The position numbers and the translations under genes were made by a program. Shown piece by piece: positions 1 to 64,000 of a DNA stretch of 64,000 bases. How positions within the stretch are numbered: position 1 is the stretch's first letter; every line of letters starts with the position of its first letter. The DNA comes from Glycera tridactyla (taxonomy: Eukaryota): contig OZ286472.1 of NCBI GenBank assembly GCA_965644265.1, positions 22,010,001 through 22,074,000 of the forward strand, given 5' to 3'. The notes beneath the pieces were generated by a model. The model ran no database searches. It had not been told where the DNA came from and saw nothing but the letters and a program-made list of their open reading frames with translations.

Positions 1-135
1 GGGGGTGGTAGAGGCTCTTCGTCTATCGAGAATGATGCCAGAGCTGAAGCCTGTTGAATTTCCGCATAAGGCGGAGGATCGACCGGGCTTTCACTGTTCA
101 TTGCCTGCAGGTTCGGACTTGATATTGGCTCTCGG
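1..135 (-). CDS. Probable coding exon of the FARP/Cdep-like gene (linker region), truncated by the window edge
   Basis: Acceptor tttttcattttgtgtgtag|C at 136/135. Phase matches the donor at 511 (AG+C=Ser). Reads SREPISSPNLQAMNSESPVDPPPYAEIQQASALASFSIDEEPLPP with no stop. Assignment to FARP is by position and strand only. Confidence 0.65.
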
Positions 136-510
136 CTACACACAAAATGAAAAACAATTCCCACTCAATAAGAGTAATACTATAATGTATTACATCTACA
201 ATAACATCTACAAAGCTATCATGAGGATATTGTTATCCAATGAGAAGTTCATTTTCTTGGTACTTCAATGTGCATTCTTTACTGTACTTCAATAGTCCAA
301 TTCAAGACTGAAGCATTACAGATGGGCCACGAATATATTCATGTAGTTGAATGAGTACATAACAAAACAAGTAGCATTTCCTCTTCGAAACATAGATATC
401 TAAAGATCCATAGAACAATCACATCCCAGGAGATTGCTAAGAGTATCGATTATATCGTTATTTATTTTTTTTTCCCCGTCCAAATCTTTTCATTATAATC
501 ATTGTCTCAC

Positions 511-727
511 CTGAAATGCCGTACATGTTCGTCCTTGGAGTACTGTACTTTTTCTGGAATATTTTCGATCTCTGGCGAGCGTGCAAGATAGAGGTCATCT
601 TCGATGGAACGAGGTGGATGGCTGAGAGAGAAGGCAGGTGCTGACATCTTGCGGTCATCTTTTGTGAGCATGAACTGTGTGGGATCGATGCGGTGTGCCC
701 GTGGTGATGGCTGAGGATAGAGACGGC
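511..727 (-). CDS. Probable coding exon of the FARP/Cdep-like gene (linker region)
   Basis: Acceptor tttttcttcgtcag|GC at 728/727 and donor AG|gtgaga at 511/510. 217 nt, phase 1 in and phase 2 out. Open frame RLYPQPSPRAHRIDPTQFMLTKDDRKMSAPAF...EHVRHF, CpG-rich relative to the flanking intron. Confidence 0.7.
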
Positions 728-1400
728 CTGACGAAGAAAAATTCTCAAGTTCAATCAAAAGTGCTTTTAAGAATAGATTTAGAATGGTGCAATGTTCATT
801 ACATGAGCTGGACCTACCCTTGTTGGACTGATTCCCATAATTTCACAATTCAGCTGACAGAGGGTGAGATTTGGTAGCGATTGGCTACCCAAAGTTAGCA
901 AAGTCAAACCCTGCCACTAATACAAAAGTAAGGTTTAACTGGTATTTAAAAAGGTATCACAAGGGAATTGAACATAGTGGAAACACATCTACCAAATATT
1001 CATTGTTCCTTACATTACTTTTACATTGAAAACCAGTCAATCTCTAATCATTTATTGTGCAACTACCTTCTGTAATCATCTTGTACAGGATACTCAACCT
1101 CCTCAATTCTACCTCCAATTATTAAATAAATTTTGGGTATTTCAGCACATCATACTCCAGACCAAATCTTTGTTGTTTTTCTCACTAAATTCCTTCTACG
1201 ACATCAGAAATATATAGCAACATCATCATAAATATATGAAATGAATGTGTGGCAAGAATGTGTTGGTGCATCAACTTGGCACCTGGGAAAATCACTGGTC
1301 AATATGGATACAATACATTTTGAAGTTTCACGATCAGGATTTGGATTTGGCTTTATATGGTAGCGCGCGGCAATGTAATGACTTTAGGAATGATACTACA

Positions 1401-1587
1401 NNNNNNNNNNNNNNNNNNNNNNNNNNNNNNNNNNNNNNNNNNNNNNNNNNNNNNNNNNNNNNNNNNNNNNNNNNNNNNNNNNNNNNNNNNNNNNNNNNNN
1501 NNNNNNNNNNNNNNNNNNNNNNNNNNNNNNNNNNNNNNNNNNNNNNNNNNNNNNNNNNNNNNNNNNNNNNNNNNNNNNNNNNNNNNN
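1401..1587. other. Assembly gap (N run)
   Basis: Run of n characters. Confidence 1.
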
Positions 1588-2536
1588 ATATGCATACAAA
1601 GACCTGGTAAATAAAACAGACTGGTTACTACCATCACAATACAAATACAGATGCTTAATACTCACCTTACATCTTTGTAGTTTGTGAAAAAGTTTTTGCT
1701 CTGGAGAACCTCCATGGGTAAATACTTCTTGAGCACAACTAACTGTCTGATAACTAGCCTCTTTATCTCTCACATGATACAGTGGAACCAGTATCAGCAA
1801 GCCCGGGACGAGCAATTAGCAGTGATTAGCAAGCAATTTCCTAGAACAATTTTCAATAATGCCTATGTGATTATCTACTTGTGACCAGAACAACTGCTCT
1901 CAAGACCAAATGTCAAGGAATTTGAGGTTGTTGGTCATAGGTTCCACTGTATGATGTACTCAGTAAAAGTGGAAACCGCGTATTGATGGTACCTCCTCAC
2001 AATTTCAGACAATGCCAACCGTTGTGGCAAAGATACAATTTTGAGGAATTTTCTGGAAACATAGAAAGTTACAGGGCATTCTCCTCCCCTGAATTTTGAT
2101 TATTGCACCAAATTTCCAAATACGGGACAATGTTCAGGAGATGAATGCTTTGGATTTTACTGTACATATGAAGTTCAAAAATTGCCAGTGGAGTCCTGAA
2201 GTCAAGAGCATTTCAATGATACTAGAAAAGTATCTTTGGTTCCCATGCAAGACTTTCATACATGGGTATTAGTTTTTTAAAGTACAGTAGTTCGAACCAT
2301 TTGAATCCAAACTCATCTACAATTAGCTGCAAAAAGGAACAAGAAACAAATTGACAAATGATAACTCACATGATTCTCTACCACTTCAGTTCAATGATTC
2401 CATTCAATGTGTTCTTTGACTTGATCCAGGGTAATTCACCCAAATCACTGATTCAAGCTGTGTTTCCGACATGATCATATCTCGAATATACACCCAACCC
2501 AATATGCCAAAGAGGCTTCAAGAAAGCTAAACATAC

Positions 2537-2703
2537 TCAAGGAAGGCTGAGGTCGCCCACCTAAAAGCCCAAGGTCCTCAAGGAAGGCCAAGATCCTCTC
2601 TCCAGAAACCTTAATGTCCTCAATGAAGGCTTAGCTCTGTCCTTAAAAAGCCTAAGGTCCTCAAGGAAGACTTGAGGTCCTCTCTCCTGAAAGCCCAAGG
2701 TCC
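2537..2703. repeat. Minisatellite, about 4 units of 41-42 bp
   Basis: Unit like tcaaggaaggctgaggtcNcNcNcctNaaagcccaaggtcc, starting at 2537, 2578, 2620 and 2661. Confidence 0.75.
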
Positions 2704-3276
2704 ATGTAGACTGAGGTCACCAGTTTAGTCTTACATGTTCCGGCCCCCTTTTCTTCCTGATTTGTCATATTCCATCCATTCCTGATCAACTTCCTCCTCC
2801 CAATATTTACTCCATGGTATTTGCACTGCTTGAACCTCCATATAACATCAATGACAATTCTCTCTCGATTCTTCTTCAAGGTCTTTGAATCCAACTTTTC
2901 TTATTGCTTTTCTTTTTCTATGATAGCCCAGTATGCTTTATCGCTCCTCGTCAATCCCAATCTTTGCTGACGGTCTGTGAGATCATATGCACTGAGATAA
3001 TCCATAAGAACACAAGATGGCAGCACATGCATTCAACACAATGATGACTTCTGTATGACCATGAATATGCAAGGCAAAACTGGGGAGGTGGTCAAAGAAA
3101 TATCGGGTCCTAGGCGCTCCAAATCTATCAGGCTCATTGAATGCTCAAACACTTGTTCGGTCAAGAACTCGTAACCTTGTGGCTTCAAAATAGGATTCGC
3201 TTGGTTAGGACTTCTCAGCATCAGCGAAGTGATGACTGTCAAAGATGCTCGATGTGAAACTCCTATCTTGCTAAAT

Positions 3277-3500
3277 TGTTTGGTTTGGTTGAGGTTTGAC
3301 AGCAGGCATGTATCAACCCGAAGAATCATGTATTCTGTGTGTTCTGGGTCAATGAAAGCTGATGTTCTCTGCCCTGCAGGCCTCACTCTCACAAACTCTG
3401 AACACAAGATGACAGGGAATCTGAAACGTTGTCAAGTGGAAGTTGCTGACAGTTCAGACACACCTCTACCGATCCAACATGGACATATAGAACCTATACA
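3277..3500 (-). mobile_element. SINE-like interspersed repeat family A, copy
   Basis: Shares core ggcatgtatcaaccc...ccctgcag...gaacacaagatg...tgtcaagtggaagtagctgacagttcagacacacctctacc with copies at about 10.7, 11.8, 20.4, 24.3, 38.9, 39.2 and 39.9 kb. The low-coordinate end is a ttgg/ttga-type simple-repeat tail, so the retroposon 3' end is on the minus strand. Confidence 0.7.
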
Positions 3501-6500
3501 TTTCATCTTTCATCAAATGACGGATTCATCATGACAGCATCAGATGATCGTATGATATCAAATTCAGATGAAAGAGAACTGACAAGATGGAATTGTACTG
3601 CTGATTTATTCAAAGCAAGATACAGACTGTACATAGGATTTGTCTTCTAAAATTGCACGACATTCATGCAATAAGTCTTTCAACATTACTTTGATTGACG
3701 ATAGCGAAGAAAAGTTCACTATGTGTTTGAAAAAGAAGACAGCTATCATGACTGCAAAATGGAACAAATGTGAGAATAAGACATCATTTGCAATTTGCTG
3801 TGATTGGCCAAGCAAGAACCAATATGGGCTCTTATTGAAAGTCACAAGGTCAGTGATGACCAATCACTTCAGAGGATCATTCAGATAATAATCATTGAAA
3901 CTCAGGAGGCACTTCATTAATATTTGCCAGGAATCGATAATAAGAAAAATCCATCTCATAATTTGTCAAACACAAAAAATGCAGCAGTCTTCAACATATG
4001 CTAAAGTCTCTCTGCCAAGTTCAAGAAACAATTTTTTTCATGAGCCATTCAAAAAGTAAGACACTGATCCTTGATTGGCCACAAGCCTAGCCAATCAGCA
4101 GCAGTGATACAACCATTCGATCTATCACATTTAATCAACCAATCATACCAGCAAGGATCATTGCTGGTTTCATGTGAATCATGAAGACACAATAACTATA
4201 CAATATGCAAAAATGGGTTATCTTACAATGGAAAATTATGTAATACAGCGCGAAAATTCTGTGACTCAGACAACATGAAGACTGACAGCCCCAGACAATA
4301 GAGTAACATGAATGAGCAAGGGATCGGGGCATCCCTTATTAATCAGAACATGAACCCAAAATAGAGACTGGCCACAGTTCTGATATGTTGATTGGGCAAC
4401 TGGTGAAACCCACTTGTCTGAAATCTTGCATTAATATACAATGGATGAGTGCTTGTGATTAAACAGTGCGGGAGCATCGCTTGACTGCTCCAAAATGTAC
4501 ATCTTCATCTTTACACTTGCTCACACCATGACAAACTTGAAAAGACAAACAATCATACCATAAATTCTCTCAGATTAATCCGTAGACAAAGAACATCGGG
4601 AAAAACAAGACTAACAGGGCCACGGCAACAACAAAATTGACTACTTGCATGGCACCAGAGGACCACTTATGCACTCAACAAGTATTTCCTCTCTTTTATT
4701 CTCTTGTACATGACACTGTCGATCTTGTTCTGTCCAAGTCAATTCCTGCATTTCACAGGATAGCATCAACCCTAATCTCGTGGTATATTCAACTGAGTAT
4801 TTTGCGTCGGGGTACACCTGAGTTTGTTCACTCAAATGCGTTTAACTTCACTTAGGTATGTGTTAATTTTTCCTGAATTAGTTCCATTTATATGGAAGGG
4901 AAGATTCTTTATTTGTTATTCGATCGAATAGCGATAATTTAGTTCTCTGAACCAGTATGATTCAACAGAATCCTTTCATTGTTACTGGAGATGATCCTAG
5001 TTTGTTGATATGTTGTTAGGATGGATGACAAATCACTCTGTGCATGGCTAGGCAACAAGAATATACTCATTGTGATTTGAGTCCACAACTGGAAAATTCC
5101 CAGAAATTTGGTGATTTCATGGATATACTTATTCAATACAATTTGCCATTATTCGTAGCCAAGATACCAATCCAGTATCTTTCAGATTTTTCTCAGACTG
5201 AATTATCTGATTTCAAAAGAAAAGGTCTTCAAATTTGCTCCTCAGAAGATACAACATTCAATCTGAAATCATCAGGCTATCTGAACGGGCAACTGCCCAG
5301 TCGACATCTCAACTTACACAAAATTACAAATGATCATTTCATCATCCAATCATCCCCAACTCCAAGAGCATAAGGTGAGCAAGATGAATTACACAAGATG
5401 AGGAGTTTACATTCTTCACAGATGGAATTCGATGAAAATGTCAGTGAATGCCCGAAAATTTTGTTAGATCTAAAACACACAGAAAAGCTGCCAGACACCT
5501 ATCTCCAAGCCATTTCATTTCACTACCCCTTGTGTTGAGATTTTATTCCGGATGAAAAGAAATCCAACAAATAGATATGTATGAGTGATAGTGAAAATGA
5601 CTGAAAAAGTGTAATACTGTTGGTTTATGTGAAAACATTAGTATTTATGACAACAAAATATATGAAGATATGATCGAGCTAAACTTCATTTCCTTGTTCG
5701 AAAGTTGCAAAATGATATATTAGCCATATACATCCTATTTTTCATTCAAAAGTGTCATAATTATAATGCCTAATAAGCTCCAAGATGATCAAGAGAAATA
5801 GTTTGTAATCTGCTTCAAAAGTCACTTCACAACTCACAAATGCAAACATATAGCGGCATGAGGGAATAAAGCAAGATTTTTTCCCAAATATGATAAATGA
5901 TTAGATTGGAAGATATCATATGGACCTTAGTACAAGCAAAATACTAATCGTCATAATTTTATCATGGTTTCATAGATAATTCAAGAATACTGATGCGAGT
6001 ATGAAACACGTAAAAAAAGAGTGTGGAATAAGTAAAATATGCATGTAAATATCACTAGAAATGTGATATTGAGCAGAACAATTTTTTCGGAAGAAACACT
6101 TTCAGTTTTCAGTACATCATGAATACTGAAATCGAAGCGAACCATAAGGATTTTTGGCAAAATTATGCAGCTACCAAGGAATACTGTTCCATTGTATTAA
6201 CTGTTGATGGATGACAGATTTGTGAAGAAGTTAATCAGGTAATAGCTCATCAAATTTCATTGCTCACAACATGATACATGGTATGATTCAACTATTGGAT
6301 GTCTTTGGTCAAAGAATTTTAAAATCCATGAATTCAACACTTTGTTGATTTTACCATCAACTTATGCCGTATAATGACATAGCAGAGATTCAAAAATGAA
6401 GAGAAATGATGTGAGTACACAACATACAACATACACTTCACCATACAACCACTGTCAAAAAAAAGACGAGATTTGCTAATACTCTCAACAAAATTAAAAT

Positions 6501-6913
6501 AGACAAAAGTATATGAACACCTTTAGGAAGAAAAGTTTGAGACTGAAGACTCAATTGCTGATTTATATACATTATCATTACACAGTTTAACAAATATTAC
6601 ACCAGAACAAGTGATATTCCACAGCACAATGGTATTTACAATGCCTGCAAAGAAGCCCTTTTCTGAGTATAGCTATGCTTCTTGTCATTATTCGCACTGG
6701 AAATGCTCAACATTGAGCAAACGAATGGTAAATGTATGATTTGATGAACTAGAATAGTCATTCAATTAAATTCAATGCAAAATGTAGTGGATGATCTGCG
6801 GAAATTAGCCTTCACAGTTGATAGTTAAGTGGAGGTAGTAATCATGTTGGATGAGCATTGTGTCAAGAGAATTGTATTCCGTATTTTAAGTTACCATTGT
6901 AACTTAAATAACA

Positions 6914-6945
6914 TTCAATTCAATTCAAATTAAAAAATCTTTATT
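6914..6945 (-). mobile_element. Probable LINE 3' tail (AATAAA followed by TTGAA repeats)
   Basis: Minus strand reads aaataaagattttttaatttgaattgaattgaa, typical of CR1/L2/RTE-class 3' ends. Body not recognisable. Confidence 0.35.
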
Positions 6946-8547
6946 TATACTCATGAGCACAAAATACCTACAACTCATTATGGTAGGTTACAAGGGTGCA
7001 AGTCCGCACTGTGGATACTATAGGATCAAAATTGCGAAACAACCAGACAGAAATACATCGATATAGTTCACTAGAAACACGTGATGATTTCCAGAAAACA
7101 CACTGATTTCACGAAAAAATTGAACTTTGGTACATAGTCTCGAAAACACTCATCATGTCTCTGATGCACTTCAACAGCGGAACCCAGTCTCGAAATTATG
7201 AATGTTATAATGTGAGTTTATCCTGCACGAATATCAGGCTGGTATCAGCAGGAACGTCTCACGCTGAGTTCAAGAAGTAACGCAATATGACGAAATATCA
7301 TGGTGGAATTCAATCAGATTACTAGCATTTCGCAATCAAAATTCTGAAACCATGAATGAATATGGACATTCCAGTCAGAATTCCTGGCCCGTTGGCAACG
7401 GGCAACATCAAAGTGGTTTGTTGGGAGGTGGTCTGATCACTTGTCAATTATTGGAAACCGATACATATGGTGAATGGCGCTTTATTCCATCTCTGACAAG
7501 CCAGATGGGTGGGGTCAACTTCGATCAATATCGACAGAGAATCAGTTAACTCTCAACTCACCAACTTTTATTGGATAAAGTTATTGAATGAAAAGAGAAT
7601 CTGATCTGAAAAATCAGTCTCCCCCGTTAGATGTGGTCCCTCACCAGGGGGTCTCTCAGCGCAGGTTTCTCTGTATCTAGCCTGGTGCAAAGTATGAGTT
7701 TAGGTATCCATATCAATTCTAGTCATTATTCAGAATTGAAAGGGTTAAGACTGTGGACACATGTACATATTCTAGTATACAACTCATTCCTGCTGGCAAA
7801 TATCAATAAGATTATTTTTTCCATATCAAATGTTTATTTAACTTGGAGTTGCCTAGCTGTGTTTGTGTGAACGTCTAGTGAGTTGTGCATCAAATGGTAT
7901 GCAGCATAAGTGATCGCATATATGCACATGGATGCTGCATGCACACACATGCATGCACACATGAACGCACGCACACACGCATGCATGCACGCTATTTGTT
8001 GCGGATCAGAATGTGCAATTCAATTGAAAGCCGGTAATGGCCTCTTACTGAGTTGTCTACCGTATATTGCCATATACACGCCCATACCCGTTTAGAAGTG
8101 CATCCCATAATTCAACTCGTCCACGGCACCAACGATGACCAGTAGGACACATGTCATATCTGAAGAATGGTGTATTTTGTGGAAAAAAGTGAAAGATCCC
8201 TCAGTTCCAAATATACGCAACTGGCACTTGAAAATGCCTTAGCGCACTGAGTGTATGTTCGGCAGTATGGCCTATATGGACGTCCCACTCGTCTGGGGAA
8301 TCCTGAGGCATCCTTTGAACACAAAGTTTTACCTGCTATTTTCAATAGCTTCACCTGCTCTTCTCCACAGAACCATGGGCTAAATTATGGTTACGCACCT
8401 GCCAAGGGTATAGGCACTCCGATCAATTCACCTGCTTTAACTTTAGCCTACCTGCCGTTTCCCCACTATCTTGGGTAGGTATATAGTGAATGACACCTGA
8501 AAAAAATCTTAGCATGAAGCCTTTGTCTATAGCCCCGCTTTGATGTA

Positions 8548-8725
8548 CAGTCGAACCTCCCTATAAGGACCGCCTTCGATTGCCCCAAAAAGTGGCCTTT
8601 ATAGGGAGGTGGTCTTTATAGAGAGGTCATTTACTGTAGAAAATACTGCCACGGTCGCAGTTCAGGGCGGTCTTCATAGGGAGGTGGTCTTTATAGAGAG
8701 GTGGTCTTTACAGGAGGTTCAACTG
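8548..8725. mobile_element. Tc1/mariner-type MITE (178 bp)
   Basis: TA target duplication on both sides. TIR CAGTCGAACCTCC versus CAGTTGAACCTCC (12/13). Internal GGTGGTCTTTA repeats. Confidence 0.85.
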
Positions 8726-9530
8726 TATTCATATATCTTTCAGAGGAGGGTTAGGGTTCGAGGTTCTACACTAACCACTCGGCCTGAGATGCATGAGCGT
8801 TTGATAGGAGTGCATGTTTCAGTGCCTACATCACAGACACATATAGCTCCTCTCACCAAGTGCCTCGCTAATATACACGAAGTCCTCATAAAGAGCCCGG
8901 AAACTCAATTAGTCCTGACAAACGATACTCAATGGGCATCCGACCTCTATCTTGCAATTAAGACTCCTTCCAACATCCATTACTCGGATAATGGTGTGTC
9001 AGCATTTGATGAATGCTCGATACCTCAAGAAGGATAAAATGATATCTGAGTGGGAGGACTATGATGCATTCTGTACTTCATTCGGGTGATAATTACTATG
9101 AATGTAAAATTAGGGTAATCATTCTCACACAGACATAATGATAGGGTGTTCTGCTCTCCCCAGTCCCTCATTCCTCCGGCTCCATGTCACTTATATCCCT
9201 CTAATTACTCACAAATTGGTCCTACTTTTCTACATCAGACAGTAATTTGATCCAAATCATGAGACAAGAGTGCATCATGACAAAGTTTAAACCTATTTGT
9301 GCAATGAGTGTAAGCACGTGTGCCCACGACATGTGCACAATCACACACACACGTGCACTTGCACACATATCAGCAAGTAAACACCCTCTCTTGTTCGATT
9401 CTTGTCAGTGACATGATGCACAGGCAACAGGTGGATGAAATGTGACAAAACCAATGCCCAATGTTGTGGGGTTTTCATGGGGTTGAACACACAACCTTGG
9501 AGAGAAGCAACAACCACAAGCAACAAACTA

Positions 9531-9550
9531 CGCATGCATGCACGCATGCA

Positions 9551-9621
<71 letters not shown>
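9531..9621. repeat. Compound (GCAC)n/(CA)n microsatellite
   Basis: Direct inspection. Confidence 0.95.
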
Positions 9622-9622
<1 letters not shown>

Positions 9623-10642
9623 AGCTGATTTTTTTTCAAGTTCATCATGTACAATGAGTCATTGAAGCTGACAAGAAGAGTGAATGAAGAATAAAGATGA
9701 TACTTCATATCTTCATATTAGGTTATTTATTCAGAAATTTAGGAGTTTCAGTTTGTTCTGTTGTATCAATAAAGGGAACATCCTAGCACTGCATCTAGTA
9801 GGTTGGTTGGTTGGTTAGTTGGTTGTTATGGATTCAATGGCATGTATCAAGTATTATTGGGTATGTCGATAAAGATCTGGAATTTAGTGGTAAATCTTGG
9901 CTGAAACAATTTGTATTTGGCAGTAATACAGTCCTCTACAAGCCAAGGTTCTTTCTCCCAACGTGCATGGCGTAACAGCCTTCTCAAGATTACGCCCAGC
10001 TGCCCAGATCATTCAATACAGATTGCGCCACCCATGGTGATTCCCTGGGGAACCCCTCTGGCTCACCTCCATAACCTCAATCACAGATTATGTATATTCA
10101 CAGGCAGGGAGCATTTCACTCAACTCCAGTGATACCAGACAACCGTCACTGAGATTTTACTGAGAACTGAAGGTGTGCCCTAATCATTGCTGAAGCCATC
10201 CCCAGGACCCATTTACCTGGCACCTTCATATCATCACATCCACTGATCCAACCAACTACAAGCAATTCCACAATCGCATAGAAGTTCAAATGAAAAGTCA
10301 TACATGGTAAGAGATTATCCCATAATTTCTATGGAATTTAGTAGGATTTGATACAACCAGTAGATTGACAGGTGCATTTTTGATAAATGTGCAGACAGGT
10401 GGATGACACAGGCACCATGTTACATCTGGAGATAATTGAGTCATATTGTCCCAAGTGATCAACAGAGAGTGGGACAATGTCCCTAATGATTTCCGATCCA
10501 TATTATTGTACGACTACAATCAGCTGTCTTCATAGATTGCATGGAATCCTGCTGAGGATACTGCACTCTTGCATATTTCTAACCTTTTGCATACAGGTAA
10601 AACAACAAACTTCCTTATAAAATATTGAGTATCATGAATTTT

Positions 10643-10925
10643 TGTTTGGTCTGCCTTGATTTGGTTGAGGTTATTGGTATGTATGAACCCCAAGGATTCT
10701 GTATGCCCTATGATCCTAATCATTGTAAGCTAGATGTACTCTTCCCTGCTGGCATCCTTCCCACAAATCCAGAACATAAGGGGATGGGGGACCTGTATGG
10801 TTGTCAAGTGGAAGTAGCTGACAGTTCAGACGCACTGCTAACTATCTCACACAAACATGGTGAACCTTGAGATAGTAACTCTAACTATGTGACAGGCTGA
10901 AAGCTGACACTCAAGTTTGATAGCA
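10643..10925 (-). mobile_element. SINE-like family A, diverged copy
   Basis: Contains ggttgtcaagtggaagtagctgacagttcagac and the flanking family motifs, in the same orientation as the 3277-3500 copy. Confidence 0.65.
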
Positions 10926-11543
10926 ATCCCTTGTAGGTATATCATGAAGCATTCAGGTGCAAATATCAGCAGGGGTTGGAAGGTGTGAATTTTGTTCTTG
11001 GTCAACATTTTGTACCTAAATACTTCACAATCGGTATCATGAAGTAGCTGGCTGCAAAACGAAGGTCAGGGTGACCATGTGCACTTTCAAACCTCAACTA
11101 ATATATCAGACCTTGTACCTCCAGGCAGGAAGTATCTCCGGGGAAGAAAATATAAGAGGACACCATTTGGATGATTACAACATCAGAAGCAATATTTTGT
11201 CAGCTGACCGTGTATCTACCACATAACCATTTCCATCGCATACCCAGATTCACTAAAATTACCCAAGGACATTGTGCAATTAAATCCTATCTTGAATGTT
11301 TGCAAAGCAAAGAAGGTCTCCAATGAAACCATAATGACTGCAAGTACTACTCAGTGATTCTATGAAAAGACAGCACAGATCAGTTCTGTATTCAACATGA
11401 AAATTCCTCTTTTATGAGAGACCACCTCCTGAAGACCACACTTTAGTGACACTCTTCTAGCAGGTTTGACTATATGCATCAAGATGATGAGTGTAAAATG
11501 AGAAAGTGTAATTTTCAAAGGTCATACTAGAGGAAAGGTTGTA

Positions 11544-11721
11544 TAGTGAAACCTGTCTTGGGGGACCCCTCTTTTGGGAGACCACCCTCTAACGGGAGAC
11601 CGCTCTCGATCGGCTCTTCTCTATTTGACATAGTCAAATATACCTTCAATGAGAGACCACTTGTCTTGAGAGACCACTTTTTGTTGAAATTTGGGGCAGT
11701 CTCTCAAGACAGGTCTTACTG
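11544..11721. mobile_element. Tc1/mariner-type MITE (178 bp), same family as 29351-29528
   Basis: TA flanks. TIR tAGTGAAACCTGTCTTG versus CAGTAAGACCTGTCTTG. Internal tatttgacatagtcaaata palindrome. Colinear with the 29351 copy. Confidence 0.85.
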
Positions 11722-11746
11722 TACTCTATAACCATGAAAAAAAAAT

Positions 11747-11890
11747 CGATTTGATTGAAGTTTGATGTTGAACGGCATGTATCAACCCAGAGGTTTATGT
11801 ATGCTGTGTGTTGCTGGTCAATAAAGCTAATATTCTCTACCCTGCAGACATCACTCTCACAAACCATGAACACTAGGTAATGGGGAACTT
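11747..11890 (-). mobile_element. SINE-like family A, 3' part
   Basis: gatttgattga tail followed by ggcatgtatcaacccagagg...ccctgcagacatcactctcacaaacc...gaacac. Confidence 0.65.
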
Positions 11891-14800
11891 GAACATGAAA
11901 AAAGAAATGTGTCGCCATATTGAAAGGGTCCACATTATACACAAGAGTTCACAACAGGCAACAATGCTCAACCAGCATGGATGCCCAGATTTCATCGCCG
12001 ATGCTTGGATCAGATGATAAATATTGGCTAGACGACATTCGGCTGAAGTATCAATGTTTATTCGTAGCCTGTCTTGATCCATAAATCAACTCATCTTCAT
12101 GGTGCGAACACCCTCCTTTCACGCCTCAGTGAAGAACTCAATATAATGGAACTAAAAATCACCATTTGGCAATGAAAGGGTCCTCTATTCTACCTGGCCC
12201 ACCCCAGAACTGGTGTGATTTATGTTACTGCCACTAGATGGAGCTTTTCATCGAGGGCTCACCCATTTGTGACCCTCTAAACCAGGCCTAGCAGCTATCT
12301 TGATGCACACTCTCCGCTTCTTTCATACCAGGCATCTAGCAAACTTTTTTGTAGTCAAAAATAAAATGGACTGCCAAACTAAACTCAGCAGATACCAGGC
12401 AAATTAGGAAAGACAGCGCCCTGCATAAGGGAGGTGCACACTATCTATGCTAACACTTTCTTGTCCGAATCAATTTTGTCAATGGCACAATCCTGTTACC
12501 ACTAAGCTAAATCTGGTCACAAAGATTGACAGTGGTGTACGGTCTGTTCATATTTGAATGCCACTTTCCAACAACAAATTCTCAATGATGGAAACAAAAA
12601 AAGATGGCGGGGATGGGATGGTTAAACTGCAATGATAGAGGATTTCATGAGATTTGTGGATGAGTTTAATCCAAACAGTTTATCCAGTGACTGAGTAACA
12701 GGCATTATCAGCTGTGAACTTAGGATTAGAGTATAATCCATGTTTACTTGTACACTAACCCTGTCCTCTTAATCACAAGATTACTTCAAAAGTAAACAAA
12801 TCTTAACCCTTTCTAGTCAAGGTCCAGGATAACCATGACTAAACATTGCATATTTCATCTACTATGGCTTCTAAATATAGTGTGATCAAACAGTTTAGGG
12901 ATTGTGGGAAGTCAGGCAATTATGCGGCAATTGTTTTATTTAACATTTTTTATGGTCATCTCTTGATTTAATAACGAAAAGATATATCAAAACTTGGAGT
13001 TCAGCAAATCAATTCACCATTTCTCAAAATGATATGGGTGACGAATGGTTAATGTTTTCACATCAAAATCTGTCCAAAGTTGTCAGCAAATGACAATATT
13101 TCTGATTGAATCAATGATTGGATTGGTGGCGCACCGAAGTAAATCATTTCATGGTGGGGGCACTATATGGTGGTCTGATCACTGTCAGAAACATTGCTTG
13201 CCATGTACAAGGTAAGGTCTAGTGCAATAGTACTTCATTATCTAACAAGCGTCCAATACCTGGATTGATGTGGTTTGAATTGTATGCATCAAAATATTTT
13301 GATATTTGGATTTCGCCTTTCCAACTACCTTGTTCATACACAGGGCGAGATCTAACATGCCAACTTGATATTGATGTCTCAGACTTCATAACCAGGAGTA
13401 GTTCTGCATTAAATATTTTGGTGGCATGTTCAACTTGATATTCTTCATCAGAATCCTGATGATAAATTTGACAATATTTGATATTTGGGAAGCATAGGTC
13501 TGGTAAAAGCAAAAACACTGGCCTGCTATCAACCAAAATCCAAGTGTTTACCAGTTCGGTATCCCCAAATCCTTAAATAAACTTTCATCTTGTACCAATA
13601 TTCTACACCTGGTGGGACCTAAACAAACCGATGCCCCCCCCCCCTCAAACGACACGATGTTTGTTAAAACTGCAGCTCATCTATTGACTGTAAAATATTA
13701 CAGAAATATGGATGTGGGAGAGTTAAAATCCACTAATCAGACACAATGAATTCACTGCCATTGAATAATTAACCAGATATGCTAATTCTCATTCTAATTA
13801 ATTCATTACTGCGATTAACTTTTCTCTCCCCACAAATATATAATAGGAGCTACAGTATTTCATGATATAGCTGACAAACTTCAGCCATGGAAAGATGAAA
13901 CTGAAATAATGGATGAATTTCACGTTGGTGGTTAATTTGTGATACCACAGGTATCTCACTGAAACCAGTTTGAATGAAAATCGGTGTTCATGTGAAGAAT
14001 AATTGGGTTGAGTTTAATAACTGGAGACAAGAAATATTAATTCTTGCTTTAATTGACACGTTAAATTCCAATCTCATATTCTCATGCTGGGAAAAATTCC
14101 ACACATACTGATTGAGACAATATCTTGGGAGAAATCTAGGAGAAAACTCTTGTGAAAATGTCATGATACATTCTTCTCAGGAATGTATTATCGCTGAAAT
14201 ATCGCTAAAATAGCAGTGCAGGGATAGTTTTTACTATCGTTTCCCAAGGATATTGCTGCCGATCCAACATCGTGTGGTTATAAGATATGATGGAAGTTTC
14301 CCTAGCATCAAAAATACTTGAAAGTAGGAGAGCTTGTCCGCCACTGGTTTCTCACAAACTGAGGGAATTATCTCACCATCAATTTTGAAACATTTTATCC
14401 CCAGTGAAATAGGCCCTATATTTTTAACACAAGTTGTGATGAGTCACAGCTGTTATAAGGGCATAATGTCTGAATCACTTTATTATTCTTCTTTTTTTTT
14501 GGGGGGGGGGGGGGGGTGTATGATGGGCAGCTAGTGAGCACTAAAAGACAAACTATCTAGGGTGACTGTAGGGCAGATTGGTGCATGCCCAGGTCTTGAC
14601 ACACTGCTTTTCTACTTAACATGGACTGAATATACATTACATCCATACCCATGAGGCATCTCTTGAATCACCCTCTCTCAAACCTTAGCACATACAAATG
14701 TAAGACACAATAGCACCCACGCATACACATGTGCACCACACTCAAGACGATTATCAGTCGGATGAATACAGAATGAATATCTGGCAACTTTCACCAAGTG

Positions 14801-17800
14801 TGATCATATCATCAATAAATGATTTAGATATAGCAAATAGAGAGCTACCATCAATATTTCCAAAGAAATCATAACAGCAAATTATTGATTAATATAGGAA
14901 AAACATCCCACCAGCTGGGGGAAAGTGATCAATGAGATGAAACACTCATCTTTGTTCATCCAAACAGATGTGTAAGTGACCTCCCATGCCTGAATGTTCG
15001 GAAATAATAATGTTTATGGGTCACTGAGCAACCAGAAAGGTCATAACTTTCACTATCGATCTGAATGAGACCAATGTGTATCTCCCACACCTACCAAAAA
15101 TACTCAATATGAATGTACATGATGTATACAAGTCCCAGCATGAGAAGAGTTAACAGTTTCTTGTCCATATTTACCAAAGATCACCATTAATCTCATGTCA
15201 ATACACTCTTCAAGTGCCACATATACTTTTTCCCAACAATGCCTCCAAATCAAATAATAATTCAACGAATGAACATCTTTTTATGACAATATGCTGCTGA
15301 TGTTATTCTGGGGTAGAATCGGATTCTGTTTCATTTTTGTGGACGATGAGATTGTGGGGAGAAATTTGTAATGAATCTTGCAGTATCTGTGAGTGAAAGC
15401 ATTTGATGAATGGGATGGAAGAAGCTGCACCTGAGCCTGCATCTCAATTTGTTCTCACGGCAACTGCAATGATGCAACACACACAGGATGCTTCACACAG
15501 AGGAAGCAGCCGATGCCTGCCAGCCTGATTTGCTCATAGTAACATGCCCACATACATAGAATGCGGACAAGAAAGGGTCCTCTATCTTTCCTGGTTCCCT
15601 GTCATCATATGAAGATGTCCACATATATTTTCTCTTTCAATGCATGTATGCATGAATGTGGGCATTAAATGGTCCACTAACTGTTTCTGTACCAGCTTAT
15701 GAAAATGATCATGTATGTTCTTTCTTTTAACAGATCATAAACCATGCTTTACTGCAAACCATACAAAATAATATGGAGGATGGAACTATTCGTTTTTAGC
15801 CATTCATGAAGGCTTTGAACAGACCAAATGAATACACAAAGGAATCTCAGTTTCATGTAACAATCAATGGATTGACCATTTCATGTCCATGTAGTTTCGA
15901 GATGCCAAAGATGGCACTCTTAGGATTCCACCAAATTAACTCTCACTGTTTGATTTCTGCGTGTGATACTCCATTCAGATCACATAAAATCAAAGCTTGT
16001 ATGAACTATGACTCAATTGCATAGCAACATGAGTAAATATCAGATGTGAAGGTTAAAGGGTCAACCTCTGGCCAAGAGAGGTGATTGATTTCCCAGGTCG
16101 GCCATCCAACCAAGAGTGTAAACAGAAAGAATTGCTTCACTGCTTGCCTCATGGAGCAGCCGCCCATTCCCACACTGACCTCCTGTGCAGTCAATAATTT
16201 TTTTTATGATTTCTGCACAAATGCATGCACCAACTTTCAGTTTTTAAGTCACTGTTAACCTACAATGACAGTCATATTTTTTCACGATTCTGTCTCAATT
16301 TTGCAACTATCCTCTCTATGAGACACTACTTGAACAAGATACATGGATATGCAAAAACTGCATCTATCACTGAATGTACCAAACAGGTAAAAATACAAGA
16401 AAACACAGCTGGAAGTCACATCGCAAGACTAATCTAAAATTCTGACACTTCTGGTTTTCACATCAGAGTACATGAGTGGTGGCTATAACAACACTACATG
16501 CTGGTCCTCCCAAATTGTGACAATTCTTGAGAAAAATGGTATCATCAACATTATTTTGAATGTGATTAAAGCAGCACATGCTGCAAACTGGAATTTATGA
16601 AACAGGTTAAGTGTTACACTTGGGTGGTAGATGATGATGATGTGGCTGTAGAATAGTCCTGCATGGTGCCAGTAAGGTGCCACTGTAACTAGGCCCTGTA
16701 CAGTCCCTGACTACCATCCCTATGGATACCATTGGTGACAAGTATGGCCTATCTCTGGTTTACCAGGCTCCACACGAACTGTCTCCATCACACACACCAT
16801 ACAAACCCACAAAATCTCGGCAAATGCCCAAAATAGATGCAAAATTATCCGTACCAAAGATACTTGATAATGAGTATCATATAATGAAATATAGGTGAAA
16901 AATGAACATTTACAAGATGCTGACTAATATGAGCATATATGTTTGAAAATTGTTCTTGAATGAGATTCAATTTCAATGCTTTTTTGATGGTATGATATTT
17001 GCTGCCGATGCATTTAGCAATAGTGATCTTTATGGTGTGGCTTTGGACTCGTGTGCAATCTAGTTCACATGCTGTTAATCAAAATGCGAATGACAATGAT
17101 TCGGGTGGGCAAAGCATCTTGTCCAATCAGGAGAGTTGAAGCAACTCGACCAATCAGGAAGGGTGTTTCATGCAGAGTTAGTCCCATTGGTTGGCTTCAT
17201 TCATTCATCAGTCTCCCCTAGCAACCACGCTGCGCACAAGCTAAAATACTGTTTCATCACCAAAAAAATACTGCAAAAACTTTATGGTAATATGTTTGAT
17301 ATGCTTGTGCAAGTAAGAAATAATGGCATGTACAAAACAAAAGTACATCATTTAATGTGGAATATAGGTAGATGGCCAATAATTTCTTTTCCCTTCTCCT
17401 TCAGACTGCTGTCCATCCAACAGATCACTTTTGTGAAATTGAATCGGCAATGTAAATAAAATACATTAGAAGTATCAGAATTCCCATGAACCAAAATGAT
17501 GCCCCAAACTCTGGAATAATGAAAGCCTTGATTTTCCAAATCTCTGAAAATATGCATCGGCCTTCTCAAATTTAGGCCGATGCATGCTTTTTAGGATTTT
17601 CAACAGCAAATCAAGGGGCGATTACTACAAAACAAGCTATGGGGCATGCATCCTTCAAAGATTGTAATACTCAAGCATGCTATGTGCAGAACGTAGTTCC
17701 TCATGAATGTATGGAATTCACATTACTGTTGAACACAAATATGCAAATGTCACAATAAATATGACCAGAGGAAATTCGATAAAATATGGCTGATTAGACT

Positions 17801-18845
17801 ATATTCATCATCTGAATCGGAAAGTGTTGTGTCAACTTATGCGAAGGAATTGCATCAGAATGCTCTGAAAGTATGAGCAAGATTCGAAGATGCAAGCCTC
17901 TTCGAGTTCAGAGACTGGCCACCAGATGTCACCATGTCATTGCAGCCATTTTGAAAATGTGAAAAAAATTGTTCTAAAAGAATATCAAAATTAGCCGCAT
18001 CACTTATGAGTGGACTGTCTTGGGAACAGCTGGACAAGAGCAACTCCCAGTGGCATATGGAAAAGTGACTCAAGGAGCAACATAAACTTAAATGGTGATG
18101 AAACAGATTCAACTTATCTAAATGCTAATCTGACCTTGACCTCTGTGACCTAACAAGTTAGCAGGAATGGTGAACAATATCTGCACCCTTTATTCATTCT
18201 GATGACGAGAAATGCTCATTGGAAAAACGTGACCTCGTTGAATATACATGCATCATTAACTCTTGCAGAGAGATATCGCGGATGTTCCCGGTGGATCTTG
18301 AATTATGACGACACAGAGCACTATGACAAGGCCAAACTGATACCATGTGAACTGAACAATGTTGACAGGGTAACACAATGGTGGTTACATCCTGATATAG
18401 CCCATGTGTTACTGAAAAGGATGAAAAACTCAAATGACAGAATATATAGCTGACAATGGCTGAAAGGTGAGGAGTACAGACCTCAAAAATCAGTTTTGCT
18501 GGATCTAGAATATGGGACACCCACCCACCCGATCCCATCATAACAATACCGGTATTATTGCTGAATTTCTACAACACCTCGTGATTTTCTGCTCAATGCA
18601 ATCTTTCCTCAAGGCTATCATTGAAAACCAATATCCAAGAATAGTAACTGATGCCCAATTAAGACCTATTTTACTGCCAACTAGCACCTATTTATAATCT
18701 CTGATGCCACGCACCCCGATGCCAAATCAATCATCACTTGTGAGCAATCATAGATTTGTTTAACTCAATTTGCACTTCACGCACGAGATTTATCATTTAA
18801 ATCAGTCTTATTGATAGTTCTTCGAGCAATCTTCGAGCAGCTCTC

Positions 18846-18955
18846 ACTTCCAAGAATATCAGAAGACAAAGAGAAGATGAACTAACTGTAGTTACTTCCA
18901 AGGATATCAGAGAAAACAGACTGTAGTTACTTCCAAGAATATCAGAAGAAAACAG
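18846..18955. repeat. Short direct repeat, 3 copies of acttccaagRatatcaga
   Basis: Copies start at 18846, 18894 and 18929; the last two share the ctgtagtt lead-in. Confidence 0.7.
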
Positions 18956-19418
18956 AGTATATTTCGACCAATGTTTGGTATTCCTGAGATTATATTCAGC
19001 TCCTTCCTTGTTTGATGTTTCAAATACCAAGCAATCAATTGGCGATAAATCCGAACAAGGCTGATGCAAAGCAGCATTGCTCTGATGTCAGAAATATAAC
19101 GAGCCATGATATTCGCAAGTCACATTTCGCGGGCTCTACATCCACTTTTCACATCACCTGTCCTTCAAGCAGGTTATTTTTACCTGCCCTATTCATCATT
19201 TCATCTGCCCCATCAAGCATCCTTACCATGTTTGAGAATGGGGTAGACTATACCCACACCCTTATGTGTAGCACCTCGGATTTATCTTGCCCTTGGATAT
19301 TTGATAGAATAGAATGAAATAGAATGCAACCTCGTAACATATATACAACTTATGCATTTAATCGAAGAAATGGATTTCATCCTGCATAAACGAGGATGAT
19401 GAACCATTCCTCCAAGTA

Positions 19419-19563
19419 CAGTCAAACCTATCTCAAGCATTCACTCTACTGGGTAGTCACCTGGCTTTAGCAGTCATCTTTGGAACCCCCACTAGAGCTC
19501 ATTTCTCTATAAAACACCTGCCCCTGGCAGCCACCTTTTGCCTGTTTAAAACAGCTTTGACTG
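19419..19563. mobile_element. Tc1/mariner-type MITE (145 bp, diverged)
   Basis: TA flanks. TIR CAGTCAAACCT versus CAGTCAAAGCT. Confidence 0.65.
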
Positions 19564-20354
19564 TAGATATGCATGTGCATATAGATATGATGTAGGCTTC
19601 TGTGCTCCATCCATATTGGAGGTGACTTCAGTCACTTGAAATATGTAAGGAGCACTGCCACTCACGTGATTTCATTCTAGGTTCAGAGATTCCTATATTG
19701 CGATCTATTAAAAGGAAAATTATCCTCATCTTATTAAATGTATCTCTAAAAGTTGAATGACCCTCTCATTGTAATATTCATCATCAGTCCAGAACTGGCA
19801 TGTTTTATGAAATAGTTGAGTTACACAACAGAAATTAAATTGATGAACAATCCAGCAGCAACTTTATGTTCTCCTTTTATTGCCATTATCGTATAGATTG
19901 TATATCAAGCAATCCCAAAGTAGACTTGCAAACAAGCCTGAAGACCAGGGAGTATCCCCTGTAGTAATAGTCTCAACATGTAGCTCAAAGAGAGATGATA
20001 GTCTTGAAGATTCGGTCTTCTTGGTGCTATTTCTGAGTCTCCCTCCTCACAGGTTTCAATAGAAAGTGAAACTTGTGACCAAAGACCCCAATAAGAGACC
20101 ACCCCTGATCAGAGTCTGCTTCCAGGTCGACTTCCCTATTCTTAGACAGAGTTTACTGCCAATGCGACTACCTCTGTTGAGGCCACTTCTGGATGATATT
20201 TAGGGCATTGTCTAAATGAAGATTTCTCTGTCTTAGATAATTGTCGGGTAGCATGACAGTATGCTTAGTTATCCATCACGATGAGCAGGATGCTCTGCGT
20301 TGTCATGGTAACTGGCAAATGCTGTACACAAGATGATGGAGAACCGAAAACGCT

Positions 20355-20400
20355 GTCTTGTGGAAGTAGCTGTCAGTTCAGACACACCCCTATCTACATA
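20355..20400 (-). mobile_element. SINE-like family A, internal fragment
   Basis: gtggaagtagctgtcagttcagacacacccctatc matches the family core. Confidence 0.6.
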
Positions 20401-21694
20401 TAATAATTTCTGCCTCTGAGCAGAAGCCTTTTGTGCTTGTGAGCTCCCAGATCATCAAGCCCACAGCTTACAAAGATGGAGAAATACTTAGGCACAAACT
20501 AGATCAACAGTAGTGTTTAGATACTGGTTGAAAAGAGGCACAATAAAGAGAACGATGTAAAACTATGTCCCTCCACCAACTAATTAACCTACTTCTCAGC
20601 TGGAATGATGCATCAATTGATTGACTGAGGAATGATTCAACCCAGGGTGACGTGACACCAGTCTGCTGCAAATCAAGTCTAACACAAATCAAATCATCTT
20701 GAGTCAAGGTCGTGAATTTGATGATAGTCACGGCAAGAAATATATCTGAAATCAGAATACCCAATGCTAATACTCTCACCCACTCAAAAACTACCTGAAT
20801 ACATTTCTGATATGGAGATATTATTTACCGATAAAACTCACCCTAGATATCTGGATGAGGTTCAGCACCCCACCCCATCCCCTCAGCTACCCTCCCTTGT
20901 AGGAACTGTGCCAGAAGCGCTTAGGGCATGATAACATTCTCAATGAATACCTTTGAACAAATTCAGCATATTTGATGACTATGATATCAACAGCTGTATA
21001 CATATCTTTGTAGTCCATGATTATGATTTGACCTGGAATGCCTCAAGTGAGTTTGGCTGCTAGCATTCTCTGTGTTATCACAATTAAAATAATTGACAGC
21101 TGTTCTCTGTTGAAATGACAATGATGATAGTACATAAGTTTGGGACCCACCCATCTCTCTCAAAGTGTGTATTGCACTAAACAAACGATAGCTGTTCCTT
21201 GCAGAATCTGATATGATGAACGGAGCTCAAATGTATGTGAGGTTACTTCAGGATGAATTAGTTCTATAGTATTCCATGTCCCTACAACATTGAGGTGAGT
21301 GTGTGTGCGTGTGTGTACGTGCGTTCATGTAAACTTTGTGTCAGAGCAAATATAGCATGGACACAGACACTTTTTCATTTCAATTCATGATGCACATACA
21401 GTAATTCGATGAGATGTGTCAAATGCCTGAGTCAAATTTTGGGGAATTTCTTATGGGTGTTAAATCTATGACATCAGGGTATGGCAATGCACCACCAATA
21501 TTAGATTATCAGTACTCCTAACTGCTGTACCACTGAGTCATCCCACAATGAAGGAAACCTCGATGTGCAGCTATGAAACTAGCACTCACAATGTATCAGC
21601 CTCCCTCCAAGGAGTTATGGAATCATGACAACAGACCCTAGCCAGACACCCACACAACACCCACACCCACCCACACATGCATGCCTGCCTGCCT

Positions 21695-21728
<34 letters not shown>

Positions 21729-23609
21729 CTGACTTGTATATGGTACAAGGTCTGATATTTCACGCTAACAGCAAGGTGGAGACATGTTTGGTACAATGTA
21801 GAAGTACTCTATCACCAGATGTGTATGAGTGCTAATCATCAGGATGTCCTAGGACACGGGATGCTAATCAATCAAGAAATGGTAACCTCTTCTATCATAT
21901 CTAGATATGCAAACCATCACAATTTTGGAGTAATGATGCCTCCTCGAGTAAACCCTGCAACGAGAGACTGCCTTAAATGTCATTATAAAATGACAATTCA
22001 TTATTCTCTCATTTGATCATTGCCGAAACTGTGATCATTACTGTTGAAGATTTTGCATAATCACTAGTTATCATTGTCAAAGTCAGCATCCCAGCATGAA
22101 GGGGCAATCCCCTTCTCCGAGAACAATTGCCATCATTTTGTGATGATTCTATCTGCAAACCACAAACACCTGTCTTGACACCAAATCACTTAGGGCTGGC
22201 TTATCAATTCTGTCAAGAAAACCATACTTGTGATGTTCAGGGATCAAAATATGGATGAAGAACATATTCTTGAATGTATTATTCGAAAAAAATGCAACAC
22301 AAGTCAAACATTTAGATTCAGGCCTGGGAATCATGATCTAATTGTGAACTCTCCGGGATGACTCCCTCATCGAACATCTGAATCGTTCCCAGGTATACTC
22401 ACAACACTGCTAAGACAGATATCAGCAAATGAAGAAGAAATCAATATCTTACTCCAACTTATGTGTAACCTATATTTGAAGCTTTAACAAAACTTATTCC
22501 ATGTATTAACTACACATAAATGTTACCTTCTCCCAATCATCTTTCAACCAGGGCAGAGGCTGGCACACCTTCTCCCCATATATGGGGAGATCCTAAGATA
22601 ATGCAATCGGAATCAAACTTTTGGGATCTGTGATCTTGCAACAGTAGCTGATGTAAGAACAGGGGTACATTTTATAAGCTCCTACATCAATTGGAATTGT
22701 AAATTCGAAAATTCCTGATGTATCTAAAATGAGGTATTATTGCATTTGCATGTCATCCATAGTCACTATCTCCATCAACGTTTGGAAATTTGTACTGAAG
22801 AAAGAGTAAATCCAATTTATTCAAGATCTGTGATCACCTCCTTGGATCTCTGAGCTGTGAAAAAACTTCATGAATATTCAAATTCCCTTGATGTCCTTCA
22901 TCTTGGAATGATAATTTATTGTAGCTGAAGCTGTGTGATAATCAAATGATAAACCCAAGCCTCCTACCTCAAAAATTACACATATGACGTGTTGTTAGGG
23001 TTGTGCCATGAACATGTACCACATAAAAACGTCATTCTCGCAATGACACCAAAATCTTAAATGTCACATCATTGCGAAAATTCCATATTCATGTTGTCTT
23101 ATAATTTCTATTGACTGCAGAAATCAGCAGTGATAGTTTTTCGCTGAATGTTAATCACAAACCTAAATGATATTGCTATTCCAGTGTAGATGCACACCGA
23201 GTAAACTGCAATATATAATCACAAAACTGCTGCCGCCATGATACAAGCCATTTTTATTATAATAATCCTGACCGAAATTGTTCTGGAATAAATTCACCCA
23301 CACCCATCTTGAATATCGTATTCAATGATCATCAAAGATTACTTACTTCTCCTGATAACTGTGAAAGACTCATCATACCCAGCATGAACGACTGGCCGAG
23401 ATTTATCATTTCGTAAAATCATATATCATGCTTAGTGCTCCTCATTGAGAATCATGATTTTAATAGATGCTTTGAGATTCTTTCAGTGAGGTGAGATATA
23501 GATACAAAACTGAAATCCTGATCCCCAGAATGATACTGACTAAAGTAGAACTCCCACATACAGGCTTCTTACAAAAGTGGAACCATGTACACACACTCAC
23601 TCTCCCCTA

Positions 23610-23612
<3 letters not shown>

Positions 23613-23685
<73 letters not shown>
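23613..23685. repeat. (CA)n microsatellite
   Basis: Direct inspection. Confidence 0.98.
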
Positions 23686-23686
<1 letters not shown>

Positions 23687-24027
23687 GCATCTATGTTCTG
23701 TGTGGTAAAATGTGTAGGTATGGTCCTACTCCCTCCAATAACAAAGTGTATAAAAACAAAAAATTAGCAGAAAATACAACAAAAAAGATCTACAGGGAGA
23801 TTCTTGAGTCACGCGATCCTTCCCAACTACGGGGTCAGTTGACGAAACAGCAAAAGAGCAGCCATGAGCTGATGAGAGATTCTGAATGGAAAATTAGAGA
23901 TTCTCACCCTGAAAATATACTGAGTACTGTGAGCTTGGATTTCTATGATGAAGATATTGTTTTGGGAAATACATATGACTAATCCAATATGAAAGCCATT
24001 TCGAGGCCCTCCAAATCTAAACAGCAT

Positions 24028-24039
24028 TGTGTGTGTGTG

Positions 24040-24089
<50 letters not shown>
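24028..24089. repeat. (GT)n microsatellite
   Basis: Direct inspection. Confidence 0.98.
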
Positions 24090-24090
<1 letters not shown>

Positions 24091-24224
24091 ATGCGTGTGT
24101 ATGTGTGCTTGGGCATCTGACTCATTTCATAAACCTGTTGCCTGTGCACAGACTTCAAATCACTGGAAAAAGTGTGTATTCTTTTTTCTAATTGAATAGT
24201 TTGCAGACAGAGCTCACAGCGGAG

Positions 24225-24445
24225 GTTTAACGATGTATCAACCCGTGGACTTATACCCCAATCAATAGAGGTATTGCTGTAATATATGAACTGAGCTAGA
24301 TCTGTTGATTGCTGGGAGTTTAACACATGTATCAACAAATGGAATTGTATACACAATTGTTTCAGATCTGTGAGGACAGGATACACTGTCCACTCCAAGC
24401 ATCACTTTCACAGACCCTGAACACAAGATGATGGGCACTACATGA
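24225..24445 (-). mobile_element. SINE-like family A, degraded copy with a duplicated tail segment
   Basis: atgtatcaac occurs twice, then gcatcactttcacagaccctgaacacaagatgatggg. Confidence 0.55.
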
Positions 24446-25273
24446 AGGAGATCCATCTTGGCACATGTGCTACGATAAATTTCCTCATCTGCACTCAGGT
24501 TAGATCATGTCTGATCATGCTACATTGATTCATACCTGCACCTGTCCAAATTGAAGTTATGTCATTTATTCAGTCATTCTGTCATTGTCAGTGCTGCAAA
24601 ATTCTATCAAGTAAAACTGTTTTTATGCAACGTCGAATAGGCAAGAGCAGTAGTTTACTACAGTTGTTCACAAGCAAGAAAAAATGATGGCAGTAGCCCC
24701 CCTCCCCAACATGCATTTGAATCTGACTTAATACAGCAGACACTAGCTGTTAGCTTGGATAATAGGTCAAAAAGTTTTTTTTCAAAGGAAGAGTTCATGA
24801 TGGACATGAAACACTCTATGAAGATAAATCATGGTTGAGGCGATTGAGAAGTTCAAATGAACACAATCCACAGAGTGCCATCCATTCAACAGTCAGCTAT
24901 ACATGGTGTGGAATCACCAGTGAACCATGTTCACTTTCAGTACAAGAGGGAAGGAGCATGAAACTGCCCATGAATTGCTCTGTGTAACAATCATGACACC
25001 AGAAACAGGAAGTTCAACCTGTAGGACTTCCTGTCAAAATACAAAAGCAGTGATGACAGTCTGGAAACAACCAGAGACTGGGTATTCTATCCAAACCCTT
25101 GTCACCAGTTAGTATGTTGTTATATCAGAAGTTGACAATCGTGATTATGTAGAGGAGAATAGAGGTCAAACCATGCACCCTCACACATGCAAAGTCACAC
25201 GTGCACAATCAGCAAGCCATGTTTCCAGAAGGTGAAACTACTTCGAATCCTTGTAGCCAGTAACAAGCTGTAT

Positions 25274-25495
25274 CCAGGGATGTGATTAGCTCACAACCGA
25301 AAACCCTGACCGGAGGTGCTTTCTGCCAAGATTTTGAGGACCAAGAAACCCCAACAACTGCTGAGGAATGGCTACTATATCTGCATTTACGTTCTGCGCT
25401 CTATCTCCACTCATTTGGCTCCGATTTTCATGATCTAAATTCCAAAATAATCAGCATAAAATGCTCTTCTCTGCCACATACATGGCTACATTCCC
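25274..25495. mobile_element. Interspersed repeat family B, copy 1
   Basis: cagggatgtgattRgctcacaacc...ggaggYgcttt...ccaagattttgNggaccaagaaacccc is shared with the 28222 and 57700 copies. Class unknown. Confidence 0.7.
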
Positions 25496-26756
25496 AGAAC
25501 AATCACCTTCCTGGGAATTGCAGCATCATAGAATGACAGTCCATTCTGGGACGTGAGTCATTATGGGCCAATGAGATCTGTTATAAGCATGATTGACGGG
25601 GCTGCCATGGGGTCTAGTCGGATGTTACTGCGCATGCGCAAACCACACCAAACATCTCATGTCTACCCAGAGATTTCTAGTCACACAATATCAAAGCAAC
25701 ACAACAGTAGCAATCAACCCTCATGCAATCTTTTCTCCTCCAATTGTAATTCAGGAAAAAAGGAAGGTCACAGGGAACCAAGTTTATTCAAGCAGGGGCC
25801 AGAAAAGGTACTGAACAGTGAATCACAATTTTTTCTCACATTTGAAGAATAGGAGACCTCATACAATACATGTGGAAACCGTGTCTCTGAGAATGGATTG
25901 ATAGCTCTTCACAAAATTCAAATCAGTAGAGATCAACTTGATCAAGGTTTCAACAGAGAGCTAGCTCCTTTCTGGAATTGCTTGCAAAATAAATGAAAGT
26001 TGTATTCAGAGGAACATTCTAGTTCCAGGAAGATACATCCCAAGTTTCTGAATGGTCATCGATGAAATGAAAACAACTGACCTTAAGAGATATTGACATT
26101 TAAGAGCTCAACCAGGAATCATAAGTATCGGGAATGGCTCTGAATTATGGTAAAACAAAATTTGGAACGTTAAGCCGATGAATGAGAAGCATAGGAAAGG
26201 AAGTCATCCTCTTTTCTATCTACCCAAAAAATCATGGAAGTTATCCTTCAAACATTTTTGGAAAGATGACTTAACATCTGATACTGAAGCCACTATCTGT
26301 AATGATAAAATACGTAAATTATGTAATTCAGTGAGAAATATTACACCAAAGAAACTGATTATACCTGAGCATCAACAACAGCACTCAATATTGCTGCGAA
26401 CATGGAAACTGGTTTCAGTGACCGAAAAGCTCAGAGTTTGAAATGAGGAAATGCATCATCTTTGGAGAATACTCATCCCATCAACTCAGCGAATGAAATA
26501 CTCTGAGCACATCAACAGAGTTGTGAATCATCTTTTTCAAAGTTGAACAATACATGTGTAAAATGGTATGTATAAGAACAATGGATTCCTTCCAAAATTT
26601 ACCCAAGACTTTTCCTGCCCCATTAGGACAGCAGCTCACAGAGCCTAGGGCTGGGATCATTAAAAAAAACATTGGGCGACCCCCAATTGTGCAGTCAAAT
26701 AACCAGCCAGCCTGCTGCAAAAGTCGAAGAGGGTGAGTGATTACTCAATTGAAGGA

Positions 26757-27380
26757 ATGAAAACAAGGTGGCATTTCCTGATGCCAAATAAGATAAGTAA
26801 TCAGCCAAAATTGTACGCACAATGGGGTACAAAAACACGATCATCACTCCTCGAAATCTACAACTCCACATTAGGAGCTGAACTCATTGTTAACTCTCAA
26901 AATGAACAGGTCTCCAATGAAAAATAAACTGCTCGGTCTCAAAGTGCATGACCAATTCACAAATGAAAACAAGGTGGCATTTCCTGATGCCAAATAAGAT
27001 AAGTAATCAGCCAAAATTGTACGCACAATGGGGTACAAAAACACGATCATCACTCCTCGAAATCTACAACTCCACATTAGGAGCTGAACTCATTGTTAAC
27101 TCTCAAAATGAACAGGTCTCCAATGAAAAATAAACTGCTTGGTCTCAAAGTGCATGACCAATTCACAAATGAAAACAAGGTGGCATTTCCTGATGCCAAA
27201 TAAGATAAGTAATCAGCCAAAATTGTACGCACAATGGGGTACAAAAACACGATCATCACTCCTCGAAATCTACAACTCCACATTAGGAGCTGAACTCATT
27301 GTTAACTCTCAAAATGAACAGGTCTCCAATGAAAAATAAATTGCTCGGTCTCAAAGTGCATGACCAATTCACAAATGAAA
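26757..27380. repeat. Tandem triplication of a 206-bp unit
   Basis: atgaaaacaaggtggcatttcc... starts at 26757, 26963 and 27169, with a stub at 27375. Copies differ at only a couple of positions (aactgctcgg / aactgcttgg / aattgctcgg). Confidence 0.95.
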
Positions 27381-28221
27381 TCTTGATATAAAAGTGTCTA
27401 AAGAGATAACATAGAGAAGCATCTTTACTGACTGGCATCCACTTACTACTTGTAAAATAGACGGAAGACACAGAAACAGATCGTGAATGTTAGTTGTGAG
27501 CATCTTTACAAGATCCTGATGCTTCCAAGTTGCCTGTGCATCACTACGCATCACTAAGATAACTGATATCTTGATACTAAATCAAATGACTATGAAAGTT
27601 GTGATAGTTTGAGTGTGTAGAAGTAGGATGTGCTTCATATAGTGTAATTTCTGCCCTACCTCTAACAAATTTCAAATCAAACTATTGACAACATTACCGA
27701 TGAGTCTGCCAATAAGACAGCATGATAGTGCTACTGCTCTTACAGATAGCTGCTTCCTATGAAAAATTGATTATTCTGACGTCGTGCAGCAAATCAAAAA
27801 TTCTGATGATTGTGATCTCAGTGATCATGAAAAAAATGCAAGTATCCTGAATGGTGGCTGTAGCTATTCAATCAGATCTCATTAAGTGGTGATATCCACT
27901 AATAGTAGATTCATATTACTGTCATCATGGGACAAGAAAGCATTTTTCAAATCATTCATACGAGCAGGATTCAACTGGAATCTGTTGAGTATTGAATCAA
28001 TCTCATTATTCAGTACATTGCTTTAGCAGATAATTGTGGTTCTCTCATGATTGTTTTGCAGGTACTTGAATGCATGTCACAGAATTAGAGGGTAAAAGGG
28101 CAATATTGCATCACGTATGTGCCATCCAAGGCTTCCATATTCACCCAATATGATTTTCAAATATTTGATAACATAGAATCAGCTCAAGCCTCTTGCAGAG
28201 TATCCAAGTACGATGATATCC

Positions 28222-28385
28222 GCAGGGATGTGATTGGCTCACAACCAAAACCACCGAATTCCTGACCAGAGGCGCTTTTCACCAAGATTTTGTGGACAAG
28301 GAAACCCCCACAAACCAAGATAATAAGCAAAATCATGGTCTTTTCTGTCATATGCATGGATTGCTGCACACGGCAGGGTAGAGAG
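28222..28385. mobile_element. Interspersed repeat family B, copy 2 (internally shortened)
   Basis: Same 5' block as 25274 and 57700, and ends with catatgcatggattgctgca as in the 57700 copy. Confidence 0.7.
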
Positions 28386-28960
28386 CTACAAATCTGAACA
28401 TTAAGTTAGAGTCGAGAGGTGCAACCTGTCAGGCCATTAATCAGGCATTTAAAGTGCTGCTGACACCCAACACCCTAGTAACCAGACTAGCATCCAATAT
28501 GGCGGCTGTGTTGTATATGCTGGTTCCTGGTGGTTCAAGATATGCATCATGTCACTAAAGGCTCCCTGTAGCATGTATATGTGAGTTAGATAGATGACCC
28601 ATATGTCTGGCATGAAGATGCAGATCATCCTGGTGCCCTGGTGCTAAAAGTAGCAGCCCAGGTCATGTCATTTCCCGCCAAATGTGTGTTCTTTCTTAGG
28701 AAGCAGCATGTGGTGACTAACTCAAGTAAGCTGCAGTTTATCACCTTCTATCTGGAAACCAGTTCCATGGATTTTCCCAAGTTCATGATGGATATGTAGT
28801 GTGATATACCATGGATTGATGTACCACAGTGGATTATTCTGCTCATTAGTCTGTGAGGGACTTATCACCCCTCTAATGAGGTAGGGGTTTGACCTCTATA
28901 TGTGCTTATCAGCATAGGAATCACCAAGGCATGGGGGCCTGTAACCCTTCACTGGTCATA

Positions 28961-29136
28961 CAGTGAAACCTGCGACAAGAGACCACCCTAAATGACACAA
29001 AAAAGCGGTCTCTCAAAAGAGGTGGTCTCTTGTCGAAGGTATATTTGACTTGGTCAAACAGAAAAGCTGTCTTGCAAAAGCGGTCTCCCGTCGGAGATGG
29101 TCTCTCGTCGGAGGTCTCTCGTCGCAGGTTTCACTG
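28961..29136. mobile_element. Tc1/mariner-type MITE (176 bp, young)
   Basis: TA flanks. TIR CAGTGAAACCTGCGAC(A/G)AGAGACC, 23/24 match. Internal tttgacttggtcaaa palindrome. Confidence 0.92.
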
Positions 29137-29350
29137 TATAAACTCTTTACTATCACTGATACATTCACTTTTATACATCATGGAATGGATTCATCCTCGT
29201 GGAACAATATTCCAAGTATGCCCATATGCAAATTCCACTGAGTAGGTAAGCTAGCAAATCTATTTCATCACTTAGCTCAATCTGCAATCATAGATTAGGA
29301 GTACAATGTGAAATCTTGCTTTTCCTACTGCTGGTTGACAGATGTTACTA

Positions 29351-29528
29351 CAGTGAAACCTGTCTTGGGATACCCCTCTCTGGGGAGACCACCCTCTAAT
29401 GGGTGACCGCTATTTACCAGTTCTTCTCTATTTGACATAGTCAAATATACCTCCAATGAGAGACCACCTGTCTTGAGAGACCACTTTTCCTTGGCATTTG
29501 GGGCAGTCTCCCGAGACAGGTTTTACTG
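29351..29528. mobile_element. Tc1/mariner-type MITE (178 bp)
   Basis: TA flanks. TIR CAGTGAAACCTGTCTTGGGA versus CAGTAAAACCTGTCTCGGGA (18/20). Paralog at 11544. Confidence 0.9.
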
Positions 29529-30399
29529 TAGCTCCAACAGTTATGAAACAGTGGAAAATATACGATTACTGAGAATTTAGGATCATCCAGGATAGTAATC
29601 ACTATGATAAATGACTAGAAGATTTGAGACAAGGTTCCGATATTTGCTTGCTGTTTATTAGTTCGAAAATAAATGAGCAGAATAAAACTTTGCCATTGGC
29701 TGTTGCCAAGACTCTTACTAAATCCAAAACTTGGATAATTTAGGATATTCATGGAACCGAAGCCGCTGTATGATGAGTCAAAGAAGGACATCCAAATCAT
29801 AGAAATAGCTATGTGGTAAAGACATAATTCTTGAGTTGTATTTGCCACATTACTGTTATAGAGAATTCTTTCTGATTTTAATCCTACATTTTCAATTACA
29901 ATGTCTTCATAAGTCATTTGTACAATTGATTATTGCTACCTGATGTTTAGATTCCCATCCTGTGGGTGAAAGTTATTGAATTTATGATGCATACTTTATA
30001 CTGGTTTGTGGGGTGGAGTGGGTGCATGTCTGTCACACGGGCAGGGTGGCGGGGTGATGGTGAACAGATGTGCGCTCCCTCCCCCCTCCTCCTGACTGGA
30101 ACTAAATGATACCGGGGTAAACCACCGTGTGCATCTTTTATCGAAAACCAACAAATCCGCAGAACTGGGGAACAATCACATGCCTGTATCAGGCGATCCT
30201 CTGACTGAGAGTTCATCATATACAAGAGGTCAGAGTTTCATACAGAATAGGTTCTGGGAACATGTGGAATATTTGGTACCCTAAAATGTAAATCTGTATG
30301 AGCTTGCCGATGATTTCAGTATTTTGAGGGATATAATTCAGTAGCGGAATCTGCATAATTATGCCGAGTTGCCTGAGTAGTAGAGGGGGCATGAACAGC

Positions 30400-30979
30400 A
30401 TGCAGCATTCACAATATACAATACGATGCTGACCACAATAGTAAGAGGCACACCATCAGTATGAGGGTAAAAATGATGAAGATGAATGACGAGATTTTAG
30501 AAACCAGGGTGGTGATGATATTGATGAGGGAGATGGCATCATTCTCTTGGTTATAGCAATGAGGTAGTGGTGATGAGATGATAGCGGTGGTTGTCATGAC
30601 AGCACTGATGTGATGGTCACTGTGCTGTCACCATGAACAAGGTGGCATCATCTGGTATCTAGTTGAGATGATGGTGGTGTGTTTTATTAGTCTGAGGAAA
30701 TGTAAGACAAGGATAGTCTATTCACATTGCTGGTTGACGATGATGAAGATGATGATGACAATAAGGATGGTGATGAGGATGACGATAACAGTGAATTTGA
30801 CGATGATGATCTCACAGATGAAGATGATGATAAGGAGAATGACAATGACATTGCCAATTGATGGTGCTGATGATAATCATAGTGGTGACCCAGATAAAGG
30901 TAATAATGACGATGTTAATGATGATGTCAACGGTAGTGATGATGAGGAAATTAGGATGATAATGAGGATGGTGACCCCA

Positions 30980-31017
<38 letters not shown>

Positions 31018-31250
31018 AGTGATGATGAACATGGGAATGATATTGAGATGACTTATCTACAATAGTATGGAGCAGAATGATGCAGAGTTAATATTATATG
31101 TAGATTATTCACATCCCATCATCATAATCAGTGCCAGTTAGTGTTTTAACTTGTTATGATAACCGCAAAATAGCAACACCATCATCAGCAAGAGCAGCAG
31201 AGATAGTAGCAGCAAGCCCTTCATCCACTACAACAATCAATCAAATCATT
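30400..31250. repeat. Degenerate (GAT)n low-complexity region with a pure run at about 30981-31017
   Basis: Direct inspection. The Asp-, Met- or His-rich ORFs here are broken by stops and frameshifts. Confidence 0.85.
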
Positions 31251-32208
31251 CACCTACACTGCTCAAAGCCATCACTTGTTGTGGAATGTTTGCAATTTTC
31301 GATATTCAAAAGCTTCAAGGCTTTTATGAACAATGCTCAGAAATGGAAAATTATACAAACTTGTGGCAGCTCAGATTCTGAGCAATATCCAGCAATGATG
31401 ATGACAAAAAATTGTCATTCATCATTCATCGGCGAAATTTTGGAGTAAGATACGAGTGTGAAAATTTGAGAAATTTATACAATGAATGACATGATCAATC
31501 ATAAAACAAAAATAGTTATATTTCTCTCTCAAACACATCGCAATTGAAAGAAGGCAGCTCAGCTCATTCAACCAGCTTATAATAGCCTGGCCTTCTTTGA
31601 TTTACCATGATTAGAAAATGATCACTCCAATCACACTAGGGAAGTTTTCTCTTGTGTGATGAACATTTGTATCATGACCTCTTATTTTTCAAGTATTTGT
31701 GAGAATAATAATGAAGTGGTGGTAACGAGTCAATACTTCCTCGATTTTCACAAATGTTTGCCACTATACCAGCCTCAAAACGAAAACCATCGAAAATTCA
31801 AATGGGATCGCCATCAGCATGGAATATCAATACAACGTTTTTGGAATTACACTTCTTCATTGCTGGATGTGAAGCCATCGACAAGTTTTATTGGACACCC
31901 AACTCTCTATCATGTTTTCAACTTCCAAGTAGGATGAGTGGAATATTGAGATTTGAAACTGACTCGTTACTGGAATCATGATTGATTGAGCAGTAGCTGT
32001 GGTGAGAAAGTTTATTCAAAGCAATAGATACAATGAAAGGACAATGACCATGCTAGAATTTGTTCAAAAGCTTCTCACAACTAGTTAAACGCCCATATAA
32101 ACAGACCAAAAGATGACAGCAGAGTATTAGGAAAGATTATTGATGTGTTTGAGAGAGAAATCTGACAAGATCCTGTTATTAACGGTAGGAAGGGTTTTGG
32201 TGCAACAC

Positions 32209-35200
32209 CTAGTGCTCTGTTGAATCCCTAGGTGGCACTCTTGGTGACTGCTGAGAAGTGCCACCTGGCTGATTGTCAGTTTGCAAGTCTGCATATGGGT
32301 TACTATAAAAATGGCCTGTAGGCGAGACTGTTGTGTTCTCGTACATATGGCCATTAGATGACTCAGGTTTCTCCAATGGGATGGGAGGAATATTGTGCCG
32401 GGCAAGATGTCTACCGACAACACCCGGTGCAAGCTCCTCAAAATCCTCACTGGAGCTTGATTCTGAGTCAGTATCATGACTAGCAGTTGAATCAACTGAA
32501 AGACGTTGTTCTAACCGCTCTAGCGGCTCCAACATGTCTTCTGTATCCATACTGCCCTCGTGATTATCCTCACTACTTGAATCATCTGAATCATCCATTC
32601 CAACTGTCTCGTAAGAACCCCTCACTGCACCAGTATCCGACTCCAGCATACTACCATATTCACTCGACACAGTACCACCAACGGCTTCTTCATATATTGG
32701 AGGAGGCGGAGGAGGTGGGTCAAAATCCTCACTAGGGGTTCTAACCATGTAGGGATTAGCAAATACATTAGCCTGAAGTATCTGAGCAGGATCATCAAGA
32801 TCCTCACCTAAATAGTGTTCCATGTCACTCTCTTCGGAAGAGATGTCATGTTTTGGTGGAGGCGGTGGTGGTGGTAGTTTTGTTTTGTCCGGGGCACCCT
32901 CATTCTCTGAGCTAGATGAATCAAAACTATCACCATCAGCTCGACTATGATTGAGTGATGAGTCTAGTTCACTCAGGATGGGCTCATTCTCAGCTAAGAG
33001 CTTAAGACTATCTTCTTCATCTTCAATATTAACCTCAAACTGTGCCTCAAACTCATCAATGGTAGGCAGATCATCATTTGTGGGTAATTCTACATCACTC
33101 TCTGATGAGATATCATGAAGCAGTGGTGGTGGTGGTGGCGGAGGGGGTAAATCTAGACTTTCTGAACTCTTATTTGGTGAATCAGGCAACAGCTCAATTT
33201 CGTCATCAGCTTCAAGATTTTGTTCAAACTTCATCTCAAATGCATCCAGATCAGAGAGTTCATAATCTGGTGGCACTTCAACAAGGTCATCATCATCAGA
33301 GGAAATATCATGAAGAGGAAGAGGAAATTCAGCTTCTGACTTTGCCTGATTTGCATTGAATTTTTCATCACTGATTTTAGGCTCACCTTCACTGAGAAAA
33401 TCGTCTGAGAAATCATCCTGCTCTGCACCTAAGGCCTCTAACTTATCTTCAATAGAATCAATATCCTCTGACTTACTTCGATCAGAAACAAATGCTGTAC
33501 CATCAGACATATTGAGATCATCTACTTGTCGAGATTCTTCACTCTGGATACTTCGAATATCATCAGAGAAATCATCCTGCTCAGCGCCAGCAGCCTGGAG
33601 CCTCTCTTCTATTGTCTTCTCAAATTCATCACTGGCTGCGCTGGAGGCAAAATCACTTGGAGATTCAATACGAACTTCAACTGGTGGTGGCGGTGGTAAT
33701 GGTGGAGATAGTGGTGGGGGTGGAGTGTGGGATGGTACTGGAGTTTTTACTTCTACTTCTTCCTCTGTCATTTCATCTGATGAAGAGGAAGAGGAAGGTA
33801 ATCTCATAACTCGACTAGTACGCGGACTAGGTTCTTCCTCATCTGCGAATGGAAAATCTTGTTGCGATAGACGGAATGCTACACTCTCTACATCAATGGG
33901 CTGCTTCTTTTTGGAAGGACAATCGCCACTAGAGTCTGAACTAGTTGAATCACGCTGTCCATCGATGATGTTATCATGTTTCTTGTTACGAAGCTTGACC
34001 CGCTTTTCTTCGCGATCAGACTCCATACTTGTATCAGATTCTGTAGTGGTGAGATCTTCTAATACAGCTTTCGGTGGCATGAGTGACTTCGGAGGGGTGG
34101 GTGCAGGTGGTGGCGGTGGAGGTTGTTTTCTTGATGGCGATTTTGGATGCTTCACAATCTGTGACATCTTTGTTTCGATATCCTCATCCTCTTCATCTTT
34201 CATTGAGGACGTTCTTGACCCTCGTGATCCTTGCTCTTCAAAATCAATCCGATCCTGTTTTCGCAAAGGCTTTGGTGGTGGTATATTGCTGCTACACTGT
34301 GAGATAGAATCCTCCGATATGATATAAGAATCTCTGACAACAGGTGGTGGTGTTACATTAACTTCTTGAATAGGTGGCAGTGGAGATCTTGTATCACGGG
34401 GTGGTGGTGATCTGGACCGGTCAAACTCCTGGACAGGTGAATGCAGTGGTGATGTTTCCCTTACTGGGGAGTGCGGTGGACTAGGCATCTGTCTGACTGG
34501 TGAGCTTGTGGATCTGGAGTCTCTTATTGGTGACTGTCTTGACTGAGGCACATCCCGGACTGGTGAAGAAGGTGGGGACCTGAGAGGTGAATATCGTGGT
34601 GGCTCTTCTCTGACAGGAGACTGACGTGGAGACTGCTCTTTGACCGATGACCTTCTTGGTGGCTGTTCTTTGACTGGAGACTGACGTGGAGACTGTTCTT
34701 TGATGGGTGACCTTCGTGGTGGCTGCTCTTTGATGGGTGACCTTCGTGGTGGGGACTCTCTGACAGGTGACTGACGTGGCGGGGTGTCCCGGACTGGTGA
34801 CCGGTGTGGTGGGGCCTCTATGGTAGGTGACCGATGTGATTGCTGCTCTTTGACTGGTGATTGAACTGGTGACTGATGCGAAGGCTGCATTTCTTTTACT
34901 GGCAGTGACGATGGCTTGCTCCTAACTTCTTTCTGAGGCAGTATTTCAGTCTCCATGTACACTTTATCTGGGGACTTTGTTTTGACCGGACTACGGGATG
35001 ACCTTGATGGGGACTCTTGTGGGCTCTCGGTAACATTTGCCTGTTTCTGGATGGATTTATCTTCCCTGCTGCGATGACGTATTCTCTCTTCATGCTTGTG
35101 TTGAATATGAGCAGATATTTCTTTTTCAAGAGATGGACTTATTGAATCATCGGCACTTGAGTAACTATTGACAGGAGGCAATTTATTATAACGAACATAA

Positions 35201-36244
35201 TCTACAGCACGCCGCGGTGATTTATCGCGATTTTTGGCAACAGGAATAATTGGACTGGACAGATTGGTCTTTATTCTGTCCAGCTCAGCTTTCTGTTGCT
35301 CACGAGTTAATCTGGTTGGTTGATAAGTGGATACATGTTTCAATGGCGGTGATAACGGCGTGTGAACCTGATTTGCATCCTTTTCAATGTGACGCCGATG
35401 CAAAACATACGGTATTGCATCGACCTCATCAGGCGTTTTCGCTTCGGTGCTATCAGGGGAGGATGCCCCATTCATCTTGACGTCAGCGGGGGAGGGGTCT
35501 TCATGTTGGACAACATTTCCATTGGGAACACTCTCAACATACACATCATTCACACTTCTCTCTCGCTCTCCCTCATCCTTTTGCTCATGTCCCTCAACCT
35601 TCTCACCGGCTTCTATCTGCTCAACTAAATCCCTAATCCCCAGCCTCTCTAATCTGGCTTCTTCCTCCAATCTCTCACACTCTTTTTCTATAGCCAACTC
35701 TTGCATCAATTTATCTTCATCTATATGCAAGACAGTATCAAGAACTTCATCTTCCGATTGATCATCGGCAAAATCTTGACTTAGATGGTAGGAATCATGT
35801 GAGATATTATCATCATTGTCATTTGCATTTTGATCGACCAGTTGGCCGGCGGCATCATAACTAAGCTGATAATAAGAATAATGAAAATCATCAGTGGCAC
35901 CTTTTTGATCGACATGGTTGTCATGGTGATGACCCCTCATGCGCTCATCCTCCTCATCATCAAGCCATTCTTCGCTACCCGATGGTGCTGAGAAGTCGCG
36001 ATCCCGGTCTTTTTTAGGAGAATTTATTGACCTACTTCCACTCTGAGAGCTGTCATCGTGCACTTCGGCGGTTTCGACTCGCATGGCATCACCGTCACGT
36101 GTAATGTTCATATCCAAGGTATGGCTGCCACTAGAAGTGCTCGTGTTATGGCCACCAAAGTGAATATCACGTGAGTTTAATGTGCTCGTGTTGGGCGTCG
36201 CTCCATGACTACGACTAACGGACATTCGACCCATGCTTGTCGTC
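32209..36244 (-). CDS. Cdep/FARP: Giant (4036-nt) exon of the FARP/Cdep-like gene, open to a TAG stop; encodes about 1344 aa of acidic, Ser/Pro-rich disordered sequence
   Basis: Acceptor ttattatctggttgcag|G at 36245/36244. The first base completes the CG left by the FA exon (FER|TTSMGRMSVSRS...). 1345 codons without an internal stop in AT-rich DNA. Ends ...VPPRDSTEH-TAG at 32211-32209. Confidence 0.88.
34591..34860 (-). repeat. Coding minisatellite, 9 x 30 nt (SPxK/R decapeptides) inside the giant exon
   Basis: SPVKEQQSHR SPTIEAPPHR SPVRDTPPRQ SPVRESPPRR SPIKEQPPRR SPIKEQSPRQ SPVKEQPPRR SSVKEQSPRQ SPVREEPPRY spans exactly 270 nt. Confidence 0.92.
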
Positions 36245-38438
36245 CTGCAACCAGATAATAAATTACAATCAGCAAATTCATCAAAAACTACAAACTTGAA
36301 TGAAATATAAGATGGAAAGAATCCAAATTCAGTTATCTACAAAGGTCTTCCTCGTTAGTTGGTGATACAACCTGTAAAGAGTTCATTGATCTTGTAGTGC
36401 ATGTACATCCATAAGTAGTCTTTCTCAAAGATTGGTGATCATTAGACAAATAATCAATAGCAACCCAGATGGATAAATTTTGACCTACATCCATAACATT
36501 CACTCTTGATAGCAAAGGTTCACTTGGCCAATCTTTCAGAAGCCCCTTACCATTTCCATTGATGAATCTCAAGATGAGACTGTATCCAACTTGTTAATAT
36601 CCCAACAAAGTTATCATTGACAAATCAAACCCCCATGGCAACACGATAACATTCAAAACAATGTGTATATTTCCACATCAAGGAATGCATGAATGTATTT
36701 TAATCTACTGATGCATTCTGATCTGGGTATGAGTCAAAGACCTGAAAAAGAAAGTGATTATCATGGACGGCTCAGTGATGAATGGTAGAGATAAAGTATG
36801 CAAACTTGAATAGTCATCATCTTCTGAATATATAAACTATTAAGGCTAATGTAACATATGTCAGTTGAGAGTTACCATCTTTGAGGCGTTGCTATACATA
36901 AAGTACGAACGTGGACCATCTTTGAAGGCCAAAAAACAAGCAAGCTGGAGAGGATTGACCTCGGACCAACACCTTCATATTTTGGCGACACTATGAATAC
37001 CTTGGACATCAATCAAAATAAGACCTTTTGGCAGCATGAAGGGAGAAACTTTTCATTTGAGGGATTTCCGAAAAACCATCCACAATTGCTAATTACAGTG
37101 ACCTCAAACAACAAAATGGGATAACTAATGACCTGCTCATGTTGCACTATTTATCAATCCGGAACTGATAAGGAACACATGGTAAAAGCTGAATGATATA
37201 CCAATTGTTGGAACAAAATTATCCAAGAAAGAAGTATGAAAGTATTCTCAGGAGACAATATTCACCTCCTGGAAAATTCTGCAAATTATCAGAAATAAGC
37301 ATTATCATCAAAACGACTAGTTATATCAACACTATAATATAATAATGGCCTATTCCATACAGGAACACAGCTCACTGAAGCTTGTGTCTGGATGAACAAA
37401 GAATTTATAATACTGAATGTCGCCTTTAAATTTCTGGTTCAGAAATTGCAAGAGCATTATGCTTTTCAATTTTTGGAAACTTGAGCCAATAGATTCATTG
37501 CCTCAACCTCTTTGACAAATTTTTCCAACAAAGATCATGAATGCTGCATTGAAAGGGTCAAGAAAGCAACTGGATACATCTGACACCTGTGAAGGAGAGG
37601 TGCAGTTCCTCAATATGATGTGAATCAATGAACTTTGTGATTGGCTAAATCCAGAACATCAGTTTCCTCAAAGTGAATGACACAAATACGATGAACCAAC
37701 ACGAGAGTGAGTTCGTGAAACCAGCAAACCGAGGATCAATTTTGGAAACTCTGGGTACGACTGGAAAAATCGCCATTTTCTGAAGAAAAAAAAATAGTGG
37801 AGCATTTGGAATAAGAACCTGAGAATACATATCAAGAGCTCACCCCATTCAAGTATAGGGAATCCGGGATGGATTAGAAATGACCATTTCTCAAAAAGCA
37901 TATTTACCACAATCATCTAAAATTTTGATCTTCAATAGGGGCACTTATTGTGGCCACCAACAATATTATGAAAACATACACATATTCAATTCAATTACAG
38001 ACAGTTCTGGATATTCAGGGATTCTTGTTTTCCTCGAAATTGCTCTGAAATGCAGCAGGCATACAACACAATCTTGTCATTATTCACAGTCAAATCAGAT
38101 ACTTCATAATCTCTACATCCTCCTGGACATTCATGAAAATATACAATCACATTTGGTGTTATTTCATTACAGATCTATTTTATCATTGGCTCACTACACA
38201 TGCATCATTATTCCATTATTTGTTAACTGTTGGCATGTCCAAATCACAGCACAAGATGCTGATAGGTCATTCACACAAAGTGTGAATTGAAGACCTTTCT
38301 GGGGAAAAGGGCTATAACATCATGGTTCCAGCAGGAAAGACATAGGTCTTTCTTACTTTTGATGGCCAAATTGTTCTCGTACAAATAAATGTGAAAACAT
38401 GAATCAATGGGAGAATGGAACAAAGTGTGACCACAATA

Positions 38439-38570
38439 CAATGAAACCTGTGATGAGTCTGCTGTCATCAAAATGAGGTCTTTCAAAAGAGGTGGTCTCT
38501 AAAACCGAAAAGGAAGCTGCCCTTGAAACATGGTCTCTTGTCAGGGGGCCTCTCATCACAGGTTTCACTG
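38439..38570. mobile_element. Tc1/mariner-type MITE (132 bp)
   Basis: TA flanks. TIR CA(A/G)TGAAACCTGTGATGAG, 18/19 match. Confidence 0.85.
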
Positions 38571-38834
38571 TATATTGAAAATGACGGCAACGATTATTGA
38601 GGGAAAGCTTTGCACTAGTCCATATAATGAGGGATTTTCCATGTGATAATATAAATGACCTGGGATACACCTACATGCAACAAGGACAATAACAAGAGAC
38701 CAACTATACTCCGTTCACCTAATTTAGTGTAATACCTGTTATGAACGATTCCTCTATCAGCAAGTACCTGTCAGTAATGATGAGCAGCATATAGATGCTG
38801 TAAAATCCAAGTGTGCCCATCAAACGATGATCAA

Positions 38835-39095
38835 ATTGATTGATTGATTTACGTTTGACGGAAAGTACCAACGCAGAGGATTATGTATGCCATGTGTTCC
38901 TGGTCAATGAACGCTGGATGTTCTGTCCCCTGCAGACATCACTGACACAAACCCTGAATACAAGCTGATGGGGCGCCTAAAAGGTTTTCCATTGGAAGTA
39001 GCTGACACTTCAGACACACCTCTACCCACTCAGCATGGACATATCAAACCTATTAATAGCATATCTAACTATATAACTGGCTGGGAAAAGATGAT
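38835..39095 (-). mobile_element. SINE-like family A, near full-length copy
   Basis: ttgattgattgattt tail, then family core through cagcatggacatatcaaacct. Confidence 0.7.
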
Positions 39096-39149
39096 CAGAT
39101 CAGCAATGGTGACTTGAATGTGTGAAACATATCCATCACATCTGATAAT

Positions 39150-39320
39150 GGGAGCTGTATGGTCTGTCCCCTGCAGGCATCACTCACACAACCCCCGAAC
39201 ACAAGATGGTGCAGAACCAGAGATTGTAAAGTAGTAGATGCTGACAGTTCAGACACACCTCTACCTGCCTAATATAATCTTGATAAACCTACAAATGGCA
39301 TATCTAATGATCTGAGTGGG
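39150..39320 (-). mobile_element. SINE-like family A, copy adjacent to 38835
   Basis: tgtcccctgcaggcatcactcacacaacc...gctgacagttcagacacacctctacc. Confidence 0.7.
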
Positions 39321-39814
39321 TCCAAATGTACTAAACAAGTTTGAATTTGACACACATTAGCACCTGTGCATGAGCGGGACTATAATTCACCAATATATTG
39401 GTGCAATGGCAACATTCATGTCAAGAAATGATCAATTCACCATTGATTTGCCCCTTGATCTTCAGCATGGCATCACTTGCCACAATTGTGTAGGAGAGGA
39501 CAGTGTTTCCCACAGGGTTAACCAACAGCATGACAACCAAGCTAGGCGCTTAGTTGGACGATACCCAATCTATTAGATGAATGGGAAAAAAACTGTTTAC
39601 TTAAATGTGTGAAGGAATTTCAAAGCATTAGGCAGGGAGGCCATCCAAACCAGAATAGTTCTAAAGCTTCCAGTACCTAACCGGGATCTTTCAGAGTTCA
39701 TCTGGCTTTGAAACCAACTTTGTTGTGAATGTTGAAATGACAATAAGTGAACAGAGTAAGATTGATGCAGTATTGTTTGATGTCTTTTCAACCCAGACAG
39801 AATCATATTGTTTT

Positions 39815-40065
39815 CTTAAAAAAGTAACGGCATGTATCATCCTTGATGATTATGTACGCCATGGGTTCCTGGTCAATGAAAGCTTGATGTTTAGTCCCCT
39901 GCAGGCATCACTGACACAGACCCAGAACACAAGATGATGGGGAACCTGGAAGGTTGTCAAGTGGCAGTAGCTGACAGTTCAGACACACCTCTACCTACTC
40001 AACAAGAACAAACTGAATCTAATTATGTGATATCTAACCAAGTAACCAGCTGGGAGCGGACACTC
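39815..40065 (-). mobile_element. SINE-like family A, copy
   Basis: ggcatgtatc...gttcctggtcaatgaaagct...cccctgcaggcatcactgacacag...ggttgtcaagtggcagtagctgacagttcagacacacctctacc. Confidence 0.7.
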
Positions 40066-40937
40066 AAGCCTAGAGAATTATATGGGACTTCTGAGCAAGA
40101 TGAAACTGTTGATCGTGGTGGGCTACTCCGTTGAATTTGTACCTGCTCATTTGGATACATCCTTAATATGGACTGAAGTAAGACAAATAGATAGCAGAAC
40201 ATAATGAGATGATCTTTATGCAATGACATAAATACTGAAACATATCACAACACAAAGAAATGACCAATCTTTAGGAACTACATCTTCCTGTTTCTATCAT
40301 CACAAAATCCACCAGAAAGATAGAAATCACTCAAGAGATTCACACACAAGACGAGAGATGAGAAATAAGTGATGTGATAGTCGTAGTGGAGGTCAGCTTC
40401 AGACACAATACGATAAAGGATTGCACACAGCATACAGTACATGTTAGCAGTGACACCAATGAGTCAAGACAGAATTTTCTGAATTTGCCATCATATATTT
40501 CCACAAGGACTAGTTTTGCGACTCTATAACTTATTCTAGCCACTCCTGAATATTTTCTTCTCTCATAGAATTACATGGATAAATAAGTTTATTTGGGGAT
40601 CGGCATCACCAACTTTGAATGAACGTATATCACTACAATGTTTCACACTGTAAAGACAAGCCTCTACTAATCCATTGATGGATCCAATCTCTAACTTGAA
40701 AAAGATACCTTCATTTCATTTGAAAAAGGGAAGGTAAGATATGACCTTATCTTCCCTTTATAAATCCAGTTGGAATGTTTTTCAGATGAACTTCCATGAA
40801 AGATTCCTTATTCATAAGCAGGCACCAATGTGATATGAGATATCTCGATGAATTATTGCTGAGAATAAATTTCTCTGGTTGTACTTCATAATTTTTTTTT
40901 ATGAACAAGAACTTCATCTCTGCAGAAAAACAGCATA

Positions 40938-41741
40938 CCGTATTCTCCCTAATTAGCGCCCCCACCCTCATAAACGCCCCCCCCCCCTCCCGCTGGAGAG
41001 AATTTGCCGACTGGCTTTGGGCCCAATCGACCGGGCGGTTTCGTGCTTCACGAAAAATCGTAAAGTAACTTTTGCATTCGACTGGAAGCGTTACTCCACG
41101 GCCGATTTTCTCCGAGCCGTGACTTCTTCACAATCATGAAGTAACTATTTTTCGTGAAGTACCAGTCGAATAGGCCCTTTGACAGTCCGGATATTTGAAT
41201 TTCCCGCACTTTCTGAGTGAGCAAGAAGGCCAGATCCAACATGGCGGTGCACACGTGGATGAGGACCCACTCCTCGCTGCTTGATATTTCCGCTGTTTTC
41301 GGCGGATATTTGACGGATTTGAGAGATTTATGCATGGATACCACACAATTTTATACCTAGGAATTCATTCGCACCATCGTTTTTACTGTGAGTTCGATCT
41401 TTCGTGGGTTTTAATTGCGGCATACTACGTCTGAAAACCGGGATTGACCTGTCAAAGCGAGAGTGGTTATCTGGTTAGGTAGAAGCCGCCACTCTTTATC
41501 ATTGTTTATTTGGCGAATATTTGCCATATCCTCATAGTTCTTTCGTTTTTTTTGCCTATATGACACAAATAGAGACCGAGTGATACATTTATCGAATGTT
41601 TCTTGATATTTCACCAGGCACTGGCGTTATGTTTGCAAAAATACCCTATTATCGCCCATTGGCGATTTTTCATATCTTGAACAAATAAGCGCCCCCTTTC
41701 TCAATTAGCAAGCACCCGGGCGCTAATTAGGGAGAATACGG
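40938..41741. mobile_element. Young non-autonomous Tc1/mariner (pogo/Tigger-like) element, 804 bp
   Basis: Perfect 24-bp TIR CCGTATTCTCCCTAATTAGCGCCC, TA duplication on both sides, CpG-rich interior, no transposase ORF. Confidence 0.95.
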
Positions 41742-44700
41742 TATATGTTATCAGATACTACACTAAACTACTGGTCAGGGGTGATATCAAAACAAATCTT
41801 ACATTGTTGGTAAGATCAGTCTGATAGCAAGGATCGGGTGTTCCCACTAAGCCCTTCTAAGACTCATTATCCTCTCTGAGCAGAGATAGCTGTGACATAT
41901 GATGTGCAAAGGGAAATGCATACAATTGTCCCAACAAAACTACTCTGGAAAATAGATTTCTAATAATTTTTTCTGATCTTTATCACATGACATTTGTTGA
42001 ACCAAAATTAAAACTTTGCACTTTGACTCTGTAGTCCTACCAAGACATGAATAGTGGATCTAGAAGTTGAACTCTCGCCCTTAGCTGAGACAGGTTTCTG
42101 ACTTTGAAAACTACCATGAGAAGACCAGGTATCATATGTAGTCCTCAGAAGTGAGTGTTGATCAAAATGAAGAAAGCATTCACTATGCCTCTGTCTTTGC
42201 TGCTATTTCATGCTGCTCAAATGGTCATGTGCTGAAGGTTTAGCATCATTTAAATGTAGCAACTGTTATCACCTTGACAACAGGGGCCTTTTGACTTGAA
42301 TCGCATAAGATCTTTCTGAGCAGCTGATGTTTTCTTGGAGAAGCATAGCAACTGGAAACACAACTGTCTACCACAACTGACTTGCCCCATTATATAAGTG
42401 AAAATGACTGCAGATAGGACAGAGGTGAGTGAGGAATATTAAACCATACCACCAACAATTTAGTTGTGAGAAGGTAGTGGAATTAACAAACCACATGTTA
42501 TTATCCCAGGTGCTCAATATTCAGCCAGATGTTGATATTAGTTGAAATGAAAGAGGACTACAACACCAGCACATACAGTCCCTAAATAATAGGAGAGCAA
42601 GAACAGACCGTGATGCAGCTGAATTCTGAGAATCGCACGGAATCCGAGTCATTGGCAGATGGCATGATGGGACGGCTATCATTCAATCTGCCAGTCACTC
42701 CATCTAGTGGGATCCAACACTTCCAACCACGTAATGGCATGTTCTTGCTTTCGTCCCACAGATATGAATGAATTGCCAAAGTCTGATCACATATTAGCTT
42801 CGTTTTCAATTCCAAAAATTCTTTTTTGATCCAAACATGATATCACATTGGCCTGCTCCACAACATTTGGAGTTTATCTGTGGGATAAAAATGGTTAGCC
42901 AATCAGTAAATATAACCACAAGAGAGAAGGGGTTAGTTTGTATTGGTGTCAGACAATCCCATAAATCTGCATTTTCCTTCATAAATGCAGCAAATTCTGT
43001 TATTATATGATGGCGGGACCTTTTCTAAGAGAGTGTAACGATGGGTACTAATAATATAAACAACAAGCTGAAGCACTCCAGAACTTCCATCACGTGCTGT
43101 CAGTCAAACGTCACTCATGCTATGAGGCAGGGTCATTCTCAAGGACATAGCAAGGTCGACATCAGTACCTTGGCGGCGTGGTTGGTTGCTGTTCATTGTT
43201 TTGTAAGTTTCGTTCAAGGGACCAGTGATGTGAGCGATCATAGAGTGGTTTGACAGGTGCCCGCTTTGGAGTCATTGGAATCGGACCAAACTTAGTGGAC
43301 GTCATACTAAAGTGACAAATAAAATAACAAATCAATCAATTTGTACGCCAACATGATCCACCATCTTACTTCAACACCCATGCCGACTGAATCACCCATA
43401 TTAGTAAATCAAAGCTCCCAAGAAATCAATTATAACCTAATAACCCTGTAGATGAAATTGAGCTACGTGAAAACTCATTTAAGTGCTAATCTATATGAGC
43501 TTCAGATTTAAAGTGTATATACATAGGATGGGCTGAATGTCACATCATTTGTTAGAAAAATTAACGAGGTCATACAGTAGAATCCATCCACCTGTAAAAG
43601 AATCTGCAAATAGTCCAATAATCCTGAAATATCACAATATTGTCTGAAAAAAGAAATGGGGTACATGATTGAATTTCAAGACTAGATGTCCCAACCAACA
43701 ACAGGGAAAAATCTCAGGTGCACCCCACCACCATAAAGAGAATGAATGAAGCATCGGTCCCACAAAAATGTGCATCGGTGTTGCTTGATGTTCAATACAT
43801 CTCATTACTGACTACATGCTTCTCATTTGAAGAAAACCTGACAGTGACAAGGTTTTCCTCAATACAGACTGTGATCAGAGAGCTTTTCTAGGCACATACA
43901 AATTGCTTTGAGCATATGATAATCTCATGGATGTGCCTCATAGTACTTTTCTCTCAGAATTATCTGCAACAGCCGTACCATCAAATCTGAATGAAAACCA
44001 AACCAAAAGTACGAGCCATTTTACTATCAGTATTATAGCATTTGTAGTCTTCTAATTTAGCCCCTCTCCTGAATCCTGGGTAGAGTGAATTAGATTTTGG
44101 GAGTGAAAATACAAAACTCAATCTCCCGATGGCAGAGTATAATTTTTTTAGTGATGAATTTAGTGTGAAGAGAGAACACCAGTGTTTCGACTCCACCATT
44201 AAAGAAACCCTATACCATATGAAATGGCTTCGCATGTACCTGCGTATGTATGCCTCTGAGGAACAAATCTCAGCTAAAATTGGTGGGTGGGACTTGAATA
44301 GTCACTCACTCGTCAGAAAAGTTGGAATTCGCATATTGATCAGGTGACTATTCACACCGATATCTTGCCCTCAAAATAGCCTAGTTTCAGGTTGCTTTAG
44401 TGGTGTGAACTTACAGAAATTCGGGAGAGTGGATTCATTTGGAATAGTGATTCTTCCAATCTACTCTCCTGATGAGAGAGTGGCTGAAATAGTTTTTCGT
44501 GAAGACTGCATTTGTCTCTTCTGATCTGTATGAATCAATAATTGAATAGCTTTCAATAATTGCAATATATAGGTAAAAGGAATAAAGTATAGTTATATCA
44601 TGATACCTTTTGATGGGCAAAGGCTAGGATAGGAGACATATTTTCATAGGAAGACAGACATACAAATGAACATGAATGGACACCAACATAGAATACACAC

Positions 44701-44751
44701 TATGTTCACACACAATTCACAAATACACAAACACAATGTATACACACATAC

Positions 44752-44930
44752 NNNNNNNNNNNNNNNNNNNNNNNNNNNNNNNNNNNNNNNNNNNNNNNNN
44801 NNNNNNNNNNNNNNNNNNNNNNNNNNNNNNNNNNNNNNNNNNNNNNNNNNNNNNNNNNNNNNNNNNNNNNNNNNNNNNNNNNNNNNNNNNNNNNNNNNNN
44901 NNNNNNNNNNNNNNNNNNNNNNNNNNNNNT
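44752..44930. other. Assembly gap (N run)
   Basis: Run of n characters next to an AC-rich tract. Confidence 1.
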
Positions 44931-47900
44931 CAAAGTAAAACCTGCGAGAAAGCAAAATTTCTGTTGTCTCTTTCAACCAGACATTTCACAAAATTCAACA
45001 AAATTGGAAGACTGGTGACATGATTATTCACAACATGAAACTTTCATGCCCTACACTAAAGTTAATTCACTTTTTCACACACAGAATAACAAAAACAATG
45101 AACAAAAGGAATACATAGATGATAATATAAACTACCACTCTAATCAATGATAATCATGTTTTCTTCTGTGTGGTAAAATATCGATGGGGTAAAAAAGGAT
45201 TTGACTGAATGAAACACATGTGCATCCTGTGATAGAATTAGTCCAAATTCTTCTCACATATAGTTCCAAAACACGGGTTACTTAATTTAGTGTAGGAAAG
45301 AAAAACATCTGACTCATTCATATATATTGAATCACTTCAGATTGGATGAAAACTTGTGATACCAAATATATGTCTCGACAAAACTGGACTCAAAATACTG
45401 AGGATAAAAGAAAAGAAGACTAGAAACCAATCCTTGTGCTTGATATAATTTTGTGGTAAATTATGGTAAGTGTTGACTCTCCCGAAATTGATCAATTCAT
45501 TTTGTCAGCAACTGTTTATTTTTACATTTTTGCTGTAATATACTGGTGTAATTACCGGCACAAACAAAGAAATTGTCAGATTTGTTTAGTTGGGAAGACC
45601 TTCATGCGGAGCCTTGTTGTGTTACTGCAGAGGTTATGAACATATGAATAGTGTCTACTGTACATATAACAGTATGTATAAGTGCTTGGTCGAGGGATTT
45701 TGAACAAATCACTATCTATATCTGAGCAGTCAACTAGGGATTATTCAATTCATCGTCACGAACCATCAATTTTACCAGCTCATTGATGAACTACACGGAA
45801 CTAACAGTAACAAATAGTCACCACGTGACTTAGAAGTTCTGCCGATGAGTGAGTCTTGGTAGACTGACGACTGATTCACCATTGCTCTAACGTTCGCCCG
45901 CGCAATTTATTTATCATTCCAAATCATGATTCTTCCCTGAACCAAAACATGTGAGGCATGTGGCATAGATTTTGGATGCCTATTATGCGATACATCAAAA
46001 CCAGAGAGAAGTTCAGCCGAGTGACAATTGTATCAGATTGTCAACAATCTTTCGTTCGACTCATAATATTGTCCACAATTTGTCAACAATATCACAAGTT
46101 GAACCTAAGATTGTCAATAATCTGCTACAATTGCCAAACTCGTCCCTGGAATTCTCACTCAAACGAGACATCGGTTGCCATGGTGAATCAACATGGCTAC
46201 TCTAACTTGGAATCCAACCTTATTCCTGAACTGATATCCCTTCAATGTAGGAAATCAATCTTGGATACTAGCAAGCATTTATATATAGTCCCCATCCTCT
46301 GCAGGGAAGGTGCAACCACTGGTGGAACCAAACTAAAATCCAAAATATTTGTGTTAAAATTCTCAATATCTTCGAAGAAAACCCATCTCTTGTTTGCTGC
46401 AAATCTGCATGAAGTGAAACAGTGATCCATCAAGAGATGAAAATCATAAAAAGCATCAGAATTTTGGTGACGGATATGTACGGGGAAGCTAGATGCTGGA
46501 TGAGCTATGACTCACATGGCGCCACTGGGAATTATCGCAGCGGAGCGCACAGTAGCCGATCATAATCCTCAAAAAAATTGATGAACATTGAAAGCAATCG
46601 TTGCAAAAGACCTCACTAGTGCAGTAAAATGCAGTCATTCGCAGGTTTTAGCATTAAATATTGCATTCACCAAGGTGTGCAGAAACTGCAGTGAAGGGTC
46701 CTGTAGAGTTAGGATTTTCAGAGAGGCTTCAATTACAGAATTCAAGAAGTCGGTCGATTCCATCTTGATTAATCTTCGAATACAATTTAAACAATCAGAT
46801 ACTGGTAAACATGTGAAGTATACAAATTCATTCCAATTACTCTACTTTATTTTGTATCTGTAAGATGACCAATTGGGTGATCAGGCCTGAAATCAGGGTC
46901 AATTCTGTATGACGATAAGACAACCTCAATATTGGATACCCTAAACTGGGTCCAACTGATCAGGTAGCCACATCAAGACTACACAATTCTTATCGCCAAA
47001 ATCTACTCGAATAGTGAAATTTCTCCTGATGGAAGATGCTCAACCAATATTCTGTGAAAATAGTATCTTCTTGAAACTGTTACTTTAATAGCAAAAAATA
47101 ACTTCTCATGTAAATTTCCTTAGTCTACCAACAATTTCAAGTGAAATCTAAGGTCATATTTTACATTCATAAAGCGAATTCAAGATTGATGTTAGCTGAG
47201 TCTCCACAATATAGAAATACTGGACCACACACACCTTGTTGAAATGTCAATGCAATATTTGTTTTGGCAGAAATTTCAGACCTCAACATGAAATTATGAC
47301 ATTTATTCAAAAGACTGAAATATTCACAGTGTAAAATACCAACAGTTTGACTCTTTCATGCTTACCGGGTTAATCCATCCAAGTGACTTGTATATGTTTG
47401 TGAGCTGCAGAGAGTTAATCAACAAAGGTAATGACAGATGAAAAATCCCCATGCTACTTTTTTTGGCAATATTGTACACAAGTTTGGGTAAAAATGTTAA
47501 TAATGATAGATTATGACGACAGAAATCACTGGCAATCTGGACGAAACACATAACTTTCATGATCTCCATGACACTGCGATTTGCATACATGTGAAATGAA
47601 ATCAAGTCATAGCTCATGCAAGCCGGGCTTCACTGAAAATTGAATACAATTTGACAGGTCTACAAAGGCCACCCATTGTCATGCAAAAGTGGTCTTTGTA
47701 GACATACAACTTCTGCAGAAGTGATTAATAGTATAGAATACAGCTGCAGCAATCTCTGGGTAGAGGCATCCAAAGACAGATTGCCTTTGTACAAATAGTT
47801 CGATGGCATTGGACCTTTTGCTATTACATCTGTATATAATGTATTGAACCACCATTTATCTCCAGATACCGATTGAGATTTTCAGTTTTGACTCATAATT

Positions 47901-48183
47901 TGGTAGCAAAAATGCAAAGAAGTATCAAATTATTACCAATGGTACTGTATTGTGCTGAGAATGTATATATGATGTGAGAATTTCACATACCAGCGAAAAT
48001 GAGAAAATACATGTACGTATTGATTATAAAGTTATTTTTCAGATTCATGTACTTTGAATAGCATCCAATTTCTTTGCATGAACCCAGATTCCCTGCCTGT
48101 TTACACAGAATGTTGTCATCAGAATACGATGGGATATTTGAGTTCTGTTGTGAAATATCGAAGCAAGTTCGCTTGCTGATGTA

Positions 48184-48326
48184 CAATCAAAGCTGCAGAG
48201 TGACACGCCTGAAGAGGATCAACCTCTGAGACAAGAATGAGACATGCACCTCTGGTGATGACACATCTTTTGATAGACACCTTTCTTTGTGACATTCAGG
48301 GGGGTCTCTCATTGCAGGTTTCATTG
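48184..48326. mobile_element. Degenerate Tc1/mariner-type MITE
   Basis: Ends CAATCAAAGCTGCA versus CAATGAAACCTGCA. TA on the left only. Confidence 0.5.
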
Positions 48327-49051
48327 TTTCAAGAACACAATGTCTCACATGATGGTCAGACAAGAGAGCTTTATTTGGCCTTGGCCACACAAAGAGCCCA
48401 TCCCTGAACCAAATCTTGTAAACTTGTGTAGAAATTGTGAGTGGACTTTTGAAATCATTCCAGTGATGTCGAGCCTCAAAAATTCTTTGGTGGAAACCAA
48501 ACAAGGCAACAAAGGAAGCCATATTTCACGAATGAACAGGCCACCAACAGACAAAAGTGTTACGTTAGCTATCTAATCCTTCTGGACTAAAAGACAGTAA
48601 CTCCACACTGAAAACAAACTGTTTGTTAGTATCACAAAAAGTATGAACACTAGAATGTGTGTGGGCTACAGGCAAAAAAAGGCACAGTTCAGTAATGCTA
48701 TGGATACAGGTGCTATTGTACTAGCAGAAAATGAACGGAAACCACGCTATTCAGCAATGAAATGTGTTGTTAATAACTGCACACACATCCAGTCAGTAAA
48801 TAGAGTAACAAAATAAACCTGCAGATATCCAGCTGCTTGGGTTATTTTAAAATCAGAAAATAAAGTGATCTCTTCATGACTCTCCATGTTCTTGATATGT
48901 CTTGCAATTCCAAAAGTTTTACCCGCCACAATTGTCAAGATGTACTCTTCACCGCGAATGTAGTGAATGGCTGTATCATACCCCTAAACTATGATAGTAT
49001 TGATATCAGAGCTGATTCACATTTCATATGAATTCCACGTAGAAGTGTGAA

Positions 49052-49300
49052 CCAATCAAATGTAAGTTTTGAGCTTATCATCCAATCAAATGCCCAATCT
49101 TCAAATCAGATGTGAGTATCTGGACTCATCATCCAATCAAATACCAGTACTCTGACTTATCATTTAATGAAATGCTAGTGTTGGGACCTATCACCCAATC
49201 AAATGCCAGCTTTTCAACTTATCCTCCAATCCAATGTCAGTATTGGGGCCTGCCATCCAATCAGAAGTCAGTGCTGAGACTCATCATCCAATCAAATACA
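49052..49300. repeat. 31-bp degenerate minisatellite with a CCAATCA core
   Basis: Core at 49102, 49133, 49164, 49195, 49226, 49257 and 49288 (exact 31-bp period), plus 49052 and 49082. Confidence 0.85.
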
Positions 49301-52300
49301 ATGTGCATATGATTGGCTGAGAAACTGCAATATTGATCTATGATTGGCTCAAATTTCACCCACTTGGGAGTCCATCAAATTGGATGATCTTGATGTTTGC
49401 CAGTGTCACAAAATATGATGAATGATCTATATAATGTGTGTGTGTCTAAATTGGATACATACATAATGGAAAACACCCAGAACAGATCATCAACTCACAA
49501 GTGTCTCATATGGAAGAATGATGATTGTTGAGAGAATATGAAGATTATACTTCTCAACTTATCACAGGCAGGCTTAGATCTAAACATCTGTAGATCCATG
49601 ATGTGTAGAAAAAGGGGAATAGGATCATCCTTAAATGCTATTTCCTTAAGTTCTGATGAGAGAAATGTGACCATCTTGGCGATTCAACAAACTCTATTTT
49701 GATGCTTGGCAATGTTGTTCTGATCATCATAAATCGAGTGATAGGTTCATCAAACACATAAGGTGTGATACACTTAAAGTTGTTTGCAAAAATGTGGCTA
49801 AATTGGGCCTAAGGGCAAAGATGAGTAGAGGATGATACCATTGAATATCAGGGATAATACCATTGGATACCATGGAGAGGAAAGAGAGGGCACGATGCAA
49901 TCAGATAATGATGGAAGGTTGAGAAAACCGTCATCAGGCAGTCGAACATGATCAAGCAAACATACGTTGGAGTTCAGGATATTCTCGCATCATTCCGATA
50001 AGTAGAAGTTCAAATCTAAGGAGCAGTCATGAAGAAAACATTCCTTTTTCTGCAACTTAATATCACTGTTCCATCACCAAAGTCAAAATTGGGTATTTCA
50101 CGCAGAATAAATGTGGCATCAAAAACATGACTTACTTCTCAGATTCAGCGGGCCTGTGGTTTTAAACAAAAATCACCAAATATAGGACTGTCATTTTCAG
50201 CAAATGAGCAGCAAACTATCAAGGTTAAATGATGCAGAATTTTGCTTTGATAGAGATGACCGAAATTAAGACTAAACTGGTGTTGAGGTAAAATGTGATG
50301 AAGCACCATACAGTCCTCTTTCTACACAATCCACAATATGAATTACAAACAAACGTCTTTACCCTGACAAGATCCCAGTGCATCATGTATATGAAATGAA
50401 GATCCGAAAATTATTCAATTCAAGATAGCAAAATCCATGTCCTCTTTTGAACAGAAAGGTGCTGGGCTGACATAATATTTCATGGACTCCAGAATGATTC
50501 ACGACGCTTGTCAAGAAATCATGGGCGGCAACACGGACTCCCATTATGGACTTCTCAGAGTAATTATCATGATTGGCAAAACCAGAAACCTGGAAATACT
50601 TTCACATACTGTACTCTTGAAAGTATCACATCTGAATCTTGCAATGGGAATTCAGTAAATTTGTCATTTCAATTTCTCCAATACAGATGGTTTTTGAAAT
50701 TCTGCTTGAAACAGCAACTGACAACAAAGGTCAACATGAGCTTGGGTGACAATTCTGTTCATTCTATCATCAGGATAGGAAGCTCATGGTACCCACATTT
50801 AACTTATATTAAATGAATAAATGGTGTTCCCATGTTTTGCATCATTTTAATCAGTCTCATGCCTGTTCACTCTTGAAAACCCTAGAGTCTACTGGATTTT
50901 TATGTATATTGAAGTTTCCCTGGAGCCAATAGCTGATGTCCTGAAAATAGAAATATCCAACTGGACCACTAAGGTCTCTTCAACTCTTTCAGGTTCAGAT
51001 AAAATTACAACCATGAGATACACTAATGAGGCAGGACCGAAGATCAGGAGGAAAGTGAACTTGATCAACGCCCACAGTGAATGACAACCCAGCAAGATCC
51101 TAAAAGGACTTTTGATATAAAACACTCATTGTTCCACCACTGGTTTTATATTTCTATGATGCACATTGACAAAACTTGATGATACCCACATTCATTTTAA
51201 TGTGATTGTGCTACACAACATGGCGGTCATAACAATGATCTCATCAATTAGTACAACGATGACGGCCGTGAGTTGGTGACGTAAAGACATTTACAATCAA
51301 CACCAAACATACTTGAATCACTCCTGATTAGCAATAAACAGCAGCTGCAGCAGGTTTTTCTTTTTCTTTTTTGAAGACTTGTCTTGTTCTGACTGAATGT
51401 GGTTGGCAGTATCATAATGCAAACACTCAAGTTATCTGGCTGACAGTCGTAATGGAAACAACCAAGTTATCCAAGGCCACAAAAAACATCGCTGAACACT
51501 ATGCATACTCCGGTGAGAATTGCACATAAATACGAAACATGTGGCAATAAAATCGCTTCTATTTTAAAAGTGGGTGACTGTTAAGGTTCAAATAGTGTAA
51601 TCTGATATGATATATATATATATTCATAGTGTGTGAAAATGCCCTCACCTTTATACAAAATGAGAAGGGCAGTTGGGTGGACAAAAGGTGAGAGATAGTC
51701 ATGAGAAATACTCATAAGTCATTGCCAAATGCGGTATGTGAACTTTCTCATAGGTCCTCCATCTTCAAACACACACTACCCCATCTATTGCTTCACACAT
51801 GAATTATATTAGAAAAAAAAACTTGAAACACTTCACACTGCAAAAAAACTCACTCCATCTGTAACCTGCTTTCAGATTTGCAGTTTTCTTTACTCAAACA
51901 GAGGACCTTTACTGGTCTGATGGTTGACACCACCAAAGGTCAACATGAAATGACTTAGGATAAATACCAATCTGCTGAGGTCAGCCATATTGCTTGATTC
52001 ATAACAGTCGATCATTTGTTACATGGCAATTCATTTTCAAATCATTTTTTTTGTATTTGAACAGTCAATCCCAAACCTGCTTAATTTTGCTACAGTTGAA
52101 ACCAAAAGGGGTCTGAATCAGGTAATCTATACTTGTCACTGAAATGGAATCACTGAAGTAAGGTGAAGGTCGATCAACATTTTTGAATCTGCAGAGGTCA
52201 GCAATAGGAAAATGTGCACATTCTCCATTTTAGTTGATAAGTCATTTACAATTATTCTATCACCTCGAAATCATTGTCCGATCAAATTAAAGTTCACTGC

Positions 52301-54067
52301 TGGGGTTATCACAGAAAAAAACTTGTTATATCACCACAGAACATCCAACATCAATGACAAATTCATTTTCGTTTTGGAAACTGGAGTCGGTCTCACCAGA
52401 AATGAAAATACTGAAACCACATCATGGCAATATGAGTCAAGTAACACAAATGTCACAAGATGCAACAAAAACAACAGTGGCACAAAGATGGACTGTGAAG
52501 ATGAGTGAGGGTGCGTCCGTCGACTATACACGGTGACTGGTTGAATTAATTCACTGGATACACTAATAATTACTCCTGTCCACACCAATATGATCAGATA
52601 TTTGGTGATGGGAGAACTTCTCCCCAGATAGTCAGCGCAAAACAAATCATTATCTTGATGATTTTCTTTTCCTATGAAATTTTTGATTGAGCCATTTCTG
52701 CAATGATGCAGGTCTAAAAATTAAATCAATCTTTCTTTATTTTGAGATTCAATCAATCATAGTTTGTGTGAAGTCGACTGATCTCCGCCACTAGTGAAGA
52801 CACTGAGAAAGTGAAGAGAGTAAACCACATCTTACTTTCTGTACGTGAGTGATCCAATCGATACCAAGTAGACAAAAAGCAACCATCAGACATAGTTGTG
52901 CATAGAGGGCCCCTGTACCATAGCAGAATTACATACCTTCTTATTCATTCCCATTTTGAAATGTGTCTGAACATTTACCTCCAGAAGCAATTTCGAATGT
53001 TATTATTCTTAATGATGAAACTAAATTGCCAAACTGAAAAACACCCAGTAGCCATACGCTGAGGACGAAATGTGGATGCATTTTGAAAGCTTCGTAAAGA
53101 AACAACCTACACTGTGAGTACCGAGAATCCTACGTTCAACATAAAAAGAAGCTCCATGTGCCATTGATTGCGGCGAGAAATTAATTTCGAATTACATATT
53201 TCTTAATTTTGAGAGGAAACTCCTCTGTTCCTATATGAGGATGGAATTCAAACCATGTCCTGCCGCAAACATCATGATATTCATTCAACTTTTTAAGTCA
53301 TGTTTCCCGGGAAGTCATATGAGAACATGGAGTCAAACATCAAATCTGCCCACTCACTTTCTATTGATATCACTTGGTGGTGGTAGCAGCAGTGGCAGAC
53401 GGATAATGCACAAAAATTGAATGGTGGAAATTTTGAAGAAAGTGATATACAAGATCCACAAAATATCTGGTCCAGTATATGATCAATTGGATAATGCTTC
53501 TCTCCCCAAATGCATGCATAGTGGTAGGACTAGAAGTTATGATTAACATTTCACAGGTGAATCACATTGTTTCAGTGAATTCTGAGCTACCTGTGAGGAT
53601 TTAGATAGTGACTGGGTGAAGTCAATCAAATGCAAAGGATCTCTCTCAGTGGAAAAAGTTTCAAGTGTTCAAGTGTATACATCATGCCAAATTAAAATTC
53701 CGTGTCTAGACTGAAATCACACCACCTCCATCCCATATCTTGAAGCAATCTAGAGGCATTTGCTCTTCCCGTCTTTGTATCAAAGGGTACAGGGAATTCC
53801 ACATTGTATGAATTCTATGTAATTCTGCACGATACAAAGGATGTGAACCACTCATTTGTCAGTCTCCCACTCAAAGACAAACATCAATGGGATGAAGGAA
53901 ATATAACGGGTATCAGTGATTTTCAATCTCCTTCCCTAGCAATATCAAATCCGATGCTCAAGATGAAGGTCCAGTATTTCTCCACTCCTGTAATTTTTAT
54001 TTTGGTTTCATGCAGATACTTTATTGGTAACTAGTAGTCGATGATTACACTTATGTGATAAGACAAC

Positions 54068-54099
54068 AATAAAGTGATTTGAATTTGAATTTGAATTTG
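54068..54099 (+). mobile_element. Probable LINE 3' tail (AATAAA followed by TTTGAA repeats)
   Basis: aataaagtgatttgaatttgaatttgaatttg. Confidence 0.4.
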
Positions 54100-55289
54100 T
54101 TACATTCTGATTCTTCTCCGATAATATACAAATTATGTTGGCAATGTTGAGTTGTATGTTCCATATAGCCAACCTGCAGGCATTATGAGAAGTTTCTGCT
54201 CTGGTTCTGTACGTATACATATAAATGAATATGTGTATACCGAAGAGAGGGATATTCTGTGGCTGTTGTATGTTCACTGATATATTCATCGATATCAATG
54301 AGATGAAACCAATTTTTCAGAAATATGGTAACATTTTAGAAAATGGCCCCAACTATTCTCTGTCCTGGAATTTCCAGCTAGATTCAATCAACATCTCAAT
54401 TCTAATTGTTCATCAACCAAATTTTCATTCTGATGATGAACTCAGAAAATATTAATAATCGAAACGGATAAAATTCCAAAAATTATATCACATCCTGTTC
54501 TTGAGCAGCGCATTTGATGTATTTGCTGTGGGTCTCAATTATAGATACCGGCGGAGGCAATAGGTATATAGGTGCAAGTGATACGGGCAAATGTAGGAAA
54601 CAGTTGTTCTCAACCCAACTAAACATGCTGTACCAAGAAAAACCACTGCCGTCGGAGAGGGGTTTTATTTCTGCATGGATCACTGCTAAAAGCTTGAAGA
54701 AATAGATGCAGAGGCACCATTTAGATGTATCTCTGGAGTCAATTTTGATATGTGTGCCAGTGAATATTGTAATATTTGGCCAGATACAGGATAATGGACC
54801 ATTTAGCAAGCAGTACCAGCTAATGCCAGTGAGCTGAAGCAAAATATTTGTATAATATGGTCATATTTTCTAACCAATATACCCACATACTCTGAAACAT
54901 ATACAGTCTTAATTTTTCATAGAATTTCTGGAATTCAGAAAGAATTCAGAAAAAATTGCTGTATGTGGCACAATTAAATGAATTCAATCAATACTTATTG
55001 TGTTTGAAAGACTGACCACTGCATTCTGCATTAAAAAAACTACAAAACGGCATCTAATTGGGCATGACTTACAAATCAGCAGCATGCAATATAGATGAGG
55101 TGGAGTCTGGTTGTACTTTGAAGGTTATACTAAAGCCAGAATGGTCTGAACCATGGGAACCACAGCTGAAACTACAATCATCTCAAGATATCTGCTCAAA
55201 ATCTGAATCATTATCCACAGCAATGAATTCAGTGAAAAACCTGAGCAATGACTCCAAATATTATGTATCATCAGATACAATGATTGTTT

Positions 55290-55360
55290 GATTGAGTGCT
55301 TGATTGATTGATTGATTGATTGATTAGAGCTTAATGGCATGTATCAACCCAAAGGATTAT
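55290..55360 (-). mobile_element. SINE-like family A, 3' terminal fragment with (TTGA)n tail
   Basis: ttgattgattgattgattga...ggcatgtatcaacccaaaggattat. Confidence 0.6.
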
Positions 55361-56647
55361 CGATGGTGATACTCACATTCAAGAGGCAATTACCAAGTTG
55401 AATTCATCATGATATGTCCCGACAATTGAACAATTTCATCGAATCAAATAAATTTTGTACAGGCTAGATTGATTGATGACAAATTCCATGCAGAAATAAA
55501 ACAGTTGGGTAAAGCATCAAATACCATGTCACTTGAAAGTACAATATACACAATAAGAATCAGAACACAAGTTGCCCAACCTGAGCTTGCAGCCCATCCA
55601 ATAATCAACATAATTTGGTGGCATCATCAAAGTTGATGACTACAAATCGATCAAATTTACCAAGTCATCAACTTCACAGTTGATGACTATTAGTATCAAA
55701 TGAACCTACACGGAATGTCGTCAAATAGCAGTCTCACTAAACGTGGTATCTCATCAGGGGTCTCTGATACCTTGATACACCAATCTTGTGATGATGCAGG
55801 TCATCTTAATTGGCTTACACCGTTATAAGAATGACATTGAGATAGAATCATATTCGTTAGTGAATGAGGAAAATTGATGAAATTAGCTATTCTTCCAGTG
55901 GTCACCATTTGGTGATGAAATTGTTGGATTTTCGTGCAAGATTTGGTTCAATTACTTGTTAGTATCTGTAATTGATAATTGGGTTGTTGGTGTTGTTCAG
56001 ATTGAGTAGAGTAAAAAGCTTCAGATTTCTCGACCAGTTCCATGAATCAGAGATTCGATGAGGTATCACCCAAGATGATCCCTCGACTGTTCATAGGGAT
56101 GATCAAAGCTGGGCTGGCGGACTCTTAGTAGGAGATATTGATAGACTAAAAGGGCTAACAAAGGGCCACCCAGGCCTACCAACGATCAGAAACCCTGATA
56201 GTAGATGAAATTTTACTTGAACATCCGAAACGATCTGACAGATGTGAATCATGGATGGGCTGCAGCTCAAGTCACACACTGGATTCACTCAAATGTTATT
56301 TCACCCTTCACACCCAGCAATGTTCAGGAAAATAAAACATTCAATCGAACAGTTTCAGTCGAGGAGTTATCAAACTCTCCTTGACTGAAAACACTGACAT
56401 TGAATATACATGTGCTATAGATTGGGAAACGCCCATTAATGATACAATTAATGGATGGCTTGGTCTGTGAGCAGGATGGAATTTGTATATAAAATAATCT
56501 GTTTGTGAAAGGGTGAAAGTTATGCACACACACACTCCTGGCAACACACAGCAAACAACATTCTCTAGTAGGATATTACTTGTAGGAGATAACTCTCAAT
56601 CACATGGGATTGATGTGCACTCGTGAGCAGAACTCCTGGATACTTAC

Positions 56648-56722
56648 CGTTCAAAAGGCGGTCGTTTTGTGAAGTTTTCTCGGACATACTCTACTAACTG
56701 CTTCTGTGTTCGCCCACAGTAC
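56648..56722 (-). CDS. Cdep/FARP: FARP/Cdep exon: FERM-adjacent (FA) domain
   Basis: ttttgctgcag|G...CG|gtaagt, 75 nt, phase 2/2. Encodes (R)YCGRTQKQLVEYVRENFTKRPPFE(R), recognisable as the FARP1/FARP2/Cdep RYSGRTQKQ...FER motif. Confidence 0.95.
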
Positions 56723-57357
56723 CTGCAGCAAAAATCAATAAGGGTTCAAAACTTGGATTAATATCCCCACTTCAAAGAGTCCTGAATTATCATGCAGACA
56801 CACCCACTGTACTGGGGTTTCAATATAGCTCAAATAGTGCTAACAGGACGTAGAACAATCATCCAACCAAGCTCTCTGGGAACTTTTACAATCTTTGCTT
56901 GCATTCTATTTTCTTGACGGTTTCCATGATCTCACTGATTTTATAGTGGTTTTCATGATTGTCTCAAAACTTTCAATTTCCATCATCATGGCCGCATTTC
57001 AGTAATCACGGAAATAGCACATCCTTGAGTAATGGTGTAAAAGTGGACTCTGGCATAGGGGCTGATGCTAACTATTGGTCAAATAACCAAAGGCTGAAGC
57101 TTTTGCAATCTGGCTGAAGAAGTTAACCAAACTTTAGCCAGTTTGGCTAGAAGAAATTCCTGAGGTATACTCAATCATTGCTTCTTCCAGCATTGGAAAT
57201 TCTGAGTTTGAAGCATGATTTGGGGGCTTCCATGCCCAAGAACTATATCTTGATCGTGAACATTTCTACCAAAGTTGAGTCCTACAAATATAATCACATG
57301 GAGAATTCACGAATTCTGCTGAATCTGCATTTAATCAACCCAAGAATCAGGACTTAC

Positions 57358-57518
57358 CTAAAAGATGAGCCCCTACTGACTACTCGTGTTTTATTCCGTG
57401 GTAACCGTTTCACTCGATGACATCGGAAGAACGCGTGATGCTCTATACATTTCTTCCAGAAGTTCTTTGTTTCATTTCGTGTCTCAAAATAAAACTCGAC
57501 TGTATCCCTGTAGTAGCC
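57358..57518 (-). CDS. Cdep/FARP: FARP/Cdep exon: end of FERM-C lobe and start of FA domain
   Basis: actttttcag-type acceptor (cttttcag|GGC) and AG|gtaagt donor, 161 nt. Encodes GYYRDTVEFYFETRNETKNFWKKCIEHHAFFRCHRVKRLPRNKTRVVSRGSSF(R), with the FERM-C FWKxCxExHxFFR and FA SRGSSFR signatures of the FARP/Cdep/FRMD7 clade. Confidence 0.95.
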
Positions 57519-57699
57519 CTGAAAAGTGATAATCAAGAAAATTAGTAAAAGTGGAAATCCAACAAGCTGGAATGAATATGGATACATTGAGTTTCACGTA
57601 CACTGCTATTCAATAATCTGAACATCAGAATCATAATAAAATCTGACCAAATCACCATCATTGTCATCATTCTGCCACTATTCAATCAATTCAGAGCTT

Positions 57700-57925
57700 C
57701 AGGAATGTGATTGGCTCACAACCCAAAACACTGAAAACCTGTCCGGAGGCGCATTTCACCAAGATTTTGTGGACCAAGAAACCCCAACAACTGCTAACTA
57801 GAGGCTTTTATGACTGCATATGAACTATGGGCTCTATCTCCACTAATACTGGTCCGATACTCATGATCTAAAATCCAAGATGATCGACATAAAATCCATA
57901 TGGATTGCTGCATTTAGGACCCAAA
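57700..57925. mobile_element. Interspersed repeat family B, copy 3
   Basis: Colinear with the 25274 copy over about 200 bp. Confidence 0.7.
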
Positions 57926-58324
57926 ACCCGGAAATCCACTGATCCGCGGAACAATCACATTCCTGAGAGCTTGTACAAGTGCTATGAAATGACTGAATGT
58001 AAGGACGAGAATATATCTGACAATGAGATGGAATATGAGAAAAGTTTTATTCAGATATTCTTCGTTGTCTTGTACCAAACTTTCAGTGGCAGGCCCATCC
58101 TAATACAACTGTGTCAAATATTCACACACGACCATAAGAGACAGGTCATCATTGGCTTTAACGATCCTTTGGAGGTTGCCAAGTAATGGATAGACAATTT
58201 GAAATGATATACCAAAGGAAATGAAAAAGGAAAGGCATCACAAGAATTCCCCAATATCCAGATGTTCCCCATGTTACCAGTAACAGAATATGTATCCATT
58301 GACCATGTATATCTGTTTTGCTAT

Positions 58325-59768
58325 AACAAGAGCACCGCAAAGCGGGGCATAATACGCCATTGCCGCGATTAGTGAGGCAGACTTTTTTCATCTGGAATGG
58401 GATTTGACCTTTATTGCCGTGACTAGTGACACAGACTGTTTTCATCCAGATATTGTCTGCAATAGGATTTTATCTTATTGCACTTGGTGACCGGGATCGA
58501 AGGTTATGACTGCGAAATCAATAGGCATCTTCCTAGACCAATAATGAATAGATATACAAAGTTTCAAATCAATAGCTATGAGGCTGATATGGATAGGGCT
58601 CTTTCCTAACCAAGGTGAATATATGAACAGTTCGAAATCAATAACTTTCAAACTATTTTGAGGTTATCATGCAGATATTGTCTGGATATGCGATTTGACA
58701 TTTTTGCACTTTGTGACCTTGAAATTCAAGATCTGCAGTACCATCATCACAATTTGGCTAGCCCAAAAACTTTATGAGTTATTCGCCAGGAATGGGTCGT
58801 GACGTTTTTGCACTCAGCAACCTTGAAATTCATGCCGTGACCCCACAAGCAATAGGCTTCCTCCCAGAGGCAAGTTGATTAGGTATGCCAAGTGGCAAAT
58901 CAATAGCTCCACAACTTTTACAGTTATTGCCCGGAAAGCGTCTGTAGCCGAGATTTGACTCAGTGACCATGAAAATCAAGGTCGCGACCCCACAATCGAA
59001 AGGCTTCCTCCCAGATCCAAGGTGATTAGGTATACCAAGTGGCAAATCAATAGCTCTTTTTGAGTTATCGTCCGGAAATGGTCCGGACTCGAGATTTGAC
59101 CTTTTGCACTCAGTGACAATGAAAATCAAGGTCGCGACCCCACAATCGAAAGGCTTCCTCCCAGATCCAAGGTGATTAGGTATATCAAGTGGCAAATCGA
59201 TAGCTCTGAAACTTTTTGAGTTATCGTCCGGAAATGGTCCGGACCAGAGATTTGACCTTTTTGCACTCAGCGACCTTGAGAATCAAGGTCGCAACCCCAC
59301 AATCGAAAGGCTTCCTCCCAGACCCAAGGTGATTAGGTATACCAAGTGGCAAATCAATAGCTCTAAAACTTTTTGAGTTATCGTCCGGAAATGGTCCGGA
59401 CCAGAGATTTGACCTTTTTGCACTCAGCGACCTTGAAAATCAAGGTCGCAACCCTACAATCTGGAGGCTTCCTCCCATACCCAAGGTGATTAGGTATACA
59501 GAGTGGCAAATCGATAGCTCTGAAACTTTTTGAGTTATCATCCGGAAATGGTCGGGACCAGAGATTTGACCTTTTTGCACTCAGCGACCTTGAAAATCAA
59601 GGTCGCAACCCCACAATTGGAAGGCTTCCTCCCAGACCCAAGGTGATTAGGTATACCAAGTGGCAAATCAATAGCTCTAAAACTTTTTGAGTTATCGTCC
59701 GGAAATGGTCCTCCGGACGCACAGACGGACGGACAGCACCATAACATAATACGCCCGATGGCGTATAA
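58325..59768 (-). mobile_element. Non-autonomous Helentron-associated element (HINE/DINE-1/Pearl-like) with an internal tandem array
   Basis: Minus strand starts TTATACGCC-ATCG-GGCGTAT (subTIR plus hairpin partner), then a (GTCC)-type microsatellite and 157-bp tandem repeats. It ends GGCGTATTATG-CCCCGC-TTT-GCGG-TGCTCTTGTT (subTIR, stem-loop, CTTGTT terminus). Confidence 0.85.
58940..59712. repeat. Tandem array of 157-bp units (about 5 conserved units, with decayed units extending to about 58400)
   Basis: gaRaatcaaggtcgc at 58971, 59121, 59278, 59435 and 59592 (150 bp, then 157 bp three times). Confidence 0.95.
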
Positions 59769-60095
59769 TAATATGGCAATGTGAAGTTGCGAAGTGACTA
59801 TAGTCTCTATCTAACGAGCAGTAGAACTTTCACCAGTGTGTGTGTGTCAAACAATAACCAGGATCCATAAATTCACTAATTACTATCAGCTAAAAACGAA
59901 AGCAATCCATGTTCGCAGTTTTGTAGATTTCAGTGAAGTATAAAATGATGCAATGGAAATTGTAATTCAGGCGCTATCCTGTCACTATGATAAAATCATT
60001 CAAACTATCAACTTCTGCTATACTAGAAATCAGCTACAAATATTTCATGACACATATGGTATAACTGATAATGAGACAAAGTTGAAGGCGCCAGA

Positions 60096-60140
60096 TTCCT
60101 AGACTTCGATAAGGCATATGACACCATGTAATGGTCACAA
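60096..60140 (+). pseudogene. Possible fossil non-LTR reverse transcriptase fragment
   Basis: ttc cta gac ttc gat aag gca tat gac acc = FLDFDKAYDT, followed by a stop then W, resembling the LINE RT motif xLDFxKAFDxVxW. Short and isolated. Confidence 0.35.
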
Positions 60141-61991
60141 TTCGATTTCTAATGAAAGGTAGGTTGATTAATATTGAATGACTGTGCATGCAATCCATAC
60201 TGGTCTCATCAACCTTTTTCCTCAAATATGCAACAATAACACGAGGCATTATGAAAAATCAAAACAGCATGACCAATCAATTAAGCATTTTGAATTTGTC
60301 CAAGATGATATCAGGCAACACCTTTCGACAACTTATTTCCATTCCTTTGATGCAGGGTACTGGGGCACCAGTGATCCTGATCTCAAGAATGGTAGATTGG
60401 ATCAAAATTGAGAAAATCACAAGACCTGCCACTTATTAGGTGACTTACGACGGCGTCTGGTACACATTGTGGGGGAGGGCACTGATTCGACCAACCAAAC
60501 TTTATGAAAGAAACCAAATCCAGCTGAATTCGCTATCCGGGTAAGAATAGAAAGTATACATTCCATTTCTCCTTTTTGTCCATCTCCTTTCCCTGCTAGC
60601 TTTTTTTTCTTTTATCTAACAACTCCTGAATTCAGATATATCATCCTTGGATATAGCTTTTGTTGTGGATGTAGCCCAAGAAAACATGAAAGTAATGCCC
60701 CCGAATATGCAAAGTAGTTTTTTTTTATCAGTACGATACTTATGAGAACAGGGGTAATGAATTATATCAACACTGTTAAATTTTCAACAAGAGATGACCT
60801 TAAATGTCACCAAAAAGTAGACTCTCTGACCGGAATAATTCCCATGAGGTATTTTTGACTATATTGAAAAGAGAGGTCGAGCTCGTTCATGGGTCTCTTA
60901 TTGAAGATTTCACCTTATGACCTACAGGAAGAAGCAACCAAGAAGCACCATTGCTGAGCTTCAATTACAAACTTGAGTTGCACATTTTCCATCAGGAAAC
61001 TTTGCACCTTAATTGCATAATGTAACCATATGCTGAATACTTGCAGCTACCTGCTGAATTAACTCTACCTCTCTTGATAATGAATTGAATCTATCATAGA
61101 TGGAAGAAAGCATTGGGGATTGAGGTGTACCATAGGCCAATACAGAAGAATGTAAGGGATCCTTAAACACCATGACTCAACACAGTAGCAACAACCTTGA
61201 TGAACTTTCTAAGGGGTGGTGCAAGATAGAGGAAATGGTGGACTGAAAATGGTCTAGACTGGAGTAGAAGACATAAGAAAGAAAAGTGAGGACTACATGA
61301 GTCATTCACATCTGGGTGTAACAGTACATCGGAAGGTTGCAAATTCCATGCAGATCACTCTGAAACTATCAAAAATATGATTCCCAACATGTCTATCACT
61401 ATCTGTTAAAATATAGGCCCACCAGGTTTAACAAGGTATGAAAGCTACAGGTCATCACAGGAAATATTGGGATCAATGTATAAGAAACCAAAATAATTTC
61501 AGACTACATCATGACCTATAAAATTGTACTTCAACACCGGTCAAGGCCAATTCAAGAGATATTAGTGGTAATTTCTGAAGAGCTGGAACATGGATAAACA
61601 CTATGCTGATATAGCTAAAGTCACCCTGAATACACAAAATTCCCTCGGATGAAGTGATCATAAATCTTTACATCTGATGAGTTACTGACAATAGTTGCAT
61701 TGTTTATGTATCAGTGGCATGTATTCTTTGTTTCATGTCATAATTGGAGACTCACAGAGAAATATTTTCAACTCATGCAAATATAGGATACCCCAGAGAT
61801 TGAGGGTCACATATAAGGTGATATCAACTGTGTGTAAAGGCAGGATCCCAAACCAAAATGGCCCAGTTCTTACGGCCTAAATTCTACATAATCAGGTGTG
61901 GCGATTGCCAAACATCAGTGTCCTGGTGCCGGATGGGATAGCAGACTGAAAATGCTCAAGAAAAGAGACACTGCTACTGGGGGCAATCCTC

Positions 61992-62030
61992 CTTTCCGAA
62001 CAATCTTTCCGAACAATCTTTCCGAACAAC
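61992..62030. repeat. 13-bp tandem repeat (ctttccgaacaat) x3
   Basis: Direct inspection. Confidence 0.85.
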
Positions 62031-63639
62031 CCCCTCTCAAGAGTGAGCTTCAAGTGTCTTCAGTTTGGCAAGAATGAGTCTTCATTTATGTACCAAGTGG
62101 TACTTTCACTGCTTTCGAAAATTGGTGCAAAATCACCACCTGGCAAAAAGCGACACGCAAATCGACAATATCTTTGTTAGGTTATGATATATTGAATGAT
62201 TCGTGTATTCTACTCCAAAGTTAACATGTTATAGGAACAAAAGTGATATCTCCATCACTACTCGTATTGCACAAACATGCACTACAGTTATTCAATGCAG
62301 CTATACGGCAGATATGTCCTGTCATGGCAGTTGCTCGGACGGATCTCGGATGGATATCAATGTACTGTTACATCCTGGTACTAAAAGCACAGGCACATCT
62401 CCACACGACCACATGGCAGCAGTTATAACAACAATGGCATCACCAACAACACAGATAATCGCAAACTACCTGACACATCTCACTGTAATAACCACAACTA
62501 CAGAAGAAAGACTCAATCACGGCCATCCTTCAACATAACTCATCAAATGTCAGAAGACAATGTAGAGATATGTAAATTGCAGTTCTCTCCATCATAATCA
62601 TCTCATCAGAAGAGTTCTAGATGCCCATAGTCATGACTGAGTAAGATCCACATCCAATAGTCAGCTAGTCACAATATGCCTCCAAGAACAAGATCACATT
62701 GCTACTGACACTACTGTAAACATCACTCCAAGTTCAATTTCAAGCACCTTGCAGAGGAACATGTTTTTGATGTGAGTTGAACTCAATAGGATTCCCGAGT
62801 CTTAGAGAGCATAGGTGAAGGGTGTGCCTTTGCCATAATCCTCTTTATATATATCTCAGGGTCAGGGCCTACAGAGATCTATACATTTATCCACTTATTT
62901 ATCTATATTCAATGACTCAACTATGAGCCAGTCCTTGTCCCAAATGCGCAGTAGCAACAACTACACAGATGTCACTGAGATGAGACACGAGCGCCAGAAA
63001 TATGGTTGAATTTTTCAAAACTACCCTACATAATCGTGAAAATATGTTCTCCCGATCTGATTGCACCAATTTCTCACTTCCAACTTCTGACTTTTCTCAG
63101 AATTCAGGAAAATTTCGTGGATTCGGGCATCACCCAAACAAAAGCTGCCTGGGGTGGAACTCTAAATGGGAGGGGAGATAATAACAAGGAAACTAGCTAT
63201 CAGAGGAACCCCAATATTTCCCAGCCTGTGCACCACATCTTCCACCTTTACTCCCATTCATATGAGATGACCAAAATCTGTTTAGCCCCCAACTCCATGC
63301 ACAATCGATTACCATCAAACAGTACTCATGCTGGATTAAAAAAATGATATACATCCAAAATGATAAAATCAGCTTCAGAAGCATCAAAACCATAAATTCG
63401 AATACAAAGAAAATCATGAGAAAAAAACACCAAAGTATATAGATATATAAATACTTTCAAAATCACAGTCATTCACCAAAGAAGACAAGAAGTAGTTCTA
63501 ACGACAATAACCCAAGAAAGAGACCAATATAGGAGAGAGCTGAATTCTGACTTACTTCAAAGACCGGGACTCCATAAGACTTGTTTTGAGGCTTGTGAAG
63601 CAAAACACAAATAGTGGATATAGACAAGTTACACAACTG

Positions 63640-63701
<62 letters not shown>

Positions 63702-63850
63702 AGAGACAGACTGACAGAAGAGACTGATGGAGAGATGGTCAGACAATCAGATGGACGAACAGGGTAGGCCCAACAGATAGGACAGATGTAGACAGAGACA
63801 TACAGATAGATAGACAGACAACAGACAGACAGATAGATACACACAGACAG
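63640..63850. repeat. (GACA)n microsatellite with a degenerate extension
   Basis: Pure run at about 63640-63700, degenerate gaca/gata to about 63850. Confidence 0.95.
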
Positions 63851-64000
63851 CCAGAGAAAGAAGCACACACATGGGAAAAACAAATGGAAAACCAAACAGC
63901 AGATCCTACCTGCACTTCAAACACTTGTCTTCGAATAAATTTGCTTGGTTACCACTGAATTTCATTCGCCACCATTCTATGTCATTTTATATACTGAGTA

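What the first reader, a model, noticed from the sequence alone, without database searches (positions are those of the whole stretch)
32209..36244. Giant terminal exon converts a FERM-RhoGEF gene into a GEF-less FERM scaffold isoform
Seen: the FA exon splices in phase to a 4036-nt exon with no stop until TAG at 32209, and further exons of probably the same gene lie over 31 kb downstream. Known: FARP1/2 and Cdep have FERM-FA-linker-DH-PH-PH, while the vertebrate paralog FRMD7 has FERM-FA plus a tail and no GEF. Inference: this is a composite internal/terminal exon. Splicing at an internal donor would give the canonical GEF, and read-through would give FERM plus about 1340 aa of disordered tail with no catalytic domain. 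That would be a FRMD7-like product made by RNA processing rather than gene duplication, reminiscent of giant ankyrin exons. Phase-1 donor candidates are G|GTGAG at 35607, 33387 and 32808, all Gly-Glu codon pairs, and none is proven. Large alternative isoforms may already be annotated for some invertebrate Cdep orthologs; I cannot check this.
Basis: partly seen in the sequence, partly recalled or inferred. Interest (0 to 1): 0.8.

Follow-up and report, generated by a model that had tools for sequence, protein, structure and literature searches.

The report
FARP gene's GEF-or-tail switch exon
One 4-kb exon of an invertebrate FERM-RhoGEF (FARP/Cdep) gene either ends early at a weak, deeply conserved splice site, giving the normal enzyme, or is read to its end, giving a GEF-less scaffold with a 1,230-residue extra tail; this design is already published for the worm gene frm-3 and is shown here to be old and widespread.

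Summary
On the minus strand, one open exon runs from an acceptor at 36244 to TAG at 32211-32209, in phase with the FA exon.

- **Splice site.** Transcript contigs from four public runs (one study) join base 35901 to an exon at 727.
- **Donor conservation.** This weak donor is conserved nucleotide for nucleotide in eight species, Haliotis included.
- **Canonical form.** FARP homologues with RhoGEF and PH domains match only the first 114 codons, then the exon at 727.
- **GEF-less form.** Annotated FERM-FA proteins of molluscs, an annelid, a brachiopod and ticks continue into the tail.
- **Distal ORF.** It is under purifying selection (26 synonymous to 10 non-synonymous changes) and is kept open in about 70 protein clusters. 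It is disordered but carries ordered short motifs.

Not shown here: the poly(A) site, one RNA molecule spanning 35901, and the DH-PH-PH exons, which lie outside the window.

C. elegans frm-3a/frm-3b is published with this same architecture. This is therefore a new member of a known kind. The new parts are its protostome-wide age and the homologous tail.

The parts
57358..57518 (-). Exon encoding the end of the FERM C-lobe and the start of the FA domain (acceptor cttttcag|G, donor AG|GTAAGT, ends in phase 2)
   Evidence: Pfam FERM_C E=4.7e-9. The best solved relatives are the FARP2 and FARP1 FERM domains. 87-93% identical to FARP homologues by tblastn. Sequence read.
56648..56722 (-). FA-domain exon, 75 nt (acceptor tgctgcag|G, donor CG|GTAAGT, phase 2 at both ends)
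   Evidence: 77-88% identical to the FA region of FARP homologues. Pfam places FA at residues 313-353 of P0015.
43169..43306 (-). Alternative 138-nt cassette exon (46 codons, frame-preserving) between the FA exon and the giant exon
   Evidence: An X3 transcript contig that covers 35900-36246 continues with letters that are the reverse complement of 43198-43171. Splice sites ctttag|T and AAG|GTACTG were read.
35901..36244 (-). Proximal 344 nt of the giant exon, shared by both isoforms. It encodes the end of the FA region and a conserved Ser/Thr-rich linker.
   Evidence: Contigs of all four runs cover exactly this stretch at higher depth. Canonical GEF homologues align only to this part of the exon.
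35895..35903 (-). Internal 5' splice site AAG|GTGCCA (last exon base 35901, phase 1). It is weak, with no G at +5.
   Evidence: Loose ends at 35900 in runs X1, X3 and X4 equal the reverse complement of 726-697. The pattern A-A/G-G|GTG is kept in eight species, and the Gly codon there is always GGT.
32209..35900 (-). Distal part of the giant exon: 1,230 further codons plus TAG. It is an intron for the GEF form and coding for the GEF-less form.
   Evidence: Open frame. 26 synonymous against 10 non-synonymous differences to transcript contigs. Transcript contigs tile it. About 70 clusters of homologous long ORFs or FERM-FA-tail proteins exist. No Pfam family matches. AlphaFold gives pTM 0.20 with isolated helices only.
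35116..35823 (-). Three tail-specific motifs, conserved in order from ticks to this animal: NDNDDNISHDSYHL (35823-35782), IPYVLHRRH (35415-35389), and VDYVRYNKLPPVNSYSSADDSISPSLEKEI (35205-35116)
   Evidence: Alignments. Collinear BLASTP match to the Ixodes FERM-FA-tail protein, E=3e-6. hhalign probability 87%. Coordinates.
34594..34860 (-). 30-nt (10-residue) tandem repeat array encoding an SP/RR-rich stretch specific to this lineage
   Evidence: Tandem Repeats Finder. An in-frame 12-nt deletion at 34853 in an X3 contig.
32284..33315 (-). C-terminal motif field: three poly-Pro + HDISSE(S/D)D units and two NPY motifs. The last NPY motif (FYSNPYADL, 32310-32284) lies 24 codons before the stop.
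   Evidence: Motif scan across homologues. A terminal (V/F)(F/Y)SNPYA motif sits close to the stop in Lingula and several other species.
31224..32208 (-). Presumed 3' UTR of the read-through form, with AATAAA at 32016-32011 and 31892-31887
   Evidence: X1 contigs lie at 31902-32165 and 31224-31374, with no depth at 30800-31193. Signals listed. The cleavage site was not determined.
511..727 (-). Next exon of the GEF form (acceptor tcgtcag|G, donor CAG|GTGAGA). It encodes part of the FA-to-DH linker.
   Evidence: Joined to 35901 in transcript contigs. 51-69% identical to residues 477-542 of P0015 and to its counterparts. Sequence read. The junction codon G+GC is in frame.

Best explanation
The window holds the middle of a FARP/Cdep/FRM-3-type FERM-RhoGEF gene on the minus strand. 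The exon that starts at 36244 is a composite exon with two fates.

- **Spliced form.** If the weak internal 5' splice site at 35901 is used, only the first 344 nt are kept. A 35.2-kb intron is removed and the message continues at 727 into the linker and, outside the window, the DH-PH-PH module. This is the canonical exchange factor.
- **Read-through form.** If that site is skipped, translation runs on for 1,230 more codons to TAG at 32211-32209, and the transcript presumably ends at a poly(A) site below it. The product is FERM-FA plus a largely disordered, motif-bearing tail, with no catalytic module.

The choice is therefore a competition between a weak splice donor and downstream 3'-end formation (a composite terminal exon, or intronic polyadenylation).

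**Shown here:** the exon and its phase, the 35901-to-727 junction in RNA, conservation of the donor, purifying selection on the distal frame, and homologous GEF-less proteins in other phyla.

**Inferred:** the poly(A) site, continuity of the long mRNA in this species, the presence of DH-PH-PH downstream, and the function. By analogy with C. elegans FRM-3A, the likely function is a membrane or synaptic scaffold that recruits partners through FERM-FA, with the tail adding docking motifs.
For: - Open 4036-nt exon in phase with the FA exon.
- Transcript contigs in X1, X3 and X4 stop at 35900 and continue with the start of the exon at 727. X2 stops at the same place.
- The junction codon is in frame.
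- Homologues with RhoGEF and PH domains (P0015, P0024, P0029 from Lineus, P0030) match FERM_C, FA, 36244 to about 35989, then 727-511. GEF-less homologues (Haliotis, Paralvinella, Lingula) match deeper parts of the exon.
- The donor A-A/G-G|GTG is kept in 8 of 8 species despite 28-51% tail identity.
- Of 39 differences to the contigs, 29 are synonymous against 22% expected (p below 1e-6). The only indel inside the frame is 12 nt, while a 2-nt insertion lies just past the stop.
- Depth is confined to the ORF plus about 1 kb below the stop. There is none in the upstream intron flank.
- In Haliotis cracherodii two annotated gene models start at the same coordinate: a 1365-aa FERM-FA-tail product ending in a 3054-nt exon, and a 1136-aa FERM-FA-RhoGEF-PH-PH product that runs on.
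- Tick, oyster, scallop and snail models are all GEF-less where they include the tail.
Against: - No listed contig bridges 35901 into the distal part, so continuity of the long mRNA in this species is inferred.
- Contigs cannot show RNA ends, so no poly(A) site is demonstrated. X1 has two contigs below the stop that could be 3' UTR or pre-mRNA.
- All four runs come from one study, are only guessed to be RNA by their record, and differ from the window by 1-5%.
- DH, PH and the N-terminal FERM exons lie outside the window.
- There is no protein-level evidence.
- In C. elegans the FERM-FA part alone rescued the synaptic phenotype, so a role for the tail is not established anywhere.
Confidence: 0.8

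Rival explanations
1. The distal ORF is also, or instead, an internal coding insert. A second donor far inside the exon (for example aag|GTGAGC at 33387 or cag|GTGGCA at 32265, both phase 1) would join most of the tail to the exon at 727 and give a giant FERM-tail-GEF protein.
For: Several phase-1 donor-like sites exist, and 33387 is the best consensus match in the exon. One X1 contig ends exactly at 33387.
Against: No loose end or joint to 727 was listed at those places. A graph branch towards 727 would be expected to end one base further on, as it does at 35900. Every annotated model that contains tail motifs lacks RhoGEF and PH. The stop follows a conserved terminal NPY motif in many species.
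Confidence: 0.07
2. The distal sequence is simply retained intron or pre-mRNA, and its protein is not made in this species. The open frame would be a relic.
For: Distal contigs are short and shallow (depth 2-5, against 7-24 for the first 344 nt). X1 also has contigs below the stop.
Against: There is a strong excess of synonymous changes, and the only indel within the frame is in-frame. The frame is open for 1,000-2,300 codons in about 70 clusters across phyla. There is no depth in the upstream intron flank.
Confidence: 0.05
3. The ORF is a separate single-exon gene nested in a FARP intron, with its own promoter and start codon (ATG at 36234).
For: ORF callers on unannotated assemblies report it as a stand-alone protein starting at the first ATG. 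No contig here links it to upstream exons beyond the shared 344 nt.
Against: Homology and the open frame reach the acceptor at 36244, and the first 114 codons are demonstrably spliced to upstream and downstream FARP exons. The first residues complete the FA domain. Gene models in Haliotis, Elysia, Bulinus, Saccostrea, Paralvinella, Lingula and Ixodes join FERM-FA to the tail.
Confidence: 0.04

Closest known systems
C. elegans frm-3 (FRM-3A / FRM-3B)
   Same: One gene gives two products: FERM-FA plus a tail without a recognisable domain (FRM-3A), and FERM-FA-GEF-PH-PH (FRM-3B). [quoted passage not shown] This is the same composite-exon logic as here.
   Different: Here the tail is 1,344 residues from a 4-kb exon and shares ordered motifs with molluscs, annelids, brachiopods and ticks. 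Whether the worm tail shares them was not tested, because no worm sequence was in hand. The function is tested in the worm and not here.
Vertebrate FRMD7
   Same: FERM-FA followed by a domain-less tail and no GEF. It is the closest paralogue of FARP1/2 and is treated as the FRM-3 homologue in functional work (PMC7405782).
   Different: FRMD7 is a separate gene, whereas here the GEF-less product comes from the FARP gene itself. The profile search with tail-specific sequence returned no FERM-bearing protein of FRMD7's size among the hits scanned. The likeness is therefore architectural only.
FARP1/FARP2/Cdep (FERM, ARHGEF and pleckstrin domain proteins)
   Same: The FERM C-lobe and FA sequences are closest to FARP. 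The spliced form continues into the FARP linker.
   Different: The DH-PH-PH exons are outside the window. I know of no equivalent tail isoform described for vertebrate FARPs (from memory, not checked).
Composite terminal exons / intronic polyadenylation (classical case: immunoglobulin mu secreted versus membrane form)
   Same: A 5' splice site inside an exon competes with a downstream poly(A) site, and the outcome changes the protein's C-terminal half. This is a defined class in PMC5928244, PMC8559711 and PMC10960005.
   Different: The extension here is an exceptionally long conserved coding sequence (3.7 kb), and the splice site is conserved across phyla. Use of a poly(A) site is not yet shown.
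Giant ankyrin exons (480-kDa ankyrin-G, 440-kDa ankyrin-B)
   Same: A single very large exon encodes a long, mostly unstructured insert that gives an isoform new scaffolding properties.
   Different: Those are internal cassette exons that keep the C-terminal domains (from my own knowledge). Here the large part is terminal and replaces the catalytic module.

Membership tests
FARP/Cdep/FRM-3 gene family | FERM domain whose C-lobe is closest to FARP proteins | tested here: met
   Pfam FERM_C E=4.7e-9. The top solved matches are FARP2 (E=5.6e-10) and FARP1 FERM domains, ahead of 4.1 and PTPN proteins. 87-93% identity to FARP homologues. Only the last FERM exon is in the window.
FARP/Cdep/FRM-3 gene family | FA (FERM-adjacent) domain directly after FERM | tested here: met
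   The RGSSFR|YCGRTQKQLVEY...PPFE|R sequence is split over three exons. It aligns at 77-88% identity to the FA region of homologues whose FA is called by Pfam.
FARP/Cdep/FRM-3 gene family | DH (RhoGEF) domain followed by two PH domains | tested here: inconclusive
   No DH or PH exon lies in the window. The spliced form reaches the linker exon 727-511, which matches residues 477-542 of P0015, whose RhoGEF starts at 691. The X1 contig extends 3,065 nt beyond the junction.
frm-3a/frm-3b-type dual-output design | The GEF isoform arises from a donor inside the last exon of the GEF-less isoform | tested here: met
   The 35901-to-727 junction appears in transcript contigs. The ORF continues past the donor to a stop.
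frm-3a/frm-3b-type dual-output design | The GEF-less isoform carries FERM-FA plus a tail with no recognisable domain | tested here: met
   No Pfam family in the 1,344 residues. No named atlas relative. AlphaFold pTM 0.20. Homologous FERM-FA-tail models exist in other species.
frm-3a/frm-3b-type dual-output design | Both mRNAs are made from the same promoter region | tested here: inconclusive
   The spliced form is shown directly. The distal exon is covered by separate short contigs, with no listed contig across 35901. In Haliotis both gene models start at the same coordinate.
Composite terminal exon (intronic polyadenylation) | A poly(A) site is used downstream of the skipped donor, inside what is otherwise an intron | tested here: inconclusive
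   AATAAA lies 193 and 317 nt after the stop. Contigs reach 31224 and none lie at 30800-31193. Contigs cannot show RNA ends.
FRMD7 | Stand-alone gene without GEF exons | tested here: not met
   The same exon is spliced onward to FARP linker sequence.
FRMD7 | Tail sequence homologous to the FRMD7 C-terminal region | tested here: inconclusive
   The tail-specific profile found 71 representatives among 1.84 billion. Among those scanned or carrying precomputed domains, none is a FERM protein of about 700 aa. Fourteen hits were not scanned, and FRMD7 itself was not compared directly.
Giant internal exons of the ankyrin type | The giant exon is an internal cassette flanked by constitutive exons on both sides | tested here: not met
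   The frame ends in a stop that follows a conserved terminal motif. All tail-bearing models lack the downstream domains.

The most novel reading that the evidence does not exclude
The two-product FARP locus, including a homologous motif-bearing tail and its weak internal splice donor, was already present in the protostome ancestor and possibly the bilaterian ancestor. Vertebrate FRMD7 would then be a duplicate that fixed the read-through (GEF-less) output as a gene of its own. The three ordered tail motifs and the repeated poly-Pro/HDISSESD/NP(Y/F) units would be docking sites for a still unknown, conserved partner set that the GEF form never carries.
Probability: 0.3. Interest if true: 0.6.

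Novelty: new member of a known kind. Interest (0 to 1): 0.42.

Why it matters
FARP proteins are usually studied as exchange factors. Yet the worm work shows that the synaptic receptor-clustering role needs only FERM-FA, and FRMD7, a human nystagmus gene, is a GEF-less relative.

The same locus produces a GEF-less product by the same exon logic in spiralians. Its splice donor is conserved to the nucleotide, and its tail keeps ordered motifs as far away as ticks. This argues that the scaffold form is an old, selected output rather than annotation noise.

It gives concrete handles for experiments. One splice site could be strengthened or destroyed, and a handful of short motifs could be mutated or used as bait. 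It also flags mis-named database entries ('dentin sialophosphoprotein-like', 'unc-89-like', 'uncharacterized protein') as products of the FARP locus.

Tried and rejected
None has a listed junction or loose end in the RNA contigs. Homologues place the switch at 35901.
- **Family and fold searches on the tail.** Pfam found nothing. The ESM Atlas gave only low-scoring low-complexity look-alikes. AlphaFold on residues 116-400 gave no fold, only helices, so no fold search was run.
- **Rfam over the window.** No match.
- **Poly(A) signal conservation below the stop in seven relatives.** No consistent pattern, and no DNA similarity between the window's and L001's downstream sequence.
- **Joints and loose ends at 32854-32875, 33117-33148, 34096-34123, 34180 and 35961.** These sit on poly-Pro or acidic low-complexity coding and continue into unrelated sequence. 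I read them as chance matches from other transcripts.
- **Earlier notes of this scan.** None for this place.
- **Drosophila Cdep.** I looked for a published GEF-less isoform and found none in the papers opened.
- **DH/PH exons downstream of the Ixodes tail exon.** None within 10 kb.
- **Ground rules kept.** The two N runs (1401-1587, 44752-44929) were left as they are.
Full report
**The observation.** The minus strand carries an uninterrupted frame from the acceptor ttgcag|G at 36244 to TAG at 32211-32209. That is 4036 nt and 1344 sense codons. From the window's base composition, the chance of such a stop-free run is about 1e-38, and the next longest open stretch on that strand is 150 codons. 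Upstream on the same strand lie two exons.
- The last FERM C-lobe exon is at 57518-57358 (Pfam FERM_C). Its best solved relatives are the FARP2 and FARP1 FERM domains.
- A 75-nt FA exon is at 56722-56648.
- Both end in phase 2. The G at 36244 completes the codon in the frame of the long ORF, and the ORF's first residues finish the FA domain.

**Where the exon switches.** A search with the ORF found two kinds of relatives.
- Proteins with FERM, FA, RhoGEF and PH domains are the first kind: P0015, P0024, P0030 and Lineus 'FARP2-like' P0029. By tblastn they match the FERM_C exon, the FA exon, only the first 70-82 residues of the giant exon, and then an exon at 727-511 at the far end of the window.
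- GEF-less proteins match deeper parts of the exon: Haliotis XP_071084632, Paralvinella KAK2148799 and Lingula XP_013417928.

The alignment shows the two classes parting just after a conserved Lys/Gln-Gly. The DNA there reads AAAAAG|GTGCCA, with 35901 as the last exon base, in phase 1. The exon at 727 follows tcgtcag|G, so G+GC makes an in-frame Gly codon.

**RNA evidence.** Four public runs of one study hold parts of the stretch. Their record does not say RNA, but their contigs are spliced.
- Contigs of 3410, 2359, 1029 and 587 nt cover exactly 35900-36244/6.
- In X1, X3 and X4 they continue below 35900 with 30 letters that are the reverse complement of 726-697. The one-base offset arises because both continuations start with G.
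- This proves the 35901-to-727 junction across a 35.2-kb intron.
- The X3 contig continues above 36246 with the reverse complement of 43198-43171. That reveals a 138-nt frame-preserving cassette exon at 43306-43169.
- Short contigs of depth 2-5 tile the distal exon from 35842 down to 32341. In X1 they also lie at 31902-32165 and 31224-31374.
- No run has depth at 36316-36700 or at 30800-31193.

The tool warns that contig depth is a poor measure. With that caveat, the first 344 nt lie in contigs of depth 7-24. No listed contig bridges 35901, and contigs cannot show RNA ends.

**Is the distal frame coding?** The contigs differ from the window at 39 listed sites inside the frame. Of these, 29 are synonymous; distal to the donor the split is 26 to 10. 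Only 22% of possible changes are synonymous (binomial p between 1e-11 and 6e-6, depending on the assumed fraction). The only indel inside the frame is a 12-nt deletion within a 30-nt coding repeat, whereas a 2-nt insertion lies 90 nt past the stop. A tail-specific profile (residues 116-400, which excludes the shared part) found 71 representative proteins among 1.84 billion, 49 of them below E=1e-10.
- Most are single long ORFs of 900-2300 residues from unannotated assemblies.
- The annotated ones are all FERM-FA plus tail, or tail only, and never carry RhoGEF or PH. They come from Bulinus, Elysia, Saccostrea, Mizuhopecten, Haliotis, Paralvinella, Lingula and two Ixodes species.

**The donor is conserved as DNA.** The site reads A-A/G-G|GTG in the window, in six relatives with 28-51% tail identity, and in Haliotis. 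The Gly codon is always GGT and the next codon always starts with G, while the flanking residues vary. It never has the consensus G at +5. A weak donor kept for this long fits a regulated choice.

**Anatomy of the tail.**
- Composition is Ser 14%, Pro 12.5%, Glu 11% and Asp 10%.
- There is no Pfam family.
- AlphaFold on residues 116-400 gives pTM 0.20 and only isolated helices.
- The order of features is nevertheless conserved. The motifs NDNDDN(I/V)S(H/Q)DSY, (I/F)xY(V/L)LHRR and VD(Y/F)V..LP..DS(Y/F)SS.DDS..SLE(K/R)EI come first. A variable middle follows, which here includes a lineage-specific SP/RR repeat. Then come repeated poly-Pro + HDISSE(S/D)D and NP(Y/F) units. A last (V/F)(F/Y)SNPYA motif sits 20-30 residues before the stop.
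- The Ixodes protein P0091 has FERM_N, FERM_M, FERM_C, FA and a roughly 710-residue tail that tblastn places on one block at L008:93277-95910. It shows the first three motifs in the same order (BLASTP E=3e-6; hhalign 87%).

The tail is therefore homologous between Spiralia and a chelicerate.

**Same locus, two products elsewhere.** In Haliotis cracherodii the public annotation has two gene models that start at the same coordinate.
- One gives a 1365-aa FERM-FA-tail protein whose last exon is 3054 nt.
- The other gives a 1136-aa FERM-FA-RhoGEF-PH-PH protein and runs on past the first.

In C. elegans, Zhou et al. 2020 state that FRM-3A has FERM-FA and a C-terminal part without a recognisable domain. 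FRM-3 is also treated as the FRMD7 homologue in rescue experiments (PMC7405782).

**Mechanism.** The exon is a composite terminal exon, a recognised class of intronic polyadenylation (PMC5928244, PMC8559711).
- Use of the weak donor at 35901 removes the rest of the ORF together with its 3' end signals and leads to the exchange factor.
- Skipping the donor leaves a terminal exon that encodes the GEF-less scaffold.

The junction, the frame, selection and homology are shown. The poly(A) site (AATAAA at +193 and +317), the continuity of the long mRNA in this animal and the downstream DH-PH-PH are inferred. DH-PH-PH lies outside the window; in P0015 the linker exon matches residues 477-542 and RhoGEF starts at 691.

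Function is inferred from the worm: a membrane-proximal scaffold acting through FERM-FA. In this reading the conserved tail motifs are docking sites. NP(F/Y) and acidic Ser clusters recall endocytic and kinase-regulated motifs, but that is only a lead from memory.

**Rivals.**
- A nested single-exon gene is unlikely, because the first 114 codons are demonstrably spliced on both sides and many gene models join FERM-FA to the tail.
- A relic or retained intron is contradicted by the substitution pattern and the breadth of conservation.
- A further donor deep in the exon cannot be fully excluded. The best consensus site in the exon is aag|GTGAGC at 33387, and one X1 contig ends exactly there. No junction was listed, and no tail-bearing model has a GEF.

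**Verdict.** The design is known from C. elegans and is implicit in NCBI annotation of Haliotis, so this is a new member of a known kind. Three things are new:
- the design extends across protostome phyla;
- the splice donor is conserved as DNA;
- the tail is a homologous, motif-ordered region rather than arbitrary disorder.

No sequence link to the FRMD7 tail was found, and the idea that FRMD7 descends from the read-through isoform remains a hypothesis.

Noticed in passing
window 43169-43306 (-): A 138-nt frame-preserving cassette exon lies between the FA exon and the giant exon. It is supported by one X3 transcript contig. The Lineus FARP2-like isoform X5 also has extra sequence at this position.
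   Followed up: partly
window 33387 (-): The best consensus donor inside the giant exon is aag|GTGAGC, in phase 1. A 170-nt X1 contig ends exactly on its last exon base. No junction was listed, so this could be chance or a second, rarely used donor.
   Followed up: partly
window 34594-34860 (-): A 30-nt tandem repeat encodes roughly nine SP(V/I)(K/R)EQPPR(R/Q)-like units and is absent from the relatives aligned. An X3 contig carries an in-frame 12-nt deletion at 34853, so the array varies in length.
   Followed up: partly
window 33356-34327 (+): A 323-codon ORF (TTG start) lies antisense to the giant exon. It is most likely a by-product of the Ser/Pro/Glu/Asp-rich codon usage opposite, and no evidence of a gene was sought.
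   Followed up: no
window 26756-27380 and 58800-59711: Two intronic tandem arrays: 206 nt x 3 at 99% identity, and 157 nt x about 5-6 at 87-92%. Other dispersed repeats recur in the introns; for example, similar translated stretches appear near 11530-11703 and 29328-29522.
   Followed up: no
window 30690-31090 (-): A triplet microsatellite ((ATG)16 on the + strand at 30980-31028) and surrounding low-complexity sequence lie 1.1-1.5 kb below the stop. Read laying skipped 30973-31033 as a repeat.
   Followed up: no
window 32854-32875, 33117-33148, 34096-34123: Poly-Pro coding stretches attract pieces of unrelated, much deeper contigs (depth up to 140) in all four runs. These give spurious joints.
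   Followed up: partly
Public records: Lingula XP_013417928, Mizuhopecten XP_021358601, Haliotis XP_071084628/32/33, Saccostrea XP_062582355: Tail-type products of the FARP locus are named 'dentin sialophosphoprotein-like', 'muscle M-line assembly protein unc-89-like' or 'uncharacterized protein'. In Haliotis the two outputs appear as two gene models with the same start.
   Followed up: partly
window 3-164 (-): An open stretch at the very edge of the window contains a PPPY motif. It may be the next linker exon after 727-511, but no homologue matched it.
   Followed up: no
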